A stretch of DNA of 43,056 bases from Minisyncoccia bacterium (lineage in GTDB: Bacteria; Patescibacteriota; Minisyncoccia; SW-4-49-11). The position numbers and the translations under genes are program-made. Shown piece by piece: positions 1-43,056 of this stretch; within the stretch, counting starts at the first letter, position 1; each line of letters begins with the position of its first letter. The stretch is from assembly GCA_044356725.1 (NCBI GenBank), contig JBIKVS010000009.1, positions 1 through 43,056 on the forward strand, written 5' to 3'. A model generated the notes under the pieces. The model saw nothing but the letters and a program-made list of their open reading frames with translations. It made no database searches and was not told where the DNA came from.

Positions 1-168
1 TTTAACAAATCTTTAATAGAATACATTTACTATTATAATACTAAACGTCCTCATACTTCTCTTAACTATTTATCTCCTTTCTCTTTCCTCTCTAATTTTT
101 CCACGATGTATTCGTCCTATACAATATCTTGCAGAAAAAATAAATTTATGATACAATATATTTTATAA
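1..168 (+). mobile_element. 3' end of IS481/IS3-like (rve integrase core) transposase, truncated by window edge; probable element end near 123
   Basis: Frame 1 reads FNKSLIEYIYYYNTKRPHTSLNYLSPFSFLSNFSTMYSSYT..., stop TAA 166-168. YNxxRPHxSLxYxSP is the C-terminal motif of rve/IS481/IS3 transposases. Sequence ...TATACA at 118-123 fits a TGT...ACA IS481-type end. Not in the ORF track. Confidence 0.75.
129..157 (+). promoter_or_regulatory. sigma70-type promoter for tRNA-Ile
   Basis: TTGCAG, 17 nt spacer, TACAAT with TG extension, 11 nt before the tRNA. Confidence 0.6.
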
Positions 169-242
169 GCGCGTGTAGCTCAGCTGGTTAGAGCGCTACA
201 CTGATAATGTAGAGGTCCCATGTTCAAGTCATGGCATGCGCA
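169..242 (+). tRNA. tRNA-Ile(GAT), CCA not encoded
   Basis: Acceptor GCGCGTG/CATGCGC, D arm TAGCTCAGCTGGTTAGAGC, anticodon arm CTACA-CTGATAA-TGTAG, T arm with GTTCAAG. Confidence 0.95.
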
Positions 243-265
243 CACACTATAAAATAAAATTCATC

Positions 266-1102
266 TTACTTCAGTTCACAAGACTTTAATTTTTTTAAAT
301 TAGCTAAATTTTGAATTAATGCCCATACAGTAAGAGGTCCAACTCCTCCTGGTACGGGAGTAATTTGACCTTTAAAATGTAAGTCTTTATTATATATATC
401 TCCTCGGATTTTGCTATTATCGTCTCTTAGAATACCAACATCGATTATAATCTGATTCTCTTTAAATTTAACATCTTCCAATATCTGGGCATTGCCTGTG
501 GCTGATACTATTATATCAGATAAGTTTATTAGTTTCTCTAAATCTTTAGTCTCTTTGTGAGCTAGTATTGGAGTAGCTCCAAAAGCAGGTAGTATTGCAG
601 CTAGAGGTTTTCCTACTAAGACACTATCATTAAGTACTAAAACTGTTTTCCCAACTAAATCAATGTCATAGTAGTCAAATAACATCAAGATACCTTTAGG
701 AGTGGCTGGTATAATAGGAGCTAAATTAGCACTAATTCTACTTTGGAATAATTTACCTAACCAATAATCAGTAAGTCCATCAGCATCTTTGAAAGGGTGA
801 ATTGTATTCAGAATAGTATGTTCTTCAATAAAAGGGGAGAGGGGAAGTTGTACAATAATTCCATCAATTCCAGTATTCTGATTTAGTTTTTGAATCTCTT
901 CTATCAAATCCTCCTGATCTATATCGGCAGGATATTGAAATAGTTGTAATTTACCACCTACTTCTTGTAAGGCTTTAGACTTTTTATCAATATAAATTTT
1001 AGAGGCCATATCCTCTCCCACTAGTATGACGGCTAAGCGCAATCCTTCAGGAATAGTAGGTATAATGTCATCAATAATAGGTTTAGCAGATAATAAATTC
1101 AT
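266..1102 (-). CDS. folD: bifunctional methylenetetrahydrofolate dehydrogenase/cyclohydrolase
   Basis: Motifs YIDKK, GIIVQLPL, KDADG, PATPKG, IIDVG, ITPVPGGVGPLT; directly downstream of glyA. Confidence 0.95.
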   Translation of the reverse strand: MNLLSAKPIIDDIIPTIPEGLRLAVILVGEDMASKIYIDKKSKALQEVGGKLQLFQYPADIDQEDLIEEIQKLNQNTGIDGIIVQLPLSPFIEEHTILNTIHPFKDADGLTDYWLGKLFQSRISANLAPIIPATPKGILMLFDYYDIDLVGKTVLVLNDSVLVGKPLAAILPAFGATPILAHKETKDLEKLINLSDIIVSATGNAQILEDVKFKENQIIIDVGILRDDNSKIRGDIYNKDLHFKGQITPVPGGVGPLTVWALIQNLANLKKLKSCELK

Positions 1103-1110
1103 AATTATAT

Positions 1111-2319
1111 TTATTGATTAAATTGACTTATAAATGTGATTACGTTTAGTTTAATATTATCTAGTTCTGATTGATTATCAATATTCTTCACAACTTGATA
1201 TATAAACTCAGCAATTATATTCATATCTTGCTCTTTTAGCCCCAAGGTTGTGACTGCTGGTGTTCCTAATCTAATACCATTGGGTTTAAAAGGGGAGGCC
1301 GTATCAAAGGGAATAGTGTTTTTATTAGTCTCTATATTGACTGAATTTAAGGCTTTAGACAAAGTGTCTCCATCAATCCCTTGATTTCGCAAATCTACTA
1401 ATAGTAAATGATTTTCAGTACCTCCAGATACGATTTCAAAACCTCTATCCTGGAGAGATTTAGCTAGAGCTCGGGCATTCTGTATAACTTGCTGACAATA
1501 TTCTGTATATTCTGACTTCAGAGCATCTTCAAGGGCAATTGCAATTCCAGCAATATTATTATTGTGAGGTCCTCCTTGTAAACCTGGAAATACGGCTTTA
1601 TCTATTTTTTGAGCTAAGTCAGGATTATTAGTCATTATCAGAGCTCCTCTTGGACCTCTTAGAATTTTATGAGTGGTAGTGGTAATTATATCAGCATCGG
1701 GAAACGGATGAGGATGTAGTCCAGTAGCTACTAGTCCAGATATATGAGATATATCCGATAGATGATAAGCTCCTACACCTTTGGCAATATCACCAATTCT
1801 TTTGAAATCCACCTGTTTTGGATAGGCAGAATGACCAGAAATAATTAATTTGGGCCTATGTTCTTGAGCTAAAGCCTCAATCTCATCATAATTAATGTAT
1901 CCATCAGGAGTCAGCCCATAACTTATCGAATTAAGCCATTTACCAGAAATACTAACTTTATGGCCATGAGTCAGATGTCCCCCTGAAGATAAAGCAAGTC
2001 CCAGAATAGTATCATTCGGTTGTAATAAAGCTAGATATACTGCTAGATTAGCCGGGCTACCAGAATAAGCCTGTACATTAGCAAACTGAGCTTGAAATAG
2101 TTTCTTAGCATTTTCAATCGCAATTAGCTCAATTTGGTCTATGAATTCTTGCCCCTCATAATATCGAGAATGTGGATAACCTTCGCTATATTTATTAGTT
2201 AGACTAGACCCAAGTGCTGCTAGAATTTGATCTGAAGCATAATTTTCGGAAGCTATTAACCTAATGGTATTAGATTGTCTATCGGTTTCTTGTTGGATTA
2301 ATTCTAAAATCTTACTCAT
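1111..2319 (-). CDS. glyA: serine hydroxymethyltransferase
   Basis: LIASENY, NKYSEGYP, GGHLTHG, TTTTHKILRGPRG (PLP lysine), FPGLQGGP, GIRLGTPA. Confidence 0.98.
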   Translation of the reverse strand: MSKILELIQQETDRQSNTIRLIASENYASDQILAALGSSLTNKYSEGYPHSRYYEGQEFIDQIELIAIENAKKLFQAQFANVQAYSGSPANLAVYLALLQPNDTILGLALSSGGHLTHGHKVSISGKWLNSISYGLTPDGYINYDEIEALAQEHRPKLIISGHSAYPKQVDFKRIGDIAKGVGAYHLSDISHISGLVATGLHPHPFPDADIITTTTHKILRGPRGALIMTNNPDLAQKIDKAVFPGLQGGPHNNNIAGIAIALEDALKSEYTEYCQQVIQNARALAKSLQDRGFEIVSGGTENHLLLVDLRNQGIDGDTLSKALNSVNIETNKNTIPFDTASPFKPNGIRLGTPAVTTLGLKEQDMNIIAEFIYQVVKNIDNQSELDNIKLNVITFISQFNQ

Positions 2320-2419
2320 TTTATTTAGATAATTATGTATATAACTATTATACCAAAATATCTAATATTATACCAATTAATATGATATAATAAATACATA
2401 TGAGAAATAAATTACACAA

Positions 2420-3667
2420 ATGAAACCTTTAAGCGGAATGTGGTTATATATTAATCTAGCCTTTGCCATAGTCTGGGATACGGTAGGTTTTGTGTTATTT
2501 ATAATAGGTTTAATCCCAGCTGTGCAAGCAATAGCTATTGCCGCTTCACCAGTGATAGATGTCTTGGCTTTTTTGACGGATATGACATTTTGTATATTAT
2601 ATCAGGGCTATGTCAAGATATATAATGTGAATTTTAAGCTTTATCAAATTAAAAGAATCAAAGAAGTAATGCTACTATCAAAAAAGAGTGGAGCCTCTAA
2701 AAATAACCCTATAGCTCAGAATCTAGCACGACAAACTCAAAAAATAAATCAATATATGTTAGATAAATTTTCTAATTATGTAATTAATTTCACTGTAAAA
2801 AAAATTCAGTATTCTATTACTACATCGGTAATAGAATTGGTGCCATGGTTAGGTGACTTCTCTCCTACTTGGACTATAAAAGCCAATTTGCATCTTAGAG
2901 AACATAAAGCAACTGCTAGAGAACTTAGGATAAAAAATATTGAATTTGAAAACTCCCTAGCTAAATGGAGAGGATCATTAAGAATTGGAGGTGTTGGAAA
3001 ATTCAAGTCTAGGAACAATATACCTAATATACAATCAGCTCCTAACAAGATTAAGATCCCTAAAAATAAATCAAGCTCTTCTAGAGTAAAATATTTAGGT
3101 TCTCAAGCAAATCTCAAGTCAGACAATATACAGTCAACTAGTAATAATTCAAGTAGTAATAATATCAGATATAGTCAGGGGCAAAGAGACATTAGTCAAG
3201 CGGCTAATAATATCAGGCCACTGAGGGTTGGAGTATCTGGTGTTATGTCTCAATCTGTACAGGGGCAGACAGACAATAATCCAGATATTATGAAGACTGC
3301 CGCTAATAATATACGCCCATTTAGAAGGAAATTACCTGGGGAAGTAGGGCAATCTATGTCAACACAGAAAGAAAATAAATTAGCTAATGACAAATCAGGA
3401 GTGAGAAAAACAGCCTTTATGGGGGGGCAATTAGTATACAATTTTCCACAATCACTAAATACTGAAGATGAAGAACTACAATATAGAAAATCAGTGAATA
3501 AAAATATTATGTCCTCCAAGAATAAAGTATTGAGTGATATAGCGAGCCCACAACAATCCTCAAAAACCTCTACAGATAATAATGACATCCCAGCTAATAA
3601 TATTAAGGAATTTACAAGAACCCCACAAAATCAAGTAAATAGCGAGAGAGTGCTAATAAAAAAATAA
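2420..3667 (+). CDS. hypothetical membrane protein with low-complexity N/S/Q-rich C-terminus
   Basis: 415 aa ORF; N-terminal hydrophobic segments, IELVPWLGDFSPTWTI motif, repeated xANNIR motifs; TG-extended TATAAT upstream. Confidence 0.75.
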   Translation: MKPLSGMWLYINLAFAIVWDTVGFVLFIIGLIPAVQAIAIAASPVIDVLAFLTDMTFCILYQGYVKIYNVNFKLYQIKRIKEVMLLSKKSGASKNNPIAQNLARQTQKINQYMLDKFSNYVINFTVKKIQYSITTSVIELVPWLGDFSPTWTIKANLHLREHKATARELRIKNIEFENSLAKWRGSLRIGGVGKFKSRNNIPNIQSAPNKIKIPKNKSSSSRVKYLGSQANLKSDNIQSTSNNSSSNNIRYSQGQRDISQAANNIRPLRVGVSGVMSQSVQGQTDNNPDIMKTAANNIRPFRRKLPGEVGQSMSTQKENKLANDKSGVRKTAFMGGQLVYNFPQSLNTEDEELQYRKSVNKNIMSSKNKVLSDIASPQQSSKTSTDNNDIPANNIKEFTRTPQNQVNSERVLIKK

Positions 3668-3721
3668 GACTATACTAAAAAGATAGATTATGCTATAATT
3701 ATTTAAAGACTGAATAAATAT

Positions 3722-4942
3722 ATGAGACATAAAAATTTAGCTATTATAGTTATTTTAATCACCACCATCAATTTATTGGGGGTTAATTTTGTTGTAGCTC
3801 AGGATATAGGTTCTATCACAGAATCCCAATTGAATAGCAGTGCAACTTCGAATCTTATTAATAGAGAACCCACTACCCAAGAAGAAGCTAACATATTAAT
3901 TGATGCTTTAATTAAAGAAAGTTTTGCAGATAGTTATTATACGGATAAATCATCCACAGGAGAAATAAAATTAGTAGTAAAAAATAAATATCTATTTACT
4001 AGGCAAAGAATAGATTTCTCAACTATTAATTATCATATAGATAAAAGCTTTATATTTGACGGTGCCGAATACACTTGGAGAATCAAAAAAGGAGATAAAG
4101 TTATCATAGAACTAAAAGATATTAATAAGTCAAACTTTTTTTATGAATTTATAGAATCAGGAACTTATCAGATAGAGGCATCTATAAATTCAGCAGGAGT
4201 TGTCAAAACAGGTAGTATTAGTTTAGATATTTATAATAAGTTATCTCTAGATTATAGACCACTAAATCCAGGTAAATCCGATACAATTACAATAACCACA
4301 GAATTACCAGCATCTCAATATGCAGTAGAATGGAAAGTAGATGGAGAGACAAGAGAGACTAATAATAATAGACTTACATTTACAGAGACTAAAGGTTATA
4401 AAAAAAGTTATTTTGTTGAAGCAATAGCCAGAGACAGATTGAGTGGATATATTAAGTATTACGGTAATACCACTATTGAAATTAAAGAACCAGAAATAAG
4501 AGTCTCGTTAGTAAATAATAAAAATAACTCACCAATTGACTTTAGTGAAGAGATTAATATTACTGAGCCAATACAGCTATTAATCTCAAGTGATGTATTA
4601 CATTCTAGCCAAAATGCTAAACTAGCCTATACTTATAGAGTGAATGATAAAGTACAAGATGGCAATAGTAACTCTATCACCCTAGATATAGATCCGAATC
4701 AATCATATAAAGTAGATATATTAGCATTAGATACAAATGGGAAAGATGCTCCTGCCACAAAGTCATTTATAATAAATAAAGATAAGATAACTCCTCCTAT
4801 AGATGCTAATATAACTCAAGCAGGTAGATTGGATTATTTTAAGAATGATAGATATTTAGGTCTAGGAATATTGTCCATAATGATAGTAATGATAATTGTG
4901 ATGTCAAGTCATAGTGCTTTAAATAAAGTGCCTAATAAGTAA
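3722..4942 (+). CDS. secreted, membrane-anchored protein with probable Ig/PKD-like beta domains
   Basis: Signal peptide (VVA-Q), repeated YxWx(V/I)xG-type strands (YTWRIKKG, VEWKVDG, YTYRVND), C-terminal TM helix. Confidence 0.7.
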   Translation: MRHKNLAIIVILITTINLLGVNFVVAQDIGSITESQLNSSATSNLINREPTTQEEANILIDALIKESFADSYYTDKSSTGEIKLVVKNKYLFTRQRIDFSTINYHIDKSFIFDGAEYTWRIKKGDKVIIELKDINKSNFFYEFIESGTYQIEASINSAGVVKTGSISLDIYNKLSLDYRPLNPGKSDTITITTELPASQYAVEWKVDGETRETNNNRLTFTETKGYKKSYFVEAIARDRLSGYIKYYGNTTIEIKEPEIRVSLVNNKNNSPIDFSEEINITEPIQLLISSDVLHSSQNAKLAYTYRVNDKVQDGNSNSITLDIDPNQSYKVDILALDTNGKDAPATKSFIINKDKITPPIDANITQAGRLDYFKNDRYLGLGILSIMIVMIIVMSSHSALNKVPNK

Positions 4943-4949
4943 TATATTT

Positions 4950-5279
4950 GTGAATAATCTGACTAAAAAACAAAAGTTCATTATTCTTTTAGTTGGTGGG
5001 AGTATTCTGATTTTAGGAGCCTTCATTTGGTCTATGTTTATCAACTTAAGCCAGATATCAATTTCAAATCCAGTCCCAGAGGTGACTTTACCAGAAGAAA
5101 TAACAGATATTATAGATGAAGCTAAGACTAATACACAAAATAATACTCAATCTACAGAATTACAAGAAATAGCAGAAATTTTAGAACAAGATAAAAATAA
5201 AGAAACAGAAGAAACTAATAAAGATAATGATTTAATAAATACCAATTTAAATTTAGATTTCAATACCAAACAAGAATAA
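4950..5279 (+). CDS. small single-TM protein with acidic tail
   Basis: GTG start 7 nt after previous stop; basic N-terminus, TM helix, acidic remainder. Confidence 0.7.
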   Translation: MNNLTKKQKFIILLVGGSILILGAFIWSMFINLSQISISNPVPEVTLPEEITDIIDEAKTNTQNNTQSTELQEIAEILEQDKNKETEETNKDNDLINTNLNLDFNTKQE

Positions 5280-5284
5280 TAAAT

Positions 5285-5725
5285 TTATTCCGACATATCT
5301 TGAATTACAGTTTTCTCTCCATAAGTATCCAAAGTCCAAGCAACTTCTTCTACCCTAGATTGACTATATTCATTTTTCTCTCTCCTATAGGAGGCTTTCT
5401 TTTTTTGAATAGTCATTTTGATAACTGACCTAGTAGGGTCAATATCACGAGACCATAAAAATAAAGTAGGTTTAATAATATAAATCACAACATTAGTAAG
5501 GAAAATATCAAAGTTTTGACCATTGATTTTAATAAATGCAAAGGTAAAAGTTGCAGCAACCACAGGAGCAACACTAATAAAGAAAACAGCCATATTGGGC
5601 TTAAAGTACCATAAAAATCCACCAATAACTACTCCAATGGCTAGGACAGCGAATTGTCTAATAGTAACAGGACCAAAAATCTTATCCTCAGAGTCAACAA
5701 ATTGTGGAATATTATATTGTTGCAT
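5285..5725 (-). CDS. PrgI-family (VirB3-like) protein
   Basis: QQYNIPQFVDSEDKIFGPVTIRQF followed by two TM helices and FIKINGQ...KPTLFLW, typical of PrgI family. Confidence 0.85.
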   Translation of the reverse strand: MQQYNIPQFVDSEDKIFGPVTIRQFAVLAIGVVIGGFLWYFKPNMAVFFISVAPVVAATFTFAFIKINGQNFDIFLTNVVIYIIKPTLFLWSRDIDPTRSVIKMTIQKKKASYRREKNEYSQSRVEEVAWTLDTYGEKTVIQDMSE

Positions 5726-5727
5726 AT

Positions 5728-6654
5728 TTATTCAGGTTGCTTTAAATTAACTAAATTTTTTGGAATAGGGGCAGGTTTAGCAGTCAGTACAATCGGAGCT
5801 GAAGATCGAGATGGAACAGGCATTCTTGGAATAGGCTTAGGGCTAAAGGTTGGTATATTATTAGCAATGACATTATGAGAAGAGGATTGGGGAGAAGCAG
5901 CATTTGTATTATTGATAGCTTGAGTTGGCACAGCGGGCTGATTCACGACTACAGGTGGTGGGGTTAAAGTATTATTAACATTCTCCTCACGAACAGACTC
6001 AGTATTACTAGCAGAGGTATTATTTTCATTATATATATCTTGGTATAAGACAGTCTCATCTGTTTGTAAATAATCATAGAAAGATAAAACTTTCCTCAAA
6101 GCCTCTTTCTCTGCTGGACTCAAAGTTTGCACTACAGTATCTCCACTTAGGAATTTTGACTTAGCAAAGTTATTAGACTTGTCTGTACCGATAAATCTAT
6201 TATAATATTCAATCCAATTAGCAATACTAGGTTTAGCCTCAGGATTGTCTTGGGATAATCTTAAGGGAAGATTGCCAATTTGTTGAGTGTTTTTCTCTAC
6301 CAAAGATAATAAATCCTTTCGCATCATTTCTTTAATAATCTCAATAGGATAAATAGAATATTTACTCTCAATACGAGAGGCTAAATCTCGCTCAGAAGGC
6401 CAAATAGGACTCAAAGCCTCAATCAGGTTAAAAGATATAATATTAAATAATAATTCATCTTCTAAATTCGGAATAGCTGTCACATAAAGTTGGAAAATAA
6501 TCTTGGATAGCTCTCGATACACAGCAGGATTAACCTCCCTAATATTATTATCTACAAGAGACTTCTCTAATTTCTCAGCAAATTCCAAAGCTCCAGGAAC
6601 ATTGTCATATGTTATTAGGGATTTGGCTTCTTCTTGTATATCGGATAGTGTCAT
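5728..6654 (-). CDS. hypothetical helical protein with Pro-rich tail
   Basis: 308 aa ORF in operon; PSIANWIEYY motif, C-terminal NLVNLK. Confidence 0.75.
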   Translation of the reverse strand: MTLSDIQEEAKSLITYDNVPGALEFAEKLEKSLVDNNIREVNPAVYRELSKIIFQLYVTAIPNLEDELLFNIISFNLIEALSPIWPSERDLASRIESKYSIYPIEIIKEMMRKDLLSLVEKNTQQIGNLPLRLSQDNPEAKPSIANWIEYYNRFIGTDKSNNFAKSKFLSGDTVVQTLSPAEKEALRKVLSFYDYLQTDETVLYQDIYNENNTSASNTESVREENVNNTLTPPPVVVNQPAVPTQAINNTNAASPQSSSHNVIANNIPTFSPKPIPRMPVPSRSSAPIVLTAKPAPIPKNLVNLKQPE

Positions 6655-6681
6655 AGGGGGTATTTAAACGAAAATTATATT

Positions 6682-8745
6682 TTATCCAATCCCTTTTAGA
6701 GCTGCTTGATATTTATCATATACATCTCTGTTTGGACTCTGTCTAATATTTTGGTTTATATAATTTTTAATGTCTATTAGATCAGTAGAGTCGTAACTAG
6801 CCCATGTTTTATGATCCTCCAGTAATTTTTCTGATGAATTTTGGATGGCATTTGTAATCATTGAGAAATCTAGTTCTGTATCTGGAGTCCCATCTGCTTT
6901 AAGCTTAAATGGAGGTCCCCCATTAACATTCGTTGATTTTCGTTTTTGAAATGAAGCTCTATTAGTCTTTAGCCCTCTACCCATTTCAGTAATAGATAGT
7001 TTTGCAGCATCTTCTTTAGGCTTATTAGTAGGGGGCTTTCTATTATATTGAATATTATTTTGTTGATTTCTAACTATATCATACTGATCAATTCCAGATA
7101 CATATGCCCCCTGTTTTTTATCTTTTCCAATTTTTGCTATCCTAGATCTGAAGTCCCTATCAGAACGAGTAGGATTAGTCCTACCTGGTTCAAATTTATC
7201 TTTTATCAATGCATCTATTTGTTCTGATTCATTTTCAAATGTCTCCGCATAATGTTTAAAATCATCATCTGCTAATAAAGCTTTAAGTCCTTCTAACTCA
7301 GTAATTTTAGCAAATATAGCTTCTCTTTCTATCTCATCAGTTGTCTCTTTGAATTGCTCAATTAATTCTGGGACAGAGCTTCCTTTTAATTCTTCAGTCG
7401 CTTTTGCCACAGCAGCATTTCTAGCTCTTAGTAAAGTAGGATCTTGATGTAGAGTATCATTAGCTTTAGCTTGATTAGCCATATTTAATTGGGTCTCATT
7501 AAATCTCTCTTTTCTTCCAGCTTCACCCCCAGCAGTCTGTTGAGCCACTGAGCTAATCCATTTACCAGCTCTTGAGTCTTTTATTCTAGATCCAATGAAA
7601 GGTATATTCTCAACAGCTTTGCCTTTCTCAGTCCTTTCTTTACCTCTTTGTTTCATTATTTCATATCTATCATTTGGGTTTATTTTACCTCCACTAGCTA
7701 ATTGTATAGCTTTAGTTGTTCCCCCAATTAATCCATCTCCAGTTGAAATAACCTTCCCTCCAGTTGCAGACCAACCATCTTTCAGCCCCTGTCTAAATCC
7801 AGTCCCACCAGCACTAACTTTGGCTCCAATACCTAGAGTGGCAATTGAACCCGCTACACCTACTGCTTTTTGTAGGAATGGAGGAGCTGCCTGTCCAGCT
7901 TTTGTAGCTGTGGTATTAGCTAAGAACAGCAAACCAATCACCAAGACATAATTAATTAAGTTTCCATTTGTCATTAAGTTACCATCAGTTATATTTGGAT
8001 TGGCTGATATCCCTTTACTCATAAGGGTAAAAGCTAAATATAGTAAAAACATTAAGGTAGGTCCAGTGACCAATGCTTCTTGTAATTGTTTTTTCCAATC
8101 ATCACTTATAGATTTAAGTCCTGGCACTAATGTTGCCATAAAAGCTAAAGGGGATAGCATAATGATAAACCATAAGGTTACAATTCTCATAGCTAGAATT
8201 AGTGCAGTCCAAAGTAATACAAAAGCTAGAAAGGCTAATATAACAATAGTAAATACATTTAGAAACACTACATCTGTATTGGATGTTGCCGCAGCCTCTG
8301 ATATTTTAGATGCATTTCCTATAGTATCTGCCATCGTTGGTCCAAAAGAGTTATATAAAGATACCATTATAATTTGGCTAATGTCTATTAAGAAGCCAAC
8401 AATAGCCTTACTAAAATTAATAAATAAAGCGACGAATATAAAGTTAGGTAACATTCTCTTAGCCGTATAATTATCTAGAGCTCCCACCTGAAGCACAGTG
8501 GCAATAGCTATTATTAATAATATCAAAGCAAAGAAAAGATTAGCAAAGTTTCTTGTAATATCCCAACCTACATTAACTCCCTCACTAAAAAAATTCTGAT
8601 AAGCCATCACATTATTTAGGAGTGGAACTATTGTAGTAGGAACTAGGAATGCAAGTAAATTTTTAAATATACCTGTCAAGACGCTCAATGGACCTGATAT
8701 AGCAGTGTCTAGAATTGGTGAAAATATACCTAGTAAAAAATCCAT
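6682..8745 (-). CDS. VirB6/TrbL-like polytopic membrane protein with large soluble C-terminal region
   Basis: GWDITRNFAN, ALFINFS, RIVTLWFIIMLSPLAF, WKKQL motifs, several TM helices, Gly-rich linker; same operon as PrgI. Confidence 0.75.
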   Translation of the reverse strand: MDFLLGIFSPILDTAISGPLSVLTGIFKNLLAFLVPTTIVPLLNNVMAYQNFFSEGVNVGWDITRNFANLFFALILLIIAIATVLQVGALDNYTAKRMLPNFIFVALFINFSKAIVGFLIDISQIIMVSLYNSFGPTMADTIGNASKISEAAATSNTDVVFLNVFTIVILAFLAFVLLWTALILAMRIVTLWFIIMLSPLAFMATLVPGLKSISDDWKKQLQEALVTGPTLMFLLYLAFTLMSKGISANPNITDGNLMTNGNLINYVLVIGLLFLANTTATKAGQAAPPFLQKAVGVAGSIATLGIGAKVSAGGTGFRQGLKDGWSATGGKVISTGDGLIGGTTKAIQLASGGKINPNDRYEIMKQRGKERTEKGKAVENIPFIGSRIKDSRAGKWISSVAQQTAGGEAGRKERFNETQLNMANQAKANDTLHQDPTLLRARNAAVAKATEELKGSSVPELIEQFKETTDEIEREAIFAKITELEGLKALLADDDFKHYAETFENESEQIDALIKDKFEPGRTNPTRSDRDFRSRIAKIGKDKKQGAYVSGIDQYDIVRNQQNNIQYNRKPPTNKPKEDAAKLSITEMGRGLKTNRASFQKRKSTNVNGGPPFKLKADGTPDTELDFSMITNAIQNSSEKLLEDHKTWASYDSTDLIDIKNYINQNIRQSPNRDVYDKYQAALKGIG

Positions 8746-8750
8746 AAAAA

Positions 8751-10760
8751 TTATCTAACTATACTATTAACACCTTCTCTTATAGTCCTGTCTACCGTTG
8801 AACCTACTGTATTAGTAATGGTACGAGTAACATTATTGCCTAATCCAGGAATATTGACATTTCCAAGCACTCCGTTTAAGAGGCTTGTAATTTGTTGTCT
8901 GAATACACAAGATAAGCTATTAGTGATATTCTGTAATAATGTATTTTGTAAAGATTGGAAAAATTGGTCAGGATTAAAATTAGAACCTGTCTGATTAACA
9001 AAATTTCTAGGATTTTGGAAATTATTATTTGAGGTTGTATAAGTTACATTATTTCTAGCTGTCCCTGAAAAGGGTGAAGAAACGGTCAAGGAGGTATTAC
9101 TTGTAATGGCTGAGATTGTCTTCGGAGATTCTCCATTTATGGTTATTGTATCTCCAACTTTAAATGTTGTAGTAAAGTTAGTAGCTGTCCCTGTCACAGT
9201 TGTTCCATTGGCTGTTGTAGTAACAGTTCCAGTACCGTTTACAGGAGTGGTAGAGGTACTTCTCGCTCTATCTGATGAATTGATTAGAGGAACAGAAGAT
9301 AAAACATTACTATTTACATTAAACATACCCTGAGTTAAAACTGGTCTTAGAGAGGCATTCAAAATATTATTAGGGATGGCTTCAAAACAGTTTGTACCAG
9401 AAGCAATTATAGCTTGGTCTATTGATGCTCCAACTACCTTATCAGTCAATCCTTTGGTAATCGATCCAGGAGTCACATTTTTTTTGTTAAATGGATCTCT
9501 ATCATTTGGGATAGCGGTAGTTGAGAAAAATCCCCCATTTTGGTCTAATTCAGTTTTTAGCAGATCAGTAGCTAAGTCTGATTTTGCTTTTGCTTGAAAG
9601 GCTACATTCGTTGCTATATCATTAGCATTGTTATTAGTTTGCAGTACCAATAAAGCACATTCAAAGCTAATCTCTCCAGCTTGTGCGGCTGATACATTTC
9701 CACATTTTTCAGTGAAAGTTTCTCGGGGCAATTTGCTTTTATTAGGATCCTTTAAATCTCTAAAATATTGGGCTAATTGTTCGTTCCTTTCTGGGGAAAA
9801 GTTCTGATACCTTCCATAAGTTAGCAAAGCATCTTTATTCACCACTCCAGTTTCTGTACTTAAAGCTCCAGCCTGAATCCCTAACTTTGTTGTATCAAAA
9901 AGATTATTCGGGATTAAATTATCTGTACTGATTTGAGCTCTTAAGGTATCACTAATTGTAGCTATGGTCTGAGCTTTCTGCTTGGCTGCTAAGGGAGCAT
10001 CGATTAGCTCTTTCTGTTGATACAGAGCTAAATCATCTACCACTACAACAGGTAATGGGGTAGGAGATGTTACATTAACAGGTAAAGGTAGAGGATTAAA
10101 AATATCCACAGGTAGGGGAGCAGTTAGTCTACGAGTATCTATAACTCTATTTATATTATTATAACTTTCACAATTATCTCCATTATTAACCCCAAATCCT
10201 ATCAAATCATTAAAATTTGCATTAGGACTGAGTCCATTTAGTAAAGTGTCAGTTATAACCTGGTTAGGATTGATGAATGTATAAGCTGATGGCAAACCAA
10301 ATAATCCACCTCCAGTTCCAACTAAACTTATTCCCCCAACTAAACCAGTTAATCCATTACCCACTAAACCACTTACAGTATCACCTAAGACACTCCCTAA
10401 TAATCCACCTCCTGGACCAACAGCACAACCTGTTTCTCCACGAAAGGGACTAGCTGGAGCTTGTATTGGTCTGGCTTTGACACAAGTAAAAGTTGTAGTT
10501 TTTGATAGTCCTGCAGTGGTATCACTTTCTATTGGAAGAACTCCACGATATTCTTTTTGACATACTTCATCTGAATTACAGGTCTTATCACCACAACTAT
10601 TCCCACTAACATATCCAAAGAGTCTATTCTCATCTACAAAAAATCTCTCAGGAGTAGGAGTATTAGCATAAGAATTATTAGGTAACAAAAATGCACCGAT
10701 TAACATCACCAAGAATAATGTATTGGTTTTATTTAATTTTTGATGTATTGGCTTTTTCAT
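8751..10760 (-). CDS. large secreted protein (Cys pairs, Gly-rich region, tail-fibre-like beta domain)
   Basis: Signal peptide (SYA-N), GGFFS and VTPGS motifs, Thr-rich domain GTGTVTTT...SNTSLTV. Confidence 0.75.
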   Translation of the reverse strand: MKKPIHQKLNKTNTLFLVMLIGAFLLPNNSYANTPTPERFFVDENRLFGYVSGNSCGDKTCNSDEVCQKEYRGVLPIESDTTAGLSKTTTFTCVKARPIQAPASPFRGETGCAVGPGGGLLGSVLGDTVSGLVGNGLTGLVGGISLVGTGGGLFGLPSAYTFINPNQVITDTLLNGLSPNANFNDLIGFGVNNGDNCESYNNINRVIDTRRLTAPLPVDIFNPLPLPVNVTSPTPLPVVVVDDLALYQQKELIDAPLAAKQKAQTIATISDTLRAQISTDNLIPNNLFDTTKLGIQAGALSTETGVVNKDALLTYGRYQNFSPERNEQLAQYFRDLKDPNKSKLPRETFTEKCGNVSAAQAGEISFECALLVLQTNNNANDIATNVAFQAKAKSDLATDLLKTELDQNGGFFSTTAIPNDRDPFNKKNVTPGSITKGLTDKVVGASIDQAIIASGTNCFEAIPNNILNASLRPVLTQGMFNVNSNVLSSVPLINSSDRARSTSTTPVNGTGTVTTTANGTTVTGTATNFTTTFKVGDTITINGESPKTISAITSNTSLTVSSPFSGTARNNVTYTTSNNNFQNPRNFVNQTGSNFNPDQFFQSLQNTLLQNITNSLSCVFRQQITSLLNGVLGNVNIPGLGNNVTRTITNTVGSTVDRTIREGVNSIVR

Positions 10761-10771
10761 TATAGTGAGTA

Positions 10772-11515
10772 TTATCTCTGGTATATTAGATTGTATTTTT
10801 GTCTTAGGATTTGAAGTTCTTGTCTAATAAGAATATCTAATTCTTGTAATAGTGATATACTAATTTTATTATTAACATCTAATTTAAAGGGATCAGAACT
10901 TGCATTGAGTAGTCCCAAAAGAAAGCTATTTTGAATCTGAGCTATACGAATATAATATTTGTTAAGATTCAAAGCGTCAGGAGGTACTTCTAATAAGAAT
11001 AGAGATAAGTATAAATCAGTATTTTTACGAAGAAGAGATTGTATATTTTGAGTTTTACCTTCTAGAGCTTCTTCGGACAGTTGGTTTATATTTGGTTGAA
11101 TATTATTATCTCTAAATATATTATATAAATTAGTTAAATAATTGTCAATTGATTTGTCATTTAATTTATCGGCAGGAATAACATTAATACGATTTTCATA
11201 TAAAGGTGGTAATTCAACTCTATCAATCCCTATATCTTTTACACTTTGTTCTACTACTTCTACAAAGTCTTCTTCTGAAATTAAAGCTTGAGCTAGTACC
11301 TCAGCTCCAGATTTAGTGAAATTAAGTTCAGTCTCTTTGCCATCCTTTACCTGTAAAATCCTAATTGGAGATAAACCCTTATCAACTGTGGATAAGTCTT
11401 TATAAGTGTCTGTCGGTCTTGCAATCATATATATAATTGAAGCTAGGATTATTATAAATAGCAACCCAAATCCCGAGTAGAAGATAAAGTTTTTTGTTAG
11501 TATATACCTTAACAT
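10772..11515 (-). CDS. single-TM hypothetical protein, first gene of the minus-strand operon
   Basis: 247 aa, N-terminal TM, consensus promoter just upstream. Confidence 0.75.
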   Translation of the reverse strand: MLRYILTKNFIFYSGFGLLFIIILASIIYMIARPTDTYKDLSTVDKGLSPIRILQVKDGKETELNFTKSGAEVLAQALISEEDFVEVVEQSVKDIGIDRVELPPLYENRINVIPADKLNDKSIDNYLTNLYNIFRDNNIQPNINQLSEEALEGKTQNIQSLLRKNTDLYLSLFLLEVPPDALNLNKYYIRIAQIQNSFLLGLLNASSDPFKLDVNNKISISLLQELDILIRQELQILRQKYNLIYQR

Positions 11516-11538
11516 TTATATATTTTTAACTTGATATA

Positions 11539-11567
11539 ATTATACTATTAATAATATATATAGTCAA
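11539..11567 (-). promoter_or_regulatory. sigma70 promoter for the T4SS-like operon
   Basis: Minus strand TTGACT (11567-11562), 17 nt, TATAAT (11544-11539); back-to-back with TTGACA at 11581 on the plus strand. Confidence 0.7.
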
Positions 11568-11634
11568 TGAATATTTTTAGTTGACAATTTTATCAAATAT
11601 GATAATCTAATTAATATAGTATAAAAATATAAAT

Positions 11635-12000
11635 ATGATTACAGAAGAATTATTACTTAGTATCTACGCAGTACTTTTATTGGAAGTGGGTTTATTACTA
11701 TTAATCTTAATATTAATCGTACTAGATATCAAGAACACAGTCGATTCTATTAGGCAAGTTATCAATAAATTTGTTAAATTAGGTCATATTACGGTGGATA
11801 CTGCTGAGGATCTGAAATCAAAATTAACTTCTTTATCAGGGTTGACCTCTGTACTCGGTGGACTTCCAACTATTATATCCATAATACAAAATTGGAGCGA
11901 TAGAGCTCAACCGAAAGAAGAGCAAAAAGAAGATGAAAATGATGACTTGGGAGAGGTTTTATCTAAAGTTAGTCCAAAAAAGAGAAAAAGAATTATATAA
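11635..12000 (+). CDS. membrane-anchored coiled-coil protein (DUF948/YtxG-like)
   Basis: N-terminal TM, amphipathic helix, immediately upstream of a YtxH-domain gene. Confidence 0.6.
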   Translation: MITEELLLSIYAVLLLEVGLLLLILILIVLDIKNTVDSIRQVINKFVKLGHITVDTAEDLKSKLTSLSGLTSVLGGLPTIISIIQNWSDRAQPKEEQKEDENDDLGEVLSKVSPKKRKRII

Positions 12001-12014
12001 TTAATTACAAATAT

Positions 12015-12329
12015 ATGAGTACAAAAAATTTATTCAAAGGTTTATTAGCAGGATTAGCTGTAGGAGCAGTTTTGGGAGTTTTATTAGCTCCAAAATCTGG
12101 CAAGCAAGTTAGACAAGATTTGAAAAAAGCATATAAATCTACCAGTAAAGATATTGCTAAAAGAATTAGTAATATTGAAGATATCAGTAAGTCTCAATAT
12201 GAGCAAATTGTAGATGCAGTAGTTAATGAGTATAAAAAATTAGACCCAATTACCAAAGAACAACTAGAATCCCTAAAGTCCATCTTGCAAAATAAATGGT
12301 CTGAAATTGTAGAGAAGAAGACTAAATAA
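12015..12329 (+). CDS. YtxH domain protein
   Basis: GLLAGLAVGAVLGVLLAPKSGKQVR signature. Confidence 0.9.
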   Translation: MSTKNLFKGLLAGLAVGAVLGVLLAPKSGKQVRQDLKKAYKSTSKDIAKRISNIEDISKSQYEQIVDAVVNEYKKLDPITKEQLESLKSILQNKWSEIVEKKTK

Positions 12330-12354
12330 AACTGTCAGCATTAAATGTCACTGA

Positions 12355-12383
12355 TTGACAAAAAATAATAATTATGCTATAAA
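12355..12383 (+). promoter_or_regulatory. sigma70 promoter for the acyltransferase
   Basis: TTGACA, 17 nt, TG-extended TATAAA; the -35 is half of the palindrome TGTCA-CTGAT-TGACA (12346-12360). Confidence 0.65.
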
Positions 12384-12404
12384 TAGTGTATAATTATTTT
12401 TATT

Positions 12405-13022
12405 ATGGCTTATAATATATTGTATTGGCTTACCTTTTGGAAGTTTCATACAATTGTACAAGTTTTTGTAAAGCAGAAGACTATTCTAGGGTTGGAGCTT
12501 TTGCATAATATATCTGGTCCTATTGTAGTTGTATCTAATCATAGGGGGAGATTCGATGGGATTTGGATTTGGTATTATTTTGCTAGGATGAACCGTAAAA
12601 AGCCCGTAGATATGAGAATTGTGACAGGTGAGAGTTTTTTTAAAATTCCAGTTTTAGGCTGGTATCTTAAAAAAATGAGATGTTTCCCAGTAGAAAGGGG
12701 ACAGGGGATAGAGATATTAGATCCTATGGTAGATGTTTTGAGTAAAGGTAAAATTGTGACAATATTCCCAGAAGGTAAAATGCAAAAAAGACCAGATCAT
12801 AGAAGTGAAGCCAAAAGAGGAGTTGGGTATTTGGTTTGGAAGTCTGAAGCTCCGGTACTGCCAATTTATGTTAATTATATTAAAAAGTATAAATATTTGC
12901 CAATTTGGGATATGACATTCAAAGTAGGTCAATTAACTACATATAATATAAAATCAGAAACCCAATTGCAACAATATGCAGATAAAATTTTAGATTCTGT
13001 GTATCAGTTAGCTGAGAAGTAG
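12405..13022 (+). CDS. plsC: lysophospholipid acyltransferase (PlsC family)
   Basis: NHRGRFD (NHxxxxD), FPVERG, IFPEG, APVLPI motifs. Confidence 0.85.
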   Translation: MAYNILYWLTFWKFHTIVQVFVKQKTILGLELLHNISGPIVVVSNHRGRFDGIWIWYYFARMNRKKPVDMRIVTGESFFKIPVLGWYLKKMRCFPVERGQGIEILDPMVDVLSKGKIVTIFPEGKMQKRPDHRSEAKRGVGYLVWKSEAPVLPIYVNYIKKYKYLPIWDMTFKVGQLTTYNIKSETQLQQYADKILDSVYQLAEK

Positions 13023-13090
13023 GGAATATTTATATAATTCGGTCTTATAGGCTTGCTAGATTTAGTTTAAATTTATAATTAGTTCTTTTT

Positions 13091-13252
13091 GTCCTCCTTT
13101 GGAGGAGGTGGCCTATAGGCCGGAGGAGGACACTTGGTAAAATTGCAAAGTAATCCACACCCTCAGGCTAAGCCTGGCCTCAAAAGGGAGACAATAAGCT
13201 AAAATATCCTGTCCCCCTTTTGGAGGGGGAAGTCTGAAAGACTGGGGTGGAT
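13091..13252. repeat. GC-rich palindromic repeat cluster 1 (three double-hairpin modules)
   Basis: GTCCTCCTTTGGAGGAGGTGGCCTATAGGCCGGAGGAGGAC (13091-13131), degenerate inverted copy (13153-13194), GTCCCCCTTTTGGAGGGGGAAGTCTGAAAGACTGGGGTGGAT (13211-13252). Confidence 0.85.
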
Positions 13253-13285
13253 TTAGTTAAAATTTAAGTATATTTGTAAATAATA

Positions 13286-14788
13286 TTAATTTTTAGAACT
13301 TTTAGTAGCTAAATAAATTTCTTTAGCTTGTTTGTATCTAACAATAGCTTCTTGTCTAGCTTGAGGGTGAGGTATAATTGGGGTTAATATAGTATTATAA
13401 TAACTTTCATCTAGCCACTTGTGTTGATATAAGTCCTTATTATCATAATTCTCGGCCTGTAGATAAGGATTAAAAACTCTAATTGGTTTAGGATCAGCTC
13501 CCACCGAAGCTCCCCATTGCCAACCACCATTATTGGATGAATCATCCAAGTCAATCAGACTGGCTCGGAAATATTCTTGTCCCCATCGCCAATCTATACC
13601 TAAATTTTTGGACAGCACACTAGCTACAATCATTCTGGAGCGATTATGCATCCAGCCAGTTTTAGCCAACTGTTGCATCGAAGCATCTACAATTGGATAC
13701 CCGGTTTTCCCAGTCATCCAAGCTATGAATCGCTTATGAGCTTTCTCTCCTTGAGCCCAATCTATGGTATGCCTATATTGAGCTTGAAACTCTATATCTA
13801 ATAAATTTGGCTGATGATAAAGTAAATAGGCATAAAATTCTCGCCAAATTAACTCTGAGATATAAGTCACAGACCCAGTATCAGCCTTACTATCTACTGC
13901 CAACTCTTCTAAACTAAAGTTTAGATATACTTGAATCATATCTTTTAGTTTGCGAGCTGATACAAATCCCCAAGCTAGAGCCAGACTCATACGAGAGGTT
14001 TGTCCATTATCCGATATATCTAACTCCAAGCTATTCCTGTTATGATTATAATTTTCTAACTTACCTGAGATTAGATAATCATTAAATAGATTTAAAGACT
14101 CTTGTTCAGAAGTATACCAGCCAGATAAATCAGGAAGTGAAAAATAATCATCTAAATTATAAATCTTATCACCAATTTGGAATTCTCTTTTAGGGTTAAA
14201 TAAAGATAAGATATTCTCAGGATTTGGATTAACATATTGTAAGGACTCTAATAGGGGAGAGTTAACATAGTTCAGTCCTTCTAAATCAGGTTTAGCTAAA
14301 GGTTGTAATTCTAAAAACTCTCTCCAGACTGACTTCTTAAAAGGAGTGAAAACCGTATAAAGAGAACCATTTTGGCTTCTAGTCTCAGGATTGACACTAA
14401 GCCTATCTTTGAATATGTTTACCACAATCCCAGCCTCTTTAATCTTATTAACTTGAGTGTTAAAATCAGGATAAATATCTTGATTCACAAAAATTTCAAG
14501 ATTATATTTTTGGGCAAGTTCAATAATTGAACCAGCCCCTTTACCGCTAATCAGATGAAAATGAGCGAATTGACTCGTAAATTTAGGAATAGCCTGAGAC
14601 AATAGATATCTTTGAGGATACCCAAATTGAGACTTTGGATTAGCCTCTAGCATATAATCTTCTAGTATAAATAAAGGAGCAAAAAGAGACTCAGATTCTC
14701 TTGCCTTTTTAGTCGCATAAAACAGAGCTAGATTATCCTCTAGTCTTAGATCACGACGAGCCCAATAAATAATTAAATTAGCTTTCAT
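13286..14788 (-). CDS. phrB: deoxyribodipyrimidine photolyase (class I CPD type)
   Basis: RRDLRLEDN, YTVFTPF, TSRMS, ELIWREFY, TGYPIVDASM, GWMHNRSRMIVAS, SNNGGWQW, RVFNP. Confidence 0.92.
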   Translation of the reverse strand: MKANLIIYWARRDLRLEDNLALFYATKKARESESLFAPLFILEDYMLEANPKSQFGYPQRYLLSQAIPKFTSQFAHFHLISGKGAGSIIELAQKYNLEIFVNQDIYPDFNTQVNKIKEAGIVVNIFKDRLSVNPETRSQNGSLYTVFTPFKKSVWREFLELQPLAKPDLEGLNYVNSPLLESLQYVNPNPENILSLFNPKREFQIGDKIYNLDDYFSLPDLSGWYTSEQESLNLFNDYLISGKLENYNHNRNSLELDISDNGQTSRMSLALAWGFVSARKLKDMIQVYLNFSLEELAVDSKADTGSVTYISELIWREFYAYLLYHQPNLLDIEFQAQYRHTIDWAQGEKAHKRFIAWMTGKTGYPIVDASMQQLAKTGWMHNRSRMIVASVLSKNLGIDWRWGQEYFRASLIDLDDSSNNGGWQWGASVGADPKPIRVFNPYLQAENYDNKDLYQHKWLDESYYNTILTPIIPHPQARQEAIVRYKQAKEIYLATKSSKN

Positions 14789-14837
14789 ATAGTTTATTAT
14801 AACATAGATTGAGTTATTTATAGATTTTTTGTATAAA

Positions 14838-15228
14838 AATTATGAATTGTTAATTTCTTAGAGTCGGTGCCCTCGCCGACATTGCTTGTCTGTAGGGGCG
14901 ACCTTTCAGTCGCCTGAAGTCCTCCTCCGTCACCTACGGTGCCACCTCCCCCAAGGGAGGATAATTTTGTCGAGTTTTCTGTCTCCCTTCCATCCCTACG
15001 GGAGGCAAGTGGAGGGAGTCCCCGTAAAAAGGCTTTAGCCTTTGGGAAAGGGGTCGGGAAAACGGGAGTTTTCCCGTGGAGGAAGGTTGGGAAACCGTGA
15101 GGTTTAACAGGAGCAAATCTTATTTGCGACGGGGGAGGGTGGATTGCTCTATGTCCTCCCTTGGGGGAGGTGCCCGAAGGGCGGAGGAGGACAGGAGTAA
15201 ATCCCATTTGCGACGGCGGAGAGTAGAC
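14838..15228. repeat. composite repeat cluster 2 (heptamer tract, GTAG-headed REP, modules with nested inserts)
   Basis: AATTATGAATTGTTAATTT 14838-14856; GTAGGGGCGACCTTTCAGTCGCCT 14892-14915; modules at 14919-14962, 14981-15143, 15153-15192; 14891-15143 is an inverted near-copy of 34751-35005. Confidence 0.9.
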
Positions 15229-15248
15229 AGTTATATTCATTCTCAATC

Positions 15249-15539
15249 CTAAGATTTTTTCTTACTAAACCATTTTTGGGTGTTAGGATTGCGATGTGGA
15301 CATCCAGGCCAACAGCAGGGAATTTTCTCTCCCAATTCTAATTCTTCCAACATTCTCGATATATGTTTAAGTCTTGTTTCTTCTCTTTTGACAATAGTCA
15401 CCCAACAAATCCATTCATTTCTTTGAATTGGAGTTAAATTATTCCATTTTTCTAATATTTTGTGATTATTTAGTAAAACCTCCTGCATATCTGAGGGAAT
15501 AGGATGCAATATGCCTGATAGAATTGTTTGATCTTGCAT
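15249..15539 (-). CDS. YdeI/OmpD-associated family protein
   Basis: IPSDMQEVL...WNNLTPIQRNEWICWVTIVKREETRLKHI...LELG pattern; C-terminal CCWPGCPHR. Confidence 0.85.
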   Translation of the reverse strand: MQDQTILSGILHPIPSDMQEVLLNNHKILEKWNNLTPIQRNEWICWVTIVKREETRLKHISRMLEELELGEKIPCCWPGCPHRNPNTQKWFSKKKS

Positions 15540-15602
15540 AGTAATTGATAATATGTATATAAATTATTATACAAAATATTAAGGTTTTTGTGAAATTGTA
15601 TT

Positions 15603-15947
15603 AATTATGAATTGTGAATTTCGTAGCGGAGCCGTCCCTACGGGAGGTAAACGTTTATCCCTCCATATCGTAGGGATACCTTTCAGTATCTTATGATCCC
15701 CCCCGCCTTTCAGGCTTCCCCCTCCGAAGGGGGGCAAAATAAGAAATGTCCTAATTTGGAGGTAGGTGACGGAGGGGAACAGAATTCAGAATTTATTTTT
15801 CCACCCCGTCCAGCGGAGCTGTCCACCCCCTCCTAAACTTAGAAGTATAGGAGGGACGAAAGCCCTCAATTTATCTCACGTAGGGAGAGAGGGGAATTTT
15901 TAGGGCAGTCCTCCTCCGCCCTACGGGCACCTCCCCCAAGGGAGGAC
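15603..15947. repeat. composite repeat cluster 3
   Basis: AATTATGAATTGTGAATTT 15603-15621; REP variant GTAGGGATACCTTTCAGTATCTT 15670-15692; modules at 15696-15735, about 15748-15780, 15800-15896, 15908-15947. Confidence 0.85.
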
Positions 15948-16008
15948 AATTTTTTGATATAAGAAAAAATCCCCGCTGCGAGGTGCATTGGGGGTGTGGG
16001 GGTTTAGG

Positions 16009-16569
16009 TCAGAGAATACGAGCTCCCCATTTTCTGTCTTGTTCTCTGAGGAGAGATGCATAGTCTGGTTCTGTTAACTTATATTTTCGTAACGCTCCCT
16101 CTTCGTTAGTATATATTATGTAGTCAGGGGCTTTGTTATTGATAGCTAAATGTTATTCTAGAACTAAATTGTTTTGTGGTTTTATTACTGCTGCAATGTA
16201 TAATGTCCAGCCTGAATGAGTTGTTGTTTTTTCCATCTGATATATTAATTCCCCCTCAAATCCATAAGGGTTGTCAACCTTTAATGTATGGCCTCGTTCT
16301 GCTTGTATTTTACCAATTAAAAGTATAGAGTTATCTACATGTCTTTGGGGTTCGACTATTCTTAAAATTTTAGAAGCACGATACTGCTCTAAACTAAAGC
16401 AATTTATATTGAATATGCCATTCTCTGATTTGGTAAGGATAACTTTTGTATCTATTGGAATGACAAACTCTTCATTTTCAACAAGCAATACAAGTCTATT
16501 GAATCCATTATCTTTTCTTATTTCAACTCCAGATTCCTCAAAAGTTTCTTGGGTTGTTCGGAGCTTCAT
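16009..16569 (-). pseudogene. hypothetical protein, probably interrupted by an in-frame TAA at 16153-16155
   Basis: The 138 aa ORF continues in frame after TAA for 47 codons (HLAINNKAPDY...RKWGARIL) to TGA 16009-16011, followed by a weak hairpin and T run. Confidence 0.55.
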
Positions 16570-16730
16570 TGATTTTTAAAATGAGCTTGAACTCTCTTTG
16601 TCAGGGAGTTCTGGCAAGGTTGAGTGTAGCGTATTGAAAAAGATGAGAAACATCATAGACATATTTGAAAATTTTTGGCAATTGTGCTATAATATTAGAT
16701 AGGGTATTGTTATATATTGCTATCTAAAAT

Positions 16731-18461
16731 ATGAAAGTTATTCAACAATTTGTAGAATATTTTGAGTCTCAAGGTCATATTCAGGTAGACTCTTCCTCTT
16801 TATTACCTAAAGGGGATACTTCGGTTTTGTTTACTACTGCGGGGATGCAGCAGTTTAAGTCTTATTATCTTGGAACTCCGTCTCCGTATGGGAATCGGGT
16901 TGTGAGTGTACAGAAGTGTCTTAGAGTTGATGATATTGATGAGGTTGGGGATGAGACTCATAATACTTTTTTTGAGATGCTTGGGAATTTTTCTTTTAAT
17001 TATCCTGAGGGTGAGGGGAGTTATTTTAAGGCTGAAGCAATTAGATTTGGGTATGAATTGATTGCTGAGCAGTTAGGTATGCAGATTGATTATGTGACTA
17101 TCTTTGCTGGTGATGAGAAAAGTCCCAAAGATACTGAGACTTTAGCTATTTGGCAGGATTTAGCTCGGGAAAAGGGTATTGAATTAAAGATTAGAGAACT
17201 TGGGCGAGAGGATAATTTTTGGGGTCCTACTGGGGCAGAGGGACCTTGTGGTCCTACTACAGAGATTTTTGTAAATGATGTTGAAGTCTGGAATATTGTT
17301 TTTAATCAATATTATTCCAAAATTGGCGGTGAATTAGAGATTTTACCTCAACAGGGGGTTGATACTGGTGGTGGTTTGGAGAGAATTATGACTCAATTAG
17401 AGGGGGTTAACTCAGTTTATGACACCAGTGTCTTTTCTCCAATTATGTCTGATTTGAGAGATAGCTTCCAAGGGCAAAAAGAGTCAGTCTATAGAGTTTT
17501 ACTTGACCATATTCGGGCCAGTACTTTTCTTCTGGCTGAGGGAGTGGTACCTTCTAATAAAGAACAAGGATATGTTTTGAGGAGATTACTTCGTAAAGTG
17601 ATGAGTTTGACTAATTCTTATGATAGATCTTTGGAATTGATTTTTGATACTGTGGGGTCAATTATTGATGTCTATAAAGATAGATATCCTGATCTGGAGA
17701 CTTCTCAAGATAGTGTAAAGACTTTAATTCAGGATGAATATGCTTTGTTTCAAGATGCTTTGTCTCGTGGTATGAAAATGGCAAATAAATTATTGAAGAA
17801 AAAACGAGTCCCGCATATGTCAGGAGAAGAGGCTTTTCTTCTAGCTTCTACTTATGGGCTTTCTCCAGAAGTTTTGAAATTGCAAGGTTTGTCTTTTGAT
17901 GAGCAAGACTTTGAAGATTATAAGTCTGAACATCAGGCTATCTCTAGAGCGGGAGCTACCAAAAAATTTGGTGGGCATGGGCTTATTTTGGATAATGGTG
18001 AATTAAAAGCTGCTAATGAAGAAGAATTAGCTATTGTGACTAGACTTCATAGTGCGACTCATTTATTAAATCAGGCTTTGCGGGAAGTTTTGGGTGAAAG
18101 TGTAGAACAAAGAGGTTCTGATATTACGGCGGAGCGAACTAGATTTGACTTTAGTTTTGACAGAAAGCTTACCTCAGATGAAATTAAAGCAGTAGAAGAT
18201 AAAGTTAATTCTTATATTAATCAAGCGGCTGAGGTTGTGATTACTAATATGCCACTAGAGGAGGCAAAACAATCTGGGGCTTTGTACTTGGCTAATCGTA
18301 ATTATCCAGAATTTGTGGATGTTTATGCTTTTGGGGATATCTCTAAAGAATTGTGTGGAGGTCCGCATATTAAGAATACAAAAGAGATAGGACAGTTCAA
18401 AATCAAAAAAGAGGAAGCGGTTGCTAGCGGAGTTCGTCGTATTCGTGGTATAATAATTTAA
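16731..18461 (+). CDS. alaS: alanine--tRNA ligase, short form lacking the C-Ala domain
   Basis: LFTTAGMQQFK, QKCLR, HNTFFEMLGNFSF, GPCGP, VDTGGGLER, DHIR, HSATHLL, ELCGGPH, GVRRI; ends just after the editing domain. Confidence 0.97.
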   Translation: MKVIQQFVEYFESQGHIQVDSSSLLPKGDTSVLFTTAGMQQFKSYYLGTPSPYGNRVVSVQKCLRVDDIDEVGDETHNTFFEMLGNFSFNYPEGEGSYFKAEAIRFGYELIAEQLGMQIDYVTIFAGDEKSPKDTETLAIWQDLAREKGIELKIRELGREDNFWGPTGAEGPCGPTTEIFVNDVEVWNIVFNQYYSKIGGELEILPQQGVDTGGGLERIMTQLEGVNSVYDTSVFSPIMSDLRDSFQGQKESVYRVLLDHIRASTFLLAEGVVPSNKEQGYVLRRLLRKVMSLTNSYDRSLELIFDTVGSIIDVYKDRYPDLETSQDSVKTLIQDEYALFQDALSRGMKMANKLLKKKRVPHMSGEEAFLLASTYGLSPEVLKLQGLSFDEQDFEDYKSEHQAISRAGATKKFGGHGLILDNGELKAANEEELAIVTRLHSATHLLNQALREVLGESVEQRGSDITAERTRFDFSFDRKLTSDEIKAVEDKVNSYINQAAEVVITNMPLEEAKQSGALYLANRNYPEFVDVYAFGDISKELCGGPHIKNTKEIGQFKIKKEEAVASGVRRIRGIII

Positions 18462-18462
18462 T

Positions 18463-19059
18463 ATGAAAATAAAGCATAAAATTTTACTTAGAAAATCTCT
18501 GCATTTAAGTCTAATTATACCTTTTGGAATTTTTTGGTATTTATCTGTGCAAACTTTTGCTTATGCTCAAGAATATGCTAGATGGTTTTTGATTGCTTTT
18601 GTATCTTTATTCTTGATTTATGAGTATATTAGGCTAGACACTAAGATATGGGTGCCTTTTGCTAAATTGGTGAAGCCCAAAGAGTCTGAGACTAGTGTAG
18701 ATGGGTTTAATTTGGTGTTGGCAGCTATTGTTGCGACTAGTCTTTTTTCACCACAAATTGCAGTAGTTGCTATTTTGATTGCTATAATTGGTGACACTTT
18801 CTCTACAATTGGAGGAATTTATGGTACAATGAAAGTATTCCCAAAAACTGAAAATAAAACTACTTGGGAAGGTATATTCCTAACATTATTAGCGAACTTT
18901 TTCATTGCTGGTAGTATTCTTGGGTTTAGTCTATTTCCATTAATTCTAGCCATTGCTGGAGTGGTGATAGAAACCTATGCTACTAAGTTAGATGATAATT
19001 TGGCTATACCTTTAGGGGTTGGGCTAATTGGAGAAATAATCTTATTCATAACAACATAA
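18463..19059 (+). CDS. CTP-dependent lipid kinase-like membrane protein (dolichol/phytol kinase, DGK1 family)
   Basis: RKSLHL, IGDTFSTIGG, KTTWEG, DDNLAIP motifs; polytopic. Confidence 0.8.
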   Translation: MKIKHKILLRKSLHLSLIIPFGIFWYLSVQTFAYAQEYARWFLIAFVSLFLIYEYIRLDTKIWVPFAKLVKPKESETSVDGFNLVLAAIVATSLFSPQIAVVAILIAIIGDTFSTIGGIYGTMKVFPKTENKTTWEGIFLTLLANFFIAGSILGFSLFPLILAIAGVVIETYATKLDDNLAIPLGVGLIGEIILFITT

Positions 19060-19069
19060 ACTTATTAAT

Positions 19070-20278
19070 ATGTTTGGAAAAAAAGAAATACTACAACCTT
19101 TAATAATAGATATCTCAGAAAATAGAGTATCTGTACTAGACTATACAATAGATACAAAAACTGGTAATACTATTATTCAAGCTTTGGGCGAAACTAAATT
19201 GCCTTTTGGGGTTGTTGGGACAGATTTTATAGAACAGGAAGATATTTTGATACAGTCTATTGAGGAAGCTATTACTCAAGTTAGACCAGTTAATTCTAAT
19301 GTTAAGGAGCAATCGAGTGTTGTATTTGGAGTTTCTGGTCCAATGGTTGAAGTTGTGCCAAGAGTAATTGAATTACAAAGAGAAAATCCTAATCATAAAA
19401 TTCGATCTAAAGAATGGGTTAATGCGATTGATGATGTGTATTCTAAATTCGACGCTGAAGTTTATAATAGTGCTCAAGGACATAATTCACCACTGTCGCT
19501 TGTTCAAATTTCACTTAATAATATTATTTTAGATGGACAAGAATTTATTTCTCCAATTGATGAAAAGGCAGAGCAAATTACCCTAGATACTATTAATACC
19601 TATATTCCTACTAATTATAAACAATCTTTGATCAATATAGCTAAAGCCAATGATTTGCAAATAGAAGGAGTATATCATTATGACTTTGGAGTGGGACAGT
19701 TAATATTAGATTATAATACGAATAAAGATATATCTATAATTCTCGTAGATATTAGATTTGGGCACACTAGTATTAGTTTGATACAGAATCAAAAAATTAC
19801 TTATGCTTATTCATTCAGTGTTGGTAGCCATAGTTTTACTCAAGCCATTGCTAATACTTTCCAGATTACTATTGATGAGGCTGAAACTGTGCGTCAAGAA
19901 TATAGTATGTTGCAATTACCACGAGATATGTCTCGCAAAATTACAGATGCTCTAGAGGCTGAAATCTCTCTTTGGCTACAAGGAGTTATATATTCTCTCA
20001 AGTCTCTGAATATAAATGATAGTCCTACACATATCTTTTTATATGGAGAGGGTGCATCTTTATTAGGTGTGAAAGAATCTTTGGAATATAGTACTTGGTA
20101 TAAATCTCTTAGTTTAACCCAAAAACCTTCACTATCTATTTTAACTCCTAAGCAATTCTCTCATATTGTGGATATGACTAGTCATATTGAGGGTTCTAGA
20201 TTTGTAGATATGCTAGGATTAGTTCATCTCTCAAGTATTCCTTTAGACATTCATTTACCTTATCGTATAAGCGAATAA
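19070..20278 (+). CDS. FtsA/PilM-like actin-fold protein
   Basis: IIDIS, LVDIRFGHT, VGSHSFTQAI, EAETVR, LYGEGASLLG actin-like motifs; IILDGQ subdomain suggests FtsA-like. Confidence 0.75.
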   Translation: MFGKKEILQPLIIDISENRVSVLDYTIDTKTGNTIIQALGETKLPFGVVGTDFIEQEDILIQSIEEAITQVRPVNSNVKEQSSVVFGVSGPMVEVVPRVIELQRENPNHKIRSKEWVNAIDDVYSKFDAEVYNSAQGHNSPLSLVQISLNNIILDGQEFISPIDEKAEQITLDTINTYIPTNYKQSLINIAKANDLQIEGVYHYDFGVGQLILDYNTNKDISIILVDIRFGHTSISLIQNQKITYAYSFSVGSHSFTQAIANTFQITIDEAETVRQEYSMLQLPRDMSRKITDALEAEISLWLQGVIYSLKSLNINDSPTHIFLYGEGASLLGVKESLEYSTWYKSLSLTQKPSLSILTPKQFSHIVDMTSHIEGSRFVDMLGLVHLSSIPLDIHLPYRISE

Positions 20279-20280
20279 AT

Positions 20281-21852
20281 ATGAAATCTCATACATCCAA
20301 AAAATCCATCATTATAAATCCCAAAGATAGTTTAGCTGATGTCATTTATCAGATAAAGAGTTATGCCAGTCAGAACAAAAATACCTCCGTATACATACCG
20401 GATTCTATGTATATGTTGTACAATCCTGTTAATAGGGAGTTGTTTACAAATAGTATCAAGCAATTATCAGATAAATATGATATAGATCTATATAGTACAG
20501 ATAATAATCTGATATATTTACTCAAGGATGCAGATATCAAGGTTAAATATTTAGATAATATACAGGATATAGAGGTTGACTCTCATCCACAAGAGGATGC
20601 TTCTTATACTGATTTTCTGGCTTATAAACAAGCTATCCAAGATAATCCAGAACAACATTCTATACAGTCAGAACCAGTTTTCCAGGCTTCCAATAGTAAT
20701 AATAGCATTAATATACCTACAAAAAGACATACTCAGAATAATTCCAAACCAGTTTCTAAAGGATTACTATATTTTGCGATAATTCTAGGTATAGTGTTTG
20801 CTTCTTTATTATCTTTAATACTTATCCCAAAAGCTGAAATCACAATTAAAACTAAAACCGAAGAATTATCCAAGGACTTCGAGGTGACTTTTGACCCTAA
20901 TATTACTGACATTAGTTTAGAAAATAGAACTGTGCCATCTACAGTAGATATTATTTCAGCTTCAGTAGATGGAACTTATGAAGCTACTGGTTCACAAACA
21001 GGTGGAACTAGAGCAGAAGGAAATATAACTATTATCAATAAAACTTCTACATCACAACAATTAGTCTCAAATACTAGATTTCGCTCAGAGCAAGGAAAAC
21101 AATTTAGACTTGTCGAATCTGTAACTGTTCAAGGCAATGCTTCTGTTGAGGCCAAGATTAGAGCTGAAGCCGTCGGAACCGATTATAATATACCTGCTGG
21201 TAGACTTACAATCCCTGGTCTGGAAGATACTCCAACTAAATTTACAAATATATATGGAGAATTAAAGACAGATTTGAAGAACGGAACATCTGAAGATAGT
21301 ATTGTAGTTACTAATGAAGATATAGATAAGGCTAGGGTGGATTTACAAAAGAAATTAACCGAAGTAGTGAATACTCAAGTCACAGAAAAAGAAGGCTTGA
21401 AAGCTCTGGCTATTCAAAGTAAATTGAATGATATTAAATATGAAGGACTACCAAGTGTTGGTGAAGGTGTGAGAAGTTTTAATGTGAAAGCTAGCAGTAG
21501 TTTATCAGGAGTTTTTTATAAAGAAGAGGATTTAGATAAAGTTATTAAATCTATATTAGAGACTCAAGTCTTAGAATCTCAAGAATTGGGAGATATTAAT
21601 ATTCAGTTTGATAGACAGCAAGAATTTCCTGACAAACAAGCTGTTAAAATTCGAGTATATGTAAATTACAAGATTCTAAATAAATTTGACCAAGATAAAA
21701 TAATTAATAATATTAGATTAAAGACAGTTAATCAATCTAAATCTTATCTGGAAAATTTGGATAATGTTGATACGGTAGATTTAAACCTTACTCCTGGTTT
21801 CAGTCCAATTATACCAATTCTCAAATCTAGAATTAGTATAAATATTGAATAA
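20281..21852 (+). CDS. single-TM protein with baseplate J/gp47-like extracytoplasmic region
   Basis: TM then PKAEITI; ATG..RAEGNITIIN, QQLVSNTRF, AEAVGTDYNI, TIPGL, VVTNEDIDKA motifs; follows the FtsA-like gene. Confidence 0.65.
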   Translation: MKSHTSKKSIIINPKDSLADVIYQIKSYASQNKNTSVYIPDSMYMLYNPVNRELFTNSIKQLSDKYDIDLYSTDNNLIYLLKDADIKVKYLDNIQDIEVDSHPQEDASYTDFLAYKQAIQDNPEQHSIQSEPVFQASNSNNSINIPTKRHTQNNSKPVSKGLLYFAIILGIVFASLLSLILIPKAEITIKTKTEELSKDFEVTFDPNITDISLENRTVPSTVDIISASVDGTYEATGSQTGGTRAEGNITIINKTSTSQQLVSNTRFRSEQGKQFRLVESVTVQGNASVEAKIRAEAVGTDYNIPAGRLTIPGLEDTPTKFTNIYGELKTDLKNGTSEDSIVVTNEDIDKARVDLQKKLTEVVNTQVTEKEGLKALAIQSKLNDIKYEGLPSVGEGVRSFNVKASSSLSGVFYKEEDLDKVIKSILETQVLESQELGDINIQFDRQQEFPDKQAVKIRVYVNYKILNKFDQDKIINNIRLKTVNQSKSYLENLDNVDTVDLNLTPGFSPIIPILKSRISINIE

Positions 21853-22324
21853 TATGAATATTATTTGGCCATGGCTATTACCACTTATCCCTCTGACATG
21901 GGGTTTGATAGATGTAGTAAGACTTAAAAATTTTTTAGAAGATAGAGGTTGGCTAAAGTTAGCTTTAGATAAAAGTGAATTAGAAAGATTGACTTTAATT
22001 AGAGCTATATTAATAGCATTAATAATATTTTTTGTAATCCTAGCCTCAGGTAAGACTCAACTTATTGTCGGAATGATAGGTATGATAATGGGAGCTTTAA
22101 TTATGTATTACTCAGAAGCCATTCATAGAATGTTTGGTATAGGAGGCGGTCCGGATTCAAAGTTCAGAGGAGATACACAAGTAAAGTTAGTGGGGCTGAT
22201 TATGTGTATTTTGTCAGGGCTTTGGATGTCAGGGATTACACAGGGATTATTGCTTTGGTTTTTGCAAACTTCTAATTTATTACCCGACCCTGATTTAATA
22301 TCATATTTCAGCAGCTCTATTTAA
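21845..22324 (+). CDS. polytopic membrane hypothetical protein
   Basis: About four TM helices; 3' end overlaps the convergent sua5 by 24 nt; start may be ATG 21853. Confidence 0.65.
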   Translation: MNNMNIIWPWLLPLIPLTWGLIDVVRLKNFLEDRGWLKLALDKSELERLTLIRAILIALIIFFVILASGKTQLIVGMIGMIMGALIMYYSEAIHRMFGIGGGPDSKFRGDTQVKLVGLIMCILSGLWMSGITQGLLLWFLQTSNLLPDPDLISYFSSSI

Positions 22325-23278
22325 TCTATCCATAATGGCTATCCCCAAACCTTCGGGTTTAAAACTCTCAGCTAATATAATATCTACTTTCTGGGAGTCA
22401 AAATAGTGTAGTCCAGCATATAGATTAGACGATATAGTCTTATAATTATCTCTAGAACCTAAATCAAAACCAATTACTTGAGAAGGTAATATCTGATAAA
22501 TTTCACTAGAGACTAAAGCCCCTACTTTATAGCCTTGAGTTAAATAAAATTCTATTTTAGAAATAATATCTCCGTTCAAGGGTATTAATTCCAACTTAGC
22601 TTCTGGAGCATAATGTCTATATTTCATCCCAGGGGATTGTATCTTAGTTGTTTTTTGAGATAATTCTACTTTACTTCCTAATACTTGCTCAATTTGTTCT
22701 TGAGTAATATATCCTTGTCTCAAAATTATTGGATGTTTTGGAATGGTATTAATTACAGTAGACTCCAGACCTATTTCACTTGGCTCACCATCTATTATAA
22801 AAACTTTATTACTAAAATAATCTCTAATCTGTTGAGTTTGAGTAGAACTAGGTTTACCTGAAGGATTGACTGAAGGAGCCGCTAAAGGAACACCACACTC
22901 CGAAATAAATTGCCTCGCAATAGGATTGCTAGGAAAACGAATGACCACCGTATCAAGACTAGCTGTGACAATATCTGGTATAAGTTCAGATTTTGGGAAT
23001 ACAAGACTGAGAGGTCCAGGCCAAAATTGATCAATTAGCTTTTGATTGTCTATTGAAATATTATTAACCAATTGAGGCAATATTTCAAGTGAACTAATGT
23101 GCACAATCAGAGGATTATCAGCAGGTCTATTTTTGAGCTTGAAAATTTTAGCAATAGCTTGTTCATCAAAAACATTAGCCCCTAAGCCATATACAGTCTC
23201 AGTCGGGAAAGCTACAATACCACTATTTTGAATGATTGTAGCACCTTGCTTAATTTGTGCATCTAAATCTAACTTCAT
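22301..23278 (-). CDS. sua5: L-threonylcarbamoyladenylate synthase (Sua5 type)
   Basis: VAFPTETVYGLGA, KNRPADNPLIVH, FWPGPL, AAPSVNPSG, GLESTV, SPGMKYRHYAP, AIMDRLNRAA. Confidence 0.96.
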   Translation of the reverse strand: MKLDLDAQIKQGATIIQNSGIVAFPTETVYGLGANVFDEQAIAKIFKLKNRPADNPLIVHISSLEILPQLVNNISIDNQKLIDQFWPGPLSLVFPKSELIPDIVTASLDTVVIRFPSNPIARQFISECGVPLAAPSVNPSGKPSSTQTQQIRDYFSNKVFIIDGEPSEIGLESTVINTIPKHPIILRQGYITQEQIEQVLGSKVELSQKTTKIQSPGMKYRHYAPEAKLELIPLNGDIISKIEFYLTQGYKVGALVSSEIYQILPSQVIGFDLGSRDNYKTISSNLYAGLHYFDSQKVDIILAESFKPEGLGIAIMDRLNRAAEI

Positions 23279-23335
23279 ATATTAATTATAGAATTAAAAT
23301 AGTATAATATATTTATATATTAATATCAATAAATT

Positions 23336-24433
23336 ATGAATTATAACACTATTAGCCTACATTGCTTTAACACCTTACCTCAAATTGGACCAAAATCTCT
23401 AGCTAAAATTCAAGAGGCAGGAGCCCATAGACTTTGGTTAGAAGGTAATTTAAGTGAGTTTCAATCCATTCTAGGACCTAGAGCGAGATTAGATTGGTAT
23501 CAGGAATTTAGTCAATTAAATCGAGAAAAATTTTTAGAACAAGAATTAAGTTATTTAACACAAGAAAATATTCAAGTTATAACAAGACAAGATGAAAGTT
23601 ATCCAAATAAATTATTAGAAATCTCTACTCCATCTACAATTCTATATGTGAAAGGAGATATTACTGGACTTGACAATGCTTTATCTATAGTAGGAACTCG
23701 TAAATATACACCTTATGGGGCTAGAATAGCTGAAAAACTAAGTAGGGAATTATCTGAGGCCGGTATCCCAATTATTAGTGGATTGGCCTTAGGGATAGAT
23801 AGTATTGCTCATAGAGGTTGTCTAGATGGTAATAGTAAAACTATTGCTATATTAGGGGGAGGTATGTCATCGCAAGCTCTATATCCAAGAACAAATCAAT
23901 CTCTAGCTAATGCCATTGTATCTAGTGGGGGAGCCTTAGTTAGTGAATTTCCACCCAAAAGTAAGCCCAGAAGAGAAAACTTTGTATTAAGAAATCGTAT
24001 AGTTAGTGGAATTGCAAGAGGAATATTGGTAATAGAAGCTCCTATAAAAAGCGGAACTATGACTACAGTCAAATATGCTCTAGAACAAAATCGAGACGTA
24101 TTTGCAATTCCTGGTAATATAGATGTCAAAAATAGTGAAGGAACTAATCAACTAATCAAACAAGGAGCATATATAGTAACTCAAGTAGAGGATATATTGA
24201 ATGTATTTGGTTTAGAAATAATCAAAAGAGAACTAGATTTAAGCCAATTTGAACCAGAACAAATAGTCATATTACAACATTTGAAACATACTCCACTAAC
24301 TATAGAAAAGCTATCTGAACTCACTCAACAAGAGGTAATGGATTTAATGGCTACATTATCCATCTTAGAATTATCTGGCATCGTTACTTTAGGAGCTCAA
24401 GGAGAATATTCCCTTAATATAAGAATAGATTAG
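23336..24433 (+). CDS. dprA: DNA-processing protein DprA
   Basis: YPNKL, SIVGTR, IISGLALGIDSIAH, FVLRNRIVSG, VIEAPIKSG, VFAIPG, NQLIKQGA, C-terminal winged helix. Confidence 0.96.
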   Translation: MNYNTISLHCFNTLPQIGPKSLAKIQEAGAHRLWLEGNLSEFQSILGPRARLDWYQEFSQLNREKFLEQELSYLTQENIQVITRQDESYPNKLLEISTPSTILYVKGDITGLDNALSIVGTRKYTPYGARIAEKLSRELSEAGIPIISGLALGIDSIAHRGCLDGNSKTIAILGGGMSSQALYPRTNQSLANAIVSSGGALVSEFPPKSKPRRENFVLRNRIVSGIARGILVIEAPIKSGTMTTVKYALEQNRDVFAIPGNIDVKNSEGTNQLIKQGAYIVTQVEDILNVFGLEIIKRELDLSQFEPEQIVILQHLKHTPLTIEKLSELTQQEVMDLMATLSILELSGIVTLGAQGEYSLNIRID

Positions 24434-24454
24434 TGTAGTGTGATTTTTTGAAGT

Positions 24455-24757
24455 GTAGGGGCGACCTTTCAGTCGCCTGTAATTGTATTAAAATTCCCCT
24501 CTCTGCCTACGGTAGATAAATTGAGGGGTGGACGCTTCGCTGGACGGGGTGGATGTATTTTGCAATTTGAGCTAATGTCTCCCTTTTTAACTGCCGTAGG
24601 TAGTTGGAGGGAGTACCCGAAGGGGGAGGGAGGATAAACTTTGGAATACTAAAATAAACACTTGTTTGTATCAATATTACACTCTATCCACCACCGGCAC
24701 TTCGTGCCACCTCCTCCAAAGGAGGACAAATACAGGGGACTGAAAGGTCTCCCCTAA
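24455..24757. repeat. composite repeat cluster 4 bracketed by an inverted pair of GTAG-type REPs
   Basis: GTAGGGGCGACCTTTCAGTCGCCT 24455-24478 and inverted variant 24734-24757 enclose modules at 24494-24554, 24577-24634, 24686-24727. Confidence 0.9.
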
Positions 24758-24862
24758 GAAACTCACAACTAATAATTTGTCTATAATCATCTCATCCAGT
24801 ACAGCTACTAGTAAATACACATAAAATATGATATAATTATATTAATAATATAAGAATAAATT

Positions 24863-26254
24863 ATGAGTATTATAGCTACTACTGATCTAGTTGGACAAGA
24901 AGTTGATATTGCAGGTTGGGTAGATACCAAAAGAGACCATGGTAAAATAGCTTTTATCGATTTAAGAGACAGGACATCTAAAGTTCAGGTAGTTTTGGTC
25001 CCTGCTAGTCTTGATGAGGAATCAAAATCTTTAATGTCAGAAATTAGACCAGAATGGGTTTTGAAAATCCATGGTTTAGTGAAGGCTAGACCAGAGAGAT
25101 TGATAAATCCTGACTTAGCAACAGGTGCTATTGAAATAGAAGCGTTATCAATTGAGGTATTAAATACGGCTATTACTCCAATTTTTCCTCTAGAACAGGA
25201 TAAAAATGAAATTAGTGAAGAATTGAGATTACAGTATAGATACTTAGATTTGAGAAGACCTAGTATGTATAATAATCTTTTTAAAAGACATCAGGTCAAT
25301 CAATTTGTCAGAAACTTTTTAGATAATGAAGAATTTATTGAAGTGGAAACTCCTATCTTGACTAAATCTACTCCTGAAGGAGCAAGAGACTTTATAGTAC
25401 CATCTCGTCATCAATCTGGAAGTTTTTATGCTTTACCACAATCTCCACAGCAATATAAGCAATTACTTATGGCTGGGGGAGTAGAGAAGTATTTTCAAAT
25501 TGCTCGATGTTTTAGAGATGAAGATACTCGTAAAGATAGACAACCAGAGTTTACTCAGCTAGATATGGAAATGAGTTTTGTCTCGGCAGAAGATGTAATG
25601 AATTTGAATGAAAAACTATTAATAGAACTGGTGCAAACTTTGTATCCAGAAAAGAAGATTCAATCCATTCCTTTCCCAAGGATTAGCTATGCTGAAGCAA
25701 TGGAAAAATATGGGAATGATAGACCGGACATTAGAGAAGATAAATCAGATGACAATCTATTAGCTTTTTGTTGGATTGTAGACTTTCCACAGTTTGAAAG
25801 GACAGAAGACGGTAAGTGGACATTCTCCCATAATCCTTTCTCAGCCCCTAAACCAGAATATATGGAGCAATTATTATCCAAAACAGATATAGAAAATATA
25901 ATTTCTACTCAATATGACATTGTTTTGAATGGGTTTGAAATTGGAGGTGGGAGTATTAGAAATCATCAAGCAGAAGCTTTGAGAAAGGTTTTAGAAATTA
26001 TTGGCTATGAAGGAGAAGTTGTGGATAATGCTTTTGGACATATTCTAACCGCTCTATCCTCAGGAACTCCACCTCATGGAGGAATTGCTTGGGGACTAGA
26101 CAGATTATTGGCAGTATTGCAAAATGAATCTAGTATTAGAGAAGTAATTGCTTTTCCGAAAACTGGAGATGCTTATGACCCAATGATGCAGTCTCCAAGT
26201 GCGGTATCAATAGAGCAATTAGTAGAGCTTGGAATAGGGATCAAAAAACAATAG
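24863..26254 (+). CDS. aspS: aspartate--tRNA ligase, bacterial type without GAD insertion
   Basis: RDHGKIAFIDLRD, RLQYRYLDLR, TPEGARDF, LPQSPQQYKQLLM, CFRDED, RQPEFTQLDME, GGGSIRNH, PPHGGIAWGLDR; only 463 aa. Confidence 0.97.
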   Translation: MSIIATTDLVGQEVDIAGWVDTKRDHGKIAFIDLRDRTSKVQVVLVPASLDEESKSLMSEIRPEWVLKIHGLVKARPERLINPDLATGAIEIEALSIEVLNTAITPIFPLEQDKNEISEELRLQYRYLDLRRPSMYNNLFKRHQVNQFVRNFLDNEEFIEVETPILTKSTPEGARDFIVPSRHQSGSFYALPQSPQQYKQLLMAGGVEKYFQIARCFRDEDTRKDRQPEFTQLDMEMSFVSAEDVMNLNEKLLIELVQTLYPEKKIQSIPFPRISYAEAMEKYGNDRPDIREDKSDDNLLAFCWIVDFPQFERTEDGKWTFSHNPFSAPKPEYMEQLLSKTDIENIISTQYDIVLNGFEIGGGSIRNHQAEALRKVLEIIGYEGEVVDNAFGHILTALSSGTPPHGGIAWGLDRLLAVLQNESSIREVIAFPKTGDAYDPMMQSPSAVSIEQLVELGIGIKKQ

Positions 26255-26283
26255 TTGACTATAATAGGGATTATTGGTACAAT
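26255..26283 (+). promoter_or_regulatory. sigma70 promoter for tRNA-Pro
   Basis: TTGACT, 17 nt, TG-extended TACAAT. Confidence 0.7.
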
Positions 26284-26296
26284 GATATAACTTATG

Positions 26297-26369
26297 CGGG
26301 AAGTGGCGCAATGGCTAGCGCACCTGGTTTGGGACCAGGGGGCTGCAGGTTCGAGTCCTGTCTTCCCGA
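26297..26369 (+). tRNA. tRNA-Pro(TGG), CCA not encoded
   Basis: Acceptor CGGGAAG/CTTCCCG, anticodon arm CCTGG-TTTGGGA-CCAGG, T arm GCAGG-TTCGAGT-CCTGT. Confidence 0.95.
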
Positions 26370-26404
26370 CAATAATTTTTTATATTATATAGATATACTG
26401 GTCT

Positions 26405-26433
26405 TTGACTTTATATACAAATTATAATATAAT
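26405..26433 (+). promoter_or_regulatory. consensus sigma70 promoter
   Basis: TTGACT, 17 nt, TATAAT, upstream of a small ORF at 26467. Confidence 0.65.
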
Positions 26434-26466
26434 TCATATTATAAATACTAAACATACACATCCAAT

Positions 26467-26628
26467 ATGAATCCGCAAGATACTGAAACAGTTACCAAAA
26501 TCACCATAGAAGATATTAGTTCCCATCAGACAGAGACTGTGGAAGTGACTCATAAAGATGAAGCAGAGATGATTCCAGAACGAGAAAATGCCATCAAGAT
26601 CCCTTTAGATAATATAGTTAAGAAGTAA
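26467..26628 (+). CDS. small acidic protein (53 aa), not in ORF track
   Basis: MNPQDTETVTKITIEDISSHQTETVEVTHKDEAEMIPERENAIKIPLDNIVKK*, preceded by a consensus promoter. Confidence 0.55.
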   Translation: MNPQDTETVTKITIEDISSHQTETVEVTHKDEAEMIPERENAIKIPLDNIVKK

Positions 26629-26662
26629 TAATATATGAATATTCAGGAACAAGTCAAATTAC

Positions 26663-27136
26663 TTGTTGAGAATAACTCTACATAAGAGAAAATATATTAT
26701 TGGAGAAATTAGTGAATATCAATTTCAAGATATGCATTATAATAAAGAGACAGATATTGCTACTTATGATAATTCTCCAAAATTAGATATCAAAGTAGGT
26801 GATACCGTTTATGCAAAATTAGATCAATATGTGGGACAGACAGCTTCAATTATGCATATCACAAATGATTTTAAATCTATAAATAATCATTCATATTATG
26901 AAATCAATGATATGGAGAAAAAACCATTTATTAAAGGTACAATAGTAGAAATCAAGTCAGCTACATTAGAACAAGGTGAGCCAACTAAATATATTGTTGA
27001 ATATGGGATAGAAAAAATAAATTTTGAATTTAAGTCTTTAGCTGGAGCTGTATCAAAAGTAGAATTAAACTCAAATGGGGAAGTTAAATTATTAGAAGTT
27101 TATCAGGACAATAAAGTTATTTATAGAGCTAATTAG
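26663..27136 (+). CDS. protein resembling the C-terminal part of GDYXXLXY-family proteins; 5' end uncertain, possibly frameshifted
   Basis: KVGDTVYAKL, FIKGTI, VEYGIE, KVELNSNGEVKL resemble that family; N-terminal TM and GDY motif absent; TTG start, out-of-frame ATG at 26635. Confidence 0.5.
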   Translation: MLRITLHKRKYIIGEISEYQFQDMHYNKETDIATYDNSPKLDIKVGDTVYAKLDQYVGQTASIMHITNDFKSINNHSYYEINDMEKKPFIKGTIVEIKSATLEQGEPTKYIVEYGIEKINFEFKSLAGAVSKVELNSNGEVKLLEVYQDNKVIYRAN

Positions 27137-27147
27137 AGATTATATAT

Positions 27148-27471
27148 TTATATTTCAAGTTCAATTTTCCAATCCATTGGAATGAATGTAAAGTTTATTA
27201 TATGAGGAAAGTTATTTTCTTTTTTCCAAATAGATAACTTTAACCTTATTTCACTCACTAATTCGTCAATGTCTGTAATTTTATGAGAACTCATCTGTAT
27301 AAATATCTCTATTGGTGCAGCCTTTACTTTAATTTGTGAATTATTTGCATATACAAATACATCTTTAATTTTAGTAACATCTGAAACTATTTTTTGTATA
27401 GCTTTAGATAAATTTAAAGTCTCACTCTTACCAACTTTATCTTTATCATAATCTAGTCTTATAACTGGCAT
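27148..27471 (-). CDS. small tautomerase/MIF-superfamily-like protein
   Basis: Probable start is ATG 27471, giving MPVIRLDY (Pro-1) and a beta-alpha-beta duplication pattern. Confidence 0.5.
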   Translation of the reverse strand: MPVIRLDYDKDKVGKSETLNLSKAIQKIVSDVTKIKDVFVYANNSQIKVKAAPIEIFIQMSSHKITDIDELVSEIRLKLSIWKKENNFPHIINFTFIPMDWKIELEI

Positions 27472-27615
27472 ATTATTCAATAATTTTAATATTATAAGTA
27501 TATCATAATTCTTACATATAAACAATGCATTGTACTAGATGATATGATAGTAGACAAGTTGCAAAATAAAAAGTCAAGGTATTAAAGAAGTAGCAAGAGT
27601 ATTAGATAATTAATT

Positions 27616-27752
27616 GTCTTCCTTTGGAGGAGGTGGCACTAAGAAGTGCCGGTGGTGGATAGAGTGTAATATTAATACAAACAAGTGTTTATTTTAGTAT
27701 TTTAAGTAGTATATCCACCCTCCCCCTTCGGGTACTCCCTCCTAAGGGAGAC
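27616..27752. repeat. repeat cluster 5: REPIN-like doublet, inverted copy of 24577-24727
   Basis: Two inverted modules plus AT-rich spacer; spacer core AATACTAAAATAAACACTTGTTTGTAT(C/T)AATATTACACTCTA is shared with cluster 4. Confidence 0.9.
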
Positions 27753-27830
27753 AAAATAAATTTCAACCTTAAAATATTGTCTACGATGTTTCTCATCTTT
27801 TTCAGAACAATGTATAAGTATTATAAATAA

Positions 27831-29045
27831 TTATTTATCTCTAATCTCTTTAATAAAATTATAAGTTTGCTCGGCAATTGCTGTATAAGAAAATTTCTCA
27901 GCTGCTCGCTTTTGGCCTAATTTGGATAGTTTAGAGTACTTAGCTTTATTACTATAAGCTTCTAATAGAGCTTCTCTAATGGACAAAATATCCTTCTCCA
28001 TTACAATATACCCAGTTTTTTCAATAACCAAAGGAATAGCTCCACTATCTGAGCCAATTACAGGTGTCCCAGCCGCCATAGATTCTACTAATACTCTGCC
28101 AAATTGTTCTTTCCAAATAGGAGTGGTATGAGATAGCAAAATAGAAATATCTAAAATTTGAAAATAAGTAGGTATATCATCAAACGGGATTGCCGGATGA
28201 ATGTTAATGATATGGTTTAGATTCAATTTTTCAATTAATTGATGTAATTCTTCTAAGTATTCCGCATCTCCATTACCAATGATTAATACTTTAGTCTTTG
28301 GTTTATTCCATCCAGCAAGAGCATAAATCATATCCTCAATACCTTTTTCTTTGGTAATACGACCAATATAACCATAGACGAATGTATCTGGCTCTATATT
28401 TAATTTTTCTCGAATGAACTTTATTTGATTATCTGAAACTGACTTAGCAAATCTATCATAATCAACTCCAAGCTGAGGAAAAGTTCCTTTAATTCCCTTG
28501 AATTTTAGAGCTAGCATTCTTTGTTCAAAATCTTGCCAAACTTCTGGAAATTGGAACACCAATCCATCTAATTTTGGTATAATAAATTTTTCAAGTAAGT
28601 GAAATGACTTATATCTAAATCTCTGATAGACAGATTTTCCTTCTTCTTCCCAAATATGGCAAATATTTTCTTGAGATAATAAAATTAATTGAGTCTGGGG
28701 TATGAATTTTTTAGTAACATAAGTAACCTGAGCTGCAACTTGAGTCCAATACTCTTCCTCCAACATAATAATATCTGGATTAATTTCATTCAAAGTTTTT
28801 TTAAGATTTTTGAAAATAAAAAAATTTAATTTGCCAGTAAAGTATCCTGATAAAATAATATGTTTATATTTTTTTCCTTCATAAGGAGCGGTATATACTT
28901 TTTGTCCACCACCTTCTAGCCCAAATTCTGGGGTGATTAGAGTTATTTTAAGGTCTTTATACTTAGCTAGTGCTTCTATCTTTTCTCTATAAGGAGTATA
29001 GACATAGGCATGGGATATAATCACTAAATTTATCGAATCTTTCAT
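27831..29045 (-). CDS. glycosyltransferase family 4
   Basis: GYIGRITKEKG, WKEQFGRVLVESMAAGTPVIGSDSGAIP. Confidence 0.92.
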   Translation of the reverse strand: MKDSINLVIISHAYVYTPYREKIEALAKYKDLKITLITPEFGLEGGGQKVYTAPYEGKKYKHIILSGYFTGKLNFFIFKNLKKTLNEINPDIIMLEEEYWTQVAAQVTYVTKKFIPQTQLILLSQENICHIWEEEGKSVYQRFRYKSFHLLEKFIIPKLDGLVFQFPEVWQDFEQRMLALKFKGIKGTFPQLGVDYDRFAKSVSDNQIKFIREKLNIEPDTFVYGYIGRITKEKGIEDMIYALAGWNKPKTKVLIIGNGDAEYLEELHQLIEKLNLNHIINIHPAIPFDDIPTYFQILDISILLSHTTPIWKEQFGRVLVESMAAGTPVIGSDSGAIPLVIEKTGYIVMEKDILSIREALLEAYSNKAKYSKLSKLGQKRAAEKFSYTAIAEQTYNFIKEIRDK

Positions 29046-29069
29046 AGTGATTATATTATATCACAAATA

Positions 29070-29468
29070 TCATCTCCAGTTAAGATAAGTAATAGAGAAT
29101 TGTAAAGTAGTCGCAATACAGACCCAAACTAAATAAGGAATTTGCATCAAAGCTACCCATTTCATATATGGCCAAATTGCAATCATAGCCCAGATAATAG
29201 TAGCTAAAATCAAAGTAATATCAATAGCAGCTAATAAATTATTCCTAAGCCCAAATTGAATAGGACTAAAAGCAATATTAAAGCATATATTCAAAACAAA
29301 AGGTAAAACCACCATCCAACTCAACTTTCCATTAATCCATTGATAAAAGACAGCTCCAAAAGATATAAAAATAAACACATATAAAACAGACCACACCGTC
29401 CCAAATAACCAATTAGGTGGAGCCCAAGAAGGTTTAATCAATTCCTCATACCAAGTAGAAGTATTCAT
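29070..29468 (-). CDS. tspO: TspO/MBR family protein
   Basis: WYEELIKPSWAPPNWLFGTVWSVLY, N..FSPIQFG, PYLVWV..AT.L. Confidence 0.92.
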   Translation of the reverse strand: MNTSTWYEELIKPSWAPPNWLFGTVWSVLYVFIFISFGAVFYQWINGKLSWMVVLPFVLNICFNIAFSPIQFGLRNNLLAAIDITLILATIIWAMIAIWPYMKWVALMQIPYLVWVCIATTLQFSITYLNWR

Positions 29469-29525
29469 AAGTTATGTTTAGTTTATATGGTTTAGTATAG
29501 CATATTTTTGGGGGAAAGGAGGAGC

Positions 29526-29954
29526 TTATATAGATCTTTTTTTAGCCATAAAACTTTTAATGAAATTTACAGTGGTTTTGGCTAATATAAGTTTTTCTAA
29601 AGCTTCTTCAGGCTTAATCCATATATACTCTTGAATTTCATCATTCAACTTAATATCACTACTATTATTGGCTAAACAGCAATAGTCTAAAAATATCATA
29701 TGTCTTTTTTTATGAAACTCTTCTGAGAATATACTTTCTTGTATACCAATTAACTCTATATCGGAAATTTCTAAATTAGTCTCTTCTCTAACTTCTCTTT
29801 TTATACATTCAACAAATGTCTCCCCTAACTCTAGATGACCACCTGGAACTATCCATCGATCACCCCATTTATTAGATTTACCTAAAAATATTTTATTTTC
29901 TTCATTATATATTAATGCTCCGATTACTATTTTAGGATATTCTGATTTACTCAT
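29526..29954 (-). CDS. NUDIX hydrolase
   Basis: Nudix box GGHLELGETFVECIKREVREETNL. Confidence 0.92.
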   Translation of the reverse strand: MSKSEYPKIVIGALIYNEENKIFLGKSNKWGDRWIVPGGHLELGETFVECIKREVREETNLEISDIELIGIQESIFSEEFHKKRHMIFLDYCCLANNSSDIKLNDEIQEYIWIKPEEALEKLILAKTTVNFIKSFMAKKRSI

Positions 29955-29992
29955 AATATATTATAATTATATTATTACTGACATTTATTATA

Positions 29993-30150
29993 TCACAAAC
30001 TCTGGATATCTGCTTGAATAATCTCAATTATTTCAGGGAATTCTGGTATTCTAAAGTGTCCATTCTTTCTCTCATAGATAATAAAATTAGCATTTATATA
30101 GATTTTTTAAAAATAAGTTTATAAAAATTAGCTTAATATGTTCTGGAGGT
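29993..30150 (-). pseudogene. 3' remnant of an alpha/beta hydrolase (RBBP9/YdeN-like)
   Basis: Minus strand reads NANFIIYERKNGHFRIPEFPEIIEIIQADIQSL* (TGA 29993-29995), with a broken frame upstream; GHF..EFPEI resembles the catalytic His region. Confidence 0.5.
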
Positions 30151-30187
30151 GTATAATAAATTATATATTCAATAATTAAAATATTCT

Positions 30188-30850
30188 ATGATCAAAGCAA
30201 TAATATATGATATGGATGACTTAATGGTGAATTCTGACCCATTACATATTGTGGCTTGGGAAAATATTTTACAAAATTTTAATAAAAAATTTACAGATAT
30301 CCCTGAAGAAATAAGGTCAAAATTTATTGGAATGAGGGTAATAGACATAAGTAAATCTATTATTGAAATATTACATCTTAATACTGATCTAGAATCATTT
30401 TATAATGAAAGAATTCATATCTTTTTAGATCTTGTGAAAAATGATTTAGAAGAAATGCCTGGGTTAATTGATTCTTTACAATTATTTAAATCTCATAACT
30501 TTAAAATTGCTATTGCATCTTCTGGGGCGAAGAAATATATTGATCTTGTTTTAGATAAGTTTGATATTAGAAAATATTTTGATGTAATTATTTCAGGGGA
30601 CTGTGTGTCTATTGGTAAACCGCATCCAGAAACATATTTAGTAGCTTCTGAAAAATTAGGATTAAATCCAAGAGAATGTGTTGTATTAGAAGATGCCACA
30701 AATGGAATTGAGGCTGCTATTCAGGCAGGATGTAAATGTATTGCAATTATTAATACAAATACTGTCCCTCAGAATTATTCTAAGGCTAATTTAGTCTTAA
30801 ATTCATTAAATGATATCACATTAGAGAATATTGATTCTCTTAACATATAA
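30188..30850 (+). CDS. HAD-superfamily phosphatase (beta-PGM-like)
   Basis: YDMDDLMVNS, IASSG, GKPHPETY, VVLEDATNGIEAA. Confidence 0.92.
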   Translation: MIKAIIYDMDDLMVNSDPLHIVAWENILQNFNKKFTDIPEEIRSKFIGMRVIDISKSIIEILHLNTDLESFYNERIHIFLDLVKNDLEEMPGLIDSLQLFKSHNFKIAIASSGAKKYIDLVLDKFDIRKYFDVIISGDCVSIGKPHPETYLVASEKLGLNPRECVVLEDATNGIEAAIQAGCKCIAIINTNTVPQNYSKANLVLNSLNDITLENIDSLNI

Positions 30851-30875
30851 TTTAGTTATTAAATTTATTAAAACA

Positions 30876-31679
30876 ATGAAAATACTATTTTATAATATAA
30901 TGTCTGGTGGATTTAAGTCATATTCATCAGAAGAAAATATTCCAGAAAGATTAAATCTATTGAAAAAAGTAATTTCTGATTCAGATGCCGATTTTGTTGG
31001 ATTGATTGATACATTTCGTTGGAAAGAAATTTTTACACCTGATGATTTACGAAAAAATTTTGGTTATGATAATGTATTTTGTATAGATATGGAAGATATT
31101 CGTTTGGATAAAAGAATAGGCTTAACTATTTTAAGTAAATTTGATTTAAATTGTGAAGAAATAAGAATTTATAATAGAAATTGTATAAAGTCTAGGATTA
31201 GTCTCAATGGTATTGAATATACAATATTTACCATATATTTAGATGATTTAAGTGAAGACATTCGCCTGAAAGAGAGTGAAGCTTTGCTTGTACAAGCTAA
31301 GAGAGACAAAACTATAGTTATAGGAGATTTTAATAGTTTTGCAAAAAGCGATCTTGATTTTATACCTAAAAACTTTGATAAATATTTAGGCAAAGAAAAT
31401 ACTGATTTTAAAAAATCTTTAATAAAGGTTATTGATGAAGCTAAAAGAGGAGAGGTAATTGAACTTTATCAAAAAGCTGGGTTCATAAATGGTATACCAG
31501 AGTTTCAGCCCAATATACCCTCAAAACTTTTTCCAGGTAAATTTAACTCTCCAACTATGAGAGTAGATTATGTCTTACATTCAAAAGATGTAAGAATTAG
31601 AAATACTAAAGTATTAATTTCTGATATTCTAGATCAAACATCAGACCATTTTCCTATTTACTTTGAAATTGTAGAATAG
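30876..31679 (+). CDS. endonuclease/exonuclease/phosphatase family protein
   Basis: MKILFYNI (likely start ATG 30876), VIGDFNS, RVDYV, SDHFPI. Confidence 0.88.
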   Translation: MKILFYNIMSGGFKSYSSEENIPERLNLLKKVISDSDADFVGLIDTFRWKEIFTPDDLRKNFGYDNVFCIDMEDIRLDKRIGLTILSKFDLNCEEIRIYNRNCIKSRISLNGIEYTIFTIYLDDLSEDIRLKESEALLVQAKRDKTIVIGDFNSFAKSDLDFIPKNFDKYLGKENTDFKKSLIKVIDEAKRGEVIELYQKAGFINGIPEFQPNIPSKLFPGKFNSPTMRVDYVLHSKDVRIRNTKVLISDILDQTSDHFPIYFEIVE

Positions 31680-31683
31680 ATAT

Positions 31684-32274
31684 TTATATTCTTATTTTGC
31701 TAACTCTCTTATCTTTAGGCCAAGTGTCATCAGTCTCTTGGGGATAATCAAACCATAATCTGGCACTACAAACATCGCTCATATGAGCAAGACAAGCCAG
31801 TTCATTCATCACTCTTCCATACATTGTGTAATCATTACCCTCACCCTCAGTATATTTAATTCCATTTTGATGCTCAGGTGTTAATTTAACTCCATATTCC
31901 TTTAATTTTTGTATACGAAATTTATTTTGGGATTCTTTGTCTTGTAAGTCTTTTTTATTATGTAATTTACCTTCCTTTAATTCATATCGCCAAGGCTTCT
32001 CAATATCATGTAAATATAATACTAATAACAAATCTGATAGTGTAAAAGGCAATGGACGAAGAGAATTTAATTGCTGATACAAAACAATTCCAATATTCAT
32101 AACTTCTTGAATATGATCATAATATCCACCAGCCCAAGTATGATGATTATGAGCTCCACCTTGTACAGTCTGAAACAGTTCTAGATTATCTGCTAAAATA
32201 TTTTTACAAGCCGTGCGATTTGGCTCTTCAATCATTTCTAGCATTTCTTCAAGAGTGTAATATGGAGTTTGCAT
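31684..32274 (-). CDS. HD-domain phosphohydrolase (YhaM-like HD region)
   Basis: HHTWAGGYYDH, LHDIEKP, HMSD..SAR. Confidence 0.8.
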   Translation of the reverse strand: MQTPYYTLEEMLEMIEEPNRTACKNILADNLELFQTVQGGAHNHHTWAGGYYDHIQEVMNIGIVLYQQLNSLRPLPFTLSDLLLVLYLHDIEKPWRYELKEGKLHNKKDLQDKESQNKFRIQKLKEYGVKLTPEHQNGIKYTEGEGNDYTMYGRVMNELACLAHMSDVCSARLWFDYPQETDDTWPKDKRVSKIRI

Positions 32275-32287
32275 GGTATATATGGCT

Positions 32288-32866
32288 TTAGTTTATTTGA
32301 TTACCTTTTTGAGCCAGGAACTGATTTATTCTGCGATTTTGTATTGGTAAAACCAGGTAGCGAAGACAAGTAATTATTGGCTTGAGAATAATAGGGCATT
32401 TAGTATTAAATAATGTCGCATCCATTATGACTAGCTGATTATTATTCAAAACAAATATATTACTCATACATTTTTTAAAAACACCTTTTTGACCTATTAA
32501 ATCAATTTCAGGTTGTCCATCTTTACACATTTGCTGATAGCCATCAATAATTTTTAAGAATTGCTGATACAAAATTTCATTATCGAGATCTTTTCCCGTC
32601 AGATGATGTCCGATAATTTTTGGTTGAAGCTGTGCAATATAGCTCTTATTTTGCGAAATGACAATTTCAGTATTTAAAAGGAATTCACCAAAATATTTTT
32701 TACTTATTTCAAGCTCTTTATGAGCCCATTCAAGCCCCTTCTTTTTGCCGTAAAAAAAGTGAATAAGAGAAAATTTAATTACTTTATCAATATCATAGGA
32801 GTAAACAAGATGTTCACTCCCAAAAGAAAGTAGTTTACCCTTTTTGCTTTTATTGTATTGATACAT
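32288..32866 (-). CDS. hypothetical protein with possible divergent kinase-like fold
   Basis: GSEHLVY...VIK (N-lobe-like), DLIG...NIFV, VIMD. Confidence 0.55.
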   Translation of the reverse strand: MYQYNKSKKGKLLSFGSEHLVYSYDIDKVIKFSLIHFFYGKKKGLEWAHKELEISKKYFGEFLLNTEIVISQNKSYIAQLQPKIIGHHLTGKDLDNEILYQQFLKIIDGYQQMCKDGQPEIDLIGQKGVFKKCMSNIFVLNNNQLVIMDATLFNTKCPIILKPIITCLRYLVLPIQNRRINQFLAQKGNQIN

Positions 32867-32880
32867 AGGTATAATGGTCT

Positions 32881-32970
32881 AATATATAAAGTTTTGGTGG
32901 ATAATAAAGATATTTTGTGTTCAGCAGATTACCCTTCACATAATATAGCAACATTGATTTTTTTACTCAT
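32881..32970 (-). pseudogene. ddl: degenerate 5' remnant of D-Ala--D-Ala ligase
   Basis: ATG 32970 gives MSKKINVAILCEG*SAEHKISLLSTKTLYI, matching the Ddl N-terminal VAILxGGxSxEHExSLxS motif with an internal TAA. Confidence 0.75.
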
Positions 32971-33141
32971 ATAATTTAAGTTTATATATTCTATTATAGC
33001 ATATTTGGGGAGGTGTGGTGAGCTTATACATATACTTGTATAAGATAAATAAAAGGTGTATTATATTGATAAGGGTGTGTTTGTATATCCTAATGTTCAA
33101 TAGAATAGCGTTTACACATTAATTATTTTCTTATTACTCGT

Positions 33142-33840
33142 ATGATAGAAGGATTGCTTTTTGATATGGATGGAGTTGTAATTGATAGTGAACCGTTTAA
33201 TGATAAGGCTTGTGCTGACCTGTTGAAAATATTTGAAAAACCTTATGACAGAGATATTCTTAAACCTTTGATGGTGGGTAAATCAGATATTGAGGGAATG
33301 AACATTCTTGTTCAACATCACAAAGTGCCTCTTTTGGGAAAAGAATTCAATGAACTCAGAAAGAAAAATAAAAAAAAGTTTTACAAAGAAGAAATTCCTT
33401 ATATGGAGGGGTTTGATGAGTTTTTTTCAAAAATAGTAAAACATTTTAATTGTCCTGTAGCTATTGTTACGGCTTGTAATAAAGAATATTTTGACTTAAT
33501 TGATAAAAGATTAAAAATAAGTAAAAAATTCAACGGAAATATTTTTCGTTCTGAAATAGTTACAAGACATAAACCAGCACCAGATATTTATCTTTTTGCA
33601 ACAAAAAAACTCAATATAAACCCTAAAAAATGCTTAGTTATTGAAGATTCACCATCAGGAATAATATCAGGATACAGAGCAGGGTCTAAAGTTATTTCTA
33701 TAACATCTACTTTTTCAAAAGAAACACTTATTCAAAACATTCAAAAAACAGATAAAAACATAGATTTTAAAAAAATTTTATTCATAGATAAGTTTAATGA
33801 AAAAAATATCCAAAAAATTATTCAATTCTCAAAAGATTAG
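33142..33840 (+). CDS. HAD-superfamily phosphatase
   Basis: FDMDGVVIDSE, IVTA, HKPAPDIY, VIEDSPSG. Confidence 0.92.
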   Translation: MIEGLLFDMDGVVIDSEPFNDKACADLLKIFEKPYDRDILKPLMVGKSDIEGMNILVQHHKVPLLGKEFNELRKKNKKKFYKEEIPYMEGFDEFFSKIVKHFNCPVAIVTACNKEYFDLIDKRLKISKKFNGNIFRSEIVTRHKPAPDIYLFATKKLNINPKKCLVIEDSPSGIISGYRAGSKVISITSTFSKETLIQNIQKTDKNIDFKKILFIDKFNEKNIQKIIQFSKD

Positions 33841-33964
33841 ACACATTGCATCAAGAAAGAGTTGAGGTGATAAATATTTATGTACACACTATTATCTAGT
33901 ACATAAATTATCTTAACATAAGAATATATGATAAAATGTAATTAAAGCTAGATAAAATGATTGT

Positions 33965-34546
33965 ATGGAAAATAGAGTTGATAAAATCCTTGCCTTTTTA
34001 CAGGAAATAGAAAAATATAAAACTGTTGAAAGAGAAATGTTCTGTTCTAATCTTAATAGAGCTGAAAGTGATGCTGAACATTCTTGGCATATAGCTATGT
34101 TTCTAATTCTTTTTGAAAATGACTTGCCTAAAAATTTAGATATGAAAAAGATGTTAAAACTAGCACTTATGCATGATTTAGTTGAAATCTATGCGGGGGA
34201 TACTTTTGCATATGACAAACAAAATCAAGCTACTAAAAAAGAAAGAGAATCTAAAGCAGCAAAGAAACTTTTTTCACAATTACCCAAAGATTTGAATAAA
34301 GAATTTATGAATTTATTCTCTGAATATGAAGAAATAAAGACTAAAGAAGCACAGATTGTGAAGTCTTTTGATAAAATTCAACCAATTCTACAAAATCTCT
34401 GCTCTTCTGGAAAATCTTGGCAAAAACATAAAATAACTTTATCAGATATTGATCAATATAAAAGAAAATATGTGGAACATAATGATTTAATTTTAGGAAT
34501 ATATGAAAAGTTGCTTAATGATGCAAGATATAAAAAATTAATATAA
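33965..34546 (+). CDS. HD-domain 5'-deoxynucleotidase-like (YfbR/HD_3)
   Basis: ESDAEHSW, HDLVEIYAGD, DKIQP. Confidence 0.88.
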   Translation: MENRVDKILAFLQEIEKYKTVEREMFCSNLNRAESDAEHSWHIAMFLILFENDLPKNLDMKKMLKLALMHDLVEIYAGDTFAYDKQNQATKKERESKAAKKLFSQLPKDLNKEFMNLFSEYEEIKTKEAQIVKSFDKIQPILQNLCSSGKSWQKHKITLSDIDQYKRKYVEHNDLILGIYEKLLNDARYKKLI

Positions 34547-34571
34547 CAGCAATGGATATATATTTAAAATG

Positions 34572-34658
34572 CGGAAGTGAGAGGATTCGAACCTCTGGTA
34601 GGGGTAAACCTACAACAGTTTTCAAGACTGCCGCCTTCAACCGCTCAGCCACACTTCC
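34572..34658 (-). tRNA. tRNA-Ser(TGA), CCA not encoded
   Basis: Reverse complement GGAAGTGTGGCTGAGCGGTTGAAGGCGGCAGTCTTGAAAACTGT, long variable arm GTAGG..CCTAC, AGAGGTTCGAATCCTCT, CACTTCCG. Confidence 0.95.
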
Positions 34659-34709
34659 ATTTATACATTATATTATATCATATTTATCTTGTTTTGTATA
34701 GGATATGGA

Positions 34710-35005
34710 AATTATGAATTATGAATTATAAGTTATGAAGTGTTAATTTTGTCCTCCCTCCCCCTTCGCAAATGTGATTTGCTCCTTGGAAACCCACGGT
34801 TTCCAACACTCGGTCTTTGACCTCGTTGCCTCCCTCCACGGGAAAACTACCGTTTTCCCGACCCCTTTCCCAAAGGTTAAAACCTTTTTTACGGGTACTC
34901 CCTCCAAAGGGAGACAAAAAGTACAACCAAACTGTCCTCCTTTGGAGGAGGTGGCACCGTAGGTGACGGAGGAGGACTTAAGGCGACTGAAAGGTCGCCC
35001 CTACA
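34710..35005. repeat. composite repeat cluster 6 (heptamer tract plus inverted near-copy of cluster 2)
   Basis: ATTATGAATTATGAATTATAAGTTATGAAGTGTTAATTT from about 34710; modules 34751-34915 (with nested insert) and 34934-34977; REP 34981-35004. Confidence 0.9.
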
Positions 35006-35072
35006 TAAATACAATAATTAACAATTATACAAAGTATGTTATAATTATATTATAATCTGAATATAAAATTTT

Positions 35073-35819
35073 ATGGCTGGGATTTGGCGACGCTGGAGAA
35101 GATATAGAAGAAAAGTTAGACAGTATGTTTCTAAACAATACCTAAGAGAGATTGTCTATGGGGGAAGTGATGGGATTGTCACTACTTTTGCTGTAGTAGC
35201 CGGTTTTACAGGAGCTAATGTATTTGGGTCTAATATGGTGGGAGTTACTATGGGGGCGGTGGTTTTGTTTGGTCTGGCTAATTTATTCTCAGATGCGGTA
35301 TCTATGGGATTGGGTGATTATATGTCTACTCGTTCGCAAGAGGATTTATATAATAAGACTTATAAAGAGGAATTAAAACATCTAGATCATAGTACCAATT
35401 CTTTTGATGAGAGAATAGAAAAACGCTTGTTAGAAAAGGGGTTCAATCAATCTGATGCAACAGAAATTATGAAATTATTTCATAAAAACCCTGAATTTGG
35501 TATAGAATGGTTAATGCAAGAATATCATGGTATTCCAGATCCTGGAGATAGTAGTCCAATCTTTTCAGCTTTAGCTACCCTCGTATCTTTCCTATTCTTT
35601 GGATTTATTCCACTTATTCCCTTTGTGCTTAGAGTTCCTGACCCAACTCAAGCTTTCTTACTTTCTATATCAGGGGTGGTAGTTGCACTTACCTTACTTG
35701 GATTATTAAGATGGAAAATAGTAGGCTATGGATTAACTAGAGCTTTAGGAGAGACTTTGTTTTTAGGAGGTGTTTCTGCTTCCATAGCTTTTATTATAGG
35801 GGCTTTAATTGGAGCTTAG
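35073..35819 (+). CDS. VIT1/CCC1 family metal transporter
   Basis: VYGGSDGIVTTFAVVAG, ANLFSDAVSMGLGDYMS, SFLFFGFIPLIP. Confidence 0.92.
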   Translation: MAGIWRRWRRYRRKVRQYVSKQYLREIVYGGSDGIVTTFAVVAGFTGANVFGSNMVGVTMGAVVLFGLANLFSDAVSMGLGDYMSTRSQEDLYNKTYKEELKHLDHSTNSFDERIEKRLLEKGFNQSDATEIMKLFHKNPEFGIEWLMQEYHGIPDPGDSSPIFSALATLVSFLFFGFIPLIPFVLRVPDPTQAFLLSISGVVVALTLLGLLRWKIVGYGLTRALGETLFLGGVSASIAFIIGALIGA

Positions 35820-35875
35820 ATTGACTAAAATGATATAAAAAGGCATACTATACTAAGTAATAATTATTAATTAGT

Positions 35876-36970
35876 ATGAAAGTAGCTTTAGTGCATGATT
35901 ATTTAGTACAATATGGTGGAGCAGAGCGAGTTTTGGAAGTTCTGGCTGAAATGTTTCCTGAGGCTCCAATTTATACCTTGATTCATGACTCTTCTCAATT
36001 GTATGGAGCCTTTAGTGATAAAAAAATTCGCACCTCTTTCTTACAAAATTTACCTCTAGCTAGAACTAATCATAGATTATTCCCAGTTTTGATGCCGATG
36101 GCAGTAGAGGATTTAGATTTGACGGCTTATGATTTGGTAATTTCTTCTTCTAATAGCTATACTAAAGGAGTTATTACTAGACCAGATGCTATTCATATCT
36201 GTTATTGTCATACTCCAATGAGATATGCTTGGGATGATTATCATAGGCATTTTCAGGAATTTAGTTATATCTCTTGGGTGAGGCATATATTGCCCTTTGC
36301 TATGAATTATATTCGTCTGTGGGATAAAATTTCAGCAGATAGAGTAGATTATTATTTGGCTAATTCTAATAATGTAGCTGATAGGATTAATAAATATTAT
36401 AGTATGCCAGCGGATGTATTATACCCTCCAGTCAATACAGAAGTTGAGTTTGATGCTAATCTAGAAGGAGATTATTATCTGATGTTAGGTAGGTTCTTAC
36501 CGTATAAACATTATGATATTGTTGTTGAGGCTTTTGTGAAAAATGGTAAAAAACTACATCTTGTGGGTTCAGGTCCTGATGAGGAAAAATTAAAAAATAT
36601 TGCTAAGGGACATAATAATATTAAGTTCTTGGGTAGATTAAGTGATGAAGAAGCACAAAAGGAGTTTAGAGAATGTAAAGCCTTTATCTTTGCTTCAGAA
36701 GATGACTTTGGAATTGTACCAGTAGAAGCAATGGCGGCTGGAAAACCTGTGATTGCTTATGGTAAGGGTGGTGCTTTGGAAACTGTAGAGAATGGCAAAA
36801 CTGGTATATTCTTTGATGAGCAAAACCCAGATTGTATTATAAAAGCTGTTGAAAAGTTTGAGACAATGAAATTCGATGCCAATTATATACATAATTATGC
36901 TCAAAAGTTTTCAAAAGATGCTTTTAAACATAATTTCTACAAATTTTTAGAAAAATATGATATTATGTAA
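35876..36970 (+). CDS. glycosyltransferase family 4
   Basis: KVALVHDYL..GGAERV, CYCHTPMRYAWD, EDDFGIVPVEAMAAGKPVIAYGKGGALE. Confidence 0.93.
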   Translation: MKVALVHDYLVQYGGAERVLEVLAEMFPEAPIYTLIHDSSQLYGAFSDKKIRTSFLQNLPLARTNHRLFPVLMPMAVEDLDLTAYDLVISSSNSYTKGVITRPDAIHICYCHTPMRYAWDDYHRHFQEFSYISWVRHILPFAMNYIRLWDKISADRVDYYLANSNNVADRINKYYSMPADVLYPPVNTEVEFDANLEGDYYLMLGRFLPYKHYDIVVEAFVKNGKKLHLVGSGPDEEKLKNIAKGHNNIKFLGRLSDEEAQKEFRECKAFIFASEDDFGIVPVEAMAAGKPVIAYGKGGALETVENGKTGIFFDEQNPDCIIKAVEKFETMKFDANYIHNYAQKFSKDAFKHNFYKFLEKYDIM

Positions 36971-36991
36971 ATATATAATTAATAAATTTCT

Positions 36992-37585
36992 ATGAATATA
37001 TATAAGACCTTTTTTAAGAAAAATGCTCTATTCTTAGGGATAATCACTGTAATTGGAATAAGTGCAGGGCTTGCAGTCACAAGATTATTACCAGTCTCTT
37101 ATGATGTTTCTTTGGCTTTAAATATTGAGAGAAAGACCAATGATACAGGAAATTTTTATACTTATGATGGGTTTTATGCTATTCAAGCTACTGAATTATT
37201 TAGTAAAAGTGTAGCTAGTTGGTTTGTGACTCCAGACTTTGTAGAAGATGTATTGAGGAATGCAGATAAGTCAGATATAAATAAGTTATCGGTCAAAGAC
37301 TTTAGAAGAATATTCACCCCAGAGCAGGTTTCTGCTAATGTTGTAGAGGTTAGATTCGGAGTAGATGAAGCAGAAGTGGGAACTACCCTGACAGAGTCAA
37401 TTTCAAGTAGTATTGTCTCATATATGCAAACTCGTGATATTAAAGATTATAATATATTCGTAGGAACTCCAGTTATTAGACAAGTAGATTACAATCCAAT
37501 TCTATTTGCCTTAGGTGGAGCCTTTTTAGCACTTGCTATTGGGACTAGTGTAGCAGCTATTAGGCAACATTATTGGGAAAAATGA
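36992..37585 (+). CDS. Wzz/CpsC-like polysaccharide chain-length protein
   Basis: N- and C-terminal TM helices around a loop, between two GT4 genes. Confidence 0.6.
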   Translation: MNIYKTFFKKNALFLGIITVIGISAGLAVTRLLPVSYDVSLALNIERKTNDTGNFYTYDGFYAIQATELFSKSVASWFVTPDFVEDVLRNADKSDINKLSVKDFRRIFTPEQVSANVVEVRFGVDEAEVGTTLTESISSSIVSYMQTRDIKDYNIFVGTPVIRQVDYNPILFALGGAFLALAIGTSVAAIRQHYWEK

Positions 37586-38700
37586 AAATAGGTATAGATG
37601 CCCGCGGGATTACGGATGGATTTAAAGGGGGAGTGGGAGAATATACTCAGCATATTATTCAGTCTCTGAGGCAATATTCTGATTTAGATTCAGAGTTGTT
37701 GACAACTGGGGCAAGTCAAAAATCTAAGATTGAAGGTATTAATAATACTTGGGTACAATATCCTAATCGTTTATTAAATCTATCTCTGCAAGTCTCTGCT
37801 AGACCACACTTAAATACTTTGTTTCAGAATACTCCTGATAAAGTCTGGATGCCTAATTGGAATATAACTTCAGTCAGTCCTGAGACTGAGCTTATCTTGA
37901 CTGTGCATGATTTAGCAATAAGAGTTTTGCCAGAAGTATTCTCCCAAAAGATGCGATTATGGCATAAATATATAGGTATAGATAAATTATTAGACAGAGC
38001 TAATACTATTATTGCAGTATCCGAATCAACTAAAAGAGATTTAATAGATATCTATAATGTAAATAATGAGAAAATACAAGTAATTTACTCAGGGATTGAT
38101 CCATTGTTCAGGCAAAATTTTGATAACAAATCCATTCAGACAGTCAGGCAAAAATATAATTTACCAGAAAAATATATTCTATATTTAGGTACTATTGAGC
38201 CGAGGAAAAATATTCAACTATTAATTCAAGCCTTTGAGCGAATCGCCACCAAAGATAAAGATGTCAAGCTTGTAATAGCCGGAGTTAATGGTTGGCTATA
38301 TAAACAAATTCATCAAGCCATAGACAATTCACCTTTTAGAGATAGAATTCTAAGAATTGGTTTTGTAGCCGTAGAGGATAAGCCGATTGTATATAAATTA
38401 GCTAGAGTCTTCGTATATCCATCATTATATGAAGGTTTTGGCTTCCCTCCACTAGAGGCAATGGCCTCAGGCACTCCCACAATTGTCGCTAATAATTCAG
38501 TTTTCCCAGAAATTGTGTTAAATTCAGCTTACAAAACCTCTCCTTATGATGTGGTGGAATTGAGTGAGATAATATATAATATACTGACAGATAATAGCTT
38601 GTATAGACACTATAGTAAACAAGGCTTAGAGCGAAGCAGAGACTTTAATTGGGATAAAACCTCCCAAGAGATGAGAGATGTATTTATCAAAAACTCTTGA
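37582..38700 (+). CDS. glycosyltransferase family 4 (mannosyltransferase-like)
   Basis: MKIGIDAR (ATG 37582 overlaps the upstream TGA), TVHDL, GTIEPRKN, YPSLYEGFGFPPLEAMASGTP. Confidence 0.93.
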   Translation: MKIGIDARGITDGFKGGVGEYTQHIIQSLRQYSDLDSELLTTGASQKSKIEGINNTWVQYPNRLLNLSLQVSARPHLNTLFQNTPDKVWMPNWNITSVSPETELILTVHDLAIRVLPEVFSQKMRLWHKYIGIDKLLDRANTIIAVSESTKRDLIDIYNVNNEKIQVIYSGIDPLFRQNFDNKSIQTVRQKYNLPEKYILYLGTIEPRKNIQLLIQAFERIATKDKDVKLVIAGVNGWLYKQIHQAIDNSPFRDRILRIGFVAVEDKPIVYKLARVFVYPSLYEGFGFPPLEAMASGTPTIVANNSVFPEIVLNSAYKTSPYDVVELSEIIYNILTDNSLYRHYSKQGLERSRDFNWDKTSQEMRDVFIKNS

Positions 38701-38725
38701 CAAAATTAGGAGAATGTGGTATAAG
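38697..38725 (+). promoter_or_regulatory. near-consensus sigma70 promoter
   Basis: TTGACA (overlapping the GT stop codon), 17 nt, TG-extended TATAAG. Confidence 0.7.
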
Positions 38726-38751
38726 TGTAATTGACCTAAGGCTTATAAGCC

Positions 38752-39354
38752 ATGTCCATTTCACAAGTTGATGCACAGAAGTCTCGCTACTTCTCTACTT
38801 CGGTTAACAGGCCAGAGTGTGTGCTTTTAGCATTGGCATCTTTTCATCAAGATAGGCCAACAGGAGTTGTCATCCCAGGTATTACCGATAATGGTTACTT
38901 CTGGGCTAATGCACGAGTTAATAAGCCCCTCACCATAGCACCAAAAGTCACTGGGCTTTTGGGTAAGTTAAGGAGAGATGGTTTTACTGAGTTCCAAGTT
39001 ATTTGTTGGCTAAAGACAGGAAAACAAGGAAAAATTGTAAGTATTAATGTACGTGGGGTTAGGCATCCCAGCCTTAACTCTAACGATGCACAAGCTTACA
39101 ATGGTCTGTCTAGTGAAGGCTACGGTTCCGTTCGAGGTACTGTGGTCAAAGCAAAAAACTTTGGTTCAAATCTTTGGATTAAGGTTCTGGTAGGGCAACA
39201 ACCAAGTGGTGAAGATATCATTGAACAAGTTTTCTTTGAAAAAGCAAATTGGTTCATGAATCCCGGCGATCCTGTCGCTATGGATGTTAAAATCCAAAAT
39301 GGAAAGCTTTATACTAGTGAAGTGTGGAGTAATCCATCTTTGATCATCGATTGA
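38752..39354 (+). CDS. hypothetical protein, possibly OB-fold
   Basis: 200 aa with its own promoter and terminator; beta-rich C-half SVRGTVV...WIKVLV...EQVFF...PGDPVAMDV...GKLY. Confidence 0.7.
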   Translation: MSISQVDAQKSRYFSTSVNRPECVLLALASFHQDRPTGVVIPGITDNGYFWANARVNKPLTIAPKVTGLLGKLRRDGFTEFQVICWLKTGKQGKIVSINVRGVRHPSLNSNDAQAYNGLSSEGYGSVRGTVVKAKNFGSNLWIKVLVGQQPSGEDIIEQVFFEKANWFMNPGDPVAMDVKIQNGKLYTSEVWSNPSLIID

Positions 39355-39402
39355 TCAACAACACCCTCCATCGCCTGACACTCAGGCAACCCAAACAATC
39401 AT

Positions 39403-39429
39403 CCGCCTCTTCACAGGGGCGGGTTTTTT
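39403..39429 (+). terminator. rho-independent terminator
   Basis: CCGCCTCT-TCAC-AGGGGCGG followed by GTTTTTT. Confidence 0.8.
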
Positions 39430-39492
39430 CTTTATAATTTGACGAAAATAGAATTTCAATATAGACTACTTAATAATTAAATATAATTTTTT

Positions 39493-41670
39493 ATGTCAAA
39501 AGCTTTAATTATTGTAGAGTCGCCGACTAAGGCGAAGACAATTTCCAAATTCTTAGGTAAGGATTATACGGTGAAGTCTTCGATGGGTCATATTCGTGAT
39601 TTACCGAAGTCTAAAATCGGGGTGAATCCAGATGAGAACTTTGAAATTACTTATGAAATCCCAGCTAAAGCTAAAAAGACTGTAACAGAGCTCAAAAAAT
39701 TAGCTAAAAGCAGTGATGAAGTTATTCTGGCAACTGATGAAGATAGAGAAGGGGAGGCTATTTCTTGGCATTTAGCTAATATTTTGAAATTAAAACCAGC
39801 CACCGCTAAGAGAATGGTATTCCATGAGATTACCGAGTCAGCGATTAAAGAGGCTTTAGTTAATCCAAGATATATAGATATAAATTTAGTAGATGCTCAG
39901 CAGGCTAGAAGAGCCCTAGACCGTCTAGTAGGGTATAAATTATCTCCATTTTTATGGAAAAAGGTACAGCGGGGGCTTTCTGCTGGTAGAGTACAGTCAG
40001 TGGCTTTGAGATTAATTGTAGATAGAGAAAGAGAAATTGAAGCTTTCCAGTCGCAGGAATATTGGACAATTCAAGGTATATTTAATTCTAATAATGATAA
40101 GACTTTAGATATTAGCTCTACTTTAACTCATATAGATAATAAAAGATTAGATAAATTTAGCTTTACTAATGAACTTGAGACTAATAATTTAGTAGATAAA
40201 CTCAAGACTTTATCTTATACAATCAAGTCTATAGAGAATAAAACCGCTTCACGAAATTCATATCCACCTTTTATTACCTCATCTCTGCAACAAGATGCAT
40301 CTAGGAGATTATATTTCTCAGCTAAGCAGACTATGATGATTGCCCAGCAATTATATGAAGGTATTGCTATTGGAAAACGTGGTCAGACTGGACTTATTAC
40401 TTATATGAGAACAGATTCGACTAATTTATCAGCTCAGGCTTTGAATGCGGCTAAAAGTCAAATTATCAAGCAATTTGGGGATAAATATTATCAGAGCAGG
40501 CAATTCAAAACTAAATCCAAGAATGCTCAAGAAGCCCATGAGGCAATTCGTCCGACCGATCCGAGTATAACTCCGGAGGAAGTTCAGCCATATCTGGATG
40601 ATAAACAATATAAATTATATGCTCTGATTTGGAGTAGATTTATGGCGAGCCAAATGAAACCAGCTACTTTTGAGACTATGAATGTGGCTATACAAGACAT
40701 AGAGGAGAGTAAATATACTTTTAGCACTAGTGGTAAGAGATTGGTTTTCGATGGTTTTATGCGAGTTTATGATTTGAAATCTGAGGATGTGATTTTGCCG
40801 AATATAGCTAAGGGAGAGAATTTAAATACCAAAAAGATTGAGGGGGAACAGCATTTTACTCAGCCACCGGCTAGATATAGTGAAAGTAGTTTAGTTAAGG
40901 CTCTTGAGACTAATGCTATTGGAAGGCCATCTACGTATGCCTCTATTATCTCTACTATTCAGACTAGAGGATATGTAGTCAAGAATGATGATAGAAGATT
41001 TGCACCGACAGATATTGGTAAAGTAGTGACAGATATGTTGGTGGAGCATTTCCCGCAAATTGTAGATATTGAATTTACAGCTAAAGTAGAGGAGCAGTTC
41101 GATGAGATTTCTCTAGGCAAAGATACTTATCAGAATACAATGGCAGAGTTCTATAATCCGTTTGAAAAGACTCTCAAAGAAAAAGACAAAACTGTAGATA
41201 GACATCGTGAAATTATTACAGACAGAGTTTGTCCAGAATGTGGAGGACAATTAGAGTTAAAGCGAAGTAAATTTGGTAAATTTATCGCTTGTACCAATTA
41301 TCCAGAGTGTAAATATACCGATAAAAGTGACGAGGAGAAGAAATTACAAGCAGACTTTGGTGGTGAGAAATGCCCAAATTGTGAAGATGGCGTGATGGAG
41401 GTTAAATCAGGTAGATTCGGACCATTTTTAGGCTGCTCTAATTATCCAACCTGTAAGACAATCAAAAAAATTGAGAATAAAACAGGAGATAAATGCCCAG
41501 AGTGTCAAATAGGAGATATGGTAATGAAAAAAGGTAAAAGAGGTCCATTTAAAGCCTGTAACAGGTATCCAGAGTGTAAGCATATAGAAGGAGTCAAGAA
41601 AAAATCTAACTTCAGCTCTAAATCAAAATCTAAGGTTAAATCTAAAGCTAAACCAAAGAAGCCATCCTAG
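39493..41670 (+). CDS. topA: DNA topoisomerase I with three zinc ribbons and Lys/Ser-rich tail
   Basis: IVESPTKAKTI, ATDEDREGE, SAGRVQS, ITYMRTDS, AHEAIRPT, IGRPSTYA, three CPxC...C..YP.C repeats. Confidence 0.98.
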   Translation: MSKALIIVESPTKAKTISKFLGKDYTVKSSMGHIRDLPKSKIGVNPDENFEITYEIPAKAKKTVTELKKLAKSSDEVILATDEDREGEAISWHLANILKLKPATAKRMVFHEITESAIKEALVNPRYIDINLVDAQQARRALDRLVGYKLSPFLWKKVQRGLSAGRVQSVALRLIVDREREIEAFQSQEYWTIQGIFNSNNDKTLDISSTLTHIDNKRLDKFSFTNELETNNLVDKLKTLSYTIKSIENKTASRNSYPPFITSSLQQDASRRLYFSAKQTMMIAQQLYEGIAIGKRGQTGLITYMRTDSTNLSAQALNAAKSQIIKQFGDKYYQSRQFKTKSKNAQEAHEAIRPTDPSITPEEVQPYLDDKQYKLYALIWSRFMASQMKPATFETMNVAIQDIEESKYTFSTSGKRLVFDGFMRVYDLKSEDVILPNIAKGENLNTKKIEGEQHFTQPPARYSESSLVKALETNAIGRPSTYASIISTIQTRGYVVKNDDRRFAPTDIGKVVTDMLVEHFPQIVDIEFTAKVEEQFDEISLGKDTYQNTMAEFYNPFEKTLKEKDKTVDRHREIITDRVCPECGGQLELKRSKFGKFIACTNYPECKYTDKSDEEKKLQADFGGEKCPNCEDGVMEVKSGRFGPFLGCSNYPTCKTIKKIENKTGDKCPECQIGDMVMKKGKRGPFKACNRYPECKHIEGVKKKSNFSSKSKSKVKSKAKPKKPS

Positions 41671-41730
41671 TACAATATTGACTAGAACCCTAGTATTGGA
41701 GTATAGTGTGAGTGTAATAGCATATTATAT

Positions 41731-42807
41731 ATGATTAAAAATGTCTTTTTAGGGATGTCGGGAGGAGTAGATTCTTCAGTCTCAGCCTATTTATTGAAGC
41801 AACAAGGTTATAATGTTGTTGGAGTATTTATGAAAAACTGGTCTGGTAAATTAGAAACCAGTCGAGGGGTTTTTGATTTCCCTTGTTCATCTCAAGCAGA
41901 TTATGAGGATGCCAGGCAGGTGGCTGGACATTTGGATATCCCTCTATATACTTTTGATTTTGAAGAAGAATATCGCAAAAGGGTAATAGAATATTTTATC
42001 TCGGAGATAAAGTTAGGGCGAACCCCCAATCCAGATATTATGTGTAATAAAGAAATCAAATTCAAAGTTTTCTTAGATAAATGTTTATCTCTGGGAGCGG
42101 ATTATATAGCTACCGGACATTATGCCAGAGTAAAATACACTCAAGATGGAATCTATCATTTACTCAAAGGAGTAGATAATACCAAAGACCAGTCATATTT
42201 CCTCGCCACTCTTAGACAGTATGAATTATCTAAAACTCTATTCCCCGTTGGAGATATACCGAAAACTAAAGTCAGACAAATTGCTGAGCAAATCAAGCTA
42301 CCTAATGCGAAAAAACCAGATAGCCAGGGCATTTGTTTTGTGGGAGAGATAGATGTAAATGCATTTATAGAAGCTTTTGTGGGTGAGAATATAGGAGATA
42401 TTGTTACTACAGAGGGAGAAATATTGGGTCATCATCGCGGTTTATACTTTTATACCATAGGACAAAGAAAAGGACTTGGCATAGGTGGAGGTATTCCATA
42501 TTTTGTCAAAGCCAAAGATTTAGTAAAAAATCAACTCATAGTCTCCAAAGGAGTTGATCCGCTTGACTTATATCAATCTGAAGTTGTAATTAGTGAGCTA
42601 TCTTGGACCAATCAAGCTCCAGATTTGCCTCAAAATTTAAGAGCTAAAATTCGCTATCGCTCTCAAGATGTGGAATGTAAAGTTAATAGAATAGATGAGA
42701 ATAGCCTGAAAGTAGAGTTTATAGAACCTCAAAGAGCTATCACGCAAGGTCAGTTTTTGGTGCTTTACAAAGGTGAGGAGCTAATAGGTAGTGGAGTAAT
42801 GGGGTAA
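41731..42807 (+). CDS. mnmA: tRNA-specific 2-thiouridylase
   Basis: MSGGVDSS, TPNPDIMCN, ATGHYAR, KDQSYFL, DSQGICF, TIGQRKGL. Confidence 0.98.
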   Translation: MIKNVFLGMSGGVDSSVSAYLLKQQGYNVVGVFMKNWSGKLETSRGVFDFPCSSQADYEDARQVAGHLDIPLYTFDFEEEYRKRVIEYFISEIKLGRTPNPDIMCNKEIKFKVFLDKCLSLGADYIATGHYARVKYTQDGIYHLLKGVDNTKDQSYFLATLRQYELSKTLFPVGDIPKTKVRQIAEQIKLPNAKKPDSQGICFVGEIDVNAFIEAFVGENIGDIVTTEGEILGHHRGLYFYTIGQRKGLGIGGGIPYFVKAKDLVKNQLIVSKGVDPLDLYQSEVVISELSWTNQAPDLPQNLRAKIRYRSQDVECKVNRIDENSLKVEFIEPQRAITQGQFLVLYKGEELIGSGVMG

Positions 42808-42906
42808 TGATATTGGTCAATACATTATATAATTTACAAATTGATATAAATATTTGACAAATTATATAGAATATGATATAAGAATATTGCAATACTTTTT
42901 TGGGTT

Positions 42907-43056
42907 ATGATCTTTCATTTTATTCTCTTTCTCTTGGGGTTTGGCGATATTTGTTTCATGGAAAAGTCAAGGAACAAACGCACCACTTTAGAGTTTGGAA
43001 GGTTTAGAGGAAAGTTTAGGAGATTTAGAGATAAGATGAAGGAAGTTAATAGGAGC
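42907..43056 (+). CDS. possible ORF start, truncated by window edge
   Basis: MIFHFILFLLGFG... open to the end; TTGACA-17-TATAAG promoter at about 42854-42882; no recognisable motif. Confidence 0.3.
   Translation, partial: MIFHFILFLLGFGDICFMEKSRNKRTTLEFGRFRGKFRRFRDKMKEVNRS

What the first reader, a model, noticed from the sequence alone, without database searches (positions are those of the whole stretch)
14981..15143. Matryoshka nesting: a 104-125 bp multi-hairpin element inserted at a CG in the loop of a host module
Seen: the empty module reads GGAGGGAGTACCCG|AAGGGGGAGGGAGGA (24606-24634, inverted at 27713-27742). At 15025-15128 and, inverted, at 34767-34891, the same point holds an insert TAAAAA...ATTTGCG with CG on both sides, compatible with a 2 bp duplication. 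The insert is a string of hairpins: AAAGG(C/T)TTTA(G/A)CCTTT with a compensatory change, GGGAAAAC-loop-GTTTTCCC, GGAAACC-loop-GGTTT(CC), GCAAAT-loop-ATTTGC. The 34.8 kb copy carries one further roughly 21 bp hairpin (CGGTCTTTGACCTCG region, about 34808-34829), a third level. Empty and filled alleles in one window are direct evidence of insertion or precise excision. Inference: a hierarchy of tiny elements targeting each other's loops, possibly an undescribed system.
Basis: partly seen in the sequence, partly recalled or inferred. Interest (0 to 1): 0.85.

Follow-up and report, generated by a model that had tools for sequence, protein, structure and literature searches.

The report
Mobile structured element nested in hairpins
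The insert is real: it is one copy of a folded, about 100-base element found across many tiny-genome (CPR) bacteria, usually just after tRNA genes, which in this genome has multiplied and sits in the loops of other small repeat hairpins.

Summary
Genome-wide, the host hairpin GGAGGGAGTACCC-GNA-GGGGGAGGG(A/T)GGA occurs 24 times empty and about 15 times filled with the same 104-127 nt multi-hairpin insert, with the same left junction.

The insert, which I call E, is not private to this host:
- It also sits in a second hairpin module and after tRNA genes.
- Its core 19-mer lies in more than 113 contigs of many CPR/Patescibacteria lineages.
- A covariance model finds it in 48 of 151 genomes of the class: usually 1-6 copies, 29 here.
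- Away from this genus it usually follows a tRNA gene, between a short inverted copy and a direct copy of the tRNA 3' part.
- Compensatory changes, a junction-loop pair (CG 22, UA 17) and a triple-like covariation point to a folded single strand, probably RNA. Rfam has no match.

The host hairpins lie in 310-400 bp inverted-repeat-ended units that a congener lacks at orthologous sites. Filled units are not one clade (AU p 5e-9).

Two details fail. The "2 bp CG duplication" is not supported. The "third-level" hairpin is an optional arm of E. No enzyme was found and the insertion mechanism is inferred.

The parts
15027..15130 (+). Insert, short form (first hairpin plus E), measured against a TA-type empty module. 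The E core starts at 15044 and E ends with GCGAC at 15126-15130.
   Evidence: Covariance-model hit at 15044-15109. Fold.
15011..15026 (+). Host A left arm GGAGGGAGTCCCCG plus loop TA.
15131..15143 (+). Host A right arm GGGGGAGGGTGGA.
14980..15010 (+). Upstream hairpin GTCTCCCTT..GGAGGGAG, whose own loop holds a further small hairpin (CCATCCCTACGGGAGGCAAG). This small hairpin is present in 5 of the 18 aligned filled copies.
34765..34889 (-). Insert, long form (125 nt), with the optional arm at 34805-34828.
   Evidence: Partial covariance-model hit at 34826-34871.
34752..34764 (-). Host A right arm of the 34.8 kb copy.
34890..34905 (-). Host A loop TA and left arm of the 34.8 kb copy.
24606..24634 (+). 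Empty host A module (loop AA).
27714..27742 (-). Empty host A module (loop AA) inside a complete carrier unit.
15152..15193 (+). Empty host B module TGTCCTCCCTTGGGGGAGGTGCCCGAAGGGCGGAGGAGGACA.
15194..15228 (+). A 5'-truncated E tail (GGAGTAAATCCCATTTGCGAC) followed by a second copy of the host B right arm (GGCGGAGAGTAGAC).
   Evidence: (D12).
14811..15258 (.). Repeat array holding the 15 kb copy. A congener (G004) has 10 nt at the orthologous place.
24437..24793 (.). Repeat array holding the 24.6 kb empty module. G004 has 13 nt there.
   Evidence: s2.
27778..27804 (-). Terminal inverted-repeat-like end TGAAAAAGATGAGAAACATCGTAGACA of the carrier unit. Its mate in the window is at 16635-16661.
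   Evidence: (I17).

Best explanation
The insert is a copy of a small, non-coding, non-autonomous mobile element, here called E. Its working form is a folded single strand, most likely RNA. E is 85-130 nt long: a purine-rich 5' stretch, a GNRA-capped hairpin, a purine junction, an optional arm, a second hairpin whose loop and stem contact the junction, a variable last hairpin, and the end TTGCGAC.

E always ends up as the apical, multi-branched 'loop' of a hairpin. In most CPR genomes that hairpin is made from the neighbouring gene. E lies downstream of a tRNA gene on the same strand. It is preceded by a 7-21 nt inverted copy, and followed by a direct copy, of the tRNA 3' part starting in the T-loop. 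The direct copy sometimes runs through the terminator.

In this genus E has in addition entered the GNA loops of G+C-rich hairpin modules (hosts A and B). These modules are building blocks of 310-400 bp inverted-repeat-ended, MITE-like units. E has risen to about 29 copies here. The result is three nested layers: carrier unit, hairpin module, E.

Shown here: the anatomy, the copy numbers, the several contexts, the folded-strand covariation, the gain or loss of carriers between species, and the non-monophyly of filled carriers.

Inferred: that E itself inserts, and how. My preferred mechanism, at roughly one chance in three, is polar copy-in from an RNA or single-stranded intermediate primed at the target. 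This would resemble target-primed synthesis with a variable second cut and a short snap-back. The enzyme acts in trans and is unknown.
For: Contexts and junctions:
- Host A: 24 empty, 15 filled. Host B: 39 empty, about 8 filled. Two chimeras exist, with one arm from each host.
- The left junction always follows the GNA loop.

Independence from the carrier:
- 14 carrier units (5 filled, 9 empty) were put in a tree. The filled label needs 4 changes. One starred branch (98/96) joins a filled unit with two empty ones. The AU test rejects one clade (p 4.8e-9).

Carrier mobility:
- 22 of 41 G000 host A sites have colinear anchors in G004.
- At 16 of those 22, G004 has no module and the interval is 300-400 bp shorter.
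- Clean cases are s15 and s18.

Spread:
- The 19-mer lies in 113 or more contigs of many CPR lineages.
- The covariance model hits 48 of 151 genomes and 39 of 123 genera of the class. Copy numbers are 1-6 typically, 8-12 in congeners and 29 here.

Layout at tRNA genes:
- 64 of 113 loci have a same-strand tRNA ending within 200 nt upstream.
- In 50 of 58 loci the tRNA 3' part is repeated after E.
- G000 itself has such copies after tRNA-Asp, tRNA-Arg and two tRNA-Ser genes.
- An unrelated cargo, F, has the same layout. One copy has a perfect 57-nt duplication from the T-loop to the end of the terminator stem.

Folded strand:
- Four pairs of hairpin 3 show compensatory changes.
- The pair 37-56 reads CG 22, UA 17, AU 1, UG 1, other 1.
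- No shuffle out of 500 reaches the observed score.
- Position 42 follows pair 47-62 in 42 of 42 sequences.
- One-sided changes in hairpin 2 are G-U on the E strand (11).

Polarity:
- 6 of 9 solo E tails are the last 21 nt of E flanked by two copies of the host B right arm.
Against: - No orthologous site was found empty in one genome and filled in another.
- The contigs of four public runs gave only repeat-confounded joints.
- Gene conversion or recombination among dispersed copies could produce the non-monophyly, the chimeric arms and the free assortment without any new insertion.
- G000 has no RVT_1 and no Y1_Tnp match. It has a single tyrosine recombinase, which all five genomes tested share.
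- The Y1 transposase and the reverse transcriptase of a congener are not flanked by E or host modules.
- No protein family other than LepA is enriched beside E. LepA is a target, not a partner.
- Half of hairpin 2 was fixed by the search word, so its G-U bias is partly an effect of how the copies were collected.
- The 43 sequences behind the covariation counts were chosen by a pattern, and they are related to each other.
- Transcription was not shown.
Confidence: 0.6

Rival explanations
1. There is no ongoing insertion. E entered host A once and host B once, long ago. Since then filled and empty modules have spread only as passengers of the carrier units. Gene conversion and ectopic recombination between dispersed repeats have shuffled them, as in a BIME-like mosaic.
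For: - Chimeric copies exist with a host A arm on one side and a host B arm on the other.
- The same intergenic place holds different arrays in G000 and G004.
- Whole arrays, not E alone, differ between species.
- No enzyme was found.
Against: - E lies in many unrelated contexts across CPR with locally matching flanks.
- E tails are flanked by duplicated host arms.
- There are 29 copies here against 6-12 in congeners.
- The left junction is the same in four different hairpin sequences.
Confidence: 0.25
2. E is first of all a cellular non-coding RNA gene: a tRNA-linked small RNA processed out of tRNA transcripts, with a regulatory or ribozyme-like role. The array copies in this genus are secondary, selfish or decaying duplicates.
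For: - The core sequence is strongly conserved over distant CPR lineages.
- There is tertiary covariation.
- E is always on the tRNA strand: all 64 upstream tRNAs found within 130-200 nt as nearest neighbour are on the same strand.
- Five loci have E ending exactly at the first base of a tRNA.
- A terminator follows the direct copy.
Against: - E is found in only 48 of 151 genomes of the class, with a variable copy number.
- E also lies in the 5' end of lepA (10 loci) and in ribosomal-protein gene ends, with duplicated target sequence.
- An unrelated cargo, F, uses the same layout.
- There is no Rfam family.
Confidence: 0.12
3. One ancestral long repeat decayed by deletion. On this view the empty modules are deletion products of filled ones.
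For: The empty module still has two similar purine runs (GGAGGGAG .. GGAGGGAGGA) around CCCGNAGG, which could be read as a footprint.
Against: - 24 empty host A and 39 empty host B modules would each need the same precise deletion.
- Empty loops read NA, while filled ones read AC, AT or AA.
- E stands in other contexts.
- G004 has 16 empty modules but only 6 E copies.
Confidence: 0.03

Closest known systems
REP sequences and bacterial interspersed mosaic elements (BIMEs) of enterobacteria, with their RAYT transposases (recalled, no call)
   Same: - Short G+C-rich palindromic modules lie in intergenic DNA.
- They are combined in many orders and orientations.
- There are dozens of copies.
   Different: - No Y1 (RAYT) gene was found in G000.
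- The modules here carry a 100-nt structured cargo inside their loops.
- The cargo is shared with distant phyla.
Correia (NEMIS) elements of Neisseria and BOX elements of pneumococci (recalled)
   Same: - They are 100-400 bp non-coding units with inverted ends.
- They have a modular make-up.
- They show presence/absence polymorphism between strains.
   Different: - For the carrier unit only an imperfect inverted repeat and one clean 6-bp flanking repeat were seen.
- The nesting of a foreign structured element is not a known feature of those families.
G+C-rich clusters and double-hairpin elements of fungal and algal organelle genomes (recalled)
   Same: - G+C-rich hairpins lie in an A+T-rich genome.
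- They are inserted into one another.
   Different: - This is a free bacterial genome (99% complete, 897 kb).
- The element has tertiary covariation and a link to tRNA genes.
Genomic islands and phages that integrate into the T-loop region of tRNA genes by tyrosine recombinases (recalled: Williams 2002, not read here)
   Same: - The direct repeat of the tRNA 3' part starts in the T-loop.
- The tRNA gene stays intact.
   Different: - The 'island' is only 150-250 bp and has no gene.
- It carries an extra inverted copy of the target.
- Many different tRNAs, and also protein genes, are used.
SINE-like non-autonomous retroposons copied in by target-primed reverse transcription (recalled)
   Same: - The target duplications vary in length (about 20 to 57 nt).
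- There are 5'-truncated copies anchored at the 3' end.
- The element is a structured RNA-like unit linked to tRNA.
   Different: - No reverse transcriptase was found in G000.
- No such system is known in bacteria.
- The inverted target copy is not a SINE feature.

Membership tests
MITE (for the 310-400 bp carrier unit) | Short, non-coding, many copies | tested here: met
   The units are 310-400 bp. There are 25 hits of the end motif with at most 4 mismatches.
MITE (for the 310-400 bp carrier unit) | Terminal inverted repeats | tested here: met
   The ends TGAAAAAGATGAGAAACATCGTAGACA and TGTCTACGATCATCTCATC form an imperfect inverted repeat (I17, 19, 38).
MITE (for the 310-400 bp carrier unit) | Target-site duplication of fixed length | tested here: inconclusive
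   AATATT lies on both sides at s15. The other seven compared sites are ambiguous.
MITE (for the 310-400 bp carrier unit) | Presence/absence at orthologous sites | tested here: met
   At 16 of 22 anchored sites G004 lacks the unit.
MITE (for the 310-400 bp carrier unit) | A parent transposon with the same ends | not tested
   Only RVT_1, Phage_integrase and Y1_Tnp were searched. DDE families were not searched.
REP/BIME with RAYT | A Y1 (RAYT) transposase gene flanked by the repeats | tested here: not met
   G000 has no Y1_Tnp match. The Y1 gene of G005 is flanked by different hairpins.
IS200/IS605-derived miniature elements | Subterminal hairpins matching a resident IS200/IS605, and no target duplication | tested here: not met
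   E loci show long duplications.
tRNA-integrating element with tyrosine recombinase | Direct repeat of the tRNA 3' part from the T-loop | tested here: met
   Seen in 50 of 58 loci and at G000 loci.
tRNA-integrating element with tyrosine recombinase | An integrase gene within the repeat-bounded segment | tested here: not met
   The segment is 150-250 bp without an ORF. No neighbouring family is enriched.
Retroposon copied in by target-primed synthesis | Variable-length target duplications and 5'-truncated, 3'-anchored copies | tested here: met
   Duplications run from about 20 to 57 nt. 6 of 9 solo tails are flanked by duplicated arms.
Retroposon copied in by target-primed synthesis | A reverse transcriptase available in the cell | tested here: not met
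   RVT_1 was found in 1 of 5 genomes tested, and not in G000.
Any Rfam 15 family | A covariance-model match to E or F | tested here: not met
   Searches (gathering threshold; E-value up to 0.1 and 1) found only tRNAs, one group I intron and noise.
TIGR-Tas guide arrays | Tandem 36-nt dual-spacer units next to a Nop-domain Tas gene | tested here: not met
   The arrays here are not uniform tandem units. The features of TIGR come from passages read in PMC12045711. A Tas gene was not searched for.

The most novel reading that the evidence does not exclude
E, and the unrelated cargo F, define an undescribed class of tiny mobile elements of CPR bacteria. A folded RNA (or single strand) is copied into hairpin loops and tRNA T-loop regions by a polar, target-primed process. 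That process leaves a direct duplication of variable length plus a short inverted copy of the target, so the element builds its own closing stem from whatever it lands in. Nesting in other repeats follows directly from this loop-seeking habit.
Probability: 0.35. Interest if true: 0.88.

Novelty: new variant of a known kind. Interest (0 to 1): 0.72.

Why it matters
CPR/Patescibacteria have very small genomes and are thought to be poor in mobile DNA. Here one 0.9 Mb genome carries dozens of nested repeat modules. One of them is a conserved, structured, apparently RNA-like element shared by roughly a third of the sampled genomes of the class and by several other CPR lineages, yet it is absent from Rfam.

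If E is a functional RNA, it is a new widespread RNA class with a testable tertiary fold.

If E is a mobile element, its layout does not fit any described bacterial transposition chemistry. That layout is a direct plus an inverted copy of the target, tRNA T-loops and hairpin loops as landing sites, and 3'-anchored truncated copies. It would therefore point to an unknown enzyme.

Either way E is a handy marker for strain-level dynamics in uncultured lake bacteria.

Tried and rejected
Tools that gave nothing:
- Reads: the single read-laying run used contigs of three DNA runs and one RNA-library run. It gave high summed depth on the arrays and many joints between repeat copies, but no clean empty or filled joint at the four window sites. 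It is no evidence either way on excision or on transcription.
- Viral contigs: the 19-mer had 0 matches.
- Rfam: no family for E or F.
- Enzymes: G000 has no RVT_1 or Y1_Tnp and one shared tyrosine recombinase. The Y1 and RT genes of congeners are not flanked by E, host modules or carrier ends. DDE, IS110 and TnpB families were not searched.

Orthologous empty/filled pair, not found:
- At the 15 kb and 24.6 kb sites the congener lacks the whole array.
- At the 34.8 kb site it holds a different array.
- The only filled unit of G004 with both arms lies in a variable 1 kb region unlike G000.
- My first automatic screen was misled by paralogous hits. I used it only for the 34.8 kb lead.

Ideas dropped:
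- Snap-back at the tRNA terminator as the source of the inverted copy. In L084 and other loci the inverted copy skips the acceptor part.
- A primer-binding site for the tRNA 3' end. The inverted copy does not include the complement of CCA.
- A pseudoknot of three pairs between the junction and the hairpin 3 loop. Only the pair 37-56 holds; 38-55 and 39-54 are paired in 19 and 33 of 42 sequences.
- TIGR arrays (passages only).

Literature:
- Five full-text searches found no description of such repeats or of E in CPR, Saccharibacteria or Parcubacteria.
- Supplements are closed and may hold motif lists that I could not see.

Rows dropped:
- 7 of 113 loci before alignment A1. L017, L081, L086 and L111 hold the 19-mer without the hairpin. 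L037, L042 and L054 are truncated. A further 5 were lost at contig ends.
- A2 holds 43 simple-form cores picked by a pattern.
- The tree uses 14 of 35 host A sites, namely those with a recognisable right flank.

Full report
**Setting**

The window is contig C4 of a 897,185-base, 20-contig genome that is 33% G+C and rated 99% complete. Its genes are ordinary housekeeping genes: photolyase, AlaRS, DprA, a class II aaRS, a glycosyltransferase and others. Contigs elsewhere that carry the same composite repeat bear record titles such as 'uncultured Candidatus Saccharibacteria bacterium'. The genomes of its class are 0.5-1.3 Mb. The organism is therefore a CPR/Patescibacteria bacterium. Its DNA is found in lake-water metagenomes.

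**The observation**

Genome-wide, the host module GGAGGGAGTACCCG-NA-GGGGGAGGG(A/T)GGA occurs as follows:
- 24 times empty, with loop TA, AA or CA.
- 10 times with a 105-127 nt insert, when both arms are required at 2 or fewer mismatches.
- 15 times filled on a looser count.

An alignment of 18 filled copies shows the same string of hairpins with sharp ends. The 15 kb copy folds as a four-way junction closed by the host arms.

**The insert is an entity of its own**

Its core, which I call E, occurs 28-32 times in the genome, depending on the method. It occupies several contexts:
- Host A.
- A second module, host B (GGAGGTG-short hairpin-GGAGGAGGAC). Host B is empty 39 times, with covarying internal stems, and carries E about 8 times.
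- Two chimeras with one arm of each host.
- About 9 copies in neither host.

In all hairpin hosts the left junction lies directly after a GNA loop: CCCGTA|, CACCGTA|, CCCGCA|, GCACGAA|. The right junction is E's own conserved end GCGAC followed by the 3' arm. In host B that arm is shortened by 1-3 nt.

Three features assort almost freely:
- The host type.
- The type of the first small hairpin (AAAGGCTTTAGCCTTT or TTAGACTGAAAGTCT).
- The short or long form of E.

The extra hairpin of the long form is inside E in 12 of 12 occurrences. Distant CPR copies have a homologous arm at the same place. It is therefore an optional arm, not a third nested element.

The CG on both sides is a coincidence. 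One CG is the last stem base and first loop base of the host. The other is part of E's conserved terminus.

**The hosts are parts of larger units**

Many host A modules lie in a 310-400 bp unit. It begins with TGAAAAAGATGAGAAACATCGTAGACA and ends with the imperfect inverted copy TGTCTACGATCATCTCATC, next to promoter-like TTGAC..TATAAT sequences.

I fetched a congener, G004, almost whole (824 kb). It is 81-97% identical to G000 in flanking genes. The comparison gave:
- 22 of 41 G000 host A sites have colinear anchors in G004.
- At 16 of these, G004 has no module and an interval 300-400 bp shorter.
- At 6 it has an empty module.
- At none does it have a filled one.
- Pairwise alignments show whole units, filled or empty, present in G000 and absent in G004. 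The cleanest is s15, where AATATT lies on both sides.

In the window, the arrays at 14811-15258 and 24437-24793 correspond to 10 and 13 nt in G004. At the 34.8 kb site G004 has a different array.

G004 has 16 empty host A modules but only 6 E copies.

**Independence of E and carrier**

I built a maximum-likelihood tree of the carrier flanks with E removed. It has 14 units, 5 filled and 9 empty. The other 21 of 35 host A sites lacked a recognisable right flank.
- The filled label needs 4 changes.
- One well-supported branch joins a filled unit with two empty ones.
- Holding the filled units together costs 48 log-likelihood units (AU p 4.8e-9).

E has therefore been gained or lost repeatedly relative to its carriers. 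The cause is either insertion or excision, or conversion between copies.

**E outside this genus**

- The 19-mer GGGAAAGGGGTCGGGAAAA is in at least 113 contigs of the one-genome-per-species collection; the scan stopped at its limit. Their titles name Saccharibacteria, Parcubacteria/Paceibacteria, Jorgensen-, Morani-, Berkel-, Kaiser-, Colwell-, Sungii- and Niyogibacteria, and a few others.
- Four of these contigs hold the word without the following hairpin and look like chance hits.
- A covariance model of the 64-nt core finds E in 48 of 151 sampled genomes of the class, in 39 of 123 genera. Copy numbers are typically 1-6, 8-12 in congeners and 29 in G000.
- No viral contig holds the 19-mer.

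**The usual layout**

- In 64 of 113 loci a tRNA gene on the same strand ends within 200 nt upstream. In 13 a tRNA starts just downstream. Seventeen or more tRNA identities are involved.
- In 50 of 58 loci examined, the sequence right after E is a direct copy of the tRNA 3' part, beginning in the T-loop.
- In L022, L024, L057, L084 and L099 the copy runs 15 nt or more beyond the tRNA.
- The 7-21 nt right before E are the inverted complement of the start of that copy (..ATTCGAAC|GGGAAAGG).
- In many loci one of the two strands reads GAGA where the T-loop has TCGA. In a helix between the two copies this would give tandem G-A mismatches.
- The other targets carry the same duplications: the 5' end of lepA (10 loci; the only neighbouring protein family that is enriched), rpmG, and the end of another small ribosomal-protein gene.

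G000 itself has such copies:
- After tRNA-Asp.
- After tRNA-Arg, where the unit of copy, spacer, inverted copy and E is tandemly doubled.
- After two tRNA-Ser genes.

**A second cargo**

A different sequence of about 95 nt, which I call F, lies after tRNA-Glu, tRNA-Leu and tRNA-Gly of G000 in the same layout. The tRNA-Glu copy has a perfect 57-nt duplication from the T-loop to the end of the terminator stem. F shares only its end TTG(C/T)GAC with E. F is narrower in spread: 9 of 151 genomes with a 17-mer at up to 1 mismatch. It has no Rfam match.

**A folded single strand**

On 43 simple-form cores (42 distinct sequences):
- Hairpin 3 has four pairs with compensatory changes: UA 28/CG 13; UA 35/CG 3/GC 3/AU 1; GC 26/AU 16; AU 37/GC 5.
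- Junction position 37 pairs with loop position 56 (CG 22, UA 17, AU 1, UG 1, other 1).
- 94% of cells are paired, against 22-61% when the partners are slid.
- None of 500 shuffles reaches the covariation score.
- Position 42 is G when pair 47-62 is G-C (26 sequences) and A when it is A-U (16). Position 41 follows pair 48-61 in 40 of 42. This behaviour resembles a base triple.
- The loops on the E strand are GNRA-like (GGGA, GGAA, GCAA, GTGA).
- One-sided changes in hairpin 2 are G-U on that strand (11).

Caveats:
- Half of hairpin 2 was fixed by the search word.
- The 43 sequences were chosen by a pattern. The pattern did not constrain the covarying positions.
- The sequences are related to each other.

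A tertiary contact of this kind is what one expects of a functional RNA. A single-stranded DNA form is not excluded.

**Mechanism**

What any mechanism must explain:
- A left boundary fixed in a loop (the T-loop, or just after a GNA loop).
- A direct duplication of variable length to the right.
- A short inverted copy of the start of that duplication placed before the cargo.
- Two unrelated cargos with a common 3' end.
- 3'-anchored truncated copies. 6 of 9 solo E tails are the last 21 nt of E between two copies of the host B right arm, one of them at window 15194-15228.

A polar copy-in primed at the target would give all of these. Its features would be a variable second cut and a brief snap-back across the compactly folded cargo. 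This is inference. G000 has no RVT_1 or Y1_Tnp match and only the tyrosine recombinase that all five genomes tested share. The Y1 and RT genes of congeners are unrelated to these repeats.

Integration by a tyrosine recombinase explains the direct repeat. It does not explain the inverted copy, the range of targets, or the absence of a gene.

Conversion among copies remains a serious rival for the pattern inside this genome.

**Comparison and novelty**

- The layered mosaic resembles REP/BIME, Correia or BOX elements and organellar G+C clusters.
- The carrier passes most MITE tests. A fixed-length target duplication was inconclusive, and a parent element was not searched for.
- E itself fits no family I could test. 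Five full-text searches found no description. Supplements were closed.
- I file the finding as a new variant of a known kind (nested miniature repeats).
- E and F may be a new kind of element or a new RNA class. I give this about one chance in three.

Noticed in passing
G000 C9:69400-69600, C10:36925-37100, C19:15380-15530 (loci L193-L195): A second, unrelated cargo of about 95 nt ('F') lies after tRNA-Glu, tRNA-Leu and tRNA-Gly. It has the same layout as E: direct copy, inverted copy, cargo. One copy has a perfect 57-nt duplication. In congeners F also occurs in tandem pairs about 165 nt apart.
   Followed up: partly
window 15596-16661 and 26631-27821: These two blocks are bounded by repeat arrays. 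They carry small ORFs: 16153-16569 (-) with no Pfam family, and 26663-27136 and 27148-27525, which were not scanned. They correspond to 241 and 51 nt in the congener G004. The arrays therefore mark insertion or deletion hot spots that also move genes.
   Followed up: partly
window 16635-16661 and the right ends of carrier units (for example G000 C10 about 60300): The carrier end motif lies directly upstream of promoter-like TTGA(C/A)-17-TATAAT sequences. One example is in front of alaS at 16731. The units may bring or displace promoters.
   Followed up: no
loci L019, L039, L082, L090, L093, L115 and four more: E lies about 47 nt upstream of lepA, in the opposite orientation. A decayed second copy of the first 30-40 nt of lepA follows E. 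This makes lepA a recurrent non-tRNA landing site.
   Followed up: partly
G000, 39 host B modules (for example window 15152-15193, 14905-14962): The internal hairpin of host B varies with compensatory changes (GCACC-GTA-GGTGAC, GCAC-GAA-GTGCC, CCC-GAA-GGGC, GCC-TAT-GGCC), while its GGAGG/CCTCC parts stay constant.
   Followed up: no
L018:1675-1932: There is a sub-threshold group I intron match (42 bits against a gathering score of 50) just upstream of an E copy, probably inside a tRNA gene of a Parcubacteria MAG.
   Followed up: no
L199 (G005:C20:19614-19973): An intact IS200-like Y1 transposase gene in a congener is flanked by CCCCGCC-TTTTAA-GGCGGGG hairpins. These are unrelated to the repeats studied here.
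   Followed up: yes
window 41267-41584: There are three diverged 51-nt repeats inside the 725-aa ORF 39493-41670. I took this ORF for topoisomerase I with zinc-finger repeats, but it was not scanned against any library.
   Followed up: no
loci L021, L080 (titles: Bdellovibrionales MAGs) and L049 (title: Bathyarchaeia MAG): These contigs carry complete E copies beside tRNA genes, although they are binned outside CPR. This could be mis-binning or transfer.
   Followed up: no

Follow-up and report, generated by a model that had tools for sequence, protein, structure and literature searches.

A 19-20-nt hairpin repeat nested in the loops of other hairpin repeats is a candidate mobile DNA unit in a small Patescibacteria genome

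The window analyzed here is a stretch of 43,056 nt from the 0.9-Mb genome of an uncultured lake bacterium (AT-rich at 33% GC, 99% complete, with repeats at contig ends unassembled). It contains islands of GC-rich hairpin repeats, and in the loops of several of these hairpins lies a second, much smaller hairpin, hereafter the unit (Table 1). An earlier note on this DNA had reported five copies of the mini-hairpin, at 14991-15009, 15634-15650, 15872-15888 (reverse), 24502-24518 and 24589-24605 (reverse). All five are present, though the copy at 15872-15888 is correct in position and not an exact match, since one letter differs and it reads CCTACGTGAG. The size given for the unit, 17-19 nt, is corrected to 19-20 nt. 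As the note had also observed, the host hairpin GTCTCCCTT...GGAGGGAG is broken by the unit at 14981-15018 and 24577-24613, in opposite orientations, and two minus-strand copies of the same hairpin, at 34898-34915 and 27735-27752, are uninterrupted; the TTT loop attributed to these copies does not hold at 27735, where the loop is TTA.

The recurrence of the mini-hairpin is confirmed, and chance is excluded as its cause. The window has 4 copies of the motif CCTACGGNAG where 0.03 are expected, a count that none of 100 shuffles reached, and its core CCTACGG occurs 7 times against 0.67 expected. Across the 897-kb genome, for which the earlier note had proposed a motif count, there are 98 copies of CCTACGG, compared with 10-21 in five first-order Markov simulations. 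Most of these (82 of 98) sit within intergenic GC-rich repeats and comprise, by our own reading of the site list, 31 units, 18 A-central sites, 17 B-central sites and 16 further repeat contexts. The remaining 16 (15 unique sites and one 16S site) agree with the simulated chance level.

Table 1. Units, host hairpins and related repeats in the window.
Feature	Position	Strand	Remarks
Unit U2 (20 nt, CCATCCCTACGGGAGGCAAG)	14990..15009	+	forward in loop of B-type hairpin
Host B hairpin (GTCTCCCTT / TGGAGGGAG), filled	14981..15018	+	DNA fold -8.1 kcal/mol; host stem stacks on unit stem
Unit U2 (CCGTCCCTACGGGAGGTAAA)	15632..15651	+	within G-type hairpin TAGCGGAG...GTTTATCCCTCC
Degenerate unit U1 (TCTCCCTACGTGAGATAAA)	15870..15888	-	in loop of E-type hairpin (host 15862-15894)
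Unit U1 (TCTGCCTACGGTAGATAAA)	24502..24520	+	in loop of E hairpin CCCCTC...GAGGGG (host 24496-24528)
D-type subfamily unit (ACTACCTACGGCAGTTAAA)	24586..24604	-	reverse in loop of B hairpin 24577-24613
Unfilled B hairpin GTCTCCCTTTGGAGGGAG	34898..34915	-	
Unfilled B hairpin GTCTCCCTTAGGAGGGAG	27735..27752	-	
Composite 'B hairpin - AT-rich spacer - A hairpin', unit-bearing copy	24577..24728	+	
Composite 'B hairpin - AT-rich spacer - A hairpin', without unit	27611..27752	-	91% identical outside loop
A-family element	14919..14952	-	central mini-hairpin tip CC-GTA-GG; flanked by direct repeat GG(A/G)GGAGG
A-family element, other copy	34944..34977	+	
A-family element, different-stem copy	15915..15953		

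The unit is a micro-repeat defined by its structure, and it is non-coding. Its 19-20 nt form a six-pair stem with an invariant CC-TAC-GG tip, followed by a short A-rich tail. The stem consists of the CC/GG pairs and four outer pairs, and the outer pairs covary; among 37 distinct sequences the outermost pair is C-G in 16, T-A in 13, A-T in 4 and a non-pair in 2, and the next position outward is unpaired. The tail is usually TAAA and less often CAAG or CAGG. These variants track the host: CAAG and CAGG tails are almost confined to host B, and TCCACC...GGTCGA is restricted to host E. The two insertions in the B loop belong to different subfamilies, one a 20-nt forward unit (CCATCCCTACGGGAGGCAAG) and the other a 19-nt reverse unit (ACTACCTACGGCAGTTAAA). 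The source genome (G000) holds 42 copies at no more than 3 mismatches from two consensus forms.

When the four host hairpin families are searched with exact arms, the arm motifs are 0-3 nt apart in 122 hairpins and 19-40 nt apart in 22, and the unit is present in all 22 long loops, which have no other content. Host B has 31 short-loop copies in the genome, and the G-type host TAGCGGAG...GTTTATCCCTCC has 8 filled and 11 unfilled copies. Unit hosts in G000 are the A, B, E and G hairpins and the CTGGCTCC...GGGAGCCAG hairpin; overall, the unit is found in at least three further hairpin types beyond the four families, and besides host B it occupies at least five other hairpin contexts, plus itself. 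Three nested, inverted unit-in-unit cases occur in G000, with a fixed insertion point within the unit. Host hairpins nearly always carry the unit at their T-rich tip; it also lies in one hairpin arm, and no target consensus was found other than this T-rich tip. The same loop holds units of both orientations, and orientation is constant within each subfamily-host pair. Once in place, the unit stacks on the host stem, such that an 18-nt hairpin becomes a hairpin of 37-39 nt with a small bulge; for example, the filled B hairpin at 24577-24613 folds without a break into a single extended hairpin (z -3.5). Apart from at most a single ambiguous T, filled loops exceed unfilled ones by precisely 19-20 nt, and no target-site duplication was found. 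Of the 10 core-bearing indels listed for alignments of filled with unfilled paralogues, 5 are gaps of exactly 19 or 20 nt.

Relative to flanking genes, these repeats show no strong bias in orientation. Counts in the same and opposite direction are 4/12 for U1 (n=16), 4/5 for U2, and 15/21, 19/11 and 7/7 for hosts. A DNA-level element therefore fits better than a strand-specific RNA signal, and a reading of the unit as a terminator or other strand-specific RNA element was rejected on these grounds. The 4:12 split of U1 is the one uneven orientation count, given here as a raw count.

The unit-bearing B hairpin at 24577 is part of a composite of ~150 nt, whose unfilled paralogue at 27611-27752 is 91% identical. 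When 16 such composites are placed on a tree, those with the unit are scattered rather than grouped in one clade, and the state of the unit switches at least 4 times. AU tests reject the monophyly of each filled class (p 0.013 and <0.001), as post hoc tests made once the tree had been inspected, on ~115 columns situated 30-150 nt from the loop. The scatter supports independent insertion, while recombination among composite copies could also distribute filled and unfilled states over the tree.

Beyond the source genome, the unit is present in 7 of 11 sister species and in two other genera, and among 251 genomes of the class, 3 or more copies occur only in the source genus and in genus g47. Elsewhere in the family, none of five genomes from other genera had the U1 form, and reversed-pattern controls gave 0. 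Hosts of the unit in sister species include C5-type hairpins among others; a second genus of the family carries it in an unrelated ATCCTCAG...CTGAGGAT hairpin, and g47 carries it in a different repeat. The closest species, G004, was compared over its whole genome (86% identity over 664 kb). Spacers with islands of 200-400 nt in G000 correspond to spacers of 4-44 nt or to other repeats in G004, and the comparison of the two genomes yielded no orthologous filled/empty unit site, the exact 19-20-nt gaps being between paralogues. A search of sequencing runs found at least half of the sampled words in 16 runs. In four lake metagenomes, contigs are cut off at the repeats, with joints that are cross-matches among repeat copies; two locus-specific scans of metagenome contigs gave no matches. 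A scan of viral contigs returned 40 single matches, none of which lay in a hairpin host or came with family words, and we read them as chance. A literature search on repeats in the Patescibacteria phylum found nothing relevant.

Several enzymes that might act on such a unit were sought in the genome. The Y1 transposase/RAYT profile (PF01797) had 0 matches, with a control that was positive in 6 of 14 genomes, and RVT_1 (reverse transcriptase), the TnpB zinc ribbon, IS110, rve, DDE_Tnp_1 and resolvase likewise matched nothing there. Y2_Tnp had no genome match either, but its control matched nowhere, so that this absence carries no weight. A link to a GIY-YIG nuclease, raised by the earlier note, found no support: the sole GIY-YIG domain in the genome is that of UvrC, and the closest copy of the unit is ~11 kb away. 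Two multi-copy IS families, one IS481/IS3-like and one IS30-like, lie unassembled at contig ends, and this weakens the negative results of the enzyme searches. There is also a 7.6-kb circle (C12).

The evidence shows that the unit entered other GC-rich hairpin repeats on many separate occasions. We consider it probable, at roughly 0.6, that it is a non-autonomous mobile module akin to the small dispersed repeats (SDRs) of cyanobacteria. Independent insertion into one host loop, which the earlier note had proposed, is supported by the two subfamilies, the unfilled paralogue, the composite tree and the many contexts. Mechanistically, DNA-level copying may carry the unit into hairpin tips that are single-stranded on extrusion or during replication, where a putative trans-acting activity would recognize its conserved tip plus stem, and whole host-plus-unit composites would also multiply after insertion. 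The composites are each multi-copy, so many unit copies arose through co-amplification; together with the fixed orientation of each subfamily-host pair, this implies that the separate events number perhaps about ten, far below the copy number. A bolder version, which we hold tentatively and with some doubt, is that a hairpin of 19 nt is truly mobile DNA, smaller than any described, which in ultra-small Patescibacteria genomes undergoes structure-directed insertion into hairpin tips with no dedicated transposase, through ordinary replication and repair enzymes or the activity of resident IS elements, and progressively builds nested, lengthening hairpin islands.

The pattern could instead result from a handful of ancient insertions, or from a single one, if the unit itself were immobile, the MITE-like host composites (~150-235 nt in this genome) multiplied, and recombination or gene conversion spread the filled loop. 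Such a history would account for host-unit pairs that are each multi-copy, with host-specific unit variants and a fixed orientation, and for whole modules of 55-62 nt that are present or absent between G000 and G004. Moreover, the arms of the A, B and C5 hosts differ solely by compensatory changes, so that the unit they have in common could be inherited. However, the E, G and CTGGCTCC...GGGAGCCAG hairpins, a hairpin of G013 and the g47 repeat resemble A and B only in the unit, nesting of unit in unit demands additional events, the composite tree scatters the filled copies, and every conversion tract would need to stop within 1-2 nt of the unit. We therefore regard few insertions as rather unlikely, and prefer repeated placement of the unit.

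Two other possibilities seem to us weaker still. The mini-hairpin might have been selected as a structural signal, such as a protein-binding RNA or DNA tip for transcript ends, stability or replication, with similar extensions repeatedly favored in place. While this would suit an invariant tip on a covarying stem, an insert that always extends the host stem coaxially, and the tip that the unit shares with central mini-hairpins in the A and B families, it is improbable, because 19-20 identical nt, including the tail, in unrelated loops are unattainable by point mutation and because strong bias relative to transcription is absent. A search of 13000-35100 against Rfam 15 gave tRNAs and weak, chance-level matches only, with no family at E up to 1, and the spacers of the closest species, which lack islands, are evidence against an essential role. 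Alternatively, the units could be footprints, namely the two terminal stubs that persist when a larger transposon with inverted ends is excised or loses its interior. The central hairpin of the B family does resemble the joined ends of a ~110-nt 'L' insert, flanked by an 8-nt direct repeat, and the genome contains the IS481/IS3-like and IS30-like elements. Yet a larger parent was rejected, as no element of 25-900 nt bounded by unit halves in host-like flanks was found in G000 or G004, the IS ends (TGTMTAGGAYGAAWACATCG..., from 14 contig ends) show no resemblance to those of the unit, and the unit has no target duplication; we consider this origin very improbable.

Among known systems, repeated placement of the unit most recalls the small dispersed repeats SDR1-8 of heterocyst-forming cyanobacteria, which Elhai et al. 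reportedly described in 2008. These are said to be 21-27 nt long, with tens of non-coding copies that form hairpins with compensatory changes, nest in other repeats and in themselves, and are limited to one clade; they reportedly encode no protein and have no known mechanism. The unit shares tens of copies of ~20 nt, a hairpin with compensatory changes, nesting in other repeats and itself, restriction to a coherent clade and the lack of an encoded protein. It differs in that it occurs in Patescibacteria, in a 0.9-Mb genome, is shorter at 19-20 nt, and targets the tips of hairpin repeats. Its host is not a heterocystous cyanobacterium, and its sequence is probably unrelated to SDR1-8.

The resemblance to other small elements is more partial. 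REP/REPIN sequences, in the available text of PMC3116915, are short extragenic hairpin palindromes that form ~100-nt doublets and are associated with RAYT transposases. Inverted pairs of the unit exist, and nested copies form an 8-bp CCTACGGG/CCCGTAGG stem, but most units are singlets in host loops, there are only 3 nested inverted pairs in G000, and the genome has no match to a Y1/RAYT gene. Like MITEs, the unit is non-autonomous, multi-copy and intergenic, and two multi-copy IS families are resident; in contrast to MITEs, it is ~10 times smaller, makes no target duplication, and has ends that differ from those of the resident IS elements. Fungal mitochondria contain GC-rich palindromic clusters, or double-hairpin elements, of 30-60 nt that are thought to be mobile and are sometimes nested. 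These too are GC-rich hairpins dispersed through a small AT-rich genome, but the unit is bacterial rather than organellar, smaller, and unrelated in sequence.

The unit is thus a candidate for one of the smallest mobile DNA units seen, and if it moves, it would define how small mobile DNA can be. In that case it would also show that elements of this sort flourish in the most reduced free-standing bacterial genomes, a setting in which repeat DNA is considered rare. The invariant tip, covarying stem and A-rich tail, together with insertion at hairpin tips and the 122 unfilled and 22 filled sites of one genome, provide a defined substrate for finding the machinery, a question that has stood since the cyanobacterial SDRs were described. 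In practical terms, repeat islands break short-read assemblies and generate spurious ORFs, of which 14818-15246 is an example.

CCTACGG motifs are far too frequent to be products of chance, which is excluded as their source: the window holds four CCTACGGNAG where 0.03 would be expected and seven CCTACGG where 0.67 would be, and the genome (G000; 897,185 bp in 20 contigs, 33% GC, 99% complete, the window being the entire contig C4) holds 98 CCTACGG compared with 10-21 in five Markov simulations. Tailed units account for 31 of the 98, and 35 form the mini-hairpin at the center of larger repeats of two families (18 in A, 17 in B); 16 lie in further repeat contexts (by reading of the list), one is a 16S rRNA site, and 15 are unique sites, i.e. 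at chance level. The five window copies lie where the earlier note placed them, and both the interrupted and the uninterrupted forms of GTCTCCCTT...GGAGGGAG that it described are present.

Coordinates of units, repeats and neighboring elements (in the window unless contig C15 is named)
Feature	Position	Strand or remark
Unit	14991-15009	
Unit	15634-15650	
Unit	15872-15888	reverse
Unit	24502-24518	
Unit	24589-24605	reverse
Unfilled composite copy	27611-27752	91% identical to copy at 24577
Common plan of A, B, E	13091-13131	
Common plan of A, B, E	14919-14968	
Common plan of A, B, E	24496-24555	
Common plan of A, B, E	34930-34977	
'L' insert	34770-34915	-
'L' insert	15019-15145	+
~50-nt module	27757-27800	-
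~50-nt module	16634-16665	+
End of multi-copy insertion sequence	1-140	
Copy of that sequence that extends further	C15 75671-75949	codes for C-terminus of rve_3 / IS481-IS3-like transposase
Second contig-end repeat	42927-43056	
Extra host module in G000	C15 ~50847	
Photolyase-AlaRS spacer	14810-16662	1851 nt
ORF within repeats	14818-15246	142 aa

Units fall into three main forms: U1 (TCTRCCTACGGYAGATAAA), D-type (ACTACCTACGGCAGTTAAA) and U2 (CCATCCCTACGGGAGGYAAR). Covariation was assessed on 84 copies, comprising 37 different sequences, taken from G000, the closest species G004 and 40 contexts from relatives, a set in which the CC-TAC-GG tip is fixed by the search criterion. Outside the tip, the stem comprises four pairs in the 37 distinct sequences. 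The outermost, C-G in 16, T-A in 13, A-T in 4, G-U in 2 and non-paired in 2, is clearly compensatory; the innermost variable pair is C-G in 12, A-T in 8, G-C in 1, G-U in 4 and A·C in 8. The next position past the stem is unpaired (pairing in 3/37), and the tail is TAAA or, more rarely, CAAG or CAGG. In DNA folds the two stems, host and unit, stack into a single longer hairpin from which the tail bulges.

Host hairpins were searched with exact arms, and their loops divided into short and long: A (GTCCTCCYTT / GGAGGAGG; 24 short, 5 long), A2 (CCTCCCTT / GGGGGAGG; 36 and 1), B (TCTCCCT / GGAGGGAG; 31 and 10) and E (TTCCCCTC / GAGGGG; 31 and 6). Each of the 22 long loops (19-22 nt, and 40 nt in one case) holds solely the unit or a variant with one mismatch. 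In a fifth host, TAGCGGAG-G-GTTTATCCCTCC (11 unfilled, 8 filled), the unit lies within the 5' arm, and the unit's GGGAGG replaces that arm in pairing; a sixth, CTGGCTCC...GGGAGCCAG, has two copies. Three G000 copies are nested in another unit, each reversed and directly past CCTACGG, with an 8-bp stem between the two tips, and a single insertion position in host B takes U2 forward and D-type reverse.

Hosts A, B and E are built alike: a pyrimidine arm and a purine arm enclose a T-rich loop, after which come a variable mini-hairpin and a second copy of the purine arm. The mini-hairpins have GTA, GAA, TTCG or TATA loops and covarying stems, and the repeated arm forms an 8-nt direct repeat around them, as if the mini-hairpin were itself an insertion.

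As to the INDEPENDENCE of insertions, a ~150-nt composite made up of a B hairpin, an AT-rich spacer and an A hairpin includes the B hairpin at 24577 and has 16 copies that can be aligned. When filled copies are aligned with unfilled paralogues, the alignments show gaps of precisely 19 or 20 nt. In a tree built from ~115 columns with the loop left out, the two D-filled copies are separated, as are the two U2-filled copies; monophyly of either pair is rejected (AU p 0.013 and <0.001), and unit state changes at least four times. A ~110-nt 'L' insert in the central hairpin of B is likewise scattered (p 0.003). The alignment is short and the tests were made after inspection of the tree, and recombination among copies could give the same scattered picture. 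The independent insertions inferred by the earlier note are supported by this scatter, and we regard both unit placement and independence as demonstrated.

The GC-rich, multi-hairpin 'L' insert (core GGGGTCGGGAAA; ~27 copies in G000) sits directly past TACCCGTA, bracketed by the 8-nt direct repeat GGAGGGAG, and has no Rfam match. Most composites adjoin a ~50-nt module, GAAAAAGATGAGAAACATCGTAGACAAT..., whose reverse strand starts with TGTCTACGATG; because this start resembles the terminus of the multi-copy insertion sequence found at the window start, the composites may be MITEs of that element.

G004 is 86% identical to G000 over 664 kb and mostly lacks the repeat islands. We found no filled/unfilled orthologous pair in this comparison, in public contigs, which end at repeats, or in two locus-specific metagenome scans, which gave no matches. 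The two genomes do show clean presence or absence of whole 55-62-nt modules, one within a 7-bp direct repeat. There, on C15, a stretch 93-98% identical to G004 contig C25 (genome mean 86%) has a 62-nt alignment gap (a ~55 nt module plus one repeat copy); the module is bounded by ACAGAAT, G004 has one ACACAAT, and an entire host repeat is cleanly present in G000 and absent from G004.

U1 (at most two mismatches) occurs in 7/11 sister species and in 0/5 genomes from other genera of the family, with reversed-pattern controls at 0; U2 occurs in 7/11 and in one genome from another genus. Across 251 genomes of the class, at least three copies of a 15-nt degenerate form are confined to the genus of G000 (4-22 per genome in seven of eight sampled sister species, plus G000) and genus g47 (three in each of two genomes), the remainder having control-level counts. 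Relatives add C5-type hairpins as hosts and have D-type units within A, B and C5 loops. Unit-in-unit nesting is common in them, a nested D+U2 pair having host B in G000 and host A in G009, and in G013 a unit lies within an unrelated ATCCTCAG...CTGAGGAT hairpin. Genus g47 is distant, in another family of the class; in two of its species (G058, G090; L223-L227) CCTGCCTACGGCAGGTAAA lies within a different ~90-nt repeat with outer stem ATGGAG...CTCCAT, and transfer between lineages could account for this patchy distribution.

What might move the unit? Y1/RAYT, reverse transcriptase, TnpB, IS110, rve, DDE_Tnp_1 and resolvase have no match in the genome; the control for the Y2 search was silent. A link to GIY-YIG nucleases, raised by the earlier note, is not supported: the sole such domain belongs to UvrC. 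The transposases present are of two element types at contig ends, one with its two inverted ends at 14 contig ends (one end in 8 places, the other in 6) and a C-terminal fragment matching rve_3 and IS481/IS3 models, the other an IS30-like fragment at four contig ends and the C19 start. The ends of both are unrelated to the unit, and no larger element bounded by unit halves was found in G000 or G004. Orientation with respect to genes is not strongly biased for either hosts or units, though U1, in a small sample, leans toward opposite (12, against 4 same), and Rfam gave no family match. We therefore infer, with moderate confidence, that the unit would be inserted at the DNA level into single-stranded hairpin tips, guided by structure and carried out by a trans-acting activity, and then co-amplified with its host repeats.

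Among known repeats, the unit did not qualify as a REP/RAYT element or a MITE when tested for membership. The small dispersed repeats of cyanobacteria (Elhai et al. 2008) reportedly form covarying hairpins, nest and occur in one clade, their enzyme not being known. They are the closest known kind to the unit, which resembles them in all these respects and in size class; because phylum and sequence differ, it falls outside their family. They are cited in PMC3116915, and our literature search turned up no description of repeats of this sort in Patescibacteria. The unit is a real feature, a variant of a known, poorly understood kind.

The window start, like seven other places in G000, falls within one end of a multi-copy insertion sequence that is not assembled, both ends of which have the common inverted terminus TGTMTAGGAYGAAWACATCG. 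The repeat at the window's other end is common to four contig ends (also those of C6, C8 and C11) and the C19 start, where it follows a fragment matching an IS30 transposase model (E 7e-10). Coding density is ~89% (crude ORF calling), with GC-rich hairpin repeats as islands filling longer spacers. The photolyase-AlaRS spacer, which in the window comprises a pair of small genes and ~1 kb of repeats, measures 587 nt in L013/G004 and ~100 nt in L009; the 142-aa ORF, entirely within repeats, is probably spurious. The window's AlaRS is most similar to those of Paceibacteria, Parcubacteria or Patescibacteria MAGs, and lake-water metagenomes contain window DNA. Contig C12 (L215; 7644 nt, 29% GC) has an identical 34 nt at both termini and is thus probably a small circular element, plasmid or phage.
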